From assembly GCA_963667725.2 (NCBI GenBank), contig CAXXHO010000003.1:832001-896000 (forward strand): a stretch of 64,000 bases of DNA, read 5' to 3'. This document shows, piece after piece, positions 1-64,000 of this stretch. The position numbers and the translations under genes were made by a program. The notes beneath the pieces were generated by a model. It saw only the letters and a program-made list of their open reading frames with translations, ran no database searches and was not told where the DNA came from. Origin of the DNA: Treponemataceae bacterium (lineage in GTDB: Bacteria; Spirochaetota; Spirochaetia; Treponematales; Rectinemataceae). Position 1 is the first letter of the stretch. Every line of letters starts with the position of its first letter.

Positions 1-1485
1 GTCGAGCGCGAAGCCACGTCCTATTCCGTCTACGATAGAGCCTGTCCCGATGTCCTGAAGCTTGTCTTCAAGATCCATCAACAGCTGTGGCGCGCTGCCG
101 GGTTCGGTCGATCTGCCGTCGAAGATGATGTGAAGATAGACGTTCCGCAGCTCTTGGGCTTTTGCCATTCTGGCCACGGCTACGGCGTAATCCATGCTTC
201 CGTGGGAGGACTTGTAGGTCAGGTAGGTTATCAAATGCAGGGCCGCGCCTTTTTCTCGAGCCTTCCCGATGGAATGGAGAATGACGGGGTTTTTCTCGAA
301 CGAGCCGTCTTCGATTGCCTTGTCGATGCGTATGTCGTCCTGAATGACGCGGCGTCCCGCGCCGAGGTTCATATGACCGGCTTCGGAATTTCCCGCTTTA
401 CCAGACGCCAGTCCCACGTGCGCGCCTGAGGCGTTCAGGCGGCACCAGGAGGAACGGCTGATAAGGCTATCCCAGTATGGGGTCGATGCGAGGAACATCG
501 CGTCATTATCGTCGCCAGAGCCAAGTCCCCAGCCGTCCAGAATCACTAAAAGTACCTTGCGGTTTGTCCCCCAGTCCTTGTTGCCTGTCAGCTTGTTTCC
601 TGTCATCTGCGCGGGCTTTTCAATGCCCATGATATCAAGGACTGTCGGAGCGACGTCATAAAGGGAGCCGTCTCTCAGCGGCATCGTTTCGTCGGGATTT
701 TTTGGGTCCAGAATTATGAAAGGGACAAGGTTTGTGGTGTGGGCGACATCAGGCGTTCCGTTTTTCGTGTAGAGCTTTTCAATATTGCCGTGGTCCGCGG
801 TGACAATCACGACATAGTCGCGCTTCAGCGCCTTGATGGCAACATTCTCAAGATTGCCGCTTACCGCTTTGCAGGCCTCGAGTTTAGCCTCAGTGCTCGA
901 CGTATGGCCAATTACATCGCCGTTCGCGAAGTTGACGACGATAAAATCATATCCGCCCAGCGCTTCTTCAACCGTCTTTGCGACTTCGGGCAGTGAAAGC
1001 TGTGGAACCGTATCAAAGGAAAGGCCCTTGGGGGAAGGAACGCAGCGGTTCGTCTCTCCGGCAAGACTGTCATCGTTCCCGCCGTTGAAGAAGTACGTCA
1101 CGTGCGCGAACTTCTCGGACTCGGCGCAGTGGAACTGGGTTTTTCCGGCCTTCGACAGCACCTGAGCCAAAGGAAGGTCGACTTTATAGGGCGCGAACGC
1201 GATCGGGAGATGTCGGAATTTTTCGTGGTACTGCGTAAGCAATACGAAGTCCAGGTCATGAAGGTACTTTCTGGGGACGGCAGAGAAGGCGGAGTCGGTG
1301 AACATTTCGGTCAGTTCGATTTCGCGCTCGCCTCTTCTGCAGCAGAAGACGACGCTGTCGCCATCCTGTATCCTTCTGTGCGAGCGGCTCACCAAGGCGG
1401 CCATGTGGTAGTCGTCCATGCCATCGGCATACGCTTTTCTTAGGGCTTCAGCCAGAGCGCGCCCACCATGCTCGGTTTGCTGCAT
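1..1485 (-). CDS. Circularly permuted 2,3-bisphosphoglycerate-independent phosphoglycerate mutase (iPGM/GpmI) homologue; 3' end runs off the window
   Basis: Translated by hand; not in the ORF track because there is no stop in the window. GGAG RBS, ATG at 1485, open to base 1 (495 codons). Motif order: ESEKFAHVTYFFNGG, NFANGDVIGH, TADHGN, AHTT, DVAPT, QMTG (normally C-terminal), then LVILDGWG, GNSEAGHMNLGAGR, FDGRS, GRGFALD (normally N-terminal). Confidence 0.9.
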   Translation of the reverse strand, partial: MQQTEHGGRALAEALRKAYADGMDDYHMAALVSRSHRRIQDGDSVVFCCRRGEREIELTEMFTDSAFSAVPRKYLHDLDFVLLTQYHEKFRHLPIAFAPYKVDLPLAQVLSKAGKTQFHCAESEKFAHVTYFFNGGNDDSLAGETNRCVPSPKGLSFDTVPQLSLPEVAKTVEEALGGYDFIVVNFANGDVIGHTSSTEAKLEACKAVSGNLENVAIKALKRDYVVIVTADHGNIEKLYTKNGTPDVAHTTNLVPFIILDPKNPDETMPLRDGSLYDVAPTVLDIMGIEKPAQMTGNKLTGNKDWGTNRKVLLVILDGWGLGSGDDNDAMFLASTPYWDSLISRSSWCRLNASGAHVGLASGKAGNSEAGHMNLGAGRRVIQDDIRIDKAIEDGSFEKNPVILHSIGKAREKGAALHLITYLTYKSSHGSMDYAVAVARMAKAQELRNVYLHIIFDGRSTEPGSAPQLLMDLEDKLQDIGTGSIVDGIGRGFALD

Positions 1486-1498
1486 TCCGTTCTCCGTA

Positions 1499-2602
1499 CT
1501 AGATAGTATTTCGTCTGTTGCGTTCTTCCTCGACATCTTTGCTCTCAGGCTTGTACCATGCGGGATCCTTTATCTTGATAAAGCAGGGTTCGCCTGCCCT
1601 GAAAAAGTTCCTGTGCGGAGTCTGGACCATGAAAGTGCCTTTGCCTACGGATACCAGATATTCCATGAATTCCGTTTTTGAGGTTCTCTTGAGGATTGTC
1701 GACTTGTAGCCTTCCTCTCTGTTGAGGTCGATCGCGTTTGGTCTTGTGGCCATCACATAATCGCCTTTCAGATCTAATGGAGTCCCGGTGAACAGTAAAC
1801 TGGACTCGTCATCTTTTAAAAAAGCTCTTCCGTCCCTGATAGCGACATCGGTGAAATTGGACTGGCCGAGGAAGTTGTAGACAAAGCGATTGACCGGCTT
1901 GTGATACAATTCCTGCGGAGTTCCGATCTGCTGGATATTTCCCATGTCCATGACCAGCATGCGGTCGGAAAGCGCCATGGCCTCCGCTTGATCGTGGGTG
2001 ACAAAGATGATGGTAAATCCGAATTCTTTCTGCAGCCTTTTGATTTCAAAGCGCATCGATTCTCGCAGATGAGGGTCGAGATTCGAAAGCGGCTCATCGA
2101 GGAGCATGACATCGGGATTGACGACGATCGCTCTAGCCAAGGCGATTCTTTGCTGCTGACCGCCGGAGAGGTCTGAAGGATAGACTTTTTCAAGTCCGTC
2201 GAGGTTGCTGTGGTGAAGGGTGAGCGCTACGCGCTTTTGTATCTCTGAGCTTGGGCACTTTTTCACCTTAAGAGGGAAGGCCACGTTGTCATAGACATTC
2301 AGATGAGGCCAAACGGCGAAGGCTTGGAAGACCATCCCCAAATTACGCTTTTCCGGTGGAAGATAGATGTTCTTCTTCTTGTCCGAAACAAGCCTGCCGC
2401 CGAGGTAGATCGAACCTTCGGAGAGGTCTTCAAAACCCGCGATCATACGCAACGTGGTAGTCTTTCCGCAGCCCGAGGGACCGAGGAAGGAGAAACACTC
2501 GCCTTTTTTCACGGAGAGGTTGAAATCCTTGACCGCCACAACCGTTCCCAACGACTTTGTGGTAAACGACTTTGTCACATGCTCAAGCACTATTTGGTCC
2601 AT
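1499..2602 (-). CDS. ABC transporter ATP-binding protein (FbpC/PotA-like)
   Basis: [25 protein letters not shown]; start trimmed to the ATG next to the permease stop. Confidence 0.93.
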   Translation of the reverse strand: MDQIVLEHVTKSFTTKSLGTVVAVKDFNLSVKKGECFSFLGPSGCGKTTTLRMIAGFEDLSEGSIYLGGRLVSDKKKNIYLPPEKRNLGMVFQAFAVWPHLNVYDNVAFPLKVKKCPSSEIQKRVALTLHHSNLDGLEKVYPSDLSGGQQQRIALARAIVVNPDVMLLDEPLSNLDPHLRESMRFEIKRLQKEFGFTIIFVTHDQAEAMALSDRMLVMDMGNIQQIGTPQELYHKPVNRFVYNFLGQSNFTDVAIRDGRAFLKDDESSLLFTGTPLDLKGDYVMATRPNAIDLNREEGYKSTILKRTSKTEFMEYLVSVGKGTFMVQTPHRNFFRAGEPCFIKIKDPAWYKPESKDVEEERNRRNTI

Positions 2603-2603
2603 G

Positions 2604-4331
2604 TCATACTCTCTTTTTGTCTTTGACGAGTGCCTTGACAATGTTGTTGCAGAGAATGATCAGCGTGATCGTGACCACCGAAAGGGCTGCCGCCGGAGCT
2701 ATCTGGCCGTTGATTCTCAACTGGTAAATGGCGACCCCAAGCGTCCTGCTTTTGGGTCCGTACAGAAGAATGGATGTTGTCAGTTCCCTCATGCAAGGAA
2801 GGAATACCAGGAAGAACCCCGATATCATGGCGGGCTTGATCAAAGGCAGGGTAATATCCTTGAGAGTCTGCATGTGGGATGCCCCGCAGGACCTCGCGGC
2901 CTCCTCAAGCGAGGCGTGGACCTGATGCAACGCGGCGGAACTCGATTTAAGCGCGTACGACAAGTACCTCGCGATGTAGGCGACAAGGATTATCCAAATG
3001 GTGTTGTACAACGTGATTCCGAAAAACGCTCCCGACCAGGCGAGGATACAGCCGATGGCCATGACGGTTCCGGGCAACGAATAGGGAAGAACCGCCATCA
3101 TTTCAAGGGCGATGCCTCCTTTCGGTTTTACCTTGTAGATGACATAGGCAAGCATCGTTCCCAGAAGCAGGCAGAAGGAAGCCGCCGAGAATGCCAGAAA
3201 CAGCGAGTTTTTCACCGAATCGCGGACCATGATGTTGCCGACGAAGATTCTGCGGAAATTGGCTAGGGTAAGGTTCTGGGCAAGGAACGGCAGGCCGTAC
3301 GCTTTCACGAAGCTGACCAGGATGATCATGACGATCGGCGCGACGACGATAAGGCTCAGGAACAGCAGCGAGAAGGCGAGAAGAGGATACTTGGCTCCCC
3401 TGAGCTTGATGAGCATGGGACGCATGGACTTTCCTTTGATGATGTCGTATCGCCCGTGCGTCATAAGGCGTCTCTGTACCAGAAGCGCAATGGAGACGAT
3501 GAACACCAGAACGATGGAGAGGGCGGCCGACTGCCTGATACCCTCGAAACTTCCGCCGGCGCGGTCCATTAGTTTGGTTATCATCGTGGGCAAGGTGAAG
3601 ATGTTCTGCGAATAACCCAACATCGCCGGTATCCCGTAGTTCGACAGAGAAGTGATGAGTACCAGAAGCATTCCGGACGAAATGGCGGGAATCGTGAGGG
3701 GAAGGGTGATCTTCCTGATCACGTACGGCTGGCTGGCTCCCGCTATCCTCGCGCTTTCCTCAAGGGTCGGGTCCATGCGCTCGAGCGCGCTGACGACCTG
3801 CATGTAGACAAAGGGGAAATAGTAGACGACTTCGATGACGATGATGCCGGCTACGCTGTTGATATTAAACGGAGCCTTCGCGAGGTTGAAAAGGGACATG
3901 AGGGCCTTGTTCACATATCCTCCACGGCCCGAGAACATCATATCCCATGACATCGCGGCGAGAAACGGCGGAATCATGAACGGAATGGAGAAGAGGAACT
4001 TCATCACCCCCGTCATGGGAATGTCGCTCCGTCCCAAAAGCCAGGCGAAGAAAACCCCCACGACGGTAGCGAGGGCGGTTGAGCAAACTCCTATCACCAT
4101 AGTGTTCCACATGGCGCCGATGTTGCTTTTCTGGAATATGACCTGCTTGAACATAGCGATGTCGATCTTTGTCCCGTCCCAGAAAGCGTAATAGAGAATC
4201 ATGAGCACGGGAAGGATGGCCACGGTTATCAGGGCTACGTAACAGAGAATGATCATCAACCGGTCCAGGGGGAAGCCCCTTTTGCCCTCAAGACGTGCCA
4301 GATCAGGGTTTATGACTCTGGAAAAGATCAT
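2604..4331 (-). CDS. ABC transporter permease, FbpB/AfuB type (two fused TM domains)
   Basis: 575 aa, many TM segments, two EAA loops (LEESARIAGAS, LEEAARSCGAS). Confidence 0.92.
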   Translation of the reverse strand: MIFSRVINPDLARLEGKRGFPLDRLMIILCYVALITVAILPVLMILYYAFWDGTKIDIAMFKQVIFQKSNIGAMWNTMVIGVCSTALATVVGVFFAWLLGRSDIPMTGVMKFLFSIPFMIPPFLAAMSWDMMFSGRGGYVNKALMSLFNLAKAPFNINSVAGIIVIEVVYYFPFVYMQVVSALERMDPTLEESARIAGASQPYVIRKITLPLTIPAISSGMLLVLITSLSNYGIPAMLGYSQNIFTLPTMITKLMDRAGGSFEGIRQSAALSIVLVFIVSIALLVQRRLMTHGRYDIIKGKSMRPMLIKLRGAKYPLLAFSLLFLSLIVVAPIVMIILVSFVKAYGLPFLAQNLTLANFRRIFVGNIMVRDSVKNSLFLAFSAASFCLLLGTMLAYVIYKVKPKGGIALEMMAVLPYSLPGTVMAIGCILAWSGAFFGITLYNTIWIILVAYIARYLSYALKSSSAALHQVHASLEEAARSCGASHMQTLKDITLPLIKPAMISGFFLVFLPCMRELTTSILLYGPKSRTLGVAIYQLRINGQIAPAAALSVVTITLIILCNNIVKALVKDKKRV

Positions 4332-5398
4332 GCATCCTCCCTCGCAAAATACCTTTCCTCGAGAAAAGCGAGCCCGACTTCCTCTCCCTCCGAATAGGAT
4401 TTCGCGTTTTCGGAAATGGCGAGCTGCTGGACCCGAATTTCCATTCCCGGAAGCCTAACGAAATAATTGTACATATTGCCGAGGAAAATCGATTGCGCGA
4501 CGGTCGCGCGAACGGGACTGTTGTCATCAAACACGATGTCCATCGGCCTTATGCCGAGCATCGCCTTTGTGCCCGTCATTTTCTCGCGAATCTGGGATTT
4601 GAAGAGGATCTTCTTTTCGAGATCAAAGAAGGCTTTGCCGTCCTCGACCACCACGGGGATGAAGTTCGAAACCCCTATGAACTGAAAGACGAATCGGTTC
4701 GCGGGGTTCCTGATGATTTCCTCATCGGATCCGATCTGGGCGATCGACCCATCGGGTTCAAGGATCACTATCTTGTCGCACAGTTGCATCGCGGCTTCCT
4801 GGTCATGCGTGATGTAGATTATCGTGGTGCCCAGCCTTTGCTGCAGAAGGCGAATTTCGACAAGCATCTGCTCGCGGAGCTTGGCGTCAAGGTTGGTGAT
4901 CGGTTCATCCATGATGAGAAAATCGCTGGATGATGTCAGAGCCCGCGCTATCGCGACTCTCTGCTGCTGCCCGCCTGAAAGTTGGGAAGGCATGTACTTC
5001 TCGTAGCCCACCATATTGACTTGTCCTAGCGCGTTGTGCACCTGAGGACCTGTCTCTTCCTTCGACAGCCCGCGCTTTTTCAGCGGATAGGCGATGTTGT
5101 CGTAGACGCTGAGATGCGGCCAGACGGCATAATCCTGAAATACCACGCCGATATGTCTTTGTTCGGGGGGAATGTCGACTCTATCCTTGTGACTGAACAT
5201 GGTCTTTTCGTCAATTTTCACCGTTCCCTGTTGCGGCTTGAGGAAACCGCAGATCGCCCTGACAATGGTGGACTTGCCGCAACCCGAGGGACCAACGATG
5301 CCCATAATCTGGCCCGGTTCGATCTTCAGTGAGAAATCCTTGAGGACCACATGCTCGCCATAGCTTACGCAGATATTTTCAAGTTCGACCTTTTCCAC
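4328..5398 (-). CDS. Second ABC transporter ATP-binding protein
   Basis: [25 protein letters not shown]; 4-nt overlap with the permease start. Confidence 0.92.
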
Positions 5399-5419
5399 GC
5401 GTCACCCCCCGAAAACGAC

Positions 5420-5449
5420 GCGTGCCGGATGCAGGGCATCCAGCACGCT
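5420..5449 (-). other. Intercistronic stem-loop after the binding-protein gene (possible mRNA-stabilising hairpin)
   Basis: gcgtgc-cggatgc/gcatcc-agcacgc inverted repeat, no U tract. Confidence 0.45.
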
Positions 5450-5466
5450 GACTAAAACGATTCTGA

Positions 5467-6471
5467 TTACTTTTTTGTCTTGAAATATGAATCGAACTGG
5501 TCAAGCAGCTTGTTGCTCACTTTGGCGAGGTCGACCCAATCGATAGGAAGCGCCTTTGAGGCTATTTCGGTGGCAGTCAGCATGCCGGCGGGAAGTTTGA
5601 CGCCGTCGACGACTGGCGTGATATTGTACTGAGTAAGCAGCTTCTGGCCGCCGTTCGGATCCAGGATGAAATCATAAAGAAGCTTTGCGAGCTTTTCGTG
5701 CGGAGCGCCGGCTGGAATCGCGATCGGACAGGGCACGGCGACGATATCCTTGGTATCATGCCAGCCAATCGGGGAACCTTCAGCCATAAGGTTTTTAGTG
5801 TTGTAATCAACGCCGAAGGCGACCTTGTATGAACCGGCCGCGACTGCATTGTTTGTCGCGCCCGAACTCGATTGAAGCTCCATGCCCATCTCGCTGAGCT
5901 TTTTAAAGTAATCCCAGCCGTATTTGGGGTTGTGAGTCATCGCATAGATTAGCGCCTTCGTCGAACCTGAACCGGTCGGGTCCGTCATGATCAGCTGTTT
6001 ATTGAAATTCGGGGCGAGAAGGCCGTCCCAGTTGTACGGGGCTTCCTTATCCGAACACGAGGTCGTGCTGAAGGTAATGCCCATGATCAGCAGACGGGCT
6101 CCGGTAAAATAGCCCGCGGCATCCTTGAACTTGGAGTCCACACCCGTCACGAAGGGGGACATATACTGGAGAAGGTGATTATCGGCCTTGAGAGTGATCA
6201 TCGCCGAGGGATCCGCAAGCCATGCAAGATCACAGGTTACGGACTTGGACTGGAATTCCATCAGGAGTTTGGTGACGCATTTGCCTGATGTGGCGGAATA
6301 GTAATCCAGCTTGACATTCGGATACTTGGCTTCAAAAGCGTTTTTGAGAGCGATCACGACATCCTCGCCGGTAGACGAATACAACATAACCTTTCCGCTG
6401 TATGAGGCGTCGGCGGCGATGGCTGGCAACAAAGCCGAGACGAGCAACCAAATAAAAATCAGCTTTTTCAT
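5467..6471 (-). CDS. Extracellular solute-binding protein (FbpA/AfuA-like)
   Basis: Signal peptide, LYSS, DPTGSGS motif, AGGAGG RBS, first gene of the ABC operon. Confidence 0.88.
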   Translation of the reverse strand: MKKLIFIWLLVSALLPAIAADASYSGKVMLYSSTGEDVVIALKNAFEAKYPNVKLDYYSATSGKCVTKLLMEFQSKSVTCDLAWLADPSAMITLKADNHLLQYMSPFVTGVDSKFKDAAGYFTGARLLIMGITFSTTSCSDKEAPYNWDGLLAPNFNKQLIMTDPTGSGSTKALIYAMTHNPKYGWDYFKKLSEMGMELQSSSGATNNAVAAGSYKVAFGVDYNTKNLMAEGSPIGWHDTKDIVAVPCPIAIPAGAPHEKLAKLLYDFILDPNGGQKLLTQYNITPVVDGVKLPAGMLTATEIASKALPIDWVDLAKVSNKLLDQFDSYFKTKK

Positions 6472-6658
6472 ACTACCTTTCCTCCTTGATAACGGGCTTG
6501 AACCCGAAAGGTAATTTTATTATGAGTTATGGAATTTTTAATGGGTAGTACAAAATCATGACTTTTTTATCGGTTGTTCGAAATTTGAATTATTCCTTCT
6601 TTTTCTTTTATCTTGTCAAGAATTACCTTTGTCATGCATAATAGCTTCGGAGAACTCC

Positions 6659-8893
6659 ATGCCCCAGGGGAAAAGCAGGACAAGATTATCCATGTCGATG
6701 ATCTTCACCGGATCGTTGGTAGGAATGTTTTTAATTTTTCTGATTCTCATGGCTATTGTCTACAGCCAGTTTCAGAAATCGCTGCTCTTGTCTCTTGCCA
6801 AACAGAACGAGGAATTCGCCTCCCAGGTCAGTTCAACCACAAAATTCGCCGATGAGATTCTTATCAGTGTCACAAACCAGCTCTTCTACGATCCGGCCGT
6901 AACGTTGCTAAGGAAAAGCGATAAGATTTCCAACTTTGAATTCATCGAGGGAATAAGACAGATAAACGATATCGCCGCCTCGGCTATCCTGATTGACTCG
7001 ATCTACATCTATAACGGCAAGAAGGATTATATTTACAGTACCGCGCAGTATGGGCCGGTCAACGATAATGCCGAGCGTTTCAGGGACAAGGACGCGGTAC
7101 GAATGCTCCGTGAGCGTAGGAGCGAGCAACGGCTGGTAATTATTCCCCGGGAAACATCCATGTTCAGCGGTTCGGGTAATTCGGCCATCTATTCGTTTAT
7201 GTTCTTTGAGACGATTTCGGACGGGACTCCGGATACCAACGCTATCCTTCTCAACCTGAAGGCATCGGCCTTCACCAAGTTGTATTTCGGCAGCGACTTT
7301 CAGAATCAGGCGTTCATCATAAACGGCAAAGGGACCTTGATCGCTTCCAAGGACTCTTTAGAAGAAAGTGCCAGGCATGGGCTAATCGCCAGGATCCTCG
7401 CGGAAAACGCGAACGACAAGGCTAGCGGCTATTTCACCTTCCCCAATGCTGGCGTAGGGAAAATGCTCTGTTTCTATTCATCTTTGGGTGAGCACAACTG
7501 GATCTATGTAAAGACTCTTGCCTACGAAGAAGCCTTTCCCGCATTGCTGCGTTCACGCAACCGCACCCTTGTCGCCATTTCCGTCATAATCCTTGTTCTC
7601 GTGGCGGTATCCGCGCTCATAGCGAATCGCGTCTATGTCCCCTACAGAAAGATTTCGCAAAAGATTTCCAAAGCAATCAGCGGCAACGGAAATGAGAATC
7701 CCGACCAAATAATCAGGAACCTTGACCAGCTTATCGTTGAACATGACAGCCGGGAATTCCTTGGGCCCATGATAAAAAGCGAGATCCTCAAGGATTTGCT
7801 TCTGGGAAAGAAGTCTATCGATATGCCCGACTTCAACCTTGAAACCCACCACCTTCAGATAGCCATAAACTTTCCAGTCACGCTATATCTATTAAGCAAC
7901 AAGGACATAGTACTTAATACCGAGGATATCCAGGAGAGGATCCCATATTGCGAAACGGTGGCGATAAATTCCTACCTTATCCTTTTCCTCCAGCCTATGA
8001 GTCAGGATCAGGAAATACATGTACGGAACGAACTCGTCAGAAAAAATCCTGACATGCTTCTCATTTACTCCGAAGAAATCAGGGACTGGTCTTTGATCCC
8101 TGACACTTTCCAGAAACTCGGGGAGACTTGGCAGCTCAGATTTCTGCATCCTGAGACAAAGCTGATTAGCTTGAAAGACCAGCCGCTGAGAAGGCATGTA
8201 ATGGCCCCGCTTTCTGAAAAATCGGCCGCGGTAGTAGGATTTCTGAAGAAGGGATTCTATTCAAAAGCGGCGGAAACCTGGAATCTGTTTGTTCGTGAAC
8301 TGGAGGACAAGCAGTACTCGACGGTCAACGTTGCGCTCATAAACATCGCGAATGCCATACTCAAGCTTGCCTTGGATTACAAAGTGCTTGATTCGACATA
8401 CGAGGAATCTTGCGTGGCTTACCAGATGACGATCGACAGTCTGGATGATATGAACGAACTGAATAAACTGTTGGACGATCTTTTTCGCAAAATCACCGAC
8501 AATGTCCAGCAGATGCAGCAGACCAGCAAGAAAGATACAATCCATGAGATTTTCGAATACCTCGCCCAAAACTACACCGACATGCAGATTTCCACTAAGT
8601 CGGTTGCCGATGTCTTCAAGATGTCGCCCGCGTACCTGTCGCGAATTTACAGACAGGGGCTGGGCCATTCTCTGATGGATGAAATTAATGCGCTAAGGAT
8701 TCAAAAGGCTAAAGAGTGTCTTGCCGATCCCAACGGCCTGATAAAGAACATTCCGCAGAAGATTGGTCTTGAGAATTCACAGTACTTTTTCCTGCTGTTC
8801 AAGAAAATGACAGGCAAGACGCCCAAAGCATATCAGAATGACTTGATAATGCTCAGAAAGAGAGAGGCCGCGAAACAGAGCAGACGAGTCTGA
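6659..8893 (+). CDS. Membrane-anchored AraC-family regulator with extracytoplasmic sensor domain (YesS-like)
   Basis: Two TM helices flanking a ~270-aa domain; C-terminal double HTH (VADVFKMSPAYLSRIY...YFFLLFKKMTGKTPKAY); GGAG before ATG 6659. Confidence 0.88.
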   Translation: MPQGKSRTRLSMSMIFTGSLVGMFLIFLILMAIVYSQFQKSLLLSLAKQNEEFASQVSSTTKFADEILISVTNQLFYDPAVTLLRKSDKISNFEFIEGIRQINDIAASAILIDSIYIYNGKKDYIYSTAQYGPVNDNAERFRDKDAVRMLRERRSEQRLVIIPRETSMFSGSGNSAIYSFMFFETISDGTPDTNAILLNLKASAFTKLYFGSDFQNQAFIINGKGTLIASKDSLEESARHGLIARILAENANDKASGYFTFPNAGVGKMLCFYSSLGEHNWIYVKTLAYEEAFPALLRSRNRTLVAISVIILVLVAVSALIANRVYVPYRKISQKISKAISGNGNENPDQIIRNLDQLIVEHDSREFLGPMIKSEILKDLLLGKKSIDMPDFNLETHHLQIAINFPVTLYLLSNKDIVLNTEDIQERIPYCETVAINSYLILFLQPMSQDQEIHVRNELVRKNPDMLLIYSEEIRDWSLIPDTFQKLGETWQLRFLHPETKLISLKDQPLRRHVMAPLSEKSAAVVGFLKKGFYSKAAETWNLFVRELEDKQYSTVNVALINIANAILKLALDYKVLDSTYEESCVAYQMTIDSLDDMNELNKLLDDLFRKITDNVQQMQQTSKKDTIHEIFEYLAQNYTDMQISTKSVADVFKMSPAYLSRIYRQGLGHSLMDEINALRIQKAKECLADPNGLIKNIPQKIGLENSQYFFLLFKKMTGKTPKAYQNDLIMLRKREAAKQSRRV

Positions 8894-10079
8894 TGTTCCG
8901 GTTCTCAATCCAAGCCGATAGGGATTTGCAATCTTCGGTCTTGGCATGGAACAGCATAACCGCCGAGGGTTTTGCTTTCTGTATCAGGCTCTTGATATCT
9001 TCTTGATCCGGATGCACCTTGATGACGGTCGATTCAACAACCAGCTTTATTGATTCCTTTCGGCGGTATTCCGGGTCCGATATCATTTTCCCCAAAGAAC
9101 CTGTGGCGACATGTCCGCTTATGATTATTTTGTTTCTGCCGTCATTTTTGATTTTTTCAAAGTATTGGACAGAAACGGGGCTTGTCATCATGCCGTCTGG
9201 ACATAAAACCGCATATCCTCCTAAATCATCACTGGTTCCGTCTTGAGCTTCTATAAAGCTTCCCTTCGCGTCCCATAACGATGATTCAGAAATCCACCCG
9301 ACTTTGTCTTTAAGCGTATACAAGCTCTTTAGGATGCTTTTATCTACAATTAATGACACTTTCTGTTCCAAGAGATACAAAAAGAGGTCGATTCCCCGTC
9401 CGTTTGAAGGTACCGGGAGCAACACGGTTCCGTTTTCGCGAATCGTCTTATTAACAGATGCGAGGATGTTCTCATACTGTTGTTTTTGGTCGATTGTCCT
9501 TGCGGCATATGCTGCATCGGTGATAAGAATGTCGCAGGCCGGCATTTCATCGGCCTTCAGCAACAGCGAGTCGAAGCAGGTATCGCCGGTATAGAGAAGA
9601 GTAGTGCTGTTAAAGTTAAAATGGTACCACAGACTCCCCAGCATGTGGGCGCTTCGCCCGGCGAGTACCTTGATGCCAGAGATCTCATTGACCCCAAGTT
9701 CCAGTGGGTGAAAATCCAGAAGTTCGATGTTGTTCTCGTCAAACGGAAGAGTTCCGCCTTTCTCTTTCACGTAAGAAACCCATTTTCTCATGAAGCCTTT
9801 CGCTAATCTCATGGTTTCCGAGTGGCAGAATACCGGTCCACGGTATCCGAGCTCGTATAGGTAAGGCAAGGCGGCGCTATGGTCTTCATGTGCGTGGGAA
9901 AGGAATACGGCATCGATCGATAATGCTATCTCTTTGGTTATATGGGGGTAGACTCGTTCGACCGTGGAAATTTCCCTCAGCACGCCGCAATCGAGGAGAA
10001 AACGTTTCCCCCCAGCGGAAACATGAAAGCAATTGCGCGCGTCTTCGCCGCTGCCGCCTAACGACTCGACTGTAACCAT
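8853..10079 (-). CDS. MBL-fold metallo-hydrolase, beta-CASP type
   Basis: LLDCG, SHAHEDH, AHMLGS, YTGD, late KVHPD and LFHA motifs. Confidence 0.88.
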   Translation of the reverse strand: MVTVESLGGSGEDARNCFHVSAGGKRFLLDCGVLREISTVERVYPHITKEIALSIDAVFLSHAHEDHSAALPYLYELGYRGPVFCHSETMRLAKGFMRKWVSYVKEKGGTLPFDENNIELLDFHPLELGVNEISGIKVLAGRSAHMLGSLWYHFNFNSTTLLYTGDTCFDSLLLKADEMPACDILITDAAYAARTIDQKQQYENILASVNKTIRENGTVLLPVPSNGRGIDLFLYLLEQKVSLIVDKSILKSLYTLKDKVGWISESSLWDAKGSFIEAQDGTSDDLGGYAVLCPDGMMTSPVSVQYFEKIKNDGRNKIIISGHVATGSLGKMISDPEYRRKESIKLVVESTVIKVHPDQEDIKSLIQKAKPSAVMLFHAKTEDCKSLSAWIENRNIRLVCSVSRPLSF

Positions 10080-10100
10080 ATAACCCTCAATTGAAGAAAA

Positions 10101-10129
10101 ATTCTAAATCAGTTTCTTCCGGCAGACAA
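10101..10129 (-). promoter_or_regulatory. Sigma70-like promoter of the MBL hydrolase
   Basis: TTGTCT-N17-TAGAAT on the minus strand. Confidence 0.5.
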
Positions 10130-10355
10130 GGACTGTCATTCATATCTATATATCCGATACGCGACTTGGGACGATGTATCTGCTGGTCCCGAAACCGCGG
10201 CGAGGAGGCCATATCTCCTTTTCGCGAACGGGCGGAAGCGAAGCGAGCATACATTGATCGAGATGGTACTCGAGGCATACACATGGGTTTGTTCCCATAC
10301 CTCTCATGATCGGCAGCGGCCGATGGCCGCAAATCTTTCTGAACAGGAGTCTTCT

Positions 10356-11066
10356 ATGCAGAAGCGAATCGGGATTGTACTCGCGATCGCCCTGTTGGCG
10401 CTCACCGCGGTGGGGGCACAGGGCATGTATCTCGGACTTGGGCACGCGTCCAATTTCCGCCTCGGACCGGGCAAAGACAGCACGGGAACGCAGGTATACA
10501 GTTTCAATTTCGTATTTTCCTCCGTCATCTTCGACGCGGCGGGGAAAGTCCTGGATTGCGAATTCGACGCCCTCGAAGTCAGCACGCCTAACTACGACGG
10601 CGCTTCCATGCCCCATTTCGCTGGCTGGCCCGGGAGTCCCGAACCCAACTTCACCGACCACAAGACGGAAAAAGTGGCGGGAAAAGCCCCCACGACCGTC
10701 GAGGCGGTGGCGGCTGACATAAAAGGCTGGAAGACCAAGCGCGATCGCGGCGATGACTACGGGATGAATCCGAGAAACGACTGGTATCATCAGATGGATA
10801 TATACGAGAAACTCTTCGTCGGTAAAACGATGGACGAGATAAATGCCTGGTTTGCCAGGTATTTCAGCGACGTGAACGGCCGCCCTCTCAATCTCGAGAC
10901 GAAGGTTGAGAAAGATATGGCCAAGGTCGCCCTCCTCAATGAGACGGAGAAGGCCATGCTCGTCGACGTGCGAACCGGCGCCACGATGAGCCTGAACGAC
11001 GCCCATGGTCCCTATCTCGCCGCCCTGAAGAGCGCCTGGGAAAACAGGAAACCTTTGGCGAAGTAA
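10356..11066 (+). CDS. Secreted protein with putative FMN-attachment (flavinylation) motif
   Basis: AGGAG RBS, signal peptide ending AVGA, C-terminal VDVRTGATMS resembling the D-x-x-[ST]GA[ST] ApbE target. Confidence 0.65.
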   Translation: MQKRIGIVLAIALLALTAVGAQGMYLGLGHASNFRLGPGKDSTGTQVYSFNFVFSSVIFDAAGKVLDCEFDALEVSTPNYDGASMPHFAGWPGSPEPNFTDHKTEKVAGKAPTTVEAVAADIKGWKTKRDRGDDYGMNPRNDWYHQMDIYEKLFVGKTMDEINAWFARYFSDVNGRPLNLETKVEKDMAKVALLNETEKAMLVDVRTGATMSLNDAHGPYLAALKSAWENRKPLAK

Positions 11067-11123
11067 AAAGCGGAAAGGATGGAGCATCGGGAGTCTGCCT
11101 CGAGTCGAGGCGTCGATGCTGAT

Positions 11124-11165
11124 AAAGGGGCTGCCCGGGAAGCGATTTCCGGCGGCCCCCTTTTT
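11124..11165. terminator. Intrinsic terminator between convergent genes
   Basis: GC stem ggggctgcc...ggcggcccc followed by a T run. Confidence 0.7.
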
Positions 11166-11832
11166 ATAGACCGAGTTTCGGGCAGATGGCTTCCAGGGGG
11201 CAGAGATCCTTTCCACGAAGGCAGGCCGGCGATCGCGCGGTGCAGACGAACTTGCCGTGTCGGTTGAGGGCGTGGGAGAAGGAAGTATGGCATTCTTCGC
11301 CGAGATTCGCGCGGATGATGTCTTCGATATATTCAGGATCTTTTTTTTCGCTGAGCCCCAGCCTGAAAGCCACGCGCATCACATGGGTATCCACGATGAT
11401 GCCTGGCGAACCGAAGCAGGCCGACGATACGAGGTTGGCCGTTTTCCGGCCCACGCCCGGTAGGCGAAGCAGCTCTTCCATCGTTGCTGGTACTTTCCCG
11501 CCGAACTCGGCGACCAGAATGCGCGCCGCGAGCACGAGATGTCTCGCCTTTGTCCTGAAAAAACCTACCGAATGAATGAAGGGTTCTACCTCCTCAGGTT
11601 CGGCGGCGGCAAGCGCGAAGGCGTCGGGATATCTGCCGAAGAGCGCCGGCGTCACGGCGTTCACCTGGTCGTCTGTACATTGAGCGCTCAGTATGACGGC
11701 GCAAAGAAGTTCGAAACAGGAAGAATACTCGAGAAGGGGTTTCGCGTCGGGCCAGAGCGGAACCAGGATTTCCCTGATCTGGGAAATGCGATTTCGCAAG
11801 GCGACGTTTTCGGTTGGAGTCTGTTTTGCCAC
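11164..11832 (-). CDS. nth: Endonuclease III
   Basis: LSAQCTD, HhH LPGVGRKTAN, VDTHV, C-terminal Cys cluster; start (GTG) approximate. Confidence 0.92.
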   Translation of the reverse strand: MAKQTPTENVALRNRISQIREILVPLWPDAKPLLEYSSCFELLCAVILSAQCTDDQVNAVTPALFGRYPDAFALAAAEPEEVEPFIHSVGFFRTKARHLVLAARILVAEFGGKVPATMEELLRLPGVGRKTANLVSSACFGSPGIIVDTHVMRVAFRLGLSEKKDPEYIEDIIRANLGEECHTSFSHALNRHGKFVCTARSPACLRGKDLCPLEAICPKLGL

Positions 11833-11940
11833 GGCCGAAGTATTCCATGGCCGGCCTTCCGGAGTAAAGTCCGGAAACGCCAAAACTTGACCAAGGCGAG
11901 GACGATGATATAGGATGGTGCCGGTTCCCAGGAGAAAAAA

Positions 11941-12882
11941 ATGAATCCCAAGTCCCTGAAAGGTCGTTCCCTTCTTACCTGGATTAATTTTACGCCGGAT
12001 GAAATACGATATTTTCTCGAGCTCACGAAAAAGGTCAAGGCCGAGTCCGAGAAATCCGTGATCCGTCAACGTTTCAGGGGGAAATCCCTCGCCCTGATCT
12101 TCGAAAAACGATCCACGAGGACCAGGGCCGCCTTCGAGACGGCCTTCGGGGAAGAGGGCGGACATCCCGTATTTCTTTCGAAGGAGGACCTCCAGCTGGG
12201 AGCCAAGGAATCCATCGAAGATACGGCGCGGGTCCTGGGCAGGATGTTCGATGCCATCGAATTCCGCGGTTTCAGGCAGGCCGATGTCGAGACCCTCGCT
12301 AAATATTCAGGGGTGCCGGTATACAACGGACTGACGGATTCCTTCCATCCGACCCAGGTTCTCGCGGATTTTTTCACGCTCGAACAAGAGTTCGGCAATT
12401 TCAAGGGCAAGAAGCTTGCTTTTGTCGGCGACGGCCGCAATAATGTCGCTCGGTCACTCATGGTGATTTGTTCCAAGATGGGCGTCCATCTATCGATCAT
12501 CGCCCCGAAGCCGCTCTGGCCCGATTCCGAGCTGAAGGATATATGCCGGACCTTCGCGAGTGAGTCCGACGCCGCCCTGGAGATTACCGAAAGCAAGGAA
12601 GAAGGCGTTCGCGGCGCTTTGGCTGTCTATACCGATGTCTGGACTTCGATGGGGGAGGAAGCGTTCGAGGCCGATAGAGAGGCTATCCTTCAACCCTATA
12701 CGGTGGATTCGAAGCTTATGGACTGCACCGGCGATACGCGCAGCATTTTTCTTCATTGCCTGCCCGCCGTCAAGGGCAAGGAAGTGTCCTTCGATCTCTT
12801 TGAGGGTCCAAGGTCGAGGGTTTTCGAGCAGGCCGAGAACCGGAAGCACGCGATAAAGGCGATTTTGCTGGCTACCCTATGA
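11941..12882 (+). CDS. argF: Ornithine carbamoyltransferase
   Basis: KRSTRTR, HPTQ, DVWTSMG, HCLP, QAENR. Confidence 0.93.
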   Translation: MNPKSLKGRSLLTWINFTPDEIRYFLELTKKVKAESEKSVIRQRFRGKSLALIFEKRSTRTRAAFETAFGEEGGHPVFLSKEDLQLGAKESIEDTARVLGRMFDAIEFRGFRQADVETLAKYSGVPVYNGLTDSFHPTQVLADFFTLEQEFGNFKGKKLAFVGDGRNNVARSLMVICSKMGVHLSIIAPKPLWPDSELKDICRTFASESDAALEITESKEEGVRGALAVYTDVWTSMGEEAFEADREAILQPYTVDSKLMDCTGDTRSIFLHCLPAVKGKEVSFDLFEGPRSRVFEQAENRKHAIKAILLATL

Positions 12883-12913
12883 ACGCATTGAATGGCGGAA
12901 AGGAAAATAATGT

Positions 12914-13900
12914 ATGAAAGAAGTCCCTCAAGGGATTATATGGTTCATTGAAAACCACGATTGCTTCTATGTCCTGGGTCATCGCGAACCCGATGGAGAC
13001 TGCATCGGATCCCAGCTAGCCCTCGCGTCCTTCCTCAAAAGCCTGGGGAAACGCGTGCATGTCCTGTCTTCGGGACCTTTCACGCGTTCGGAAATTCTCC
13101 AGTACGAGCATAAATTCAAGAACGAAGCCCCGCCGGAGCGCGACTACGAAAGAGCCGCTGCCCTTGTCCTTGACTGTTCCTCCATGTCCCGCATCGGCTC
13201 GGTGGGCGAAACCATGCCTAAGGTGCCGATTGCCTTCATCGATCATCATGCCTCGGGCGAAGTCCCCGGCGAATCCGATTATCTCGACCACAGCGCCTCG
13301 GCAGTCACCGCCATGGTATTTCTCCTCATGGAGGCCATGGGACATCAGCCCACGAAAGAAGAAGCCGACCTCCTGTTTTTTGGGCTCTGTACCGACACCG
13401 GCTTTTTCCGTCATCTCGACGAGAGGGGAAGCGCGACCTTCGATGTCGCCGCCCGCCTTGTCCGCGCCGGGGCTTCGCCAAAGCGCACTTTCATGGAGAT
13501 CAACGGCGGCAAAACCATCTTCTCCAGGAAACTTCTGGGCGAGATGCTCACGCGCATCGAATCCCATTATGACGGCAAACTCCTGGTTTCCTACGTGAAT
13601 CTGGACGATCAGCAGCGTTTCGGCCTCGCCAGCAGGGACTCCGACATTCTCTACCAGCTGATGATGAGCGTCGCGACCTGCGAGGCCTGTTTCGTGGTGA
13701 AGCAGGAAGCCGAAAAGCAGTGCACCGTCGGCTTCCGCTCACGGGAGCGGGTCAATGTGGCCGAAATAGCGGCTCGCTTCGGCGGGGGCGGCCATAGGCT
13801 CGCCTCGGGGCTCTCCATCCAGGGAACGATCGATACCGTCATGGAAACGCTCATACGCGCCTTCGAACCCGTGTTCGAAAACTTCAAGGAAGAAAAATAG
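12914..13900 (+). CDS. nrnA: DHH/DHHA1 phosphoesterase (NrnA-like oligoribonuclease/PAP phosphatase)
   Basis: HREPDGD, IDHH, DTGFF, GGGGH. Confidence 0.88.
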   Translation: MKEVPQGIIWFIENHDCFYVLGHREPDGDCIGSQLALASFLKSLGKRVHVLSSGPFTRSEILQYEHKFKNEAPPERDYERAAALVLDCSSMSRIGSVGETMPKVPIAFIDHHASGEVPGESDYLDHSASAVTAMVFLLMEAMGHQPTKEEADLLFFGLCTDTGFFRHLDERGSATFDVAARLVRAGASPKRTFMEINGGKTIFSRKLLGEMLTRIESHYDGKLLVSYVNLDDQQRFGLASRDSDILYQLMMSVATCEACFVVKQEAEKQCTVGFRSRERVNVAEIAARFGGGGHRLASGLSIQGTIDTVMETLIRAFEPVFENFKEEK

Positions 13901-14143
13901 GTTCTGCTTTTCCCTTGCTCGCTGTCATGAACTCGCCTTCCCGGAGCAGGGGAAAGGTAACGGAACGCAACAAAATCATTTTTCATGTTTTTCTTGCTGA
14001 CCGATGGCATTGTGAAGCGCCGGTTTTTGATTTTGCTAGTTTATTTCATCATAAAGATTAATTTCTTGATATCTTAGAATTCCCCAGTCCTTTTACTCTT
14101 TTGGCACTCCTCCTGCATGCATAGTGGCGTGGAGGAATCTACA

Positions 14144-15052
14144 ATGACCACAAGCCTTCTTTCGACCCTCTATCCGGCTGAGCTTGGAGGGGCAAGCCTG
14201 GCTCCTTTCATGGAAGAATTGAGCGCGGCGGAGTCCCTCATCATGTTGAGCCTCGTCATGAAAGTCTTCTCCAATCCCCGGCGTTTCGGATTCGTATCGG
14301 GCGATGAGGCCGCCGAAGCCTTCCTTCGCTATCAGCGGCGGCTGAAATCCATCATAAAGCGAAGCGAGGCCATCGATGGAAGCAAGGATGCATACATAGA
14401 TTCCTGCGTTCGCTATCTCGCGAAGTCGGTACAGCGCTCGCTGCGGAAGAAGGAAATGGTCGACTGCGTGCTCGAGATCGCCGGCGAAACCGGCGCCTGT
14501 CTTTTGACGCAAATGGAAAGCGATCTGGAATCCTTGTCCGTCATGGAGGAAGATGAGCGCAGGTTTATCGGGGGCATAGCGCCTTCGCTTTTTCTTGCCC
14601 GCATGGACGCCGCGGAAAAACGTCTCCTCTATCTCGTCATCAAATGCGCCTGGGAAATGGACGATGAAATGACGGAGAAGGTAGCCAGGCGGCTCGGCCT
14701 GCCGGTTCTGTGGCTATGTTCGATCCTTCACCTGGCCAGATCGTCGCTTGAGCCCTCAAGGCTCTATCTCTCCCGCATTAATGAAAGGATCAACGTTTTG
14801 TGGCTTCGCCTGAGGCTTATAGAAGCGGAACAGCGGGGCGACAATGTCAGGTCCGAGCAGCGGGAAAAGCTCGTACATAGCTCTTCGCAGTGCAGACGGC
14901 GCTATGAAGCCCTCCTTGAGCGAAAATCCCGATTCCGTCTTCTCGTGTCCAACCGGGTGATCGCCGAGATACTGCGCATTCCCAAAGGCTCCGTGGACTC
15001 GGGACTTTTTTACCTTAAGGCCCAACTGCGCGGGAAGCTTGATGAGCGCTGA
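14144..15052 (+). CDS. Hypothetical protein with C-terminal sigma70 region-4-like HTH
   Basis: GGAGG RBS; C-terminal SNRVIAEILRIPKGSVDSGLFYLK. Confidence 0.6.
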   Translation: MTTSLLSTLYPAELGGASLAPFMEELSAAESLIMLSLVMKVFSNPRRFGFVSGDEAAEAFLRYQRRLKSIIKRSEAIDGSKDAYIDSCVRYLAKSVQRSLRKKEMVDCVLEIAGETGACLLTQMESDLESLSVMEEDERRFIGGIAPSLFLARMDAAEKRLLYLVIKCAWEMDDEMTEKVARRLGLPVLWLCSILHLARSSLEPSRLYLSRINERINVLWLRLRLIEAEQRGDNVRSEQREKLVHSSSQCRRRYEALLERKSRFRLLVSNRVIAEILRIPKGSVDSGLFYLKAQLRGKLDER

Positions 15053-15074
15053 ACGGGCAGGGTATTCTCGTTTC

Positions 15075-15677
15075 ATGGATATACTAGTCGCTACATTCAA
15101 CCGACATAAAATCGAGGAATTGGCTCCGCTTTTCCCGACGCACAGGCTATTGAGCCCCGCCGACATGGGGTATTCGGAGATGGAAATCGAGGAAGACGGC
15201 GCCAGCTATTTCGAAAATTCGCTCATAAAGGCCCAAGCCCTCTACGAACTCGCGGGAATGCCGACCTTGGCCGACGATTCGGGGCTTTCCGTGGCGGCTC
15301 TGGACGGCGCTCCAGGCATCTATTCATCCCGATACGGATCAGGCGATGGGCAGGTGAAGCTTTCTTCGGCCGAGCGCAACGATCTTCTTCTCGCGGCGAT
15401 GAATACCGCCGCGGACAGGAACTGCGCTTTCTATTGCTGCCTCGTTTTCCTCTATGGCGATGACAGATTCCTGAGCGTCCAGGAAACCTGTCCCGGCATC
15501 CTTGCCGAGGCGCCGAGGGGCTCGGGCGGTTTCGGCTACGACCCTCTCGTATTTCTTCCGGAACTGGGCAAGACCGTCGCCGAGCTTTCGCCGGAAGAGA
15601 AAAATCTCATCTCCCACCGAGGCAGGGCGGCGAGGAAGCTGAATGCCATCCTCGCTTCCGTGGATTTTTCCCGCTGA
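15075..15677 (+). CDS. rdgB: Non-canonical purine NTP pyrophosphatase (RdgB/HAM1)
   Basis: ATFNRHK, ADDSGL, GFGYDP, SHRGRA. Confidence 0.93.
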   Translation: MDILVATFNRHKIEELAPLFPTHRLLSPADMGYSEMEIEEDGASYFENSLIKAQALYELAGMPTLADDSGLSVAALDGAPGIYSSRYGSGDGQVKLSSAERNDLLLAAMNTAADRNCAFYCCLVFLYGDDRFLSVQETCPGILAEAPRGSGGFGYDPLVFLPELGKTVAELSPEEKNLISHRGRAARKLNAILASVDFSR

Positions 15678-15728
15678 GCTAGGGCAGAAATCGACCCGCG
15701 CGGAGTCCGAGGCTTCCCCGCTGGGCAT

Positions 15729-15767
15729 AAAAAAACCGCGCTGGCCTATGGCCATGCGCGGTTTTTT
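15729..15767. terminator. Bidirectional intrinsic terminator
   Basis: A run-ccgcgc...gcgcgg-T run between convergent rdgB and rpmE. Confidence 0.8.
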
Positions 15768-15784
15768 CATCAGCCGATGAAGCG

Positions 15785-16000
15785 TTATTTCGCTTCGGTG
15801 GCTTTGATACCATACTTGCGGTTGAAGCGCTCGATGCGTCCCGCGGTGTCTACGAGCTTCTGTTTTCCGGTAAAGAAGGGGTGGCAAGCGGAACAAATTT
15901 CCACTTGGATGCTCTTTACCGTCGAACGGGTCTCGATAACATTGCCGCAGACGCAAGTGATGGTTGCATTCTCGTACTTGGGGTGAATTCCATCTTTCAT
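15785..16000 (-). CDS. rpmE: 50S ribosomal protein L31 (Zn-binding type)
   Basis: [12 protein letters not shown]...[10 protein letters not shown]. Confidence 0.97.
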
Positions 16001-16078
16001 ATCGTTCCTCCACTGCGTCGCCTGGCTAACAATGCCTGAAAACCGGCCATTGTGACGGCGATTGAATATTGCCGGACT

Positions 16079-16107
16079 ATTATACTCCCAAAAAACCGAA
16101 ACGTCTA
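16079..16107 (-). promoter_or_regulatory. rpmE promoter
   Basis: TAGACG-N17-TATAAT. Confidence 0.6.
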
Positions 16108-17898
16108 TCAGTCGCCGCTTGAGTAAGACGGACCGCTCATCGATTTCAGGAAGGCCTCATTATTCTTGGTTTTCGTCATCCTGTCAATCAGGAGCTCGAT
16201 GATGTCGGAGTCGTCCATAGGGTTTATGACCCTGCGGAGCACCCAGATTTTCTGGAGTTCCTCGTCGGTGAGGAGAATTTCCTCCTTCCTGGTGCCGGAT
16301 TTCTTGATGTTGATGGCCGGGAACAGCCTTTTATCGGAAAGGCGCCTGTCCAGATTGATCTCCATGTTGCCGGTGCCCTTGAATTCCTCGAAGATTACCT
16401 CATCCATGCGGCTTCCGGTGTCGATAAGCGCCGTCGCTATGATGGTGAGGGAGCCGCCCTGCTCGATGTTGCGCGCCGCGCCGAAGAAACGCTTCGGCTT
16501 GTGCAGGGCGTTGGAGTCGACGCCTCCCGACAGTATCTTGCCTGATGTGGGCACGGTCTGGTTGTAGGCGCGGGCGAGCCTGGTGATGGAGTCGAGGAGG
16601 ATGACCACGTCGCGTCCGTGTTCCACCAGCCGTTTGGCTTTTTCCAGCACCATTTCGGCTACCTGCACATGGCGTGTGGCCTGCTCGTCGAAGGTCGAGG
16701 ATATGACCTCGGCCTGTACCGAGCGCTCCATGTCGGTGACTTCCTCGGGACGCTCATCGATGAGGAGGACGATGAGATAGACCTCGGGATGATTCGTCGT
16801 GATCGCGTTGGCGATTTTCTGGAGCAACACGGTTTTTCCGGTCTTGGGCGGCGACACGATGAGGGCGCGCTGGCCTTTTCCTATCGGGCAGAATAGGTTG
16901 ATGATGCGCGTGGAAAGCTCTTCGGAGCTGGTCTCGAGGTCTAGTTTATGGTTTGGATAGAGCGGCGTGAGGTTCTCGAAGGGAATGCGGTTCTGCGCCA
17001 CGGCCGGTTCGTCGAAGTTGACGAGCTCTATGCGGAGCATGGCGAAGAAGCGCTCTCCTTCCTTGGGGCTCCGAATCTGGCCGTAGACCGTGTCGCCCGT
17101 TTTCAGGTTGAAAAGGCGTATCTGGGAAGGGGAAATGTAGATATCGTCGGTGCCTGAAAGGTAAGAATTCTGCGGAGAACGGAGGAAGCCATAGCCGTCG
17201 GGAAGTATTTCCAAGGAGCCATAGGCGTAGATGATGCCGCCCTTATCCGTGTGGGATTTCAGGATATAGAAAATCAGTTCCTGTTTTCTGAGGGCGATGA
17301 GCTCGTCGTGGTTGATGCCGTATTTCGAACCGAGATCCCTCAGCTCCTTGATGCCCATTTTCGACAAGTCGTTGATAAGCAGCCGCGCCCTCGAATCCGT
17401 GTGTTCCTGTTTCCCGTTCTCATGCTGTCTTTCGTTGATAAGTCTGTCGAAAGATTCCTGCTTGCGCACGAATCCATTTCTCGTTTCGCGCTCGAGAGCG
17501 GCCGCCGTCGCCACGTCTATGGTTGGATTGACGCCTTCCGTCTCGGGGGAGATGGCGGGGGAAGCCTGCGCGAAGGCCGATGCCTGCGATGAAGCCTCAG
17601 CGGGCTGTCCCTGCTCGTAGCTCTGATGCGCGGGCAAGTCGTTCCCTCGGGCGAATCCCGCCGCTTGAACAGGCTTGCGCCTGAGTTTGATCTTTTTCGT
17701 GCCCTTGCCCGCGGAAGGTTGGCCGCCTGTGTTTTCCCTGGCTGGCGCTTCGGTCTGCGAGGCTGGAGTCACCGTTTCTGTTTCCCCAAAAAGGGAAGGG
17801 GCTTGGTCGGGGTTCTGAATGGTGGGTTCAGTTTCCGTTTCTTCCATCTGATCCTTCTTTTGATTTTCATGTATACGAGTTTTTCCGAAAATTGCCAT
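16108..17898 (-). CDS. rho: Transcription termination factor Rho with long N-terminal extension
   Basis: [41 protein letters not shown]. Confidence 0.97.
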
Positions 17899-18078
17899 CA
17901 AAAACTCCGTTATAAGCACATATCGCACGTGCCTGACAGGGCTGTCAGGCCGTTCTTCTTTTCATTGTTTGTCTATGGATTCATGTATGCAGTGAATTCC
18001 GGCATTGGAACACCCAAAGCCGGGAAAGGCACCTGCCCAATTTTTTTCTCGGTATGGCAGAGCCGAACTGTCACGTCT

Positions 18079-18107
18079 ACTATAGTATTCACGGTCCGAT
18101 CTGTCAA
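18079..18107 (-). promoter_or_regulatory. rho promoter
   Basis: TTGACA-N17-TATAGT. Confidence 0.7.
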
Positions 18108-18460
18108 TCGCCGATTCCGGGCATTCGAATCCGCCCCTCAAAGTGCGAGGTTTCGGCGATGCTGATGTTGGGCGTCTCTATCACGGCGCTGACGTTGGCC
18201 ATGTCGCAGATTTCCACAAAAGTCTCGGCCCGGATCTCGCCGCTGAACCTGCCGGAGATGGACAATGACTTGGCCGCAAGTTTGCACGACTCCACGATCG
18301 CTTCCTTGTCAATCGTGATGTGGGAGGAAGAAGCTATGGATCCTGAGTAGTTGCCTTTGATAAGGAGGCTGTTGTCGGTTATCAAATCACCTTCCATTTT
18401 TATGTGGGCGCTCAATTCGGTCGAATGTAGAAGCGGTTTTTTTTTTCGTTTTGTTGACAT
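18104..18460 (-). CDS. Bactofilin (polymer-forming cytoskeletal protein)
   Basis: Repeated beta-helix pattern (MEGDL, IKGNYSGSI, ISGRFSGEI, FEGRIRM); position between hbb and rho. Confidence 0.8.
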   Translation of the reverse strand: MSTKRKKKPLLHSTELSAHIKMEGDLITDNSLLIKGNYSGSIASSSHITIDKEAIVESCKLAAKSLSISGRFSGEIRAETFVEICDMANVSAVIETPNISIAETSHFEGRIRMPGIGD

Positions 18461-18596
18461 GCGAAAAATAGTTGCATGGCTGAATGAAGCTGTCAATTTA
18501 AAAAAAGCGAAAACATCGCGGTTTTCGCTTTTTTTACCTTAATAGCCCAATTCCTCATATTCCTGTTATGGTCTATGGAGTCTTTTCGCCGTGGTT

Positions 18597-18938
18597 TTAG
18601 GGTTTTTTAAACGTTCTGGAGATGATGGCGGCATCCATCTCCCATGCGGATTTCTTGAGTTCGCGACCAGGTCTGAACCCGGCGACGCCGTGGTCCTGAA
18701 CCGATACGATTTCACCGGTTTTCGGATTTCTAGCCTTGGTCCTGCCTTTTCGAAGCTTGACTTCAAATGTGCCAAAACCGCGCAGCTCAACGGTTCTGCC
18801 ACTGAGAATAGCTCCTTTTATCTCCGAAAAAAGGCCATCGATAAGCTCGTGTATCTCTTTTCGAGTGGTCTTGCTCGAAGGAGAGAGGGTAGCGTAGAGC
18901 GCATCGATTAACTCGGCCTTGGTAAGTTTTTCAGCCAT
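18597..18938 (-). CDS. HU/IHF-family DNA-binding protein (Hbb-like)
   Basis: TKAELID, VELRGFGTF, ARNPKTGE, FRPGRELK. Confidence 0.92.
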   Translation of the reverse strand: MAEKLTKAELIDALYATLSPSSKTTRKEIHELIDGLFSEIKGAILSGRTVELRGFGTFEVKLRKGRTKARNPKTGEIVSVQDHGVAGFRPGRELKKSAWEMDAAIISRTFKKP

Positions 18939-19023
18939 TTTGCTTCTACTCCAATGATCCAAAATACCAGCGATGCTTTGCACCGACTGAAGAATTTCCT
19001 GATATGCTCAGTAGCGCGTTGGT

Positions 19024-19293
19024 TCAGACACCGAGTCTATTGACGAGCTTCTGCATCCTGGATTTCTTGCGAGCCGCCGTGTTTTTCTTCACGATGCCCT
19101 TGCCCGCGGCGGTATCGATGCGCTTGATCATTTCAAGGAGCGCTTCTTTCGCGGCTGTTGTATCTTTTTTCTCAGAAGCGGTAACAACCTTCTTGGCAGC
19201 GGTGCGGATGGCGCTTTTCACACCCTTGTTCTTTATGCGGCGTTTTTCGTCCTGTCGCATTCTCTTCTCAGCGGACAGATTCTTCGTGCTCAA
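19024..19293 (-). CDS. rpsT: 30S ribosomal protein S20
   Basis: SAEKRMRQ, KGIVKKNTAARKKSR; TTG start. Confidence 0.96.
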   Translation of the reverse strand: MSTKNLSAEKRMRQDEKRRIKNKGVKSAIRTAAKKVVTASEKKDTTAAKEALLEMIKRIDTAAGKGIVKKNTAARKKSRMQKLVNRLGV

Positions 19294-19359
19294 AGGGAGT
19301 CCTCCCGGGATGATGCTCGATTCATAACGAATCGGTATTGTCAGTTAATTCGACTAGGA

Positions 19360-19388
19360 AAACTACCAGAGAGGACCGAGTATGTCAA
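19360..19388 (-). promoter_or_regulatory. rpsT promoter
   Basis: TTGACA-N17-TAGTTT. Confidence 0.6.
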
Positions 19389-19461
19389 GACTGCAATTGA
19401 CTCCCTCGGCGCAATCTGATTAAATAGGATAACGAATTAGCCTGTATCCAGAGAAACCATA

Positions 19462-20238
19462 GTGAATATAATTATCGTCGCTTGCATATTGACAGCCTTT
19501 GCCTCATGGGAAATCATCCTGCTCTCATTTCGTATCTTTGGATCTAAAACCATAGCCAAACGGAAGACTCAGCTCTATGAGGACAAGGCGATAGAGATCA
19601 TCTTTTCGATGTTTTTCGCCTATAGGGGATTCAAGGTTCGGTTCGAGAACCGCCTGGAGGGAAAGCTCCCGAAACGTTATCTCGTCGTTTCCAATCATCA
19701 GAGCCTTCTGGATATTCCCATAATAATGCATATATTGCCCTCGGGGACGCGGTCCCGTTTTGTCGCGAAACAAGAGCTCGCTTGGGGGATACCTCTCATC
19801 TCGCTGCTCCTGCGCACGTCGGGGCATTGTTTAGTCAGACGGAAGGGCGATGCTCTCCAGGCTGTGCGAATCGTGACGGCCATGGCCAAGCGATGTAAAA
19901 CCGAAGGCACTATCCCGGTGATCTTCCCGGAAGGCACTCGCTCCAGGACCGGGGCCTTGGGGACGTTTCATTCGGCAGGCTACCGGAAGATATTGGAGGT
20001 AGAGCCTCTGCCTGTCCTTGTCGTCGCTGTGGACGGAGGCTGGCAGGTGGCAAAACTGGGGGATTTTTTCAAAAGGTTTGGAAAAACCGAGTATTCAGCG
20101 CGTTTTCTCGCGGTTCTGCCCGCGCCAGCAAACAGAAAGGAATCCTTGGCCACGCTGGAAAAAGCCCGGGAATTGATAGAAAAATCGCTTGAAGAGAGAC
20201 AAGAGAGGGCAGCCCCCGACAAGGCCGTCAGGGGCTGA
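19462..20238 (+). CDS. Lysophospholipid acyltransferase (PlsC family)
   Basis: NHQSLLD, FVAKQEL, FPEGTRS. Confidence 0.9.
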   Translation: MNIIIVACILTAFASWEIILLSFRIFGSKTIAKRKTQLYEDKAIEIIFSMFFAYRGFKVRFENRLEGKLPKRYLVVSNHQSLLDIPIIMHILPSGTRSRFVAKQELAWGIPLISLLLRTSGHCLVRRKGDALQAVRIVTAMAKRCKTEGTIPVIFPEGTRSRTGALGTFHSAGYRKILEVEPLPVLVVAVDGGWQVAKLGDFFKRFGKTEYSARFLAVLPAPANRKESLATLEKARELIEKSLEERQERAAPDKAVRG

Positions 20239-20246
20239 TCAGGAAA

Positions 20247-20417
20247 TCAGCTGAAATCACTGGGCTTGCGTTCTACGCGCTTGCACTTTTCGCACTCCGC
20301 GACATTGCGAACTTTGCCGTTCTCGAAGATTGTCTTCATCTTAACTTCGCCGCCGCAGGGGCAGTAGAAGTGGTGCGTGCTGCTGGAAGTACGAGCGTTC
20401 TTGGAAACATTTGCCAT
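20247..20417 (-). CDS. 56-aa basic zinc-ribbon small protein
   Basis: Translated by hand: MANVSKNARTSSSTHHFYCPCGGEVKMKTIFENGKVRNVAECEKCKRVERKPSDFS; AAGGAG RBS; TTGACA-N18-TATCTT promoter at 20443-20472. Confidence 0.8.
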   Translation of the reverse strand: MANVSKNARTSSSTHHFYCPCGGEVKMKTIFENGKVRNVAECEKCKRVERKPSDFS

Positions 20418-20510
20418 TGCGTTCTCCTTGGAAAGACGAGATAAGATATACGTTTGGGGGCTCCTGTGTCAACCTTGCGGGAGCCCGTTGCCGGTTCCTG
20501 AATCGAAGGC

Positions 20511-20600
20511 AAAAAAAGACCGCCGGATAAGGAGGAATATCCGGCGGTCAACGCAAAAGGAGGTGCATGAAAAGCGAATTGCTGTCGTCCTGCACTAATA
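20511..20600 (-). ncRNA. Candidate small RNA or 3' UTR element with two CCUCCU (anti-SD) loops, ending in a terminator
   Basis: Minus strand GCA-CCUCCUUU-UGC, then 12-bp stem GACCGCCGGAUA-UUCCUCCU-UAUCCGGCGGUC-U7; 5' end unknown. Confidence 0.5.
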
Positions 20601-20643
20601 AAAGTAATGCATTAGTCCGGAAGTTACCACCGAAAGCGCAAAA

Positions 20644-21567
20644 TTAATTTATTTTTTTCCATATTTCCCTGATGGCATCCAAAAAAAAGTTTTTCATCGG
20701 GACTTTGCCTCTGATGACTTGGGCCTTGAAGTCCCTCACGGCGTAACCGATGCCGATATCCCTGTTTTTTAAATGTTTCAGTTCGTCCCAATGCTGGACG
20801 AGAAAGAGGTAGAGATCGGCGTAGGTTCTGCCGGGAAAGAGCGTAAGAATCTTTTCCTCCCCTATGGCGAGGATTATGGGAAGGTATACATTCTCGTGCC
20901 AGGAAAGCATGGCGTTTGAAAATTCGATTTCCTTGGATTCCTGCTCGTTGAGATAATATTTGTGAACGGCGATATGCTCGCGGATCGTGTCGTACCGGCC
21001 GGGTTCCGAAAAGCTGAGGTCATCCCTGCCGATTATCGAAAGGTAGCCCGTTTCATCGAAAAAACGCTTTTTTTCATACTCCACGACGGCTCTTCTCAGC
21101 CCATCCATGCCCATGTCCTTGCTGAGCTCTATTTTTGCCTGGAGGGAGGTCACTTCGGCATCGATCTCGATCTGGCCCAAGGCTCTCGCCACCGATACCC
21201 TGTGGTTGCCATCCCGCACGAAATATACGCCCCCCATTTCATAGAGCCTGATCGGCGGCAGACTGATATCCTGATAATAGGTTTTGTCTATGCTGACCCA
21301 ACGCTGCTTTAGATGTTCCTTTCTGGGGAGGAAGTGCCGGTTGAAGTCCCTGTACCGCCCTTCGCTTCCCACGATTTTTTCCAGGGGAACCGTGGCGAGC
21401 CCGGCGTAGACCTCGCCTTCGGGCCTAAGCAGCTTGCGGGCGGCGTCGAAGGGAAGGAGGTCTTCCTCTGAGGGCTGGAATATATGGGATATGCGGGATA
21501 GAAGCGCTTTCGTGTGCGCCTTGTAGAAATCCTGCTCCACCATGCTATCAATCAGGGCATTGGCCAT
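20644..21567 (-). CDS. ParB/Srx-like domain protein with DUF4032-like C-terminus
   Basis: IVGSEGRY, LPPIRLY, YFVRDGNHRVSVA, IAVHKYYL, ADLYLF. Confidence 0.75.
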   Translation of the reverse strand: MANALIDSMVEQDFYKAHTKALLSRISHIFQPSEEDLLPFDAARKLLRPEGEVYAGLATVPLEKIVGSEGRYRDFNRHFLPRKEHLKQRWVSIDKTYYQDISLPPIRLYEMGGVYFVRDGNHRVSVARALGQIEIDAEVTSLQAKIELSKDMGMDGLRRAVVEYEKKRFFDETGYLSIIGRDDLSFSEPGRYDTIREHIAVHKYYLNEQESKEIEFSNAMLSWHENVYLPIILAIGEEKILTLFPGRTYADLYLFLVQHWDELKHLKNRDIGIGYAVRDFKAQVIRGKVPMKNFFLDAIREIWKKIN

Positions 21568-22237
21568 CGCGTCTCCTTGAGAGGGCAAGAACCCTATGAC
21601 CGTACACGTTGACGACGGTCGTTGTTCCCAGCCGTTTTTCGCGCAGCTCGCGGCTGTCGTAGACATGGACGTGTCCATGAACGAAGAATGTCGGCGCCGC
21701 GAATTTTATAAGCCATCTAAACATCCTAAAGCCCTGGTGACAGAGGTCGCTGCCGTCGTGGATCCCTTTCGGCGGCGAATGGGCGAGGATGATGTCCACG
21801 CCGCGCCCATAAAAGAGCTTGCGGATGAAGAGTCTTGGAATCAGCGGGAGAATCCTGATTTTCATGCCGAAATCGGAGTATTGATTGGCTCCGCCATTAT
21901 AGAGCATGGACCCGGGCAAACCCAGCACCGAAACGCCCGCTTCTTTCCTTATGTCGAAGGACACTCTTCCGAGCGAGCTTCTCTCCCTTTCGGTTTCGTC
22001 GTCGATGCCCAAGGAACTCGCGAATAGATTTATCGGCTTTTTGTCGACGGGATCGTGGTTGCCCGCGACGGAGACGATAGGCTTATTGAGCATCGAGGTG
22101 ATGAACTCAAGGTATTCGTCCGGAAGATCCCCCGCCGAAAGGATGAGATCGACGTCGCCGAAGCGCTGGCGAACGGTCGAGGAATAAACGAGAAGGTCGA
22201 CTTCATCGGCCACGCATAGAATCTTCACTTCCTTCAC
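21548..22237 (-). CDS. Calcineurin-like metallophosphoesterase
   Basis: AGDL, GNHD, AHSPP, HGHVH; GTG start overlaps the mutL stop (GTGA). Confidence 0.88.
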   Translation of the reverse strand: MKEVKILCVADEVDLLVYSSTVRQRFGDVDLILSAGDLPDEYLEFITSMLNKPIVSVAGNHDPVDKKPINLFASSLGIDDETERERSSLGRVSFDIRKEAGVSVLGLPGSMLYNGGANQYSDFGMKIRILPLIPRLFIRKLFYGRGVDIILAHSPPKGIHDGSDLCHQGFRMFRWLIKFAAPTFFVHGHVHVYDSRELREKRLGTTTVVNVYGHRVLALSRRRDGQCPD

Positions 22238-24003
22238 GACGTGATTCTCCCCACCATGCGATACAGCGCAGTCTTGTCGAACTTCACCCATACGGGCCTG
22301 CCATGAGGACAGCGGGGAAAGGGCAGGGAGAGAGCTTGTTCGATGAGCTCACGCGCGGCGAAATCGTCCAGGAGGTCTCCGTCCTTGACGGCCGCCCGGC
22401 AGGCCATGGTCGCCAGGAAATTCTCGGCCGGAACCTCTCCCGCTGAATCTTCGGAAAAGCAATCGACGAGGGCTTGAATGCCTTTTTCGCCGAGAAAGGC
22501 GGGAACGGCGTTGACGACGAAACTATCGCCCGACCGTTCGATCTCATAGCCCATGCGCTCCAGTTCGGGGAGGGCGGCGACAAGCCTGCGCGAAAACTCT
22601 TCCCCGTCGATTTCGAAGATGAAGGGTACGAGGAGAGATTGGCTGGCCGCCTTTGCCTTGGAGAGTTCGTCGTAGAGGATGCGCTCATGGGCGGCGTGCT
22701 GGTCCAGGACATAGAGAATTTCATCTTTTTCGAAGAGGATGAAGGGGCCGAAGGCTTTGCCCAGGTAACGGAAGGCGGCTTTCCCGCCCGAATCGGCTCC
22801 AGGTCCCGAATAGCGCCTTGAATCGGCCGCGACCCCCGCTCGCGCGACAGGAAATCGCGGTTCGCCGGGTACTGCCAGTCCGGGGGCGTCGGGAGTCTCT
22901 CGGATCCAGCTCCCTGCCGTATCCCCGCCGGTGGCTAATGGGATGTCCCACAAGACTCTTTCCGTTTCTTTTCCGCTCTCCTGCCTGAAGCCTGCCGACA
23001 TGTCGCTTGGTCCCGCTCCCAGCGTCGAATGAAGCTGAACCCTGAAGGCTGAATAGAATCCCGACTTGATGGGTTCGGGATTTTTTATCCTCACTTCCCG
23101 CTTGGCGGGGTGAATGTTGAAATCGGCCTGCGAAGGGTCTATTTCGGCGAAGAGGAAGGCGCAGGGCTTCATGCCTCCGGGAAGGTACTCAGAAAAAGCG
23201 TATTCGAGCAGGCTGATGAATCCCCATTCGGGCACCTTCCGCCTGTTCACGAATACCTGAAGATATTTCCTGTCCTTTCTGTGGAAGGAAGGGTCGGCGT
23301 AGATCAGCGTCAGGGCGGCTCCCCCCGCCTCCACCTCGAAGCGCGAGAGTATGCTTCCGGGAATTTCCCTATAGAGAAGGGCTATCCTGTCTTCCTGGCT
23401 GGATTTGGGGAAATGTTCGCTTTCCGCCCCAGAGCGCCAGATAAAAGCCACCGATGGATGAGCCAGGGCTCGCTCTACGAATATCTGACGGCAAAGAAGG
23501 GCTTCCGATGCCGGACGTTTCAGGAACTGGCGGCGGGCGGGGAAGCGTTCGAATATACCCCTCACCGAAACCGTCGTGCCCTCCCTGGCTGCCACCGGGG
23601 AAATGGAGGCTTCCTTCCCGGGTTCTTTCTGAAGACACCAGCCCAGTTCCGAGCCTTTTTCCCGGCTGGTCATCTCGAGCCGGGCTACGGCGGCTATGGA
23701 AGCCAGTGCCTCCCCCCGGAACCCGAGGGTCCTGGCCAACAATAGATCGTCGGCGTTTTCTATCTTGCTGGTGGAGTGTTCGAGTATGGACAGTTCGAGA
23801 TCTTCCCTGGACATACCGAATCCATCGTCCGAGACGCGGATGAGGTCGATGCCACCCTTTTCGATGTCGACCCGGATTTCGGAGGCGCCCGAGTCGATCG
23901 CGTTATCGATGAGTTCCCGCAGGGCGGAGGCGGGTCTGTCTATCACTTCTCCGGCCGCGATGAGGCGGGAGGTTTCGGGCGGAAGAAGGTGGATGCGTGC
24001 CAT
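22234..24003 (-). CDS. mutL: DNA mismatch repair endonuclease MutL
   Basis: IAAGEVI, GFRGEAL, NIHPAKREV, DQHAAHER, ACR, CPHGRP. Confidence 0.96.
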   Translation of the reverse strand: MARIHLLPPETSRLIAAGEVIDRPASALRELIDNAIDSGASEIRVDIEKGGIDLIRVSDDGFGMSREDLELSILEHSTSKIENADDLLLARTLGFRGEALASIAAVARLEMTSREKGSELGWCLQKEPGKEASISPVAAREGTTVSVRGIFERFPARRQFLKRPASEALLCRQIFVERALAHPSVAFIWRSGAESEHFPKSSQEDRIALLYREIPGSILSRFEVEAGGAALTLIYADPSFHRKDRKYLQVFVNRRKVPEWGFISLLEYAFSEYLPGGMKPCAFLFAEIDPSQADFNIHPAKREVRIKNPEPIKSGFYSAFRVQLHSTLGAGPSDMSAGFRQESGKETERVLWDIPLATGGDTAGSWIRETPDAPGLAVPGEPRFPVARAGVAADSRRYSGPGADSGGKAAFRYLGKAFGPFILFEKDEILYVLDQHAAHERILYDELSKAKAASQSLLVPFIFEIDGEEFSRRLVAALPELERMGYEIERSGDSFVVNAVPAFLGEKGIQALVDCFSEDSAGEVPAENFLATMACRAAVKDGDLLDDFAARELIEQALSLPFPRCPHGRPVWVKFDKTALYRMVGRITS

Positions 24004-24031
24004 CAGAACAATATAGCGTTTATGCGAGGCT

Positions 24032-24061
24032 AAAAAAAGGACGCCCCGGGGTGGGGCGTCC
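24032..24061 (-). terminator. Intrinsic terminator after the tandem OMP genes
   Basis: ggacgcccc/ggggcgtcc stem with U7 on the minus strand. Confidence 0.75.
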
Positions 24062-24118
24062 AAAAATCCGTATTTTTCCTTGCCCTTCTTCCATAGTGAA
24101 GGGCGAAAAGGTAATTCG

Positions 24119-25645
24119 CTAGAACCTGACCCTTGTCTCGATCGTGACGGTGGGGGCCATCCTCACGCCTGAGGTCGGATCGTTGTCGACCACGTACTTG
24201 ATATTGCCGGTCGTCGTGTCCCTGACCGCGATAGCCTTGAAGATCAGGCCGATCGCGAGGTTGGGCGTCTTGGGAATCGGTATCTCGATCTCGCCCGCGA
24301 AGGCCGTCTGCTCGTCGAAGAAGGTGAACGTGCCGTCCATGAGCGAATTGACGAGGCCTCTCTTGTCATAATAGACGGCTCCCGCCACGTCGACGATGGG
24401 AATGAGCCCCTTCTTGATGGTGAAACCGGCGTGGAGTTCATCGTCGGCGGCGTCGCTGAAGGAGAAGCCTGTCGACGGATCCCATGGCCACATATAGCCG
24501 GCCGATAGGGTGAGCTTTTCCTTGAAGAGAGAGAAGCCGGCTTCGCCGTAGATGCCCATGACCGTAGGCGCCGTGGATATGGAATTCGTTCCGTCGAGAT
24601 AGCCGATATAGTCCATCACGTAGTTCGAACGGCTTCGCTCGTAGGTGGAATCGAAGAAAGCGGGCCTGAAGATGCCGGTGAAGTACCTGTACTCCAGCCT
24701 CCAGTCGATGAAGAGAACATTGCCGAGGAATCCGGCCGCCGCTCCCCAGTTTTTGGGACCGCCGTCCCACACGAGATCGGTCTGGAAACCGCTCGGAATG
24801 AGCGTCGAATTGCTCGTGAAGGCCGATTTGACGTAGGGAATGGTCAGGGAAGCATCAGCGAAGGCCCTGATGCTCATGATTTCGTTGGTCTTGATGATGG
24901 GAAGGTCGAGGTCCACGCCGGTTCCGACGAACACGAAGTTGTCGACGGCCGCGCTGTAGCTTGTGTCCGCCAGATCCTGGGCCGCCGCGAAGTCGGCCAC
25001 GGCGGAAACGCCGAAAGCCAGCTTGGATTTCTTGATCGGGCGGAAATACAGGCGGGCGCCGGCGATTTCTGGGACGGGCAGATCGTTCGCGAGGGCTTCG
25101 AAACCGACGCCTCCGAAATCGATGCCCGTGTTCACGCCCGTGCGCCTGATGCTGGGGAAGTCGGTATCATTGCGGTAATTGCGCATTATCAGACCATGGC
25201 CGATGGTGAGGCCGTGGAGATTGCCCACCTTGACGAAGAAGGGATCCTCGAGAGGCTGGCCGTACTCAAGGTACTTGATCTTGAGGATGATGTCGGCGGC
25301 TGTATCCTTGATGGCGGCGAAAGTATCGGTTCCCCAGTATTGAGCGCCGAAATCCCACTCGTTGTTCCCGCCCGGCTGGTACCAGGATCCGGGGTTGAAA
25401 AGATCGTCGGTATAGATGACGGGTAGGTAGAAACCGAGCTTCAGCCTCCCTATCCTCACTTCAGGGGAAAGTACGACCTTGGAATAGCTGTTCCCGTCGA
25501 TGCTGACGGAGCCTATCTCCATGCCCATATTGTCGCGCAGCCAGTCCATGAAGGCCTCGCCGGGGCCGCCTTCGGCGGCTTGGGCGAAGACGGCGCCGGG
25601 CGCCAGCAATGCCAGCAGGACTATGATTGATAAGATTCGTTTCAT
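24119..25645 (-). CDS. Putative outer-membrane beta-barrel protein (paralogue 2)
   Basis: Signal peptide, amphipathic Gly/aromatic strands, C-terminal ETRVRF. Confidence 0.7.
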   Translation of the reverse strand: MKRILSIIVLLALLAPGAVFAQAAEGGPGEAFMDWLRDNMGMEIGSVSIDGNSYSKVVLSPEVRIGRLKLGFYLPVIYTDDLFNPGSWYQPGGNNEWDFGAQYWGTDTFAAIKDTAADIILKIKYLEYGQPLEDPFFVKVGNLHGLTIGHGLIMRNYRNDTDFPSIRRTGVNTGIDFGGVGFEALANDLPVPEIAGARLYFRPIKKSKLAFGVSAVADFAAAQDLADTSYSAAVDNFVFVGTGVDLDLPIIKTNEIMSIRAFADASLTIPYVKSAFTSNSTLIPSGFQTDLVWDGGPKNWGAAAGFLGNVLFIDWRLEYRYFTGIFRPAFFDSTYERSRSNYVMDYIGYLDGTNSISTAPTVMGIYGEAGFSLFKEKLTLSAGYMWPWDPSTGFSFSDAADDELHAGFTIKKGLIPIVDVAGAVYYDKRGLVNSLMDGTFTFFDEQTAFAGEIEIPIPKTPNLAIGLIFKAIAVRDTTTGNIKYVVDNDPTSGVRMAPTVTIETRVRF

Positions 25646-25664
25646 TGTATGCCTCCTTTCCGGC

Positions 25665-27050
25665 TTAGAAGCGCACCGACGCGCTCAGGGAAGAGCTTAC
25701 GTCGAAGCCGCCTATCGAGCTGTCGTCGTTGACCTTGGACGGATTCCAGCTATAGGTATAGCTGAGGGTCAGAACCGTCGCTCCGGTCTTATAGTTCACG
25801 CCGAATCCTATCACCGCGTCCTGGGGATCGATCAGGTCGTCGAAGATCCCGGTTTCCCTTCCGATGAAGTATTTCTCGTAGCCGCCTTCAAGAGAAAGTC
25901 CACCGATGATTCCTTCTCCCAACAGCACCTTGCCCTTGAGATGGGGATAGGCGGAGCTGTTGTCGGTATCAGCGTCGGGGGCGGGGACCGGGGCGAAGGG
26001 ACCGTCCAAAATGGCGCTGAACTGGAGCTTTCTATTGAAGAGATCGAAGCCGAGGCTGGCCAGCCAGCCGGCGGTGAAGTCGCCGGGCAAGGTGCTTTCG
26101 ATATAGTCAAACCGCTCCGCCCTGTAGAGATCGTAGTTGTTGTCGAAATAGGTCGGGATGAAACCTTCCTGGAGATAGCGGATCTGGGCGCCGTAGCTGA
26201 TGAAGCTTATCAGCCTGCCGCCGACGCCGGTGATGGCGCCCATGGCGCCATTCATCTCCCGGGCTCCCTCCACGAAGGCGGTGAGGGAGAATACTTCGCC
26301 GGTCACTATCGGAACCGTTACATCGGCCCCATACACGTAGATGAGCTTCGTCACGGGATAGGAGCTGGCGGTGATCTCCTCGGCTGTCGTATAGATCAGA
26401 GGATTCCTGTCCACCACCGCGGTTCCTCCGATCTGAACCCGGCCGAGAATGGATTTTCCCATAAAGGCGAGAGGCCTTACATAGACTCTTCCGCCGATCA
26501 CGTCGAGATTGGCCAGGTTGCCGGTGAGCGCCTCAACCCCGAAATAGGGTACGTTGAAAAGTGCTCCGTCGACTCCCGCCTGCAGGCCGAAAAGCCTCTG
26601 CTCAGGAAGGAATTTGGTATTGGCGTAATCTGAGACGATGAGACCGTTGCCCAAGCCAAAATCCGAAATGGAGCCAAGCTTTACGTAGAGCGGATCGATT
26701 CCCCGCTTTCCATACCGCACATACATGATTTTAGGCAGATAGACATCGAAGATCGTCTTGCCGCCCGAGGGAACCCAGTCGGGGGTGTAGAGAACGAAGG
26801 GGTTGCTTTCGTCAGGATAGAGCTGGAAACGGAAGGTCAGATCCAGGCCGATTCCAAATTTTCCCATGGCCAGATCGGGCTGGAACCCTAGTTTTGACCA
26901 GCTTTCCATCACGCCCGTATCGGGGTTAGGCAGAAGATCCGATCCCAGGTTGAGACCGGCGGAAAAACCATCTCCCGTATCGCCAGATTCCTGGGCCGAT
27001 AAAGGGAGGAGCAGAGTGATGATTACAACGAACAGGGAAAGTCGCTTCAT
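25665..27050 (-). CDS. Putative outer-membrane beta-barrel protein (paralogue 1)
   Basis: Signal peptide, amphipathic strands, C-terminal SASVRF; shares motifs with the downstream gene. Confidence 0.7.
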   Translation of the reverse strand: MKRLSLFVVIITLLLPLSAQESGDTGDGFSAGLNLGSDLLPNPDTGVMESWSKLGFQPDLAMGKFGIGLDLTFRFQLYPDESNPFVLYTPDWVPSGGKTIFDVYLPKIMYVRYGKRGIDPLYVKLGSISDFGLGNGLIVSDYANTKFLPEQRLFGLQAGVDGALFNVPYFGVEALTGNLANLDVIGGRVYVRPLAFMGKSILGRVQIGGTAVVDRNPLIYTTAEEITASSYPVTKLIYVYGADVTVPIVTGEVFSLTAFVEGAREMNGAMGAITGVGGRLISFISYGAQIRYLQEGFIPTYFDNNYDLYRAERFDYIESTLPGDFTAGWLASLGFDLFNRKLQFSAILDGPFAPVPAPDADTDNSSAYPHLKGKVLLGEGIIGGLSLEGGYEKYFIGRETGIFDDLIDPQDAVIGFGVNYKTGATVLTLSYTYSWNPSKVNDDSSIGGFDVSSSLSASVRF

Positions 27051-27257
27051 TGTTGATAAGCCTCCTTGAAAGGCGATTTGCGCCGGGCGCCGATTTTCCT
27101 ACTACCCATTATATGACACTTGTACAAGGATTACATGATTACTTCTATTTTTCAAGCAAAAGCGACAGGCAATAAGGTCCTTTTATGATGGAATCCTTGC
27201 TGGAATTCGCCAAAAAAGGTAATGTAGCTTCAGCCTGTCGGGTAAAGGGGTACGAAG

Positions 27258-28727
27258 ATGGACTTTTTTGAACGAATTGAAGAGATCGTCAAAGGCAAAG
27301 GCACGAACCTCTGCATAGGTCTGGATCCTTATTTCAGCAGGGAAGAACGGACGAAGCAGGGTGACGAAGCCTGCCTTGCGGCGGCCTTGAAGGCCAATCT
27401 CCGTATCATTGAAGCCACGCATCCTTTTGCCGCCTGCTATAAACCGAATATCGCCTTTTATGAAGCCTTCGGCAGTCGCGGCATGGCTGTGCTCGGACAG
27501 ACATTGGCGGCCATTCCCCGGGAAATCCCCGTAATCCTGGACGCCAAGCGCGGCGATATCGACTCGACCGCCCGAGCTTACGCCGACGCCGTTTTCGGCG
27601 AATTGGGAGCCGACGCGGTAACCTTGAGTCCCTACATGGGCAAGGACACCGTCGATCCTTTCCTCGACTGGAAGGACAAGGGCGTTTTCATACTCTGCAA
27701 AACGAGCAACCCCGGCGCCGGGACTTTCCAGGACCTTTCCGTGGCGGGAGAACCGCTTTATCTGCGCGTCGCGAGGGAAGCCTCCTCATGGTCGGAACGG
27801 GTAGGGCTCGTCGTCGCCGGCAACAATGCCGCCGCGCTCGCCAGAGTTCGCGCCGCCGCTCCTCATGCCTGGTTTCTGGCGCCCGGAATCGGGGCTCAGG
27901 GCGGGAAAGCCGACGAGGCGATGCGCGCCGGCGCCCGCGCCGACGGCTCCGGCATCCTCGTCGTGGCCGCCAGATCCGTCGCGGGCGCTGCCGATCCCGG
28001 CGCCGCGGCTCGCTCCCTGCGCGATGAGATGCGCCGCGCGGCGGCCGAAGCCAGACCATCCAACGTCGCCAATGCCGCCAATGCCGATGGCGCGGCCGTA
28101 CCGGGCTGGAGCGCCGCTGTGGGAGCCAGCGAAGCCCTGAAGGACAGCCTCGTGCGCCACCTCATCGACACCGGATGCTTCCGGCTGGGGGATTTCGTCC
28201 TCAAGAGCGGCAAGAAAAGCCCCTTCTATATAGATCTCAGAAGACTCATCTCCGACCCCGCCGCCCTCGAAACGGCAGGCCTGGCCTATGCCGAACTAGC
28301 CCGGGATCTCGCTTTCGACAGGCTCGCGGGCATACCCGCCGCCGCCCTTCCTCTTGCCACCGCCGCCGGCCTCGCGCTCAAGGTGCCCATGATCTGGCCC
28401 AGAATGCCCGTCAAGGAACACGGCACCGGTAATAAAGTGGAGGGCGAGTTCAGGTCCGGTGAAAAGGTTCTTCTCCTCGACGACCTCATCACGACAGGCG
28501 CGAGCAAGCTGGAAGCCATAGAGATACTACGCGGTGAGGGCTTGAACGTAAACGACCTGATCGTCCTGATAGAACGGGGAAAGCAGGGAAGGGTGGACAT
28601 GGAGAAAGCGGGCATCCGCCTCCACGCATTCCTCCATGTCAGAGAGCTCTTTTCCTCCTGTGAACGCCTGGGAATCATCGACGGGAAGACGCGCGCCGAA
28701 CTTGAACGTTTCGTCGACGAGGAATGA
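27258..28727 (+). CDS. pyrF: Bifunctional OMP decarboxylase / orotate phosphoribosyltransferase (PyrF-PyrE fusion)
   Basis: DAKRGDI, LAPGIGAQGG; then LKSGKKSPFYIDLR, LLDDLITTGASK. Confidence 0.93.
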   Translation: MDFFERIEEIVKGKGTNLCIGLDPYFSREERTKQGDEACLAAALKANLRIIEATHPFAACYKPNIAFYEAFGSRGMAVLGQTLAAIPREIPVILDAKRGDIDSTARAYADAVFGELGADAVTLSPYMGKDTVDPFLDWKDKGVFILCKTSNPGAGTFQDLSVAGEPLYLRVAREASSWSERVGLVVAGNNAAALARVRAAAPHAWFLAPGIGAQGGKADEAMRAGARADGSGILVVAARSVAGAADPGAAARSLRDEMRRAAAEARPSNVANAANADGAAVPGWSAAVGASEALKDSLVRHLIDTGCFRLGDFVLKSGKKSPFYIDLRRLISDPAALETAGLAYAELARDLAFDRLAGIPAAALPLATAAGLALKVPMIWPRMPVKEHGTGNKVEGEFRSGEKVLLLDDLITTGASKLEAIEILRGEGLNVNDLIVLIERGKQGRVDMEKAGIRLHAFLHVRELFSSCERLGIIDGKTRAELERFVDEE

Positions 28728-28742
28728 AGACGCTTCGCCGGC

Positions 28743-29156
28743 CTAAAGAAGGTCGGCCAGCGTCCTGGAAGACGCGTAGGACCTGATTTCGTTTTCGAGG
28801 GATATCCAGAACTGTCCCGCGTTGCATCCGACGAACTTCGAACAGGGCGACTTGCCTCCCGTCCTCGTCATGGCGCAGGGGGAAATCTCCATGGATTCCC
28901 CCGCGGCCTCCAGGACGGAAAGCACGCTGATTTCGCTCTTGTCCTTCACGAGATAGAAGCCGCCTCCCGGCCCGCGGTAGGCGGCGATGAGGCCCGCCTT
29001 CCTCAGCCTGAAAAAGATCTGCTGGAGAAATTCTGTGGAAATTTGTTCGTTCTCGGCTATGACGTGCAGAGCCATGGGATTGTCTCGGTTTGAATCGGCG
29101 GCAGCCAAGGCTAGAATCGCCTTGAGCGCGTAAATACCTCTGGTCGTCGTTCGCAT
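28743..29156 (-). CDS. Rrf2-family regulator with three C-terminal Cys (IscR-like)
   Basis: FLQQIFFRL, RGPGGGFYL, C-x10-C-x5-C. Confidence 0.9.
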   Translation of the reverse strand: MRTTTRGIYALKAILALAAADSNRDNPMALHVIAENEQISTEFLQQIFFRLRKAGLIAAYRGPGGGFYLVKDKSEISVLSVLEAAGESMEISPCAMTRTGGKSPCSKFVGCNAGQFWISLENEIRSYASSRTLADLL

Positions 29157-29190
29157 TTTTAATTCTCCTTATGAAATAATGGCAAATGCG

Positions 29191-29219
29191 ATTATAACCA
29201 GGGAGAATTACTCACGCAA
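29191..29219 (-). promoter_or_regulatory. Rrf2 gene promoter
   Basis: TTGCGT-N17-TATAAT. Confidence 0.6.
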
Positions 29220-29242
29220 CTTATTTTTAGAAATATACATAG

Positions 29243-30256
29243 TTATTTTACGGGCTGCCCACTGATGTCGGGGAGCCGTTCCAGGTTTCCCAAAAGCCAG
29301 CAGCGGTGGATCTTTCGGTTCCTGAAATCGCGCGGGATCGTGGCCTCGGTGACATCTTTCCAGGGCAGTCCGATGGAGGCCGCCTCCCATTTGAGCTGGC
29401 GTGAATTCGTGGAAAAGAGGATGGTGCCCTCGTTCGCCAAGACTTCGGCGCATGCCTTCAAGAGAACAGGCCAGTCGCGATTGATGTCGAAATCTTCCTT
29501 GGCCATCGTTGAGTTGGAGAATGTCGGGGGATCGGCGATGATGATGTCCCAGGTTTTGCCGGCGATCGCGGCTTGCCTCAGGAATTCCATCGCGTCGGAT
29601 TTTATGGGTTGGTGCGCGGTCGCGGCAAGCCCGTTGATCCTGAAGTTTTCCACCGACCACGAGAGATAGGTGTTGGAGAGATCGACCGAGACCACATGGG
29701 AGGCTCCTCCCGATGCCGCGTAAACCGAAAAGGAACCGGTATAACTGAAGAGATTGAGAACGCGCTTTCCGGCCGAGGCTTCCCTTATGGCCGCTCTCGC
29801 GGGCCGGTGATCGAGAAAGAGGCCGGTATCGAGGTAGTCCGAATAATTGACGTGGAAGAGAAGACCCGACTCCCTTATTATGGATTCGGCCTTCGTGTCG
29901 CCGTTGCGGTCGTACTGGGAAAGACCCTTCATCCGCCTGCGCGTCTTGAGATGGATATGTCCCGGGGATACGTTCAGCGCCTTGGCCGCGCTTTCCGCCA
30001 TGAGATCGAGCCAGGCCGCTTCCTCAGCTTCGTCTTTTTCGTAGGGGCGTTCATAGAGGGCGATGACGAGGGCGGCATCCTCGTTTTCGCCATAGAGATC
30101 CACCGCCAGCGGGATTTCCGGTATATCGCGGTCGTAAACCCTGAGCGCGTGGATGTCTTCCTTGCGAGCCCATTTTCTCAACTGCCTGCTGTTCTTGATG
30201 AGACGGTTGGAGAGATATTCGGCCTGCTTTACGTCTTTCTCCGAAGGGAAGGACAT
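29243..30256 (-). CDS. SAM-dependent rRNA methyltransferase, RlmK-like (C-terminal half of RlmKL)
   Basis: YDRDIPE, YLDTGLFLDHR, LNLFSYTG, DPPTFSNS. Confidence 0.85.
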   Translation of the reverse strand: MSFPSEKDVKQAEYLSNRLIKNSRQLRKWARKEDIHALRVYDRDIPEIPLAVDLYGENEDAALVIALYERPYEKDEAEEAAWLDLMAESAAKALNVSPGHIHLKTRRRMKGLSQYDRNGDTKAESIIRESGLLFHVNYSDYLDTGLFLDHRPARAAIREASAGKRVLNLFSYTGSFSVYAASGGASHVVSVDLSNTYLSWSVENFRINGLAATAHQPIKSDAMEFLRQAAIAGKTWDIIIADPPTFSNSTMAKEDFDINRDWPVLLKACAEVLANEGTILFSTNSRQLKWEAASIGLPWKDVTEATIPRDFRNRKIHRCWLLGNLERLPDISGQPVK

Positions 30257-30259
30257 GCT

Positions 30260-30916
30260 TTACAGCTCTGCGGTTTCGTTCTTGAGCGCGATCTTCATCA
30301 TGACCGCGAGCATGGCATAGCCTGAGGAGAGATCCTCGCGCCAGACGATTATGTTCGCGGGGACTTTAAGCTTGATGTTGGTGAAATTCCATATGGATTT
30401 GATGCCGGCCTTCACGATGCTGTCGCAGGTGCTGCTCGCGAAAGGGGAGGGGACGGTGAGTATGGCGATTTCCGCCTGCAGTTCGGGGATGATCTCCTCG
30501 AGCTTTTCGAGCGGATAGATCGGGACGCCATGGACCGTGCTCCCGACTTTCGACGGGTCGGTGTCGAAGGCCGCGATGATGTTGAGCCCGTGGTTCTTGA
30601 ATTCCTGATAGCCCGAGAGCGCCGATCCGAGGTTGCCCGCGCCGACGACGACGGCCTTATGTTCGACATTCCACCCGAGATAGCGTTCGATTGCCAGGAC
30701 GAGATCGTTGACCGGATAGCCTTTTTTGGGTTTGCCGATGATGCCCGTTATCGCCAGGTCTTTTCTCACCTGTATAGGTTCCAGGTTGAGCTCGTTGGCG
30801 ATGACGGTGCCGGAGATGAACTGGTCACCGTTGCTTTGCGCGTGTCTGATAATATTCAGATACGAAGGCAGGCGCCTTATGGACGGAGCATAGGAAACCT
30901 TTTGCTTATTGGTCAT
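30260..30916 (-). CDS. rex: Redox-sensing transcriptional repressor Rex
   Basis: RRLPSY, QVRKDL, VGAGNLG, IWNF. Confidence 0.93.
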   Translation of the reverse strand: MTNKQKVSYAPSIRRLPSYLNIIRHAQSNGDQFISGTVIANELNLEPIQVRKDLAITGIIGKPKKGYPVNDLVLAIERYLGWNVEHKAVVVGAGNLGSALSGYQEFKNHGLNIIAAFDTDPSKVGSTVHGVPIYPLEKLEEIIPELQAEIAILTVPSPFASSTCDSIVKAGIKSIWNFTNIKLKVPANIIVWREDLSSGYAMLAVMMKIALKNETAEL

Positions 30917-31070
30917 AATTTCTCCATAGGTAAATTTATGATAACTATCTATCGATAAAAGTCAAGCGAAAACACAAGCGTGATTTACTAATATAATATA
31001 TATCAATATAATGATATAGAATAGCGGTTTTCTCCACGATTTTTTCGATTTGCTCATACTTTTCAGCCTA

Positions 31071-31952
31071 TCAGTCCCACCAGATTTTCGCGCAGAAATC
31101 CGGCCTTATCGTCGCGCCGGCGTGGCGGATGGAGCAGGCCGTCCTGGTTTGCGAGAACAGGGAGGCCATTCGTTCCGAGAATAAGGTCAGGGTTCTGCCG
31201 CCGGCCACGTCTTCGTCATAGAGAAGCGCTTTTTTGCTCTTGAATCCCAGAAGCCACGCCTGATCGGAAAAAGTGAGGATCGGTTCCTCGTCGTTGCGCT
31301 TGAACATGGAGAAGCGAATGAAATAGAGTGGTATTCCCATGAGTTCCGAGAGGAGAAGGGCAGGCATGATGGAGCCGTGGGCGGCGGCGACGATGATATC
31401 GGGCTTGAATTCCTCCTCGACGCTTTTTGCGAGTCGGACGAGGAGTCCGGGGTCTGAGCCCCGCCACGTGTAGGCGTCCCTGATGCCCGTATAGACGAAG
31501 CCGCGAAGATTGGGGGGCAGGGATTCGTGAAACGAGGCCATCTGTTCCCCGAAGCTCGCGTCGAGCCGGAGGGCGGCTCTCGCCAGGTCTATGGAGCGGC
31601 GGTATAGCCGATTGGCCACGTCGATGGCCGCGATGTCGTAATCGATTCTGTACTTCCTGGCTTCCTTCAGTTCGTAATAGAGGGTTGGATGCAAGGGCAG
31701 GTCGTGTTCGACGCAGATTTTGTAGTTGAGCATGACATTGACGATAGCGGGCGCCCTGACATAGAGGAAAACCGCCAGTCCGGGAGCCTCGAGCCATTTC
31801 GGGGAGGAAGGAGAGGAAGGCCGTCCCGCGAGGGCTTTGAGCTCCTGGACGGTTATGGCGACCTCGCGCAGCAGGACTTCATAGGTTGCGGAAAACTCCA
31901 TCTCGGGCGGGGGAGTCGTCCAATCGGCGGCGCCAAGCAGTTCGACAAGCAT
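31071..31952 (-). CDS. Protein with unknown N-terminal domain and C-terminal phosphoribosyltransferase domain
   Basis: AAAHGS loop and PRPP-like motif LLYDEDVAGGRTL. Confidence 0.7.
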   Translation of the reverse strand: MLVELLGAADWTTPPPEMEFSATYEVLLREVAITVQELKALAGRPSSPSSPKWLEAPGLAVFLYVRAPAIVNVMLNYKICVEHDLPLHPTLYYELKEARKYRIDYDIAAIDVANRLYRRSIDLARAALRLDASFGEQMASFHESLPPNLRGFVYTGIRDAYTWRGSDPGLLVRLAKSVEEEFKPDIIVAAAHGSIMPALLLSELMGIPLYFIRFSMFKRNDEEPILTFSDQAWLLGFKSKKALLYDEDVAGGRTLTLFSERMASLFSQTRTACSIRHAGATIRPDFCAKIWWD

Positions 31953-32012
31953 TATGGACAATGTAGCCGCGGTCAATCCGCGGCGCAAGCTTTTTTTTCG
32001 GAGGCAGGGAAG

Positions 32013-32654
32013 GTGGCCGAGACGGCGGTTAAGACGGTGACCATAGCGATTCTGGCCGGGGGGAAAAGCAGCCGTTTCGGCGGGACCGACAAGCAGGAGA
32101 TCCCGCTCAACGGCGAAGCCATGGGAAGGCAGGTGGCAAGGAACGCCCTCGCGACGGGCCGAGCGGTGACGGTTGTCGGAAGGAACAGAAAACCCTACGA
32201 AGGTCTGCCCGTCGCTTTTACCGAGGATCTCATCCCCGGATTCGGTCCGCTTTCGGGGCTCCATGCGGCCCTATCCCGTTCCGAAACCGAATGGCTCTAT
32301 CTACTGGCCTGCGATATGCCTGTTTTTAGCCGCGAATGGCTGAGCTATCTCTTAGGCTGCGCCGGAACCGGTTCCGGTTCCGGAACTCCGCAGGCTGTCG
32401 TCGCCCAATCCGGCCGCTATATCGAGCCTTTTCAGGGACTCTATTCCCGCAGGCTGCTTGGGCGGCTGGAAGATATTTTCGCCGAGAGTTCAGGCTTCCC
32501 CGGACATTTTTCCTTCGCGAGACTTATAAAGGAAGCTCCGCACCATATCGTGCCCGAAGATGTCGCGAGGGGATTTTCCCCTGATTGGCGGCTTTTCTGC
32601 AGCATCAACAGCCAGGAGGATCTTGGAAAATTTTTACTGTCTCAGAAGAGCTAA
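32013..32654 (+). CDS. mobA: Molybdenum cofactor guanylyltransferase MobA-like
   Basis: LAGGKSSRFG, GPLSGL, LACDMP; start approximate. Confidence 0.85.
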   Translation: MAETAVKTVTIAILAGGKSSRFGGTDKQEIPLNGEAMGRQVARNALATGRAVTVVGRNRKPYEGLPVAFTEDLIPGFGPLSGLHAALSRSETEWLYLLACDMPVFSREWLSYLLGCAGTGSGSGTPQAVVAQSGRYIEPFQGLYSRRLLGRLEDIFAESSGFPGHFSFARLIKEAPHHIVPEDVARGFSPDWRLFCSINSQEDLGKFLLSQKS

Positions 32655-32706
32655 TTTTTTGCAAGTACTAGAATAGATTTACTTTTTTCGCATATAATTC
32701 TATACA

Positions 32707-34599
32707 ATGACATTTGAATCACTCGGGCTATCGCCCGCAATGCTGGAAACCCTGGCAAAAAAAGGGTTTGAAGAGCCGACACCAATTCAGGCTCTCGCCA
32801 TTCCAAGGCTTTTGGTACCAGGCCCGGCCATCGCGGCCCGCGCTCGCACCGGTACCGGTAAAACGGCCGCTTTCGGAATTCCCCTCATAGAGACCATCGG
32901 TACCGATGGCCCGATCGGAAGAACCCCCGCCTCAGCCCTCATCCTGGTCCCCACCCGCGAACTGGCCCTTCAGGTGACCGAGGAGATTTCCTCGCTGAAG
33001 CACGGCGCCAAGCCCAGACTCGCCTGCGTGTATGGCGGCGCCTCCATCGGGGAACAGCTGCGCAGACTTGCCCAGGGAGTCGATATCGTCGTGGGCACGC
33101 CCGGACGAGTGCTCGACCACATCGGACGGGGCAGCCTCGACGTATCCCACCTAAAATTCTTCATTCTCGACGAAGCCGACGAAATGCTCGACATGGGTTT
33201 CATCGACGATATCCGCGCCGTCATGGAGACGATGAACACCGACGTCCGAATGCTACTGTTCTCCGCGACGCTGGCTCCGGCCGTTCTCGACATAGTGAGG
33301 GAAAGAACCGGCGACATCGAGATTCTGGAAGACGAGACCGATACCCTGCCGACGCAGCTCGCGGAGCAGCTCTGGATCGAGGTGCATTCGAGGGACAGGC
33401 TTGAGGCGCTCTGCCGCATCGTGGACAGCACCGAAGACTTTTTCGGCATCGTCTTCGTCGCGACGAAGGTTGAAGCCGACAGGCTCGCCAGCTCTCTCGC
33501 TGAGCGAGGCTATGACGCCGAAGGACTCCATGGCGACCTCAGCCAGGACGCCCGCGAAAGAGTGCTGGGCAAGTTCAGGGACAAGAGACTGTCCATTCTC
33601 GTCGCCACCGACGTCGCCGCTCGCGGACTCGACATCGAAAAGCTCACCCACGTCATCAACTGGTCTCTTCCCCACGATCCCGATTCCTATCTCCATAGGG
33701 TGGGCAGGACGGGCAGGGCCGGCAACTCGGGCACGGCGATAACCTTCGTCACTCCCGACGAATACCGCATGCTGTTCCGCATAAAAAAACTGTCGGGAAA
33801 GCAGCTCAAGAAAGTAAGCGTGCCGGCCGTGGCCAGCATCCTCACGACCAAGAAAGAACGACTCGCCACGAAAGTGGCCGCCCGTGCCCTGACCTTCGCC
33901 GAGGAATCATCCAACAGCGAAATCTGGCGGGAACTGGCCAAGAACATACTGGAGTCCCTCGAACCCGAGGAAGCGCTCGCCGCCGCGTTGGCGGAAGGCT
34001 TCTCCGACCAGCTGGATCCGAGCCGGTACAAGGACCTCACCGAGGTTTCCGTCGACGAGGCCGGCACGAGCAGGCTCTTCGTCGCCGCGGGAAAGCTGGA
34101 TCATTTGACGCCGAGATCCCTCGTGACAATGATCAAGAAGCTGTCCAATCTTTCCGACGGAATGATCGGCAGCGTCGAAATCTACGATGCCTTTTCATTC
34201 GTGTCCGTTCCCTTCAAATCGGCCGAGAAAATCATCGACGAAGCGAGAAGGGCGGGGGGCTTTCCCACCGTCAAGCGCGCCGTTCCCAAGAACTCCCAGG
34301 GAGGCGAAGGCCGCGGCGGTCCGGGCCGCGGCGGTCCCGATCACGCCAGCCACGGCTTCGCGCCGCGCGGGGCTGAGAGGCGCGGACCGCGCCGGGAGGC
34401 CAATGTCGGTCGTCCCGAAGGCTTCGAATCGGGACACGGCAAAGGTCCAGGTCCCGTGACGCCCCGAAAAGAAGGCTATGCCGGACGCAAGGAAGGCTAC
34501 GCGGGCAGGAAGGAAGGCTTCGGTCCGCGCAGGGAAGGCGCTCCCGAACGGAAAGCCAGAAGCCGCAGCTACGGCAAAGACGATAAGAAACCGCTCTGA
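32707..34599 (+). CDS. DEAD-box RNA helicase with DbpA-type RNA-binding domain
   Basis: TGTGKT, PTRELA, DEAD, SAT, ARGLD, HRVGRTGR. Confidence 0.95.
   Translation: MTFESLGLSPAMLETLAKKGFEEPTPIQALAIPRLLVPGPAIAARARTGTGKTAAFGIPLIETIGTDGPIGRTPASALILVPTRELALQVTEEISSLKHGAKPRLACVYGGASIGEQLRRLAQGVDIVVGTPGRVLDHIGRGSLDVSHLKFFILDEADEMLDMGFIDDIRAVMETMNTDVRMLLFSATLAPAVLDIVRERTGDIEILEDETDTLPTQLAEQLWIEVHSRDRLEALCRIVDSTEDFFGIVFVATKVEADRLASSLAERGYDAEGLHGDLSQDARERVLGKFRDKRLSILVATDVAARGLDIEKLTHVINWSLPHDPDSYLHRVGRTGRAGNSGTAITFVTPDEYRMLFRIKKLSGKQLKKVSVPAVASILTTKKERLATKVAARALTFAEESSNSEIWRELAKNILESLEPEEALAAALAEGFSDQLDPSRYKDLTEVSVDEAGTSRLFVAAGKLDHLTPRSLVTMIKKLSNLSDGMIGSVEIYDAFSFVSVPFKSAEKIIDEARRAGGFPTVKRAVPKNSQGGEGRGGPGRGGPDHASHGFAPRGAERRGPRREANVGRPEGFESGHGKGPGPVTPRKEGYAGRKEGYAGRKEGFGPRREGAPERKARSRSYGKDDKKPL
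34465..34548 (+). repeat. Four degenerate 21-nt tandem repeats in the helicase tail
   Basis: Encodes RKEGYAG RKEGYAG RKEGFGP RREGAPE. Confidence 0.7.
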
Positions 34600-34619
34600 C
34601 GCGCGATCGCGCTTAAGGG

Positions 34620-34659
34620 AAGGGCCTGCCCGGGAAGCAATTCCCGGACAGGCCCTTTT
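34620..34659 (+). terminator. Intrinsic terminator
   Basis: aagggcctg...caggccctttt. Confidence 0.75.
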
Positions 34660-34773
34660 CATGTTGGGATACCAGCCTTTTCCGTATAGCCATATAGGGA
34701 AAAATCGTCCATACTATGAGCCCAGTTCCATCGGCTTTTCGCGATGGACATATCAGGATGGATGGAGTTCCCC

Positions 34774-36450
34774 ATGACGGAAAACGCCGTTGTCGAATGT
34801 GTCCCTAATTTTTCCGAAGGCCGAGACAAGAAAAAAATCGAAGCGATAGCGGAAGCCATCCGCGCCATAGCCGATGTCAAACTGCTGGATGTGGACCCCG
34901 GCGCCGATACGAACCGCACAGTGTATACTTTTGTCGGCTCGCCCAAGGCCGTGGTGGAGGCGGCCCTCGCGGGCGCCCGCGCTGCTCGGGGCCTCATAGA
35001 CATGCGGAGCCACGCGGGCGCCCATCCGCGCATAGGCGCTCTGGACGTCTGCCCCTTCGTGCCGGTATCGGGCATCACCCTGGAGGAATGCGCCGACCTG
35101 GCGCGCCAGTTCGGCGGCCGCCTCGCCGAGGAACTGGGCCTTCCCGTCTACCTCTACGAAAAAGCCGCCTCCAGGCCTACCCGCGTCAGCCTCGCCGAAA
35201 TCCGCGCCGGCGAATACGAAGGCCTCGAAGCCAAGCTTAGTGATCCCGAATGGGTGCCGGACTTCGGTCCAGCGCTTTTCGACGCCCGCTGGGGCGCGAC
35301 GGTGACCGGCGCCCGCGAATTCCTCATCGCGTACAACGTCAACCTCAACACCCGAGACAAGAAACTCGCCAACGACATAGCCCTCACGGTGAGGGAGGGC
35401 GGCCGCGTCGCGAAGAATCCCGATGGCAGCGCCGCCATGGACGCAGCGGGCAACGCCATCCGTGTGCCAGGCCGCCTCAAGGCCGTTCGGGCCATAGGCT
35501 GGTACATTGAGCAGTACCGCTGCGCCCAGGTTTCGGTGAATCTGCTCGATTACAACACAACTCCACTTTATGAGGTATACGAAATCATACGGGAAGAGGC
35601 GGACAAGCGCGGTCTTTTCACTACCGGTTCGGAGCTTGTCGGCCTCATACCACTGAAGGCCATAACGGATTGCGGCCGCCATTTTCTGCAGAAAATGGGC
35701 AAAAGTCCCGGACTGTCCGATAAAGAGCTCGTCGAGGTCGCCGTACAGTCCCTGGGGCTCGAATCGGTGAGTTCCTTCGACGCGGGACACAAGGTTGTGG
35801 AGTGGGCCTACGCGGGAAAAGGCCGTCTCGTCTCCCTCTCGGTGGCGGATTTCGTCGACGAAGTCGCGAGCGACTCGCCCGCGCCGGGCGGCGGCTCGGT
35901 GGCCGCCCTGGCCGGTTCCATGGGCGCGGCCCTGGCCGCCATGGTGGGAAACCTGACTGCGGGCAAAAAGGGCTACGAGGAGCACTACGCGGCCCTGGCG
36001 GCCATGGCGGCCGCGGCCCAGCGCACCAAGGACGAGCTGCTGGACGCCGTCGACCGCGACACCGAGGCCTTTGACGCCGTGCTCGAGGCCGCCCGCCTCC
36101 CCAAAGGCAGCGAGGCGCAGAAGGCCCTCCGCGCCAGCAGGATGGACGAGGCGAACAGGACCGCGGCCCTCGTTCCCATGGGCACGGCCAGGACCTGTCT
36201 TGAGGCGATACGGCATTGCCTCGTCGCCGTGGAGAAGGGGAACAGGAATTCCGTGACCGACGGGGCGGTCGGCATCCTCATGGCCAAGGCCGGCCTGGAT
36301 GGCGCCCTCCTCAATGTTCGGATAAACCTGGGCTCCATCCAGGACGAGGTTTTTTCCGCTTCCCTGAGCAGGGAATCCACCCGGCTGGGCCGGGAAGCCA
36401 AGGAAATCGTCCGGAAAGCGTTCGCCCAGCTTGAAGCGAGCCTGAAGTGA
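34774..36450 (+). CDS. ftcD: Glutamate formimidoyltransferase / formiminotetrahydrofolate cyclodeaminase
   Basis: ECVPNFSEGR, HPRIGALDVCPFVP, APGGGSVAAL, NVRINL. Confidence 0.93.
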   Translation: MTENAVVECVPNFSEGRDKKKIEAIAEAIRAIADVKLLDVDPGADTNRTVYTFVGSPKAVVEAALAGARAARGLIDMRSHAGAHPRIGALDVCPFVPVSGITLEECADLARQFGGRLAEELGLPVYLYEKAASRPTRVSLAEIRAGEYEGLEAKLSDPEWVPDFGPALFDARWGATVTGAREFLIAYNVNLNTRDKKLANDIALTVREGGRVAKNPDGSAAMDAAGNAIRVPGRLKAVRAIGWYIEQYRCAQVSVNLLDYNTTPLYEVYEIIREEADKRGLFTTGSELVGLIPLKAITDCGRHFLQKMGKSPGLSDKELVEVAVQSLGLESVSSFDAGHKVVEWAYAGKGRLVSLSVADFVDEVASDSPAPGGGSVAALAGSMGAALAAMVGNLTAGKKGYEEHYAALAAMAAAAQRTKDELLDAVDRDTEAFDAVLEAARLPKGSEAQKALRASRMDEANRTAALVPMGTARTCLEAIRHCLVAVEKGNRNSVTDGAVGILMAKAGLDGALLNVRINLGSIQDEVFSASLSRESTRLGREAKEIVRKAFAQLEASLK

Positions 36451-36574
36451 ACCTGAAGCGAGCCTGAGCCGCCGAAAAGTTTTCGAATAAAGATACGTTT
36501 GGATATTGACCCCGAACTTCTCTGATACTATACCTTGCTGTGAACATATCAATGCACAAAGGAGACGTGGAGCG

Positions 36575-37678
36575 GTGAAAGGATCGGATGTTACCGTTTC
36601 AAACGTATCCAAGTCCTTCGGCACCTTCAGCGCGCTGAAAGATGTCAGCCTGGATATCCATAAAGGCGAATTCTTCTCCCTCCTGGGCCCTTCCGGCTGC
36701 GGGAAGACAACCCTGCTCCGGGCGATCGCGGGATTTGAGGAACCCGACTCGGGAATCATAAGCATAGATGGGACCGACGTGTCGGGACTTCCGCCGGATA
36801 AAAGGCGCTGCAACACGGTTTTTCAGAGCTACGCCCTCTTTCCCCATCTCAGCGTATACGAAAACGTGGCCTTTCCCCTGCGCATAAAGAAGACTCCGAA
36901 CCGGCTTATCAAAGAGCTCGTGATGAAATATCTCTCCCTCGTGCAGCTCGAGAGCCATGCCGAAAAGAAGCCGAGCCAGCTGTCGGGCGGGCAGAAACAG
37001 AGAGTCGCCATTGCGAGGGCCCTCATCAACGAGCCCTCCGTCCTCCTTCTCGACGAGCCCCTTTCGGCGCTGGACGCCAAGCTCAGGCAGCACATGCTCA
37101 TGGAGCTGGATTCGATCCACGACAAGGTCGGCATCACCTTCATCTACGTCACCCACGATCAGCAGGAAGCCCTCTCGGTCTCAGACAGGATAGCAGTCAT
37201 GAGCGCGGGGAACGTCCTCCAGGTGGGCTCGCCGCAGCAGATCTACGAAAATCCGGCCACGGAGTTCGTGGCGAGGTTCATAGGCGAGGCCAATGTTTTT
37301 CAGGGCAGGGTGCTTTCGAGAGAGGGTACGCTCAATGTCATGGACGCCGAAGCCTTCGGCGAGATGCTCGTCGACGACGAAACGCCGGTCGACGTGGGCG
37401 ACAGAGTCATCGTGACGATCAGACCGGAAAAAATCCGCATCACCAACGAGAAGCCGTCGGGAAAGGAACTCAATGTCGTCCACGGCATCGTGGAAGAGCC
37501 GGTCTATTCCGGCTTTCAGACGAAGTACGTCGTGCGGACCGACGCTGGATCGCGGATCACCATTTTCCGCCAGCACGCCAACTGGTCGGAGGGCATCCCC
37601 GACATCGAGTGGAAGGATGAAGTCTTCCTGTCATTCAGCGCGCGCGATCTGGTGATCGTGGAGAAGAACGCGTCATGA
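36575..37678 (+). CDS. potA: Spermidine/putrescine ABC transporter ATPase
   Basis: GPSGCGKT, NTVFQSYALFPH, LSGGQKQR. Confidence 0.9.
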   Translation: MKGSDVTVSNVSKSFGTFSALKDVSLDIHKGEFFSLLGPSGCGKTTLLRAIAGFEEPDSGIISIDGTDVSGLPPDKRRCNTVFQSYALFPHLSVYENVAFPLRIKKTPNRLIKELVMKYLSLVQLESHAEKKPSQLSGGQKQRVAIARALINEPSVLLLDEPLSALDAKLRQHMLMELDSIHDKVGITFIYVTHDQQEALSVSDRIAVMSAGNVLQVGSPQQIYENPATEFVARFIGEANVFQGRVLSREGTLNVMDAEAFGEMLVDDETPVDVGDRVIVTIRPEKIRITNEKPSGKELNVVHGIVEEPVYSGFQTKYVVRTDAGSRITIFRQHANWSEGIPDIEWKDEVFLSFSARDLVIVEKNAS

Positions 37679-38592
37679 AGCGCAACTACGGCATGGCTTA
37701 CGCCGCGCCCCAGGCATTGTGGCTGACGGTTTTCTTCGCGGCGCCCCTCCTCATCATCATCGCGTACTCCTTCCTCAAAAAAGGACTCTACGGCGGCGTC
37801 GAGCTCCATCTCAGCCTGCAGGCATATATTGACATGGCCAACCCGACGCTTCTCCTCGTAACCTTGAGAACCCTGTGGATGTCCTTCGTGGCCACCCTCA
37901 TCACGATTCTCATCGCCTTGCCCTGCGGCTACAGCATCGCCCGCTCGAAAAACCAGGCGCTGAGGCTCTTTCTCGTCATCGTTCCCTTCTGGACGAACTT
38001 TCTCGTCCGCTGCTACGCGTGGATCGCCATCCTGGGGAACGAGGGTTTCGTCAATCAGGCGCTGCGGTTCCTCGGATTCAGGCCCGAAGGAGTCCAGTTC
38101 CTCTACAACCAGGGAGCCGTCGTCCTCGTCCTGGTCTACATGTATCTCCCTTACGCCATCCTCCCCCTCTTCTCGACCATCGATAAGTTCGATTTCACCC
38201 TGCTCGAGGCGGCGCGCGATCTCGGCGCCTCCAAGATGCAGTCGTATATAAAGGTTATGCTCCCCAACATCAAGGGCGGCATCGTCACCTCCATCCTCTT
38301 CACCTTCATACCGATATTCGGCGCCTACGCCGTGCCCCTCCTCATAGGAGGCAAGGATTCCTACATGCTCGGCAATGTCATAGCCGACCAGCTGACGAAA
38401 ACGCGGAACTGGCCGCTGGCTTCGGCGATCTCCATGACGGTTACCCTCCTCACCGCCATTTCCGTATTCCTTTTCGCGCTGAGGAAACCCAAGGAACACC
38501 ATATCGAGAAGGATTTGGATCCGCTCGCCTCGTCGTCCGGCAGCGCCGGCCGGAACGGGCTCATCGGCGGCAGCGCCGCGGGAGGACGCTGA
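37675..38592 (+). CDS. potB: Spermidine/putrescine ABC permease
   Basis: PFWTNFLVR, EAARDLGA. Confidence 0.88.
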   Translation: MKRNYGMAYAAPQALWLTVFFAAPLLIIIAYSFLKKGLYGGVELHLSLQAYIDMANPTLLLVTLRTLWMSFVATLITILIALPCGYSIARSKNQALRLFLVIVPFWTNFLVRCYAWIAILGNEGFVNQALRFLGFRPEGVQFLYNQGAVVLVLVYMYLPYAILPLFSTIDKFDFTLLEAARDLGASKMQSYIKVMLPNIKGGIVTSILFTFIPIFGAYAVPLLIGGKDSYMLGNVIADQLTKTRNWPLASAISMTVTLLTAISVFLFALRKPKEHHIEKDLDPLASSSGSAGRNGLIGGSAAGGR

Positions 38593-39470
38593 TGGCAGCC
38601 CGCGTCCATAAATTCGGGCCATTGAGGATAGCCGCCCTCTTTCACGCCAGGCGAATCGTCAGGAAGGGCGCCAAGGCGGCCATCGGGCTGGTGCCGAAGA
38701 AGGCGCTCGGCTCGAACATCATCTACTGGCTCGTCATCGGTTTCCTCTTCATGCCCCTGGTCGTCCTCATCGCCTATTCATTCAACAAGTCGAGATCGGG
38801 CGAGTGGACGGGTTTTTCTTTCGTCTGGTACCAAAAGCTCTTCATGGACTCCCCCGACCTGTGGAAGGCCTTCCAGAACTCCGTGATCATAGCCTTTTCG
38901 AGCGCCCTCATGGCGACGGTCCTTGGAACGCTCGCCGCCGTGGGCACCGCCCGCTATTCGTTCAAGCTGAAATCCTACGTGGCCACCATGAGTTTTATCC
39001 CGATGATCCTGCCGGAAATCGTCGTCGGCGTCTCCCTTCTCATCTTTTTTGCCGGCATCGGCCTGCAGCTCGGCATGATGACGGTATGGATCGCCCATAC
39101 CACCTTCAACATTCCCTTCGTCTACCTCCTCGTTTCGGCGAGGCTGGAGGAATCCGATCCCACTATCGTCGAGGCGGCCCGCGACCTGGGCGCCTCAGAA
39201 CTTCAGACTCTTTTCAGGGTCATCATTCCGATGGCTCTGCCCGGCATAGCTTCGGCCTTTCTTACCGCCATCACGCTATCGCTGGAAGACTTTGTCATCA
39301 CCTTCTTCGTGTCGGGTCCGGGGGCGACGACCCTGCCTCTGTATATTTATTCCATGATCCGCTTCGGTGTATCGCCCGTCGTCAACGCGCTGTCGGCCGT
39401 CATGGTTGCGGGCACGGTGCTCCTTGTCTATCCTTTGAGGAATTTCCTGAAGGTTTTTGCCGCCCGTTGA
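38592..39470 (+). CDS. potC: Spermidine/putrescine ABC permease
   Basis: YSFN, EAARDLGA, SLEDFVITFF. Confidence 0.88.
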   Translation: MAARVHKFGPLRIAALFHARRIVRKGAKAAIGLVPKKALGSNIIYWLVIGFLFMPLVVLIAYSFNKSRSGEWTGFSFVWYQKLFMDSPDLWKAFQNSVIIAFSSALMATVLGTLAAVGTARYSFKLKSYVATMSFIPMILPEIVVGVSLLIFFAGIGLQLGMMTVWIAHTTFNIPFVYLLVSARLEESDPTIVEAARDLGASELQTLFRVIIPMALPGIASAFLTAITLSLEDFVITFFVSGPGATTLPLYIYSMIRFGVSPVVNALSAVMVAGTVLLVYPLRNFLKVFAAR

Positions 39471-39500
39471 GGCGGCTCTATCCCAACAAGGAGGGTTTTC

Positions 39501-40565
39501 ATGAAAAACATCCTCCGCGCCATGAGACTCGATCTTTCGGCGCTGCTTCTCCTCGCTTTGGTGCTTGTGTTCAGCGGCTGTTCGGGTGGCGACGCAAAAT
39601 CGTCTAAAAAACTGTACATCTTCAACTGGACCTACTACACGCCGGACTCGGTCATCGAAAAATTCGAGAAGGAATACGGCGTCGACGTGGTGTACGACTC
39701 CTTCGCGTCCAACGAGGAGATGTTCGCCAAACTGAAGGCCGGCGGGGCCAACTACGACCTCTGCTTTCCCTCGGGCGACTATGTCTCGATCATGATAAAG
39801 GAGAAGATGCTCCAGAAGATCGACCACGCGGCGCTCAAGAATTACGGCAACATCGCGCCCGACGTGCTCGCGAAGAGCGATTTCGATCCGGGAAACGAAT
39901 ACTCGATTCCTTACTACATGGGCGCGGCCGGCGTGGCCGTCAACAAGACCAAGGTTCCCGAATACGAAAAGTCATGGTCCGTTTTCGCGCGCAAGGATCT
40001 GGCCGGGAAAATGATCATGCTGGACGATATGCGCGAGGTCCTGGGCGACGCGCTGAAGTATCTCGGCTATTCGGTCAACACGGTGGACGTGGCTGAGATA
40101 GAGAAGGCTAAATCCCTGGTAAATGATGTATGGAAGCCCAATCTCCTCAAGTTCGACGCCGAGGCTTTCGCTAAAAACTTCGCGGCGGGAGAGGTTTGGG
40201 TGGCTCAGGGCTACGCGGAATCGATCTACGCGGAGCTGGACCAGAGCCGTTGGGGCGAAATCGATTTCTTCATTCCTAAGGAAGGCGGTCCCAGCTATAT
40301 CGACTCCATGGTCATCCTCAAGAATTCGAAAAACAAGGATATGGCGATGAAGTTCATAGACTTCATTCACCGGCCGGAGATCTATGCCGAATTCTGCGAT
40401 GCCTTCGGTTTCCCCGCCACGGGCAACGCGGCCGCGGGAGCGCTCAAGAAGGGGCCGAGCTATTACTCGGCCGAGTCTCTCGCCCCCTGCGAACTCAAGA
40501 AGGACGTGGGCGCCGATCTCGAGAAGTACAATGCCGCGTGGCAGGAAATTAAAGTAGGCAAGTGA
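39501..40565 (+). CDS. potD: Spermidine/putrescine-binding lipoprotein
   Basis: Lipobox FSGC, FNWTYY, SNEEMFAK, PSGDY, PKEG. Confidence 0.88.
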   Translation: MKNILRAMRLDLSALLLLALVLVFSGCSGGDAKSSKKLYIFNWTYYTPDSVIEKFEKEYGVDVVYDSFASNEEMFAKLKAGGANYDLCFPSGDYVSIMIKEKMLQKIDHAALKNYGNIAPDVLAKSDFDPGNEYSIPYYMGAAGVAVNKTKVPEYEKSWSVFARKDLAGKMIMLDDMREVLGDALKYLGYSVNTVDVAEIEKAKSLVNDVWKPNLLKFDAEAFAKNFAAGEVWVAQGYAESIYAELDQSRWGEIDFFIPKEGGPSYIDSMVILKNSKNKDMAMKFIDFIHRPEIYAEFCDAFGFPATGNAAAGALKKGPSYYSAESLAPCELKKDVGADLEKYNAAWQEIKVGK

Positions 40566-40609
40566 GAATCTGACACCAGTCCTTTTCCTTGGACATTGCC
40601 GATGACATC

Positions 40610-40641
40610 AGGTTGCCTGAATATATCAGGCAACCTTTTTT
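40610..40641 (+). terminator. pot operon terminator
   Basis: aggttgcctga/tcaggcaacct followed by a T run. Confidence 0.8.
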
Positions 40642-40797
40642 ATTTCCAAACCAAATGATGGAAAAACATGAGGATCGACGTTGACAAGTGCGGTGAATTC
40701 GGCTGATCATGATTAATAAAATTGTAATAGATCTTCCAACCTAAAAGTCTGCTTTGTGCATACGTCTATATTTCTCGGGAGCGGAGCGGGGCTTCAT

Positions 40798-42594
40798 ATG
40801 TTGAATCCTTTCAAGTTCGGCCTTAGCAAAAAACTCATCACGTTCATTGTATTTACTATAATAGTCTTTCTTTCCGCCACTTCACTCATAAGCAGCAAGA
40901 CATTAAATCAGTCGGCGATGATCACCGCCGATGAGATTTCCAATACTCTTCTCGATCAGACTGAAAAACGGATAACGCAATTTTTCAACGAGATGGGATT
41001 GCTTGCCGAAAGTCTGGCGAAAACCAAAGCGGTCCAGACGCTCTCGCTCGCTGATATGAAAGATCTCTTCATTTCCGTCGTTATGACCCGAAAGAGCTAT
41101 ATTCGCGGAATTTATGTAGGAACCGACGATGGAAGAATGTTCGAATGGGGAATAGGCAAGGGCTTCATCGACAATGTCCCAACCTTCCCGGCGGGGTATG
41201 ATCCGCGCCAAAGGCCTTGGTATAAAACAGCGCTCGAACAAGGGAAATTCTCGATCTCGGCTCCGTACCAATACGCTAGTATCGATGAGCTGGGCATTAC
41301 TTGCATTTTGCCGGTGCATAAGTCCGATGGGAGTTTTATAGGCGTATTGGGAATTGATATCCTCCTCGATGATCTGAAAAGAATCCTCGAAGAACTGGAA
41401 ATTCCAAAGCAAGGCAAGGCTTTGATGCTGACGTTGAGCGGGGAGATAATAGCGAGTCAGTTTCCGCACAAACAGGAAGGTACCCTTTCTCTGAAAGCCT
41501 TCTCCACTCCAGGGAGCGAAAAAGTACTGAAGAATCTAGCAGGCAGCTTTTCCAGCTTCGTCGATGGGCAAAAGATGCACTTCGTATTCAAGAGGTCTGC
41601 GAGCGCGAATTGGATTATTGCGGTTGCGATGCCTTATGAAAGCATTTTAGAACCGATGCGTGATCTAATGAGAGCGATCACCTTCATTGACGCGATGCTC
41701 ATGCTTCTTCTAATACTCTCCATAACGCTGATAGCGAACCATCTCATTATTTCCCCGCTCAACGGACTCGTTGAGGTGATCGGCCGGATCAAACAGGGGG
41801 AGAAGGCCCGGATACCTATCAGCGGAAAGGACGAATTCAGTTTTCTGGGCGAGGAGTTGAATACGCTGTTGGACATTGTCGAGGATAATTCGCGCCATCT
41901 CGAGGAGAAAGTGAAGCAGAGAACCCAGGAGATCGTACGGCTTCAGGCAGAGAATACGCAATATAAGATAATTGAAGAAAGACAGAGGATTTTTCGCGAC
42001 ATGCACGATTCGATAGGGGCGAAACTGACGAATATTTTTTTCTGCAACACGATAGCGAGGGATCAGGCGAACAATGAGTCTCCTATGCTGAAAAATATGA
42101 TAGAACGGATAGAAATCAACTGCATGGAGGCTGTTCAGGAGCTCAAGGAGATAATTTTCGGGATGAAAGAAACAGGGCGGTGTACCGTATATAGCTCAAG
42201 ATCCCTGGTCGACTCGATTCGCCAGCGCCTACAGGCGAAGCAGATCGGTTTTATATGCGACACCAGGAGCCAGGACGCTCTCAATGAAATCAAGCGAAGT
42301 CATAAGGATGAAATCGAGAATATTTTCGACGAGATCGTAAGCAATATATTAAAGCACTCACAGGCATTAAATGCGACTCTGGAGGTTGAAAACCGCGGTG
42401 GAGAAATTGCGATCCAATTTTTCGATGATGGCACAGGTTTTAATTTAAGCGGGCTAAACGGCTCAACATCAGGCCTAAATAATATACGTTATCGCGTAAA
42501 AAAAATTGGTGGAAGACTCACGTTGACATCTCGCGCCGGCATGGGAACCAGATTTCATATAAGTCTGGCATCCGAAGGAATAAGCGATGCATGA
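40798..42594 (+). CDS. Sensor histidine kinase: dCache_1, HAMP, HisKA_3-type
   Basis: YDPRQRPWY cache motif; ERQRIFRDMHDSIG; NILKHS; DDGTGF. Confidence 0.9.
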   Translation: MLNPFKFGLSKKLITFIVFTIIVFLSATSLISSKTLNQSAMITADEISNTLLDQTEKRITQFFNEMGLLAESLAKTKAVQTLSLADMKDLFISVVMTRKSYIRGIYVGTDDGRMFEWGIGKGFIDNVPTFPAGYDPRQRPWYKTALEQGKFSISAPYQYASIDELGITCILPVHKSDGSFIGVLGIDILLDDLKRILEELEIPKQGKALMLTLSGEIIASQFPHKQEGTLSLKAFSTPGSEKVLKNLAGSFSSFVDGQKMHFVFKRSASANWIIAVAMPYESILEPMRDLMRAITFIDAMLMLLLILSITLIANHLIISPLNGLVEVIGRIKQGEKARIPISGKDEFSFLGEELNTLLDIVEDNSRHLEEKVKQRTQEIVRLQAENTQYKIIEERQRIFRDMHDSIGAKLTNIFFCNTIARDQANNESPMLKNMIERIEINCMEAVQELKEIIFGMKETGRCTVYSSRSLVDSIRQRLQAKQIGFICDTRSQDALNEIKRSHKDEIENIFDEIVSNILKHSQALNATLEVENRGGEIAIQFFDDGTGFNLSGLNGSTSGLNNIRYRVKKIGGRLTLTSRAGMGTRFHISLASEGISDA

Positions 42595-43249
42595 AAACCA
42601 GATCATCAAGAGAATTGAAGTGTCGATTGTCGAAGATGAGAGAGAGGTTCGAGAAGGACTTCGATATCTTCTAGGACACGACGATCGGATACATATTCTT
42701 TCAGCCTTTGCGAACGCCGAAGAATTCATCGCGAGCCTTCCAAACCGACTGAAACCCGAGATTGTGCTGATGGATATAAATCTTCCCGGCATGAGCGGAA
42801 TAGAAGCGACTCGATCGCTTCAGGCTGGGTACCCAAACATCATCGTGCTGATTCTTACCATCTTCGAAGAGGAAGTGAAAATCCTCGACTCGATAAAGGC
42901 GGGAGCAAGAGGCTATATCTTAAAAAACACTAAACCCGACCTTCTTATAGAACAGATAATAGGCGCTCGCGAGGATGGCTCACCTGTTAGTCCGGTCGCG
43001 GCTAGATTTATCCTCGACGAAATCAGGCGCGAATATTCGAATATACAAGGGAGCGAATATAAATTAACGAACAGGGAAAAAGAAGTGCTGAAAGATATTG
43101 TCGACGGCTTGACCTATCGGGAATCGGCAGAAGAGCATCATATCGCCGGTTCTACCGCCAAAAAACATATACTCCATATCTATCAGAAGCTCAATGTTTC
43201 CTCGAGAGCCGAAATCGTCAAAAAGGCTCTGACTGAGAAGCTGATATGA
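42587..43249 (+). CDS. NarL/LuxR-family response regulator
   Basis: LMDINLP, GYILK, LTNREKEVL...IYQKLNV. Confidence 0.93.
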   Translation: MHENQIIKRIEVSIVEDEREVREGLRYLLGHDDRIHILSAFANAEEFIASLPNRLKPEIVLMDINLPGMSGIEATRSLQAGYPNIIVLILTIFEEEVKILDSIKAGARGYILKNTKPDLLIEQIIGAREDGSPVSPVAARFILDEIRREYSNIQGSEYKLTNREKEVLKDIVDGLTYRESAEEHHIAGSTAKKHILHIYQKLNVSSRAEIVKKALTEKLI

Positions 43250-43405
43250 ATCCTTGGGCATGATGTTATCCCCACTGGCTCCTTTGGTGTACTTTTGCTG
43301 GCAGTGCTAGAGCGGATCGAATAAAAATACATCCTATGGTGAATATCCTCTTTTGGGAGCGGCAGTATAATCATAATTGATCCAATAACTCACTAGGAGG
43401 CATTT

Positions 43406-44740
43406 ATGATTCGAAGGCGGCTCAATTCACTCGTAACGCTATTCTTCATAGCGTTGCTGGTTTCTGCGAATGTCTTTGCTCAAGAACCCCCTAAGGACTA
43501 CGCACCAAAAGCAGAAATCGTAAGCCTGATCGGCACGATCCAGCAAAATGCGACAGTTCAGCAAGCTTTGGAGTATATAAAATCGCAGCAAGCGCAGATC
43601 ATCAAGGACGATATCGAATTGACGCAGATACCCGCTCCTCCCTTCACAGAGACAGTGAGGGGCGTTGAATATGTGAAGCGGCTGGAAGCCGCTGGGCTGA
43701 AGGACGTCAAGACTGACGCGGCTGGCAACGTCTACGCGATTCGCAGGGGGACCGGCAATGGTCCGTTGCTCCTCGTCGCAGCCCACCTGGACACAGTCTT
43801 TCCAGAAGGAACCGATGTTACTGTCAAGCAAAAAGACGGAAAGCTATATGCACCCGGTATCGGAGATGACGGTATCGCGTTGGCGTCCTTGCTCGCTATC
43901 GTCAGAGCTTTCGATGTTACGGGAATAAAGACGGTAGGCGATATCATCTTTTGCGGGGATGTAGGTGAAGAAGGCCTCGGCGACTTGCGCGGGATGAAAG
44001 CAATCTTCGCCGATATCAAAGAAATCGATGGTTTTATTTCGATTGAATCTGGATTCAGCGGGGTAACCTATCTCGCTACCGGCAGCCATCGTTTCGAAGT
44101 CACTTTCAAAGGTCCTGGCGGGCATAGTTTCGGCGCGTTCGGAATTCCAAGCCCGATTCATGCGATGGGAAGGGCGATCGCGAAGATAAGCGAGATTCAG
44201 GTCCCGAAAGACCCCAAGACAACGTACACTGTCGGCGTGGTGAGTGGCGGCACTTCGGTCAATTCCATCGCCTTCGAGGCGAAAATGTGGGTGGACATGA
44301 GGTCGAATGATGAAATCGAAGTCGTAAAGACGGAGCAGCTTTTCCGGAAAGCAATATACGATGGCGTTTTCGAAGAGAATTATCGCTGGGGTAGCGATAA
44401 GATCAGCGTCGATATAGCGATGGTCGGCAATAGGGGAGCAGGAAGCCAGGATCCATACGCACCCATCGTGCAAATAGACTTCGCAGCGCAGCAAGCGGTG
44501 GGAATCCCCAACGTTAAGCTTGGTTCTGCAAGTAGTACCGACGCAAATCATCCAATTGCTCTCGGCATTCCGGCGATCACGACCGTTGGGGGCGGGCGAA
44601 AGGGCGGTGGCGGACACGCGCTAAACGAGTGGGTCGATCCCACTGATGCATATATGACAACTCAGCATACGCTCCTTACCATTCTTGGTCTTGTAGGTGT
44701 CGACGGAGTCTCCATTCCGCAGCTCGCGGAAAGAAAGTAA
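43406..44740 (+). CDS. Secreted M20/M25/M40 metallo-hydrolase
   Basis: Signal peptide, AHLDTVF, GIGDD, GEEG, STDAN, GHALNE. Confidence 0.88.
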   Translation: MIRRRLNSLVTLFFIALLVSANVFAQEPPKDYAPKAEIVSLIGTIQQNATVQQALEYIKSQQAQIIKDDIELTQIPAPPFTETVRGVEYVKRLEAAGLKDVKTDAAGNVYAIRRGTGNGPLLLVAAHLDTVFPEGTDVTVKQKDGKLYAPGIGDDGIALASLLAIVRAFDVTGIKTVGDIIFCGDVGEEGLGDLRGMKAIFADIKEIDGFISIESGFSGVTYLATGSHRFEVTFKGPGGHSFGAFGIPSPIHAMGRAIAKISEIQVPKDPKTTYTVGVVSGGTSVNSIAFEAKMWVDMRSNDEIEVVKTEQLFRKAIYDGVFEENYRWGSDKISVDIAMVGNRGAGSQDPYAPIVQIDFAAQQAVGIPNVKLGSASSTDANHPIALGIPAITTVGGGRKGGGGHALNEWVDPTDAYMTTQHTLLTILGLVGVDGVSIPQLAERK

Positions 44741-44831
44741 ATTTAAGCTTGCTTAAAAGTGACAGAAACGCTCAGCGATTTTCCCCTGGGCGTTTCTACC
44801 TAAGAGCAACGCGGAATAAAGAGGTGAACCA

Positions 44832-46145
44832 ATGGCAGAATCGACTCGAGATAAAAAGGGCATTTTCGATTGGTATTTCAAGACCAATCTTCTCGCCCGC
44901 ATTCTTGTTGGCCTCATACTTGGTGCCGTCGTGGGCATCGTCCTGGGATTTTTCCCCGATTCGGTAAAGCCCTTTGTCGATAATTCGAAATTCTTCGGCG
45001 ACCTCTTCATCCGACTGCTGAAGATGATCGTGGTGCCAGTCATCCTCTTCTCCCTGATCGCGGGAGCGGCAAGCATCGATCCCGGCCGCCTCGGCCGCGT
45101 CGGCGTCAAGATCATGGCCTATTATCTGTTCACGAGCGCCCTCGCTGTCGCCATCGGCCTGGTATTTGCCAATATCCTCCAGCCCGGAGCCGGCTTCAAT
45201 ATCGTCGGAGCGGCCGGAGTCCAGGGAAAGGCGGCCGCCTCGCTGCCGATCTCGCAGATACTCCTCAATATCGTCCCGACCAACCCCATCGATTCCCTCG
45301 CCAAGGGTGACGTTCTCCCGATCATCTTCTTCGCCGTGGTCTTCGGGATCGCCCTCTCCTATATCAAGGGCGCCGAGAACAAGAGCCTGGCCAAGGCGGG
45401 CGCGACCCTCCTGGACGTGGTGAACGCAGCCGCCGAAACCATGTATAAAGTGGTTTCCGGCATCATGCAGTACGCGCCGATCGGCGTATTCGTCCTCATC
45501 GCCCAGGTGTTCGCCCAGCAGGGACCCAAGGCCATCGGACCCCTTCTCATCGTCACCCTGACCGTTTACATCGGACTTCTCGTTCACCTCGTGGGCGTCT
45601 ACGGCGGATTCCTGTCCATCTACAAGCTGGGCTTTCTCAAATTCCTCAAGGGAGCCAATGAGGCGATGATTACGGCCTTTGTTACCCGATCCTCGGGCGG
45701 AACCCTTCCCATCACGATGCGCTGCGCGGAAGAAAAATTGGGCATCAACCGTTCGATCTGTTCCTTCACCCTGCCCCTGGGCGCCACGATCAATATGGAT
45801 GGAACGGCGATTTATCTGGGCGTCTGCGCCATCTTCATCGGCAACGCCATCGGTCAGCCGCTTACCATGAGCCAACAGGGCATGGTCGTACTGACCGCGA
45901 CCCTCGCTTCCATCGGCACGGCGGGCGTACCGGGCGCCGGAGCCATCATGCTCCTCATGGTCCTTGAATCGATCGGCCTGAAGGTCACCGAAGGCTCGGC
46001 GGTAGCCGCGGCTTATGCGATGATCCTCGGCATCGATGCCCTCCTCGACATGGGACGCACGAGCCTCAACGTCACGGGCGACATCGCGGGTTCAGCCATT
46101 GTGGCCAAGACTGAAAAAGAACTGGACATGACAAACTGGAAATAA
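44832..46145 (+). CDS. Dicarboxylate/amino-acid:cation symporter (GltP/GltT type)
   Basis: [23 protein letters not shown]. Confidence 0.93.
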
Positions 46146-46212
46146 GGCATAAAGCAAGAGCTAATCGTGAAGATTAAAAGTTGTGGTAAGGATAAGTAAA
46201 TGAACTAGGAAG

Positions 46213-46257
46213 AAAAGGCGGGTGCCCAGACTCAAGGCCTAGGTACCTGCCTTTTTT
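46213..46257. terminator. Bidirectional terminator
   Basis: aaaaggcgggtgcc...ggtacctgcctttttt. Confidence 0.7.
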
Positions 46258-46272
46258 GACTGAAAATGTTTT

Positions 46273-46554
46273 TCAGTAACCGGGCATGTCGGAGAGACCG
46301 CCGGCGTTGACGACGTCGGCGAAGCCCAGGGACTTGAGGATGCGGGCGCCCATGGCGCTCCGCGCCCCCGAGGCGCAGTAGAGCACGACGGGCTTGTCTT
46401 TGGGGCCGATCTCCCCGGCTCTGGCCGAAAGTTCGTTGACCGGTATGTTCAATGCCTTGGGGAAGTGCTCGTCCGCGAATTCATCCTGACTGCGGACATC
46501 GACGACGACGGCCCCGGCTTTGATTTTCTGTTCCACGCTGTTGAAAAATCCCAT
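46273..46554 (-). CDS. Single-domain rhodanese (PspE-like)
   Basis: VDVR, LYCASGARS. Confidence 0.9.
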   Translation of the reverse strand: MGFFNSVEQKIKAGAVVVDVRSQDEFADEHFPKALNIPVNELSARAGEIGPKDKPVVLYCASGARSAMGARILKSLGFADVVNAGGLSDMPGY

Positions 46555-46660
46555 TCCTATCTCCTTGTTTCATAATCTGCGGCGCCTGGCTAGGCCTGGC
46601 GCCGATATTCTCATGCCGGGTTGCGCCCGGCAGCGCTGACGAAGGGAGGACCTAGCCTCC

Positions 46661-48352
46661 TCAATCCCCGACAATCTCTTCGAAGCCTCCGAAAAGCCTC
46701 AAGCTGGTCATGCCGCCCGAAACGTAGACCGGGTCGCTGAAGCCGTTTTGCCGCAGTATCCTGGAAGCCAGGTGGCCTTCGAATCCGGCCAGGGAGACGA
46801 TGAGGAGCCTCGCGTTTTTCGGGATTTCCTCCAGCCTGTCCCGGATTTCGTCGAGGGGGACGTGAAGGGATCCGGCCAGGTGGCCTTTCATATATTCGCC
46901 GAAATTCCTGACATCGAGGAAAGTGAAGGCGTTTTTACTATCCGCCGCCGCGAGCGCCGCTTCGTGGGGAGATACGAAGGGCGAGTAGCCGGAGAGATCG
47001 TTCTCGGCCGCGAAGGCGGCCATCTGTATGGGATCGTTGGCGCTGGAATAGGGCGGGGCGTAGGAAAGATCCAGTTCGGCCAGATCGGAGAGCTTCATCC
47101 TCGCGGCGAGGGCTGTGGCGAGCACGTCGATGCGCTTCTCCACGCCGGCTTCGCCGAAGGCCTGGGCCCCGAGCAGCCTGCCGTCCTCCGCATAGACGAG
47201 CTTGAGCGATAGTTCCTTGTAGCCTGGGTAATAGCTGGCGTGATGAGCCCTGTGGACATGGACCGCCCGAGCCTGGATGCCCGCCGCCTTGGCGGCCTTT
47301 TCGGAGAGTCCGGTCTGGGCGAAGGTATAGTCCACCGCCTTGAACACGGAGGTCCCGAGGGCTCCGGCGTACTTTTTCATGCCGCCGGCGGAGCCCGGAG
47401 CCTTTCCATGGCCCGCCAGCGCGTTCGTCGCCGCGATCCGTCCCTGCCTGTTCGCGGGTCCAGCCAGCGGAATCCTGACCTTGGCCCCATCCACCCTTCT
47501 GACCAGCTCCACCATGTCGCCGGCGGCAAAAATATCCTCGTCGCTCGTCCGGAGGAATTCGTCGACAAGAAGGCCGCCCGAAGCGCCGATCGCGAGCCCC
47601 GCCGCTTTGGCGAGTTCGGTGTTGGGCCGCACTCCGGCCGACATGAGAACGATATCGGCATCGAGTTTCGTCCCGTCGCTCAATTCGACGCTATGGGTGG
47701 CGTAGTCAATTCTCTTGAGGGATTTCTTCGTGTAAACCGAGGCTCCGGCCTCCATGAAGGCTTTCGCGATCTGGGCGCCGAACTCAGGGTCGGCGGGCGG
47801 CATAAGCTGGTCGGTGAGTTCTACGATGGAGGTCGAGAGGCCGCGTTTTATGAAGGCCTCGGCGGTTTCGAGACCGATGAAGCCGCCGCCAACGACGATG
47901 GCTGATTTCGCTCCCGTATCGGAGATGTAAGCGTTGATGGCATCCATGTCGGGGATGGTCCAGAGGCGGAAAACATTGGGCGAATCGACGCCGTCGACCG
48001 GCGGCACGAAAGGAGTTCCGCCCTGGGCGAGGATGAGCTTGTCGTAGGGGATGTCTCGCTCCCCCTCGGGACCGCGGACGCGGACGGAACGCGCGGTTTT
48101 GTCGATGGCTATGGCTTCGGTCTTCAGGGCCACGTTGACTTTATATCGGGAAAAGAAACCTTCGGCGGTCTGCAGGATGAGGGCGCTCCGTTTCGTTATG
48201 TCGCCCGAGAGTCTATAGGGCAGGCCGCAGTTCGCGAACGATACATAAGGGCCCTTTTCGATGAGGGTGATCTCGGCTCTCTCGTCGAGTCTTCTCGCCC
48301 TGGCCGCCGCCGTCGCTCCTGCCGCCACGCCTCCGATAATTACGAGTTTCAT
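46661..48352 (-). CDS. CoA-disulfide reductase family flavoprotein with C-terminal rhodanese domain
   Basis: GGVAAG, SFANCGLPY, GGGFIG, YAPPYS, LDVR. Confidence 0.92.
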   Translation of the reverse strand: MKLVIIGGVAAGATAAARARRLDERAEITLIEKGPYVSFANCGLPYRLSGDITKRSALILQTAEGFFSRYKVNVALKTEAIAIDKTARSVRVRGPEGERDIPYDKLILAQGGTPFVPPVDGVDSPNVFRLWTIPDMDAINAYISDTGAKSAIVVGGGFIGLETAEAFIKRGLSTSIVELTDQLMPPADPEFGAQIAKAFMEAGASVYTKKSLKRIDYATHSVELSDGTKLDADIVLMSAGVRPNTELAKAAGLAIGASGGLLVDEFLRTSDEDIFAAGDMVELVRRVDGAKVRIPLAGPANRQGRIAATNALAGHGKAPGSAGGMKKYAGALGTSVFKAVDYTFAQTGLSEKAAKAAGIQARAVHVHRAHHASYYPGYKELSLKLVYAEDGRLLGAQAFGEAGVEKRIDVLATALAARMKLSDLAELDLSYAPPYSSANDPIQMAAFAAENDLSGYSPFVSPHEAALAAADSKNAFTFLDVRNFGEYMKGHLAGSLHVPLDEIRDRLEEIPKNARLLIVSLAGFEGHLASRILRQNGFSDPVYVSGGMTSLRLFGGFEEIVGD

Positions 48353-48367
48353 ATTAAAGACTCCTTA

Positions 48368-48403
48368 TATATAGATAATACTATATAAGCTTTAACCAGT
48401 CAA
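48368..48403 (-). promoter_or_regulatory. Promoter with palindromic operator
   Basis: TTGACT-N17-TATTAT; the -10 box is the spacer of TATATAG-N6-CTATATA. Confidence 0.65.
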
Positions 48404-48504
48404 CTATAAGCCGGTGCCTAGGGTCCTCACTTGGGCTCCGCTTTCTGCTCGCCGAAGTTCCATGCCTTGTTCTGCGACTGGTTTATTCAATATACTACGG
48501 CGAA

Positions 48505-49713
48505 ATGAAATTTTCGAAACGCATCGATTTTTCCGCCGCCCGAAACGATCTGGAACTGGAACGAAGCGAGCGAAGACGCCTGGGCCTGCCCGTTTTCGAC
48601 CTGTCGCAGTCGAATCCCACGAAAACCGGATTCGCCCACCAGTCTTCGGAACTGGCGCTGGCGCTTTCCAGCGAAGAAAACCGTCTCTATTCTCCCGACC
48701 CCAGGGGCCTGGCGCACGGACGCGCCGACATAGCCTCCCATGTCTCGCTCTCCGGGAAAAGCGTCGACGCGAACCATCTTCTTCTCTGCGCGTCGACTTC
48801 GGAAGCATATTCCTACCTTTTCAAGCTTCTCTGCGATCCCGGCGAATCGGTTCTCGTGCCAAGGCCGGGATATCCGCTTTTCGACCATCTGGCGGCCCTG
48901 GAATCGGTGCGAGCCTTGGGTTACAGACTCGAATATCGTCATCCTTGCGGATGGAGCATCGACCTCTCCTCCCTGCGGGAGATACTGGAAGGCCCCGACG
49001 GCGCGAGCGTCAAGGCTATCGTCCTCATAAATCCCAACAATCCCACCGGTTCCTATCTGCGCGAAACCGAACTGGCTGCCATCATCGAGCTCTGCCGCGT
49101 CCATTCCCTGGCCATCATCGCCGATGAAGTATTCCATGGATACGAACTCGAGCCCAGGGAGGGGAGGGTATCCCTTCGCGGCAGGGAGGAAGTCCTCACC
49201 TTCGTTCTCGACGGCCTTTCCAAGCGGCTTTGCCTGCCTCAGATGAAGCTGGGCTGGATTTCGGTCTCGGGTCCCGAGGAAGATGTCGAGAGCGCCATAG
49301 GCGCCCTCGAGCTCATCTCCGACGCCTTCCTTTCCGCGGGAACGCCTATCATGAACGCCGCGGGCAAGCTTCTTTCACGCGAGAACGAAACGGTTTCGGC
49401 GGTGAGGGAACGCATGCGGAGCGTCTACGGCATTTACCGGGAAATCCTGGAATACGAAGGCTCGCCGCACCGGGTCCTCGCCTGCGAGGGCGGCTGGACG
49501 GCCCTCGTGCAAAGTCCGCGTTTCGCATGCGAGGAAGAGCTCGCGCGGGGTCTTCTGCGCGATGAAGGAATCTACGTGCACCCGGGATTTTTCTTCGACA
49601 TGGAAAAAGAAGCGTATTTCGCCTTCAGCCTGATCATAGATCCCGAGGAGGCCAGGCTGGCCGCAGTGAAATACAGAGCGTATTTCGACCGGTTTCTGCA
49701 TTACAGCAGATAA
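48505..49713 (+). CDS. PLP-dependent aminotransferase class I/II
   Basis: NPNNPTG, ADEVF, GLSK. Confidence 0.9.
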   Translation: MKFSKRIDFSAARNDLELERSERRRLGLPVFDLSQSNPTKTGFAHQSSELALALSSEENRLYSPDPRGLAHGRADIASHVSLSGKSVDANHLLLCASTSEAYSYLFKLLCDPGESVLVPRPGYPLFDHLAALESVRALGYRLEYRHPCGWSIDLSSLREILEGPDGASVKAIVLINPNNPTGSYLRETELAAIIELCRVHSLAIIADEVFHGYELEPREGRVSLRGREEVLTFVLDGLSKRLCLPQMKLGWISVSGPEEDVESAIGALELISDAFLSAGTPIMNAAGKLLSRENETVSAVRERMRSVYGIYREILEYEGSPHRVLACEGGWTALVQSPRFACEEELARGLLRDEGIYVHPGFFFDMEKEAYFAFSLIIDPEEARLAAVKYRAYFDRFLHYSR

Positions 49714-49734
49714 TTGAATAAAGGAGGGGATAAC

Positions 49735-50610
49735 ATGTCGGCTGCCATAATAAACGGAAAGGAAATCGCGAAGGAAATCCGCGCGGAAATAAAAACAAGA
49801 GTGCGGGCGCTCGCCGCCCAAGGCATCGTGCCGGGTTTGGCTGTCGTCCTGGTGGGCGAGGATCCGGCCTCCCTCTCCTATGTTACCGGAAAGGAAAAAG
49901 CATGCGTCGAGGCGGGGATCGCCAGCTATGGACGCCATCTCCCGGCGTCGACGAGCCAGGAAGAACTCCTTGCCCTGGTGAAGGCCTATAACGACGACGA
50001 CAGGGTGCACGGAATCCTCGTCCAGCTGCCGCTTCCCGGCCATATAGACGAAAACGCGGTGATCGCGGCGATTTCGCCTGACAAGGACGTGGACGGGTTC
50101 ACGCCGATAAATATTGGCAGGATGTTCCTCGAGGAGCCCTGCTATCTGCCTTGTACGCCGGCTGGCATCCTCGAGATGATTAAGCGGAGCGGAATCCCGA
50201 CAAAGGGCGCGAATGTCGTCGTCGTGGGCAGATCCAATATCGTCGGCAAACCCCTCATGAACCTGCTCGTGCGAAAATCCATCAACGCCACGGTCACGGT
50301 ATGCCATACGGGGACGAAAGATCTGGCGTCGTATTGCATGAACGCCGATATTCTAATAGCATGTGCCGGGAAAGCCGGCCTGATACGCGGCGACATGGTC
50401 AAGCCGGGCGCCTGCGTCATCGACGTAGGCGTGAACCGCGTGGAAGACGCCGCGGCGGCCAAAGGCTATCGATTGACCGGCGACGTGGATTTCGAGGCGG
50501 CCTCCAGGGTGGCGGGATGGATAACGCCCGTGCCGGGCGGCGTCGGACCCATGACGATCACCATGCTTCTCGCCAATACCGTCGAAGCCGCATCCCGTTC
50601 GGCCGTATGA
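49735..50610 (+). CDS. folD: Methylene-THF dehydrogenase/cyclohydrolase
   Basis: VQLPLP, KDVDG, PCTP, GRSNIVGKP, PGGVGPMT. Confidence 0.96.
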   Translation: MSAAIINGKEIAKEIRAEIKTRVRALAAQGIVPGLAVVLVGEDPASLSYVTGKEKACVEAGIASYGRHLPASTSQEELLALVKAYNDDDRVHGILVQLPLPGHIDENAVIAAISPDKDVDGFTPINIGRMFLEEPCYLPCTPAGILEMIKRSGIPTKGANVVVVGRSNIVGKPLMNLLVRKSINATVTVCHTGTKDLASYCMNADILIACAGKAGLIRGDMVKPGACVIDVGVNRVEDAAAAKGYRLTGDVDFEAASRVAGWITPVPGGVGPMTITMLLANTVEAASRSAV

Positions 50611-50650
50611 AGCCCGACTGAAAAGAAACGACCCGGAGGTCGAACAATCC

Positions 50651-51418
50651 ATGGTCGATGTTCAATCCATGAAAGATGAGCGCCGCATCCCCATCCAGAA
50701 AGTGGGCGTGAAGGGCGTGCGCTATCCTATAACGCTCAGGGACAAGACCGCCCAGATCCAGCACACCACGGCTGTCGTCAATCTCTACGCCGACCTTCCC
50801 CACGAATTCAAGGGCACGCACATGAGCCGCTTCATCGAGGTTTTTGAGGAATTCCGCTCGGATCTCTCGATGCCCAATTTTCTCGGGATGCTTCAGAAAA
50901 TAAGAGCCGAGCTGGAAGCCGAAACGGCCTATTCCGACATCCACTTTCCCTATTTCATCCAGAAAGCGGCGCCTGTTTCGGGGCAGACTTCGATAATGAG
51001 CTATGATTGTTCCTACGAGGGAAAGGTATCGGCGGCAGGCCATTCTTTCATCGCCGGCGTGACCGTTCCCGTGCAGACCGTCTGTCCCTGCTCGAAGGCC
51101 ATATCTAGCCAGGGGGCGCACAACCAGAGGGGACTCGTGACCCTGAAGGTCGCTCTGGGGCCGTTTTTCTGGTTCGAGGACATGATCGCCATCGTGGAGG
51201 ATTCCGCCTCCAGCGACCTCTACACACTGCTGAAGCGCGAGGATGAAAAATACGTTACCGAACGGTCATATGACCGTCCGAGGTTTGTCGAGGACCTTGT
51301 GAGAGAAGTATATTTGAAAGTGGACAGGCTGGGAAAGTTTCCAAAGTTCTCAGTCGAAGCCGAGAACTTCGAAAGCATACATAATCATTCGGCGTATGCC
51401 TTTGTCGAAAAAAATTGA
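50651..51418 (+). CDS. folE2: GTP cyclohydrolase IB
   Basis: KGTHMSRF, CPCSK, HNQRG, LLKREDE, ESIHNH. Confidence 0.95.
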   Translation: MVDVQSMKDERRIPIQKVGVKGVRYPITLRDKTAQIQHTTAVVNLYADLPHEFKGTHMSRFIEVFEEFRSDLSMPNFLGMLQKIRAELEAETAYSDIHFPYFIQKAAPVSGQTSIMSYDCSYEGKVSAAGHSFIAGVTVPVQTVCPCSKAISSQGAHNQRGLVTLKVALGPFFWFEDMIAIVEDSASSDLYTLLKREDEKYVTERSYDRPRFVEDLVREVYLKVDRLGKFPKFSVEAENFESIHNHSAYAFVEKN

Positions 51419-51430
51419 GAAGGAGCGACT

Positions 51431-51787
51431 ATGTCCGATAAATATCCCGTCGAGCAGAAGGACTTAAGCGAAAAAGGCACCAAGGGCATAATGTCGGCCG
51501 GGGCGGGCGTTGGCCTTCTCGGCATCAACGCCCTCCTCGGCATACCAGTACTGGGCTGGGCTCTTTCCGCGGGCATGCTCGTGCTCGGCGCCATGGGCGT
51601 CTTCGGCAAGACCAAGACCGACAAAGTATCGGGAACGGTCTTCACGGTAGCCGGCATCGCCGGCCTTACGACCATGTTCCTGCCGGGTCTCGCCCACAGC
51701 CTCCTCAGCCTGGGCGGCATCGGGCTTCTCATCTATGGTCTCGCGAACATCGGAGGCTTCCTTACGGGGCTTCGCAAAAAGAACTGA
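51431..51787 (+). CDS. Small Gly-rich membrane protein
   Basis: AAGGAG RBS, about four hydrophobic helices. Confidence 0.75.
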   Translation: MSDKYPVEQKDLSEKGTKGIMSAGAGVGLLGINALLGIPVLGWALSAGMLVLGAMGVFGKTKTDKVSGTVFTVAGIAGLTTMFLPGLAHSLLSLGGIGLLIYGLANIGGFLTGLRKKN

Positions 51788-51801
51788 CGGATATCCATTC
51801 A

Positions 51802-53127
51802 ATGAAATACTACCTCGAGACATACGGCTGCGAGATGAACAAAGCCGAGTCCGCCGCCCTGGAGACAATACTGCGCGAACATGGCTGGCGGAGCGGAACC
51901 AGGGAAGAAGCCGATCTCGTCCTTATCAATACCTGCACCGTTCGAGCGACGGCCGAAAACCGCGCTTGGGCAAGAATTTCCCTCTTCGCGGCCGAAAAGC
52001 GCAGGCGCAAATTCGTCCTCATGGTGGTGGGCTGCATGGCGGAGCAGTACCACGATGAGATGAAAAAGCGAGTGCCGGAAATCGATTACGTTTTAGGCAC
52101 TTTCCAGAAACAGTCCTTCGGTCTCGTGATGGACCAGATTGCGGCCGGCACGCATTATGACCTGGCGGACGAATCGCCTTCCTATGTCTTCTCGAAGACT
52201 CACCACGAACCCGGCGCTTTCAGGGCTTTTGTGCCCATCATGCACGGCTGCAACAATTTCTGCAGCTACTGCATCGTGCCCTTCGTCCGCGGCAGGGAAA
52301 TCTCGCGTTCGCCCGCGGATATCCTGGCCGAGCTGGACAGTCTCGAAGCGGCCGGCGTGCGCGAGGTCACCCTCCTGGGGCAGAACGTCAATTCATACAG
52401 ATGGGCGGGAGAGACGGGCGGCATCAATTTTCCCGGACTGCTCAGGATAATCGCGGCTCACCTGCGCGAGAAGAGGCGGGCGGCAGGCATCGGCTGGATA
52501 CGATTTCTCACCAGTCACCCCAAGGACCTTTCCGAGGAGCTTGTCAGGGTGATCGCCGAGGAACCGGTATTCTGTCGGCATATCCATCTATGCATCCAAT
52601 CCGGATCCAATCGAGTTCTCGCCCTAATGAACCGAAAATATACGAAGGAATACTTCCTTGGCCTCGTCGACATGATGAGAACCGCCATTCCCGGCCTCTC
52701 CCTGTCTACCGACATTCTCGTGGGCTTCCCGGGGGAGACGGAGGAAGATCTGGAGGAAACCCTCGACGTGATGAGAAAAGTGCGTTTTGCTTTCTCCTTT
52801 ATGTATCATTTCAATCCGAGGGAAGGCACTCCGGCGGTGAAATTGCCGGACAGGGTTCCCGACAAGGTCAAGAAAGCGAGACTGGCGCGGGTTATCGCCC
52901 TCCAGAAGGAAATAAGCACGGAGCTCATGACGGAAAGATTGGGGGCCGTGGATGAAGTGCTCATCGAGGGCAAATCCCGGCGGTCTTCGAAGGAAATGCT
53001 GGCCAGGACGGCAAGGGACGAAATGGTTGTCCTGCCGGCCGATCCTTCCCGGATCGGTCAATTCGCGCGGGTGAGGCTGTCCGCGAAATCGGGCAACACC
53101 TTCAGGGCGGAAGAGGTGCATGAATAG
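51802..53127 (+). CDS. miaB: tRNA methylthiotransferase MiaB
   Basis: TYGCEMN, NTCTVR, CNNFCSYCIVP, C-terminal TRAM. Confidence 0.93.
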   Translation: MKYYLETYGCEMNKAESAALETILREHGWRSGTREEADLVLINTCTVRATAENRAWARISLFAAEKRRRKFVLMVVGCMAEQYHDEMKKRVPEIDYVLGTFQKQSFGLVMDQIAAGTHYDLADESPSYVFSKTHHEPGAFRAFVPIMHGCNNFCSYCIVPFVRGREISRSPADILAELDSLEAAGVREVTLLGQNVNSYRWAGETGGINFPGLLRIIAAHLREKRRAAGIGWIRFLTSHPKDLSEELVRVIAEEPVFCRHIHLCIQSGSNRVLALMNRKYTKEYFLGLVDMMRTAIPGLSLSTDILVGFPGETEEDLEETLDVMRKVRFAFSFMYHFNPREGTPAVKLPDRVPDKVKKARLARVIALQKEISTELMTERLGAVDEVLIEGKSRRSSKEMLARTARDEMVVLPADPSRIGQFARVRLSAKSGNTFRAEEVHE

Positions 53128-54235
53128 AAAATTGACGGCGCTGCTTTTTCTCGTCTTCCTGGCCGCCGCGGCTTTTGGGCAAAGCTCCAAGTCGCCCGCG
53201 GCCCCGATCGCGCCAGTCCTGCCGTCAACACCCAAGATTACGGGCGAACCGACCCTCGCGGCGGCCAGAAGCGCCGTCGCCAAAATGATAGGGAAGGAAG
53301 CTTTCGGAAACTATCTGGAAACCTATGCCCTCGCGCTGCCCCTCCACGACGCCGTCGCTCTCTGCAGGGAATTCCTGCCCAAGGCTCAGGCGGCGCAAAG
53401 CGCCAATCTTGCCGCTTTCGCTGGTTCCATCGCTCTTCTGGCGGGACGCTATGACGATGCCGCTTCCCTGTATTCGCAAGGATCGACAGCTACTGCGGGA
53501 ATTCACCCTGATTTGAACCTCAAGGCGGCTCGCTGTTACCTGGCGGCGGGAAATACCGTCGCGGCAAAAACGCAGCTGGATCTTGTCCCCAATGACGCGG
53601 AAGGGAAACCCTGGGAGCCGGCTCGACAGCTTGCCCTTTCCTGGCTCTACCTGTTCGAGGGCGAACCGGAAAAAGCCTTCATACTATTGCAGCCTCTCGT
53701 CTCGGAGAAAGGCGGCCAAGCCTCGCGTCGCGAAGCTCTTTTTCTCCTCTGGCTGGCGGCCGGCTCTCCCGAATTCGCGGATTTTAAGGTTTCCACAAAG
53801 GGGCTGGACGCGAGAAGCGTGGAAGCCATGCTCCAGTCCGAGTTTCCCGGCTCCATGGAGCAGGCTCTTACCAGGAAAGAAGTCTTTGCCAAGCCGGCTT
53901 CCTGGCTCCTGGCGGCGCTCTATGCGCCCTCCCGGGCCGCGATAGGTATGACGGTCGCGGAGCGCAGCCTGGCCAAACATGAGGCTCCCAAGGCTCAGGC
54001 CGCGGGATCGGAGAGCTCCATGACGCAGCTGCAGGTGGGGTGGTTTTCCCGCAGGGAAAATGCCACGACATTGACCGCGAAACTCGTGAAATTGGGATTT
54101 TTGGCCAAGACTGACGAGCAGAAAACAAAAGAGGGCGAACTGCGCTGGGCGGTGATCGTGGATGCGTCGGGGGATTGGTCCAAGACTCAGGCCAAACTCA
54201 AGGACCTGGGATACGAGTCATATCTCCTGCCTTAA
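53120..54235 (+). CDS. Secreted TPR-like protein with C-terminal SPOR domain
   Basis: Signal peptide, helical repeats, LQVGWFSRRENA. Confidence 0.75.
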   Translation: MNRKLTALLFLVFLAAAAFGQSSKSPAAPIAPVLPSTPKITGEPTLAAARSAVAKMIGKEAFGNYLETYALALPLHDAVALCREFLPKAQAAQSANLAAFAGSIALLAGRYDDAASLYSQGSTATAGIHPDLNLKAARCYLAAGNTVAAKTQLDLVPNDAEGKPWEPARQLALSWLYLFEGEPEKAFILLQPLVSEKGGQASRREALFLLWLAAGSPEFADFKVSTKGLDARSVEAMLQSEFPGSMEQALTRKEVFAKPASWLLAALYAPSRAAIGMTVAERSLAKHEAPKAQAAGSESSMTQLQVGWFSRRENATTLTAKLVKLGFLAKTDEQKTKEGELRWAVIVDASGDWSKTQAKLKDLGYESYLLP

Positions 54236-55821
54236 TCGTCGAGTTTCCGGAGCAGAATATCGGGCTGATATAGCCTCTCTACCCTGTCCGAAAGAACCTG
54301 AGCCGGCTGGAGGATAAGCGTACTGATCCCATTGTTTTTTCCCAGCCTGATTTTAACCATATAGCTGAGTCGGCCGGATGGAATGGATTTGTCATCGATG
54401 AGGCTGAGATCCAGGATAACCTCATCGTCGACCTGGAATAGCGTGAAGAATCCCTGTGAAGCCAGACTCAGTCTGAATTTTCCCCCGATCAGATCGAGCC
54501 GCATGCCGTTTTCCGAAGCGTAGAAACCATCGAAATCCCCTAGTCTCAACGCGATCTCAGCCTCGCCGCCATCGAGCCCCACGCTGAAGGAGGTTTCGGC
54601 GGGCAGCATTTTAAAACTTTCCTTACGGGATGTCGTGTTTTCGTTCGATGGGCGTCTGTAGACGCCGTTCCAGTCCTCCTTCATGGCGAACTTGACGATC
54701 TGCTGGGCCGTGGCTCGTATCCTCACCTTATCCAAACCCACGAGATCGATGCCGAGAAGGCGGATCATATCGGGCACGGCGCTGTTGGAAATAGGCGCGT
54801 AAATGCCGGCGAAAGCCGCGTTCGATCTGCCCCAGTCCCACTGCTGCTGTTCCTGTTCGCTATGGAGGGAGATTTTTCTTCCTTCGGGATCGAAGAAGAC
54901 GAGGGTGGGGACAGCGCCTTCTTCGTCTTCCTTTATCCAAAGCCCCTTTAAGTAGTCATCGAAGTCCTCGGCTTGTCCGGTAAGAATCCTGTTTATAAAG
55001 AGTTGTTCGATATTTCCTCCGGGAACGAAGGATTCGGCTCCCCGCTCGAATTTCCTGCTGAAATGATTCCAGGAATACATGATTCTTTTCTGGTCGAGCG
55101 GAGAGGCCCCGCCGGGAGCCTCTACATAGACGCTGATCAAGATCGGCTCCTTGCCCTTGGGAAGGAGTTCGGCCAGAAGTTGGGACAAGGTTTTCTTTGA
55201 CATGGATTCGACGATACCTGTTTCGGCCTCCACCTCGGCCTCAGCCGGCTCCTCGAAGCTAATGGATAGTCCCGATTCCGAAAAGGCGGTGTAATAGGAA
55301 TTGGATCGGGCGGAGGGACGTTTGAAAACCGTGAGGGTTTGTCTATTGTCTTCGTCTATCCCGTAGCAGAAGAGATCGACGCTCCCGTCGGCCAGAAGAT
55401 CCTTGGGCTGGACAACGACAGCGTTGGGCTTGGTGGCGAGGGTTTCACCCTTCCATAGCCTGAAATAGCTGCTGGAATTGGGCAGGAAATCGGCGATGAC
55501 GATGGAAATCCTTCCGTTTTGCGTGTTAGTCGGCTTCACGATCAGAATTTGTTCCAGATCTTCGTCTTCGTCCAGGTTCATGTCGACGACATCGAGCAGC
55601 GTCTCATCCCATTCCAGGTTGATCTTCGACCGTTGCGCCGCCGTGGATTTTTCGCCGACTTCGCCCGCTTCGTTCGATACGGCTTCTATTTCCACCACCC
55701 TTCCCGCGACGGGCAATGTCGCGGCCAGGTTCTCCTGCCGCATCCTGGCGAAAAAATAGATAAAAAGACCGAAAGCGAGGATGAATGTCACGATCAGGAT
55801 GGCTTGGATGACTCTTTTCAT
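54232..55821 (-). CDS. N-terminally anchored extracytoplasmic protein; tentatively pallilysin-related adhesin family
   Basis: Single N-terminal TM, acidic DMNLDEDEDLEQ motif, near miaB as recalled for treponemes; family call from memory only. Confidence 0.55.
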   Translation of the reverse strand: MKRVIQAILIVTFILAFGLFIYFFARMRQENLAATLPVAGRVVEIEAVSNEAGEVGEKSTAAQRSKINLEWDETLLDVVDMNLDEDEDLEQILIVKPTNTQNGRISIVIADFLPNSSSYFRLWKGETLATKPNAVVVQPKDLLADGSVDLFCYGIDEDNRQTLTVFKRPSARSNSYYTAFSESGLSISFEEPAEAEVEAETGIVESMSKKTLSQLLAELLPKGKEPILISVYVEAPGGASPLDQKRIMYSWNHFSRKFERGAESFVPGGNIEQLFINRILTGQAEDFDDYLKGLWIKEDEEGAVPTLVFFDPEGRKISLHSEQEQQQWDWGRSNAAFAGIYAPISNSAVPDMIRLLGIDLVGLDKVRIRATAQQIVKFAMKEDWNGVYRRPSNENTTSRKESFKMLPAETSFSVGLDGGEAEIALRLGDFDGFYASENGMRLDLIGGKFRLSLASQGFFTLFQVDDEVILDLSLIDDKSIPSGRLSYMVKIRLGKNNGISTLILQPAQVLSDRVERLYQPDILLRKLDD

Positions 55822-55920
55822 TGGCTGAACCAAGGTTGTTGTAGCACAGGGCACAGGAACGAGACAAGCGCGGAAGGATGGCGGCGCCGCGGAAGACATG
55901 ATATCATCAGCCATTCTATC

Positions 55921-57327
55921 ATGAAGACCATCAAGAATAAATCGGCACGCGTACTTATGTTCGCTTCCGCCTTCGTGCTTCTCAGCGCCGTGGCTCTGCT
56001 CTGGATCACCATGATTAGAGAGACCGAGCGCAAGGACCTCCTTCTCGAGTATGAGGCGTTTCGGGCTTCCAGCGCCATCGTCGAAGAATATCGGCAGGAC
56101 AGATCCTTTACCCCCGAGGGCGACAAAAGGGTTTTGGGCTTCGGTTTCTACCGAATCGATGGCAGCGCCTTTCAGCGCTATGGCACGGCCCCGGAGACGA
56201 TTCTGCTCAGGGACGTGCTCTGGGCGAGAAGGCAGGATAATAAAAACGGCGACCTGCCAAGCGGAGTCTCCGTTACTTTCTCTGAGGACAAGAAAACTCT
56301 GCGGCTTTTACGCTATTCCGGACTGCAAAACCCCTCCAGAATGATGGGGAGCGGCGGAAGCGCGACCGGGATGGGCATGGGCTGGGGAAGACTGGCCGCC
56401 CCGCTCTCGCCTGGGCTTCAGGATGAAACGGCCACGACACCGGCGCAAACCGCGCTGGTAGGCACCTATCTCATCTGGATGGAATATTCGGCCAACGGCC
56501 TTAGCGCCGAGAGGCTGCAGTTTTTCCTCGTGGCGGCGCTGATCACCGCCGCTCTTCTTGGACTGTATATCGTCCTGATTTTCGTTTTTAGACACAACGA
56601 GGAACTGGTGAGCCGCGAAGCTGAGACGAGGGAGCTTGTCCAGCTCGGGGAAGCGGCCAGAACCCTTGTCCACGAGATAAAAAACCCTCTCGGCATAATG
56701 CGCATCCAGACGGCCAAGATAAGGCGAATTGCCCTACAGCCTGAAACTTCGACATCATTGACCCAATCAGCCGATATCATCGAAGGCGAGATAATGAGGC
56801 TCTCGGGATTGGCAGACCGGATTCGCGAATTCCTGAAATCGAAACCGGCCCGGCGCGATCCCCTGGATCTCGTGCCCTTTCTGAGGGCTTATTGCGGCCG
56901 CTATCAAGATCTGAAGGATTCGGATATAAGCCTTGCCCAGGAAATTCCCGCTAGCGGGACAGCCATGGTCCTCGCCGACGCCGACAAGCTCGTCACGGCG
57001 CTGGACAATATCCTGCGCAACGCCATCGAAGCGGTGGAAGATCTCCCGGCCGGAGAAAAGCGCATCGCGCTCAAGCTTTTCCGCAGGGAAAACAATTGGG
57101 TGATAGCCGTGGTGGACTCGGGAATGGGCGTGCCTCCCGAAATACTGTCGCGCATTTTCGATCCTTTCTTCACGACAAAGGAAAAAGGCAGCGGCATAGG
57201 CCTCGCGCTGGCCAAGCGCCTCGTCGAATCCTTCGGGGGAAGCCTGACCTATGAAGGCGGGGACAGGGGCGGCGGCGCTGTCTTCCTGATCACCCTGAAA
57301 GAAGAGCAATCGACTTTAGGTAAATAA
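55921..57327 (+). CDS. Orphan sensor histidine kinase (HisKA + HATPase)
   Basis: HEIKNPL, NAIEA, DSGMG, PFFTTK, GSGIGL; two TM helices. Confidence 0.9.
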   Translation: MKTIKNKSARVLMFASAFVLLSAVALLWITMIRETERKDLLLEYEAFRASSAIVEEYRQDRSFTPEGDKRVLGFGFYRIDGSAFQRYGTAPETILLRDVLWARRQDNKNGDLPSGVSVTFSEDKKTLRLLRYSGLQNPSRMMGSGGSATGMGMGWGRLAAPLSPGLQDETATTPAQTALVGTYLIWMEYSANGLSAERLQFFLVAALITAALLGLYIVLIFVFRHNEELVSREAETRELVQLGEAARTLVHEIKNPLGIMRIQTAKIRRIALQPETSTSLTQSADIIEGEIMRLSGLADRIREFLKSKPARRDPLDLVPFLRAYCGRYQDLKDSDISLAQEIPASGTAMVLADADKLVTALDNILRNAIEAVEDLPAGEKRIALKLFRRENNWVIAVVDSGMGVPPEILSRIFDPFFTTKEKGSGIGLALAKRLVESFGGSLTYEGGDRGGGAVFLITLKEEQSTLGK

Positions 57328-57338
57328 TTCCGGAAAAT

Positions 57339-57374
57339 GAAAAGGGGCGCGGGATCGAATCCCGCGCCCCTTTT
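57339..57374. terminator. Bidirectional terminator
   Basis: aaaaggggcgcgggat/atcccgcgcccctttt. Confidence 0.85.
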
Positions 57375-57411
57375 CATGGTTAAAATAATACTGGAATGGA
57401 TTGCAGGAAAC

Positions 57412-58611
57412 TCATATCCGCTTCAGGACCCGGGCGATGATCTCCAAGGCTTCGCGCAGTTCTGCCTCTGTTATGACCAGCGGCGGAGCGAAGCGGATGA
57501 TGTTGCCGTGAGTCTGCTTGGCCAGCAGTCCCTCATCCCTCAAGGCGAGGCAGACATCCCAGGCCTGGAACCCTTCCTCGAAGACAATCGCGTTCAGGAG
57601 GCCTTTGCCACGTACCAGCTTCACCTTCGCGCAGGGAATGGCAGCCGCTTCCTTTCGGAACAGCTCGCCGAGGCGCGCCGCGTTCTCCTCAAGTTTTTCG
57701 TCCTCGAGCACTTCGATGGCCGCGATTCCCACGGCGCAGGCGAGAGGGTTTCCGCCGAAGGTGGAACCATGGGTGCCGGGAGTGAAAACGTCCATAACCC
57801 TCTTGTCGGCCACGATGGCTGAGATAGGCATGATGCCGCCGCCGAGGGCCTTGCCCAGACACATGATGTCGGGGCGGGCATCTTCGTACTGCCACGCGAA
57901 ACGCCTGCCGGTCCTGCAGAAACCCGTCTGTATCTCGTCGAAGATGAGGAGGATGCCATGCCGGTCGCAAATCTTCCTCAGCCGGGCGAGATAACCCTCG
58001 GGCGGAACCACCACGCCGGCTTCTCCCTGGATAGGTTCGACAATCACGGCCACGGTATTCTCGTCGATTCTGCTCTCGACGGCCTGGGCGTCCGCGTACG
58101 GCACCTTGATGAATCCGGGCACGTAGGGGCCGTAGTTCACGAGGGATTCGGGATCTATGGACATGGAGATAGCCGCCAGGGTTCTTCCGTGGAAATTGCC
58201 TTCGGCGCATATGATCGTCTGCTTGCCGTTGGGCACTCCCCTGATCTCGGCGCCCCAGCGCCTGGCCGCCTTGAGAGCGGTTTCGACCGCTTCCGCGCCG
58301 GTGTTCATGGGGAGGGCCGCCTCGTAGCCCGTGTATTCGCAGAGCTTTTTAAGAAACAGACCCATCTTGTCGTTATGGAAAGCCCTCGACGTGAGGGTGA
58401 CTTTTTCGAGCTGATCCTTTACCGCCTCGATGATGCGCGGGTGGAGATGGCCCTGGTTGACGGCCGAATATGCCGACAGGAAATCGAAGTAAATCCTGCC
58501 TTCAGGGTCTTTTACCTTGCAGCCTTTTGCCTCAGCGATGACGACGGGGAGCGGATGGTAGTTATGCGCGCCGAACGTTGCGTCCAGGGCGATGTAGTCC
58601 TGGGACTTCAT
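57412..58611 (-). CDS. rocD: Ornithine--oxo-acid aminotransferase
   Basis: AHNYHPLPVV, LSAYSAVNQGH, EPIQGEAGV, DEIQTG, HGSTFGGNPL. Confidence 0.94.
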   Translation of the reverse strand: MKSQDYIALDATFGAHNYHPLPVVIAEAKGCKVKDPEGRIYFDFLSAYSAVNQGHLHPRIIEAVKDQLEKVTLTSRAFHNDKMGLFLKKLCEYTGYEAALPMNTGAEAVETALKAARRWGAEIRGVPNGKQTIICAEGNFHGRTLAAISMSIDPESLVNYGPYVPGFIKVPYADAQAVESRIDENTVAVIVEPIQGEAGVVVPPEGYLARLRKICDRHGILLIFDEIQTGFCRTGRRFAWQYEDARPDIMCLGKALGGGIMPISAIVADKRVMDVFTPGTHGSTFGGNPLACAVGIAAIEVLEDEKLEENAARLGELFRKEAAAIPCAKVKLVRGKGLLNAIVFEEGFQAWDVCLALRDEGLLAKQTHGNIIRFAPPLVITEAELREALEIIARVLKRI

Positions 58612-58729
58612 GGAAGAACCTCCTTGGTATCTCGCCTTTCTGTCGATATCGAAAATTAGGGAGGGCGATTGACTCAGTGTATACCGGGATTGGTTTCCAC
58701 GCCAGAGTAAAAAGGTTAAATCATATTGG

Positions 58730-58768
58730 TATAGATAATTATCGAATTGTGGTGCATAATGATGCAGA
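58730..58768. promoter_or_regulatory. Tandem ARG boxes (ArgR/AhrC sites) upstream of rocD
   Basis: TAGATAATTATCGA (58732) and TGCATAATGATGCA (58753), 21 bp apart. Confidence 0.6.
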
Positions 58769-58823
58769 ATGGCTGGCCCGCGCCAGGCCTAGGTCGGATC
58801 TGAGGCGGGCCGACATCAGGTCA

Positions 58824-59984
58824 TCAACCTTTCTCGTAGGAATAGCTCAGCGCCTCGCGATGTTCAAACCGCTCGACGGCGAGGGAGAGAAGGGTATCCA
58901 GGAGCTCGGGGTAGGGCAGACCGCCCGCCTCGCACATCCGTGGATACATGGAGATGGCGGTAAATCCGGGAATGGTGTTCACTTCGTTGATGAGAATATC
59001 GCCGGTGCGTCGGTCGATGAAAAAATCCACCCGGGCCATTCCCGATAGTCCGCAAGCCTTGTATGCCTTGACGGCGAGGGCCTGGATGGTTTCAGCCTGC
59101 TGGGGAGGGATGGAAGCCGGAACGCAGAGCGTTGCTCCATTGGGGTCCTTGTACTTGGCCTCGTAATCGTAGAATTCGTGGGCCGGCATAATTTCGCCCG
59201 GCGCGAAGGCCTTGGGCTTTTCGTTGCCCAGCACGGCGCATTCGATTTCCCTGGCGCTGATGAATTTCTCCACGAGAACCTTTTCGTCGTAGGCGAGGGC
59301 AATATCCAGAGCCGCCTCAAGCGCCTCCATATTCCCGGCTTTCGAGGCGCCGACGGAGGAGCCGCAGCTGGAGGGTTTGACGAAGCAGGGCCAGCCGAAT
59401 CGGGCCTCGATTTTCCTTGAGAGGTTGGCCATGAACTGTGGGTTGGCCCTGTCCGCGGCCCTCACCAGGATCGAATCGACCACGGGGAGCCCCTCACGGA
59501 GCCAGAGTTCCTTGGCCACGTGCTTGTCCATGCCTATGGCGGAACCGAGGACGCCGGCGCCCACGTAGGGGAGACCCGCGCACTCGAGGAGGCCTTGTAT
59601 CGTCCCATCCTCGCCGAAGGTGCCGTGCAGCACGGGAAAGACAATGTCGCAGCCGAGATTTTCGGTTCCGCCATCGCGCTTCTCGACGAAGAGACCTGCT
59701 CCGGGGGCCACGAAAACCCTGCGTCCTTGGTTGATGGGAGGCAGTCCGCTCATGCCCTGGCGGCCTTCGGATCCTTCGCCCGTCTTGTCGTCCGCTTCTG
59801 CGGCCATTCTCGCGCTTTTCAGCGCGGACGCGTCCTGGAGAAGCCATTCCCCCGTTTTCTTTATGCCGATGAGGAGGACTTTATATTTCTTGGCGTTGAG
59901 CTGCCGCACGATGCTGGCCGCCGAAATGAGGGAGACTTCATGCTCTCCCGATTTGCCGCCGTAGAGAATCGCTATTGTCTTCAT
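58824..59984 (-). CDS. ddl: D-alanine--D-alanine ligase
   Basis: GGKSGEHEVS, LHGTFGEDG, GSSVG, YDYEAKY, NEVNTIPGFT. Confidence 0.95.
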   Translation of the reverse strand: MKTIAILYGGKSGEHEVSLISAASIVRQLNAKKYKVLLIGIKKTGEWLLQDASALKSARMAAEADDKTGEGSEGRQGMSGLPPINQGRRVFVAPGAGLFVEKRDGGTENLGCDIVFPVLHGTFGEDGTIQGLLECAGLPYVGAGVLGSAIGMDKHVAKELWLREGLPVVDSILVRAADRANPQFMANLSRKIEARFGWPCFVKPSSCGSSVGASKAGNMEALEAALDIALAYDEKVLVEKFISAREIECAVLGNEKPKAFAPGEIMPAHEFYDYEAKYKDPNGATLCVPASIPPQQAETIQALAVKAYKACGLSGMARVDFFIDRRTGDILINEVNTIPGFTAISMYPRMCEAGGLPYPELLDTLLSLAVERFEHREALSYSYEKG

Positions 59985-60003
59985 AACACGTCCTTTTAAG
60001 AAA

Positions 60004-61572
60004 TCAGGATTGAGCCGCGGAATCGTCAAGGAATCCCATTTCCTCGAGCGCGGCGACGGCTTCGGCTTCCTCGTCGTAAGGTATTGAATGATCTTTGTAG
60101 ATTATGGAATTTTCATGTCCCTTGCCGAGAAGGAGAACCGCGTCATGGGCTCCCGCCATGGAAAACGCCTTGCGTATGGCCTGGGGGCGGTCGGGAATGA
60201 GGAAGAGCCTCTCCCCGCGCTGAAGTCTGGGGCAGCCGGCGGCGATATCCTCGAGGAGGTCCATAGGATTTTCTCCCCGCGGATCCTCGTCGGTAAGGAT
60301 GAGGACATCGCAGTATTCGGCCGCCACCGCTCCCTGCCTGGGGCGCTTTTCGGTGTCCCTTTCTCCGCCCGAGCCGAAAAGGCAGAAGATCCTGCCTCCG
60401 ACGCGTTTGCGTATCAGGGGAAGTATGGCCTCGAAGGAAGAGGGCGTATGGGCATAGTCGATGATCACTTCGAAGGGTTGGCCCTTCTCTATGTTCATCA
60501 TTCTTCCGCGCACAGGCTTCAGCGCGGGCAGGAGGGGAAGGAGTTCGGCGTAGGGTTTTCCCGTCGCGGCGGAGACGGCCAGAAGCGCCGCGAGGCTGTT
60601 GCCTACGTTGAATTCGCCGGGCAGGTTGATCCTGGCGGGCACTCCGCTCAATCCCAGCTCCGGCGCTTCGACGAGGAAGCTGGAGCCTTGGGGATCCGAT
60701 ACGATCCGGGCTGCCGAAATCGTCGCCGTGGCGCCCTTCGCCGAATAGGAAAGCACCGGCTTCGTCGTGCAGGACGCGAAATATCCGGCGCTCGGATCGT
60801 CGGCGTTGACGATGCCGGCTGAGGAGACGCGTATGGGCTCTCCCTTGAGCGATTTCATGTGGTCATGGGCGTCCAGGTTCCTGAACAGATTGGCCTTGTC
60901 ATGACGGTACTGTTCCCAGGTGCCGTGGAATTCCAGATGTTCGCTCGTGACGTTGGTCATGATCCCGATGTCGAAGGCGACGTCGGCGAGCCTGCCCGTG
61001 CGCGCGCTGAGCCCATGGCTGGAGGATTCGACCACGGCGCAGACATATCCCGCGTCGCGCATCATGGCGAGCATCCTCTGTACGGCCGTGGCCTCGGGCG
61101 TCGTCTGGTGCTCCGGATTGGGTCTTTCGCCCGACCCTGTGTCCGACATGACCGTCGAAAAGAAGCCCGCTTTCGCGCCAGCGAGATTGAGGAGCTGGTA
61201 GATAAGGGAGACCGTCGTGCTCTTGCCTTCGGTTCCCGTCACGCCGATGACGCTGAGGGACGAGGAAGGGCGATCGTAAAAAGCCGCGGCCAAAGGCCCC
61301 ATGCTTAGGCGGGCATCGGCGACGCGCGCGTAGCTTATGCCGGGAACGGGGTTTTGGATGATTTTATCGTGGATGATGGCCGCGGCTCCGCGAGCTATGG
61401 CGGCGGCGATATAGTCGTGTCCGTCGCTATGGATGCCCTGGAAGGCCGCGAAGATGTCGCCTTTCGCGATCTTCCGCGAATCGTACTCGATTCCGGAAAT
61501 CTCGGGATCGGAACCTAGGGACACCGAAATCGGCTCAAGGGCGGCGATGAGGGACGAAAAGCGTCTGTTCAT
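60004..61572 (-). CDS. murE: MurE ligase (third stem amino acid)
   Basis: GVTGTEGKST, ESSSHG, EHLEFH, DYAHTP, DEDPR, GKGHE. Confidence 0.93.
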   Translation of the reverse strand: MNRRFSSLIAALEPISVSLGSDPEISGIEYDSRKIAKGDIFAAFQGIHSDGHDYIAAAIARGAAAIIHDKIIQNPVPGISYARVADARLSMGPLAAAFYDRPSSSLSVIGVTGTEGKSTTVSLIYQLLNLAGAKAGFFSTVMSDTGSGERPNPEHQTTPEATAVQRMLAMMRDAGYVCAVVESSSHGLSARTGRLADVAFDIGIMTNVTSEHLEFHGTWEQYRHDKANLFRNLDAHDHMKSLKGEPIRVSSAGIVNADDPSAGYFASCTTKPVLSYSAKGATATISAARIVSDPQGSSFLVEAPELGLSGVPARINLPGEFNVGNSLAALLAVSAATGKPYAELLPLLPALKPVRGRMMNIEKGQPFEVIIDYAHTPSSFEAILPLIRKRVGGRIFCLFGSGGERDTEKRPRQGAVAAEYCDVLILTDEDPRGENPMDLLEDIAAGCPRLQRGERLFLIPDRPQAIRKAFSMAGAHDAVLLLGKGHENSIIYKDHSIPYDEEAEAVAALEEMGFLDDSAAQS

Positions 61573-61650
61573 TTCGGATGGAGGATATCATGGAGGAGAA
61601 AGGGATTCAACAGGGATGCGGCGGGAAGGGATCGCGGGTATGCGCTTCCA

Positions 61651-61689
61651 TGAAAAAGCCGCGCCGGAAGTACTTCCGGCGCGGCTTTC
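61651..61689 (-). terminator. Intrinsic terminator
   Basis: aaagccgcgccggaag/cttccggcgcggcttt. Confidence 0.75.
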
Positions 61690-61727
61690 CCGCTCAGCAT
61701 TGAGCTTGGAAGGGTGGTCTGGGACTC

Positions 61728-62267
61728 CTACAGCACTACCTTCAGCCCCGCGTAGACGACATAGGGTACGGTGGTCAGGTCGAAGGAAGTCGGGATCAAG
61801 CCCATGGCGCCTCCGCCGATCCTGAAGGCGTTTTTCTTGCCGATGCCCAGCCAGACGGAGAGGTCGGGGATGAAGGCCCCGAGTTCCTCGAAACCGAAGT
61901 TGTTGGGTATGCCATAATAGGCCAGGAAGTAGCCACCGAGACTCGCGTCGATCGATAGGGCTCCCAGGGCGAGCTCAGCCTGCACGATGGGATATGCCGC
62001 CGACGCGATCAGGGCCGTCCATGCCTTGATGCCGGCGCCCAGCTTGATGGGACCGGCGTCGAGCTGGAGAAGAAGGGCGAGGTTGGGAATGGGGATGATG
62101 CCCACTTCGTCGAGTATGCTCCCGATATCCCCAATATCAGCGGTATTTCCGTTGAAGACGCCAAAAGTAATCGGTGCGCTCGCGCCTATCTCGAACCGGA
62201 ACTGGCTGAACGCGGCGGGAACCGAAATGCAGAGTATCAGAACCATGCAGATAAGAATCTTCTTCAT
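61728..62267 (-). CDS. Putative small outer-membrane beta-barrel protein
   Basis: GAGGAGG RBS, signal peptide, amphipathic strands, C-terminal YAGLKVVL. Confidence 0.6.
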   Translation of the reverse strand: MKKILICMVLILCISVPAAFSQFRFEIGASAPITFGVFNGNTADIGDIGSILDEVGIIPIPNLALLLQLDAGPIKLGAGIKAWTALIASAAYPIVQAELALGALSIDASLGGYFLAYYGIPNNFGFEELGAFIPDLSVWLGIGKKNAFRIGGGAMGLIPTSFDLTTVPYVVYAGLKVVL

Positions 62268-62392
62268 TATAGCCTCCTCGGACAATGTGGAATTCTAAAT
62301 CGCCTTGCTTAGTCAAGTATAGCCCAAAAAGGGCGCAAATCAAGTCATAGGCTGGCTTGCCAAGCTTTATGGGAAGGGATATCGTTCGAAAT

Positions 62393-62755
62393 ATGTTCAC
62401 CGTGAGAATAGAAGCGGGTTTCGCCGCGGCGCACCGCCTGATCCATTACAACGGAAAGTGCGAACGGCTCCATGGCCACAATTATAAAGTGAGGGTGTGG
62501 GCGGAAGGGGATAGCCTGGGCGAAGGCGGCATGCTTGTCGATTTCGGGATCCTGAAGAAGGCCTTGGGCGACATCATCGTAAAGCTCGATCACTCCGATC
62601 TCAACGAGATTCCGCAGTTCGCCGACGATCCGAGCGCCGAGAAGATCGCGAAATATGTCTTCGACGGCATTCTGGCCGCCCATCCCGAGCTTCCGGTTTC
62701 GGCCGTGGACGTTTTCGAGACCGAGACTTCGATGGCCAGGTACGCAAAAGTCTAG
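62393..62755 (+). CDS. queD: 6-carboxytetrahydropterin synthase
   Basis: FAAAH, CERLHGHNY, DFG, LDH, SAE, ET. Confidence 0.9.
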   Translation: MFTVRIEAGFAAAHRLIHYNGKCERLHGHNYKVRVWAEGDSLGEGGMLVDFGILKKALGDIIVKLDHSDLNEIPQFADDPSAEKIAKYVFDGILAAHPELPVSAVDVFETETSMARYAKV

Positions 62756-62763
62756 AAGCTCGC

Positions 62764-64000
62764 TCAGCTCCAGCCCGTAACCTTCGCGAGCGGCTTGAAT
62801 CCGCATCCTTCCCCAAGCGCGTCGAGAAGCGGCGAGAGTTCGGCCTTTTCGCCGACGCGCAGGGATAGGGTGGCCGTCGCGTCGGTCTCCCTCATTTTCG
62901 CGTCCACGACGATCTTCCTTCCCTTCGATCCTTCCGGAAAAACATAGAGTCGGCCATGGTCATCGCGTTTCGCGGTGTAGGAAAGCTGGCGTTCAGCGGC
63001 AAATGCCTCAAAGGTTCCCCGCAAGACATCGGAATGTTCAGCCGGCAGGGCGATCTCGATATCGACGAAAGAAGGGCTCGGCGCTTTTTCCAGGCGCGTG
63101 AAGGCCGGAAAACTCGATGCGTCGGCTGGCACCCGACTTTCGGGCTTGGCGACGGATGAGTGGGCGCTCTCAAGCCTGGAAAGGAGAAGTTCCGTTCTTT
63201 TCGCGTCAGGGCCGTAGAGCGCCACGGCGCCGCGACCGTACCGGCCCCGCACAAAGAGGCCGTTGAACGGCGAGTTGCCGGAAAAGAGCAGTTCCTTGGC
63301 TTCGAAAACTATGTTTTCGGCGCCAGGGACCTTGGCCGACAGGCTGCGCAGCAACCAGGAGATCCTGTAAGCGGGATCGGCTTCCGAAAGATCCTCCGGA
63401 TAATCGAGGACAAGATAGGTCGGGGCGAACTTGGCCTTGGCGGCAAGCAGTGCTTCGATCTTCTCGGAATGCTTGAAAACGGGGGGAACCACGAGATTGT
63501 GGCCCGTCATCGCTTCTATCGCCTCGCCGTCCGCGCAGACGCCGCAGCCGGAGCAATCCTTGCCGAGACAGGAGAACCTGTCGTCCAGTCGTTTCGCCTC
63601 GATGTAATGCTTGTGGAGAACCTTGAAATTCCGTTCGTCCTCGAGGAAGGCAAGGGGAGGGCGATACTCCGAAGTTTTCTCCGCCGGAAAGGAAGCCTCG
63701 GAATCCCTGCCCAGTACAGAGGGGCGCAGCGATTTCCAGGACCCCTCGCCAAGCGAAAAGTCGTAGACGAAGCCCATGGAGGGGATTTTTTCCAGCCATC
63801 GATAGGCTATGCTTCCGGCGAGCGAAAGCGTCTGGTCCACGAAAGATTCCTCGGCGTCGGAAGCCAGCCTGAATTCTATGCCGGCGCGTTCGCAGGCTTC
63901 GCGCAGAAGCAGGGCGAGGCGCACGAGTTTTTCCCTGTCGAATTCGAGGGGGGCGTACTGGAGCGGCGTGAAGGGCAGTCTGACCAGGAATCCGGCCGAG
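62764..64000 (-). CDS. C-terminal part of a probable radical SAM protein (TIGR03960-like); 5' end outside the window
   Basis: Frame stays open past the track start to the window edge (SAGFLVRLPFTPLQY); Cys cluster CLGKDCSGCGVC. Confidence 0.55.
   Translation of the reverse strand, partial: SAGFLVRLPFTPLQYAPLEFDREKLVRLALLLREACERAGIEFRLASDAEESFVDQTLSLAGSIAYRWLEKIPSMGFVYDFSLGEGSWKSLRPSVLGRDSEASFPAEKTSEYRPPLAFLEDERNFKVLHKHYIEAKRLDDRFSCLGKDCSGCGVCADGEAIEAMTGHNLVVPPVFKHSEKIEALLAAKAKFAPTYLVLDYPEDLSEADPAYRISWLLRSLSAKVPGAENIVFEAKELLFSGNSPFNGLFVRGRYGRGAVALYGPDAKRTELLLSRLESAHSSVAKPESRVPADASSFPAFTRLEKAPSPSFVDIEIALPAEHSDVLRGTFEAFAAERQLSYTAKRDDHGRLYVFPEGSKGRKIVVDAKMRETDATATLSLRVGEKAELSPLLDALGEGCGFKPLAKVTGWS

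Follow-up and report, generated by a model that had tools for sequence, protein, structure and literature searches.

Cofactor-independent phosphoglycerate mutase (GpmI or iPGM; TIGR01307; PF01676 plus PF06415; PDB 1EJJ, 1O98, 5VPU and 4NWJ) is the described enzyme closest to the gene analyzed here. In the accessible part of one account it consists of a phosphatase domain linked by two hinges to a transferase domain, and the residues binding phosphoglycerate are given there only as His, Asp and Arg (PMC5382265). A survey of 702 bacterial genomes reported iPGM paralogues to be rare, and the string "permut-" does not occur in its accessible text (PMC2964296). No earlier account of a permuted GpmI was found in the literature that was searched, which was thin in subscription papers. 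ApgM-type iPGM and its repurposed relatives, the phosphonoformyl transferase PhpG and phosphopentomutase, are likewise alkaline-phosphatase superfamily members and use a Ser/Thr-phosphate intermediate on other substrates, but they have weak sequence similarity to our protein, a different cap domain and no such permutation. On the transport side, the ligands of AfuA are sugar phosphates and InoEFGK reportedly binds inositol phosphate; we know of no permuted iPGM in AfuABC or InoEFGK systems. The accessible text of one study lists InoEFGK with the T. maritima inositol pathway, in an organism that does not grow on free inositol (PMC3750489). The known phytases (histidine acid, beta-propeller, PTP-like, purple acid and metallo-beta-lactamase-fold, or MBL) resemble our proposal in reaction type but differ in fold, and the permuted enzyme, unlike them, is predicted to be cytoplasmic and to act downstream of uptake.

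The gene lies at the edge of a window of 64,000 nucleotides, which is the whole stretch of DNA analyzed (G000:C3:832001-896000, G000 being the source genome). Its open reading frame occupies 1..1485 on the minus strand and continues to window position -71 (G000:C3:831929); the stop thus lies 71 bases past the edge, and the last 23 residues, including Arg191, are beyond it. The ATG at 1485 is likely the start, having GGAG 7 bases upstream and giving a product of 518 aa, which is as long as the closest homologues. An alternative ATG at 1536 gives 535 aa, the form of the protein P0001, whose numbering serves the P0001 coordinates below. The first part of the protein (598..1485, minus strand) aligns to the canonical C-terminal half, about residues 214-508 of the B. 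stearothermophilus enzyme. A 13-residue linker (559..597, minus strand) then connects QMTG, the canonical C-terminus, with KVLLVILDG, the canonical N-terminus, and the second part (1..558, minus strand) aligns to the canonical N-terminal half, residues 4-213. In P0001 the corresponding stretches are 30-316, aligned to 218-508 of the 1EJJ chain, and 326-535, aligned to 4-213 without gaps, and the same swapped order is seen against the canonical gpmI of the source genome itself. The new termini are near canonical 213/214, and the spacing from MxG to LDG is 20 in 93 of the 117 permuted proteins in which it could be measured. The protein does not follow the canonical chain order, and we regard it as virtually certain that it is a real circular permutant, as the first-pass annotation of this DNA had claimed.

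Profile and structural evidence agree with this. Both PF01676 and PF06415 are matched, the latter as two stretches split over both ends of the protein, which places the new termini within the transferase domain. The AlphaFold model, built from a 77-row alignment, has a pLDDT of 94.0, which stays above 90 in the linker region, and a pTM of 0.85; the best matches in a structure search with it are iPGMs. Sequential structure aligners match one half only, with a TM of about 0.45, as expected for a permutant; for the first half, model residues 10-301 superpose on 211-510 of 1O98 with a Z of 22.8, 284 aligned residues and an rmsd of 4.6. The protein therefore shares with GpmI its two domains, its fold and 35-40% identity.

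A swapped order of this kind could also come from a faulty assembly or be left over from a tandem duplication of gpmI, and chimeric assemblies of about 720 aa from the permuted family do exist in the protein database. We give this explanation next to no probability and reject it, as the junction is crossed by two independent contigs, one of 11 kb (run X5, with 89 differences across the compared part) and one of 1.7 kb (run X6). The same order is found in three further loci (L099, L100 and L101, at 99, 88 and 80-83% DNA identity); in L100 the cassette sits between the same flanking genes as in the source genome, recQ-like and nth-like by our reading. In addition, 116 of the 120 listed homologues are collinear with the permuted protein, with lengths of 511-536 aa and identities of 59-93%. 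The proteins P0013, P0020, P0028 and P0110 (719-727 aa) were considered as duplication intermediates and rejected. They are likely chimeric assemblies because behind three different canonical front halves the permuted tails, over 291-400 residues, are identical; their fronts come from different organisms, the switch falls inside conserved motifs, and there is one member of each.

The active site was compared across 146 aligned family members (117 protein-database proteins, including P0001 and excluding the four chimeras, and 29 loci of at least 470 aa), using B. stearothermophilus numbers transferred from the 1EJJ alignment. The permuted protein keeps the two-metal and serine site of GpmI, namely the ligands D12, D403, H407, D444, H445 and H462 and the nucleophile S62, as well as the substrate-binding residues H123, R153, R185, R191, R261, R264 and K336. 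Most of these are invariant in the family (D12, S62, D403, H407, D444, H445, H462, K336, R153 and R191 in 146/146), and H123, R185, R261 and R264 are found in 145/146. The catalytic Ser62 (Ser384 of P0001) is encoded at 385-387, so that the codon given for it in the first-pass annotation, and the conservation of it and of the metal ligands, were borne out. Also on the minus strand in the second part are the codons of D12 (535-537), H123 (202-204), R153 (112-114) and R185 (16-18), with R191 at the window edge; R261, R264, K336, D403, H407, D444, H445 and H462 are kept in the first part, on the same strand.

Around this core the pocket differs from that of GpmI. Asp154 of the DGRD motif is Ser in the permuted protein (codon 109-111) and in 145/146 members, Phe260 has become Arg in 144/146 (codon 1336-1338), and Gly120 has become Lys or Arg in 138/146 (here Lys, 211-213); further changes in the family are N259C, D263E, Y186G and E231Y. 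In the canonical set D154 and D263 are invariant (52/52) and position 260 is F, Y or I. Asp154 is said to deprotonate the acceptor hydroxyl in iPGM. On balance one acid has gone and two bases have been added, with the catalytic core intact; this suggests that the substrate is more anionic and that phosphate is handed back less readily. The four motif changes noticed earlier from the DNA alone are all present, though one of them, GVHSH to SSHGS, needs refining: placed in register, GGVHSH has Gly120 replaced by Lys, Gly121/Val122 by Ser/Ser, Ser124 by Gly and His125 by Ser, while His123 is kept.

The permuted gene is not the only phosphoglycerate mutase gene of its organism. A canonical gpmI of 552 aa is found at C3:1288644-1290302 of the source genome, and others are found in 3 of the 5 other carrier genomes tested. 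This bears on the plainest alternative, that the protein is simply a second phosphoglycerate mutase. It scores 474.4 bits against TIGR01307, as two stretches, where the cut-off is 330.65 (for NF003897 the score is 373.8 against a cut-off of 862), natural circular permutants often retain function, and in two incomplete carrier genomes, G064 and G065, no canonical copy was found. Against this stand the loss of an aspartate that is invariant in canonical proteins, the presence of gpmI in the source genome, the importer context described below and the patchy spread of the gene, which was in none of 60 relatives and none of 400 other genomes of the phylum. We therefore consider a second phosphoglycerate mutase very improbable and are confident that the permuted enzyme is not the glycolytic one; a change of function is probable. 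Because it passes the cut-off at which proteins are named gpmI, the family is hidden in annotations and may mislead metabolic models. One side observation on G065 is that it carries two permuted copies (C19 and C28), one of which has a PEP-mutase-family gene (L032:4967-5845) and an ABC importer beside it.

The distribution of the gene is patchy. A query with the junction found it in 1 of 401 genomes of the phylum, namely the source genome itself, and in 1 of 399 genomes of the class Clostridia, namely the genome on which that sample was centered (0/398 others); of 46 plasmid records, the 10 that were listed had no permuted copy. In the Anaerolineae sample 13 of 251 genomes carry it. The search for permuted homologues that had been proposed was productive: besides the 116 collinear proteins, mostly named phosphoglycerate mutase and with source names that include Oscillibacter, Enterocloster and Erysipelotrichaceae, a species-genome scan (15/64 parts covered) gave 80 loci of which 33 are permuted and the rest canonical, and a metagenome scan (13/64 parts covered) gave 80 further loci. 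The permuted species-genome loci are mostly from Anaerolineae, and also from Sphaerochaetaceae, Clostridia, Bipolaricaulota and Syntrophaceae. This is a real and widespread family, apparently undescribed, to which NCBIfam gives the name gpmI.

The permuted proteins also group together in trees, which included the pocket columns, used as canonical rows those closest to the permuted profile, and were rooted on one distant canonical protein. With the halves aligned separately, FastTree placed 62 permuted proteins in one group among 52 canonical ones (0.95), and in an IQ-TREE analysis of 55 rows all 31 permuted rows are on one branch (93/94, without a support star) and the remodelled forms are one clade (100/99). 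Three proteins, P0130, P0131 and P0138, are permuted at the same site, keep DGRD, FNFRxDR and GRYY, and are basal in the permuted group, which suggests that permutation preceded the remodelling of the pocket and that these are possible intermediates. They are lone representatives, since none of the 119 other listed matches to P0131 (55-59% coverage) is permuted. The permutation itself is likely a matter of neutral history. A natural circular permutation in a central enzyme of glycolysis, with what look like intermediates, is a clear example in which to study the evolution of chain order and specificity.

In contrast to gpmI, the permuted gene is an accessory gene in an importer operon. It comes last on the minus strand, after genes for a solute-binding protein of the Fe3+/AfuA/PhnS2 class (5467..6471), an ABC ATPase (4328..5398), a fused double permease (2604..4331) and an ATPase of the PhnT2/PotA/FbpC class (1499..2641), whose stop is 13 bases before it. 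No terminator was found downstream of the gene. A divergent AraC-family gene of 754 aa (6629..8893, plus strand; found in 8 of 9 such loci) is the likely regulator, and a stand-alone beta-CASP MBL-fold hydrolase (8853..10079, minus strand) is a likely phosphoesterase partner. The binding protein has weak PDB matches, including 4R72 (E 2e-06), which puts it in the same transporter class as AfuA, and the PLP-binding 6WCE. In the RNA run X18 there are contigs on the transporter genes, and the permuted gene has scattered low cover only.

Our preferred reading, held tentatively and with a little less than an even chance of being right, is that the enzyme is a phosphoserine-type cytoplasmic phosphatase for an imported organophosphate, most likely an inositol phosphate, with phosphate as the gain in the source organism. 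The AfuABC/PhnS-class transporter would import the phosphorylated compound, and the beta-CASP hydrolase may open a diester or take off the first phosphates. Ser62 would then attack a phosphate as in iPGM; with Asp154 gone, the phosphoserine would be hydrolysed and the phosphate not returned, and the two new basic residues, Arg260 and Lys120, could bind additional anionic groups. Inositol set free in this way would be passed to neighbouring iol genes in relatives; the source genome is without iol genes, and what it would gain is phosphate. A role beside the ABC system that is specialized and not glycolytic had been suggested from the window alone, and is supported by the kept metal and serine site, the remodelled pocket, the separate gpmI and the importer link, which holds across the family.

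The importer link and its partners become apparent when the neighbours are counted by tblastn with set thresholds in 113 loci, 56 of them of at least 12 kb, counts that overstate independence because the loci are related and partly near-duplicates. A related permease is found in 53/113 loci (44/56 long ones), a HAD phosphatase in 84/113 (49/56), an MBL in 9/113 (6/56), ApgM in 51/113 (29/56), a PRK/uridine-kinase-family protein in 43/113 (29/56) and core iol genes in 23/113 (19/56). HAD or MBL is present in 55 of the 56 long loci and the two never occur together, none of the 9 MBL loci having a HAD. For each of IolG, IolE, IolD, IolB, IolM and IolN, at least one locus representative exceeds the NCBIfam cut-off; IolE of L019, IolB of L157 and IolO of L166 are below theirs. 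An iol gene is directly next to the permuted gene in L103, L127, L152, L157, L166 and L171. Two pathway versions, iolG/E/D/B and iolG/M/N, are both present in Anaerolineae-type and in Firmicutes-like metagenome loci (taxon assigned by similarity), which argues for repeated pairing and not for one hitch-hike. The 10-row clade of the source enzyme itself (99/97) contains MBL-type loci together with L103 and L127, and in these two the neighbouring genes are iolG and iolD. Two architectures seen in passing are a permuted enzyme that carries a HAD phosphatase fused at its N-terminus (L010:9230-11608 and L012:2601-5063) and uncharacterised proteins of about 400 aa that end in a PRK/uridine-kinase domain and frequently come as a pair in one locus (L006:11593-12783 and L006:14049-15239).

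Several results weigh against inositol phosphates. None of the 9 MBL-type loci has iol genes, and the source genome, which is 97% complete, has no IolE, IolB, IolD, IolM or IolN orthologues and lacks the HADs and ApgM of the other loci. No IolG, IolE or IolN above cut-off was found in it or in the other MBL-type carriers G061, G062 and G063, which are small and probably incomplete. The source binding protein has no significant similarity to that of the iol-linked loci. Among the 251 Anaerolineae-sample genomes, 8 of the 13 carriers had iolG, as did 106 of the 238 non-carriers, which is not a significant difference (Fisher p 0.26); carriers are undercounted in this test, since G064 itself escaped the junction query. 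The arginines that bind the carboxylate are all kept, and this would also fit a glycerate substrate. The described MBL phytases, as far as the accessible text of their account goes, are lactamase-B2/ZipD-like (PMC6584368); as a precedent for the beta-CASP hydrolase of the source operon they were rejected, being of a different subfamily.

The difference in binding proteins is also a point for another possibility, that MBL-type operons handle some other organophosphate, such as a sugar phosphate, a nucleotide-derived diester or a phosphonate, with the permuted enzyme as a broad polyanion phosphatase. The best family matches of the importer are PhnS2, PhnT2 and PhnU2, a SurE nucleotidase occurs in analogous modules, and the basal member L032 has the PEP-mutase-family neighbour mentioned above. 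However, every Phn match is below its cut-off (74.8 against 392.75, 313.3 against 457.7 and 188.4 against 593.25, respectively), the source enzyme shares its pocket motifs exactly with iol-linked members and nests among these, which makes this quite unlikely.

More distant modules bear on the question of phosphatase chemistry. Homologues of the source binding protein, permease and MBL at 28-31% identity form modules on alphaproteobacterial plasmids, and three of the four fetched carry a phosphatase gene: SurE is last in L183 and L184, and a histidine phosphatase follows the MBL in L185, with none in L186. A phosphatase gene thus stands at the end of such importer and hydrolase modules, in the slot of the permuted gene. 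This counts against the view that the enzyme is a mutase for inositol phosphates, shifting phosphate between ring positions and leaving the final removal to regiospecific HAD or MBL phosphatases, as do the loss of Asp154 and a source operon with only one other enzyme. The full mutase scaffold is kept, most loci already have several phosphatases, Anaerolineae-type loci have a second mutase-family gene in ApgM, and the invariant Glu at canonical 263 could replace the missing base; even so we think a mutase unlikely. Overall, the evidence leans to phosphatase over mutase chemistry, and to inositol phosphates.

One locus, L029 from an Anaerolineae genome, points in another direction. In L029:7696-11620 a cyclic 2,3-diphosphoglycerate (cDPG) synthetase (E 8e-137 to 8ORK) lies immediately upstream of the permuted gene, whose start it overlaps; before it come an ABC importer and a TIM-barrel protein that weakly matches the CbiR phosphodiesterase. 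IolG and IolN are present elsewhere in this genome. cDPG occurs in methanogens, according to the accessible text of one report (PMC1224877). If this solute were imported and opened by the MBL, the permuted enzyme could convert the resulting 2,3-bisphosphoglycerate to phosphoglycerate for glycolysis. A change of Asp to Ser with an extra Arg and Lys would be the simplest fit for a second phosphate in a phosphoglycerate pocket, L029 branches just outside the main clade, and no iol genes would be needed, which fits the source genome. We nevertheless give it a low probability, as the synthetase is in 1 of 113 loci and absent from the source genome, and the repeated iol adjacency and the several HADs would be left unexplained.

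Returning to inositol phosphates, the widest version of the proposal is that permutation and then remodelling turned a glycolytic mutase into a new class of intracellular phytate or inositol-polyphosphate enzyme, serving an undescribed route of import followed by dephosphorylation in gut and digester anaerobes and hidden under the name gpmI. We consider this possible but doubtful. If the substrate is indeed an inositol phosphate, it would mean uptake-first use of phytate in anaerobes, with concrete candidate proteins.

Some minor features of the source genome may be added. It has two further importers of this class, a paralogue without an enzyme gene (L180:8531-13558, on C3), with a permease 50% identical to the one described here, and one like the iol-linked type beside a two-component pair (L179:7577-11612, on C5). 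Two histidine-phosphatase-family genes are found at C5:496356-496931 and C3:1992364-1992921. Beside the MBL gene is a gene (window 10254-11066, plus strand) for a protein of 270 aa whose start resembles a signal peptide and which matches nothing in Pfam or NCBIfam. Window 6001-10000, which holds the regulator and MBL genes, has a G+C content of 0.46-0.48 where that of the contig is 0.56, as would fit an acquired cassette.
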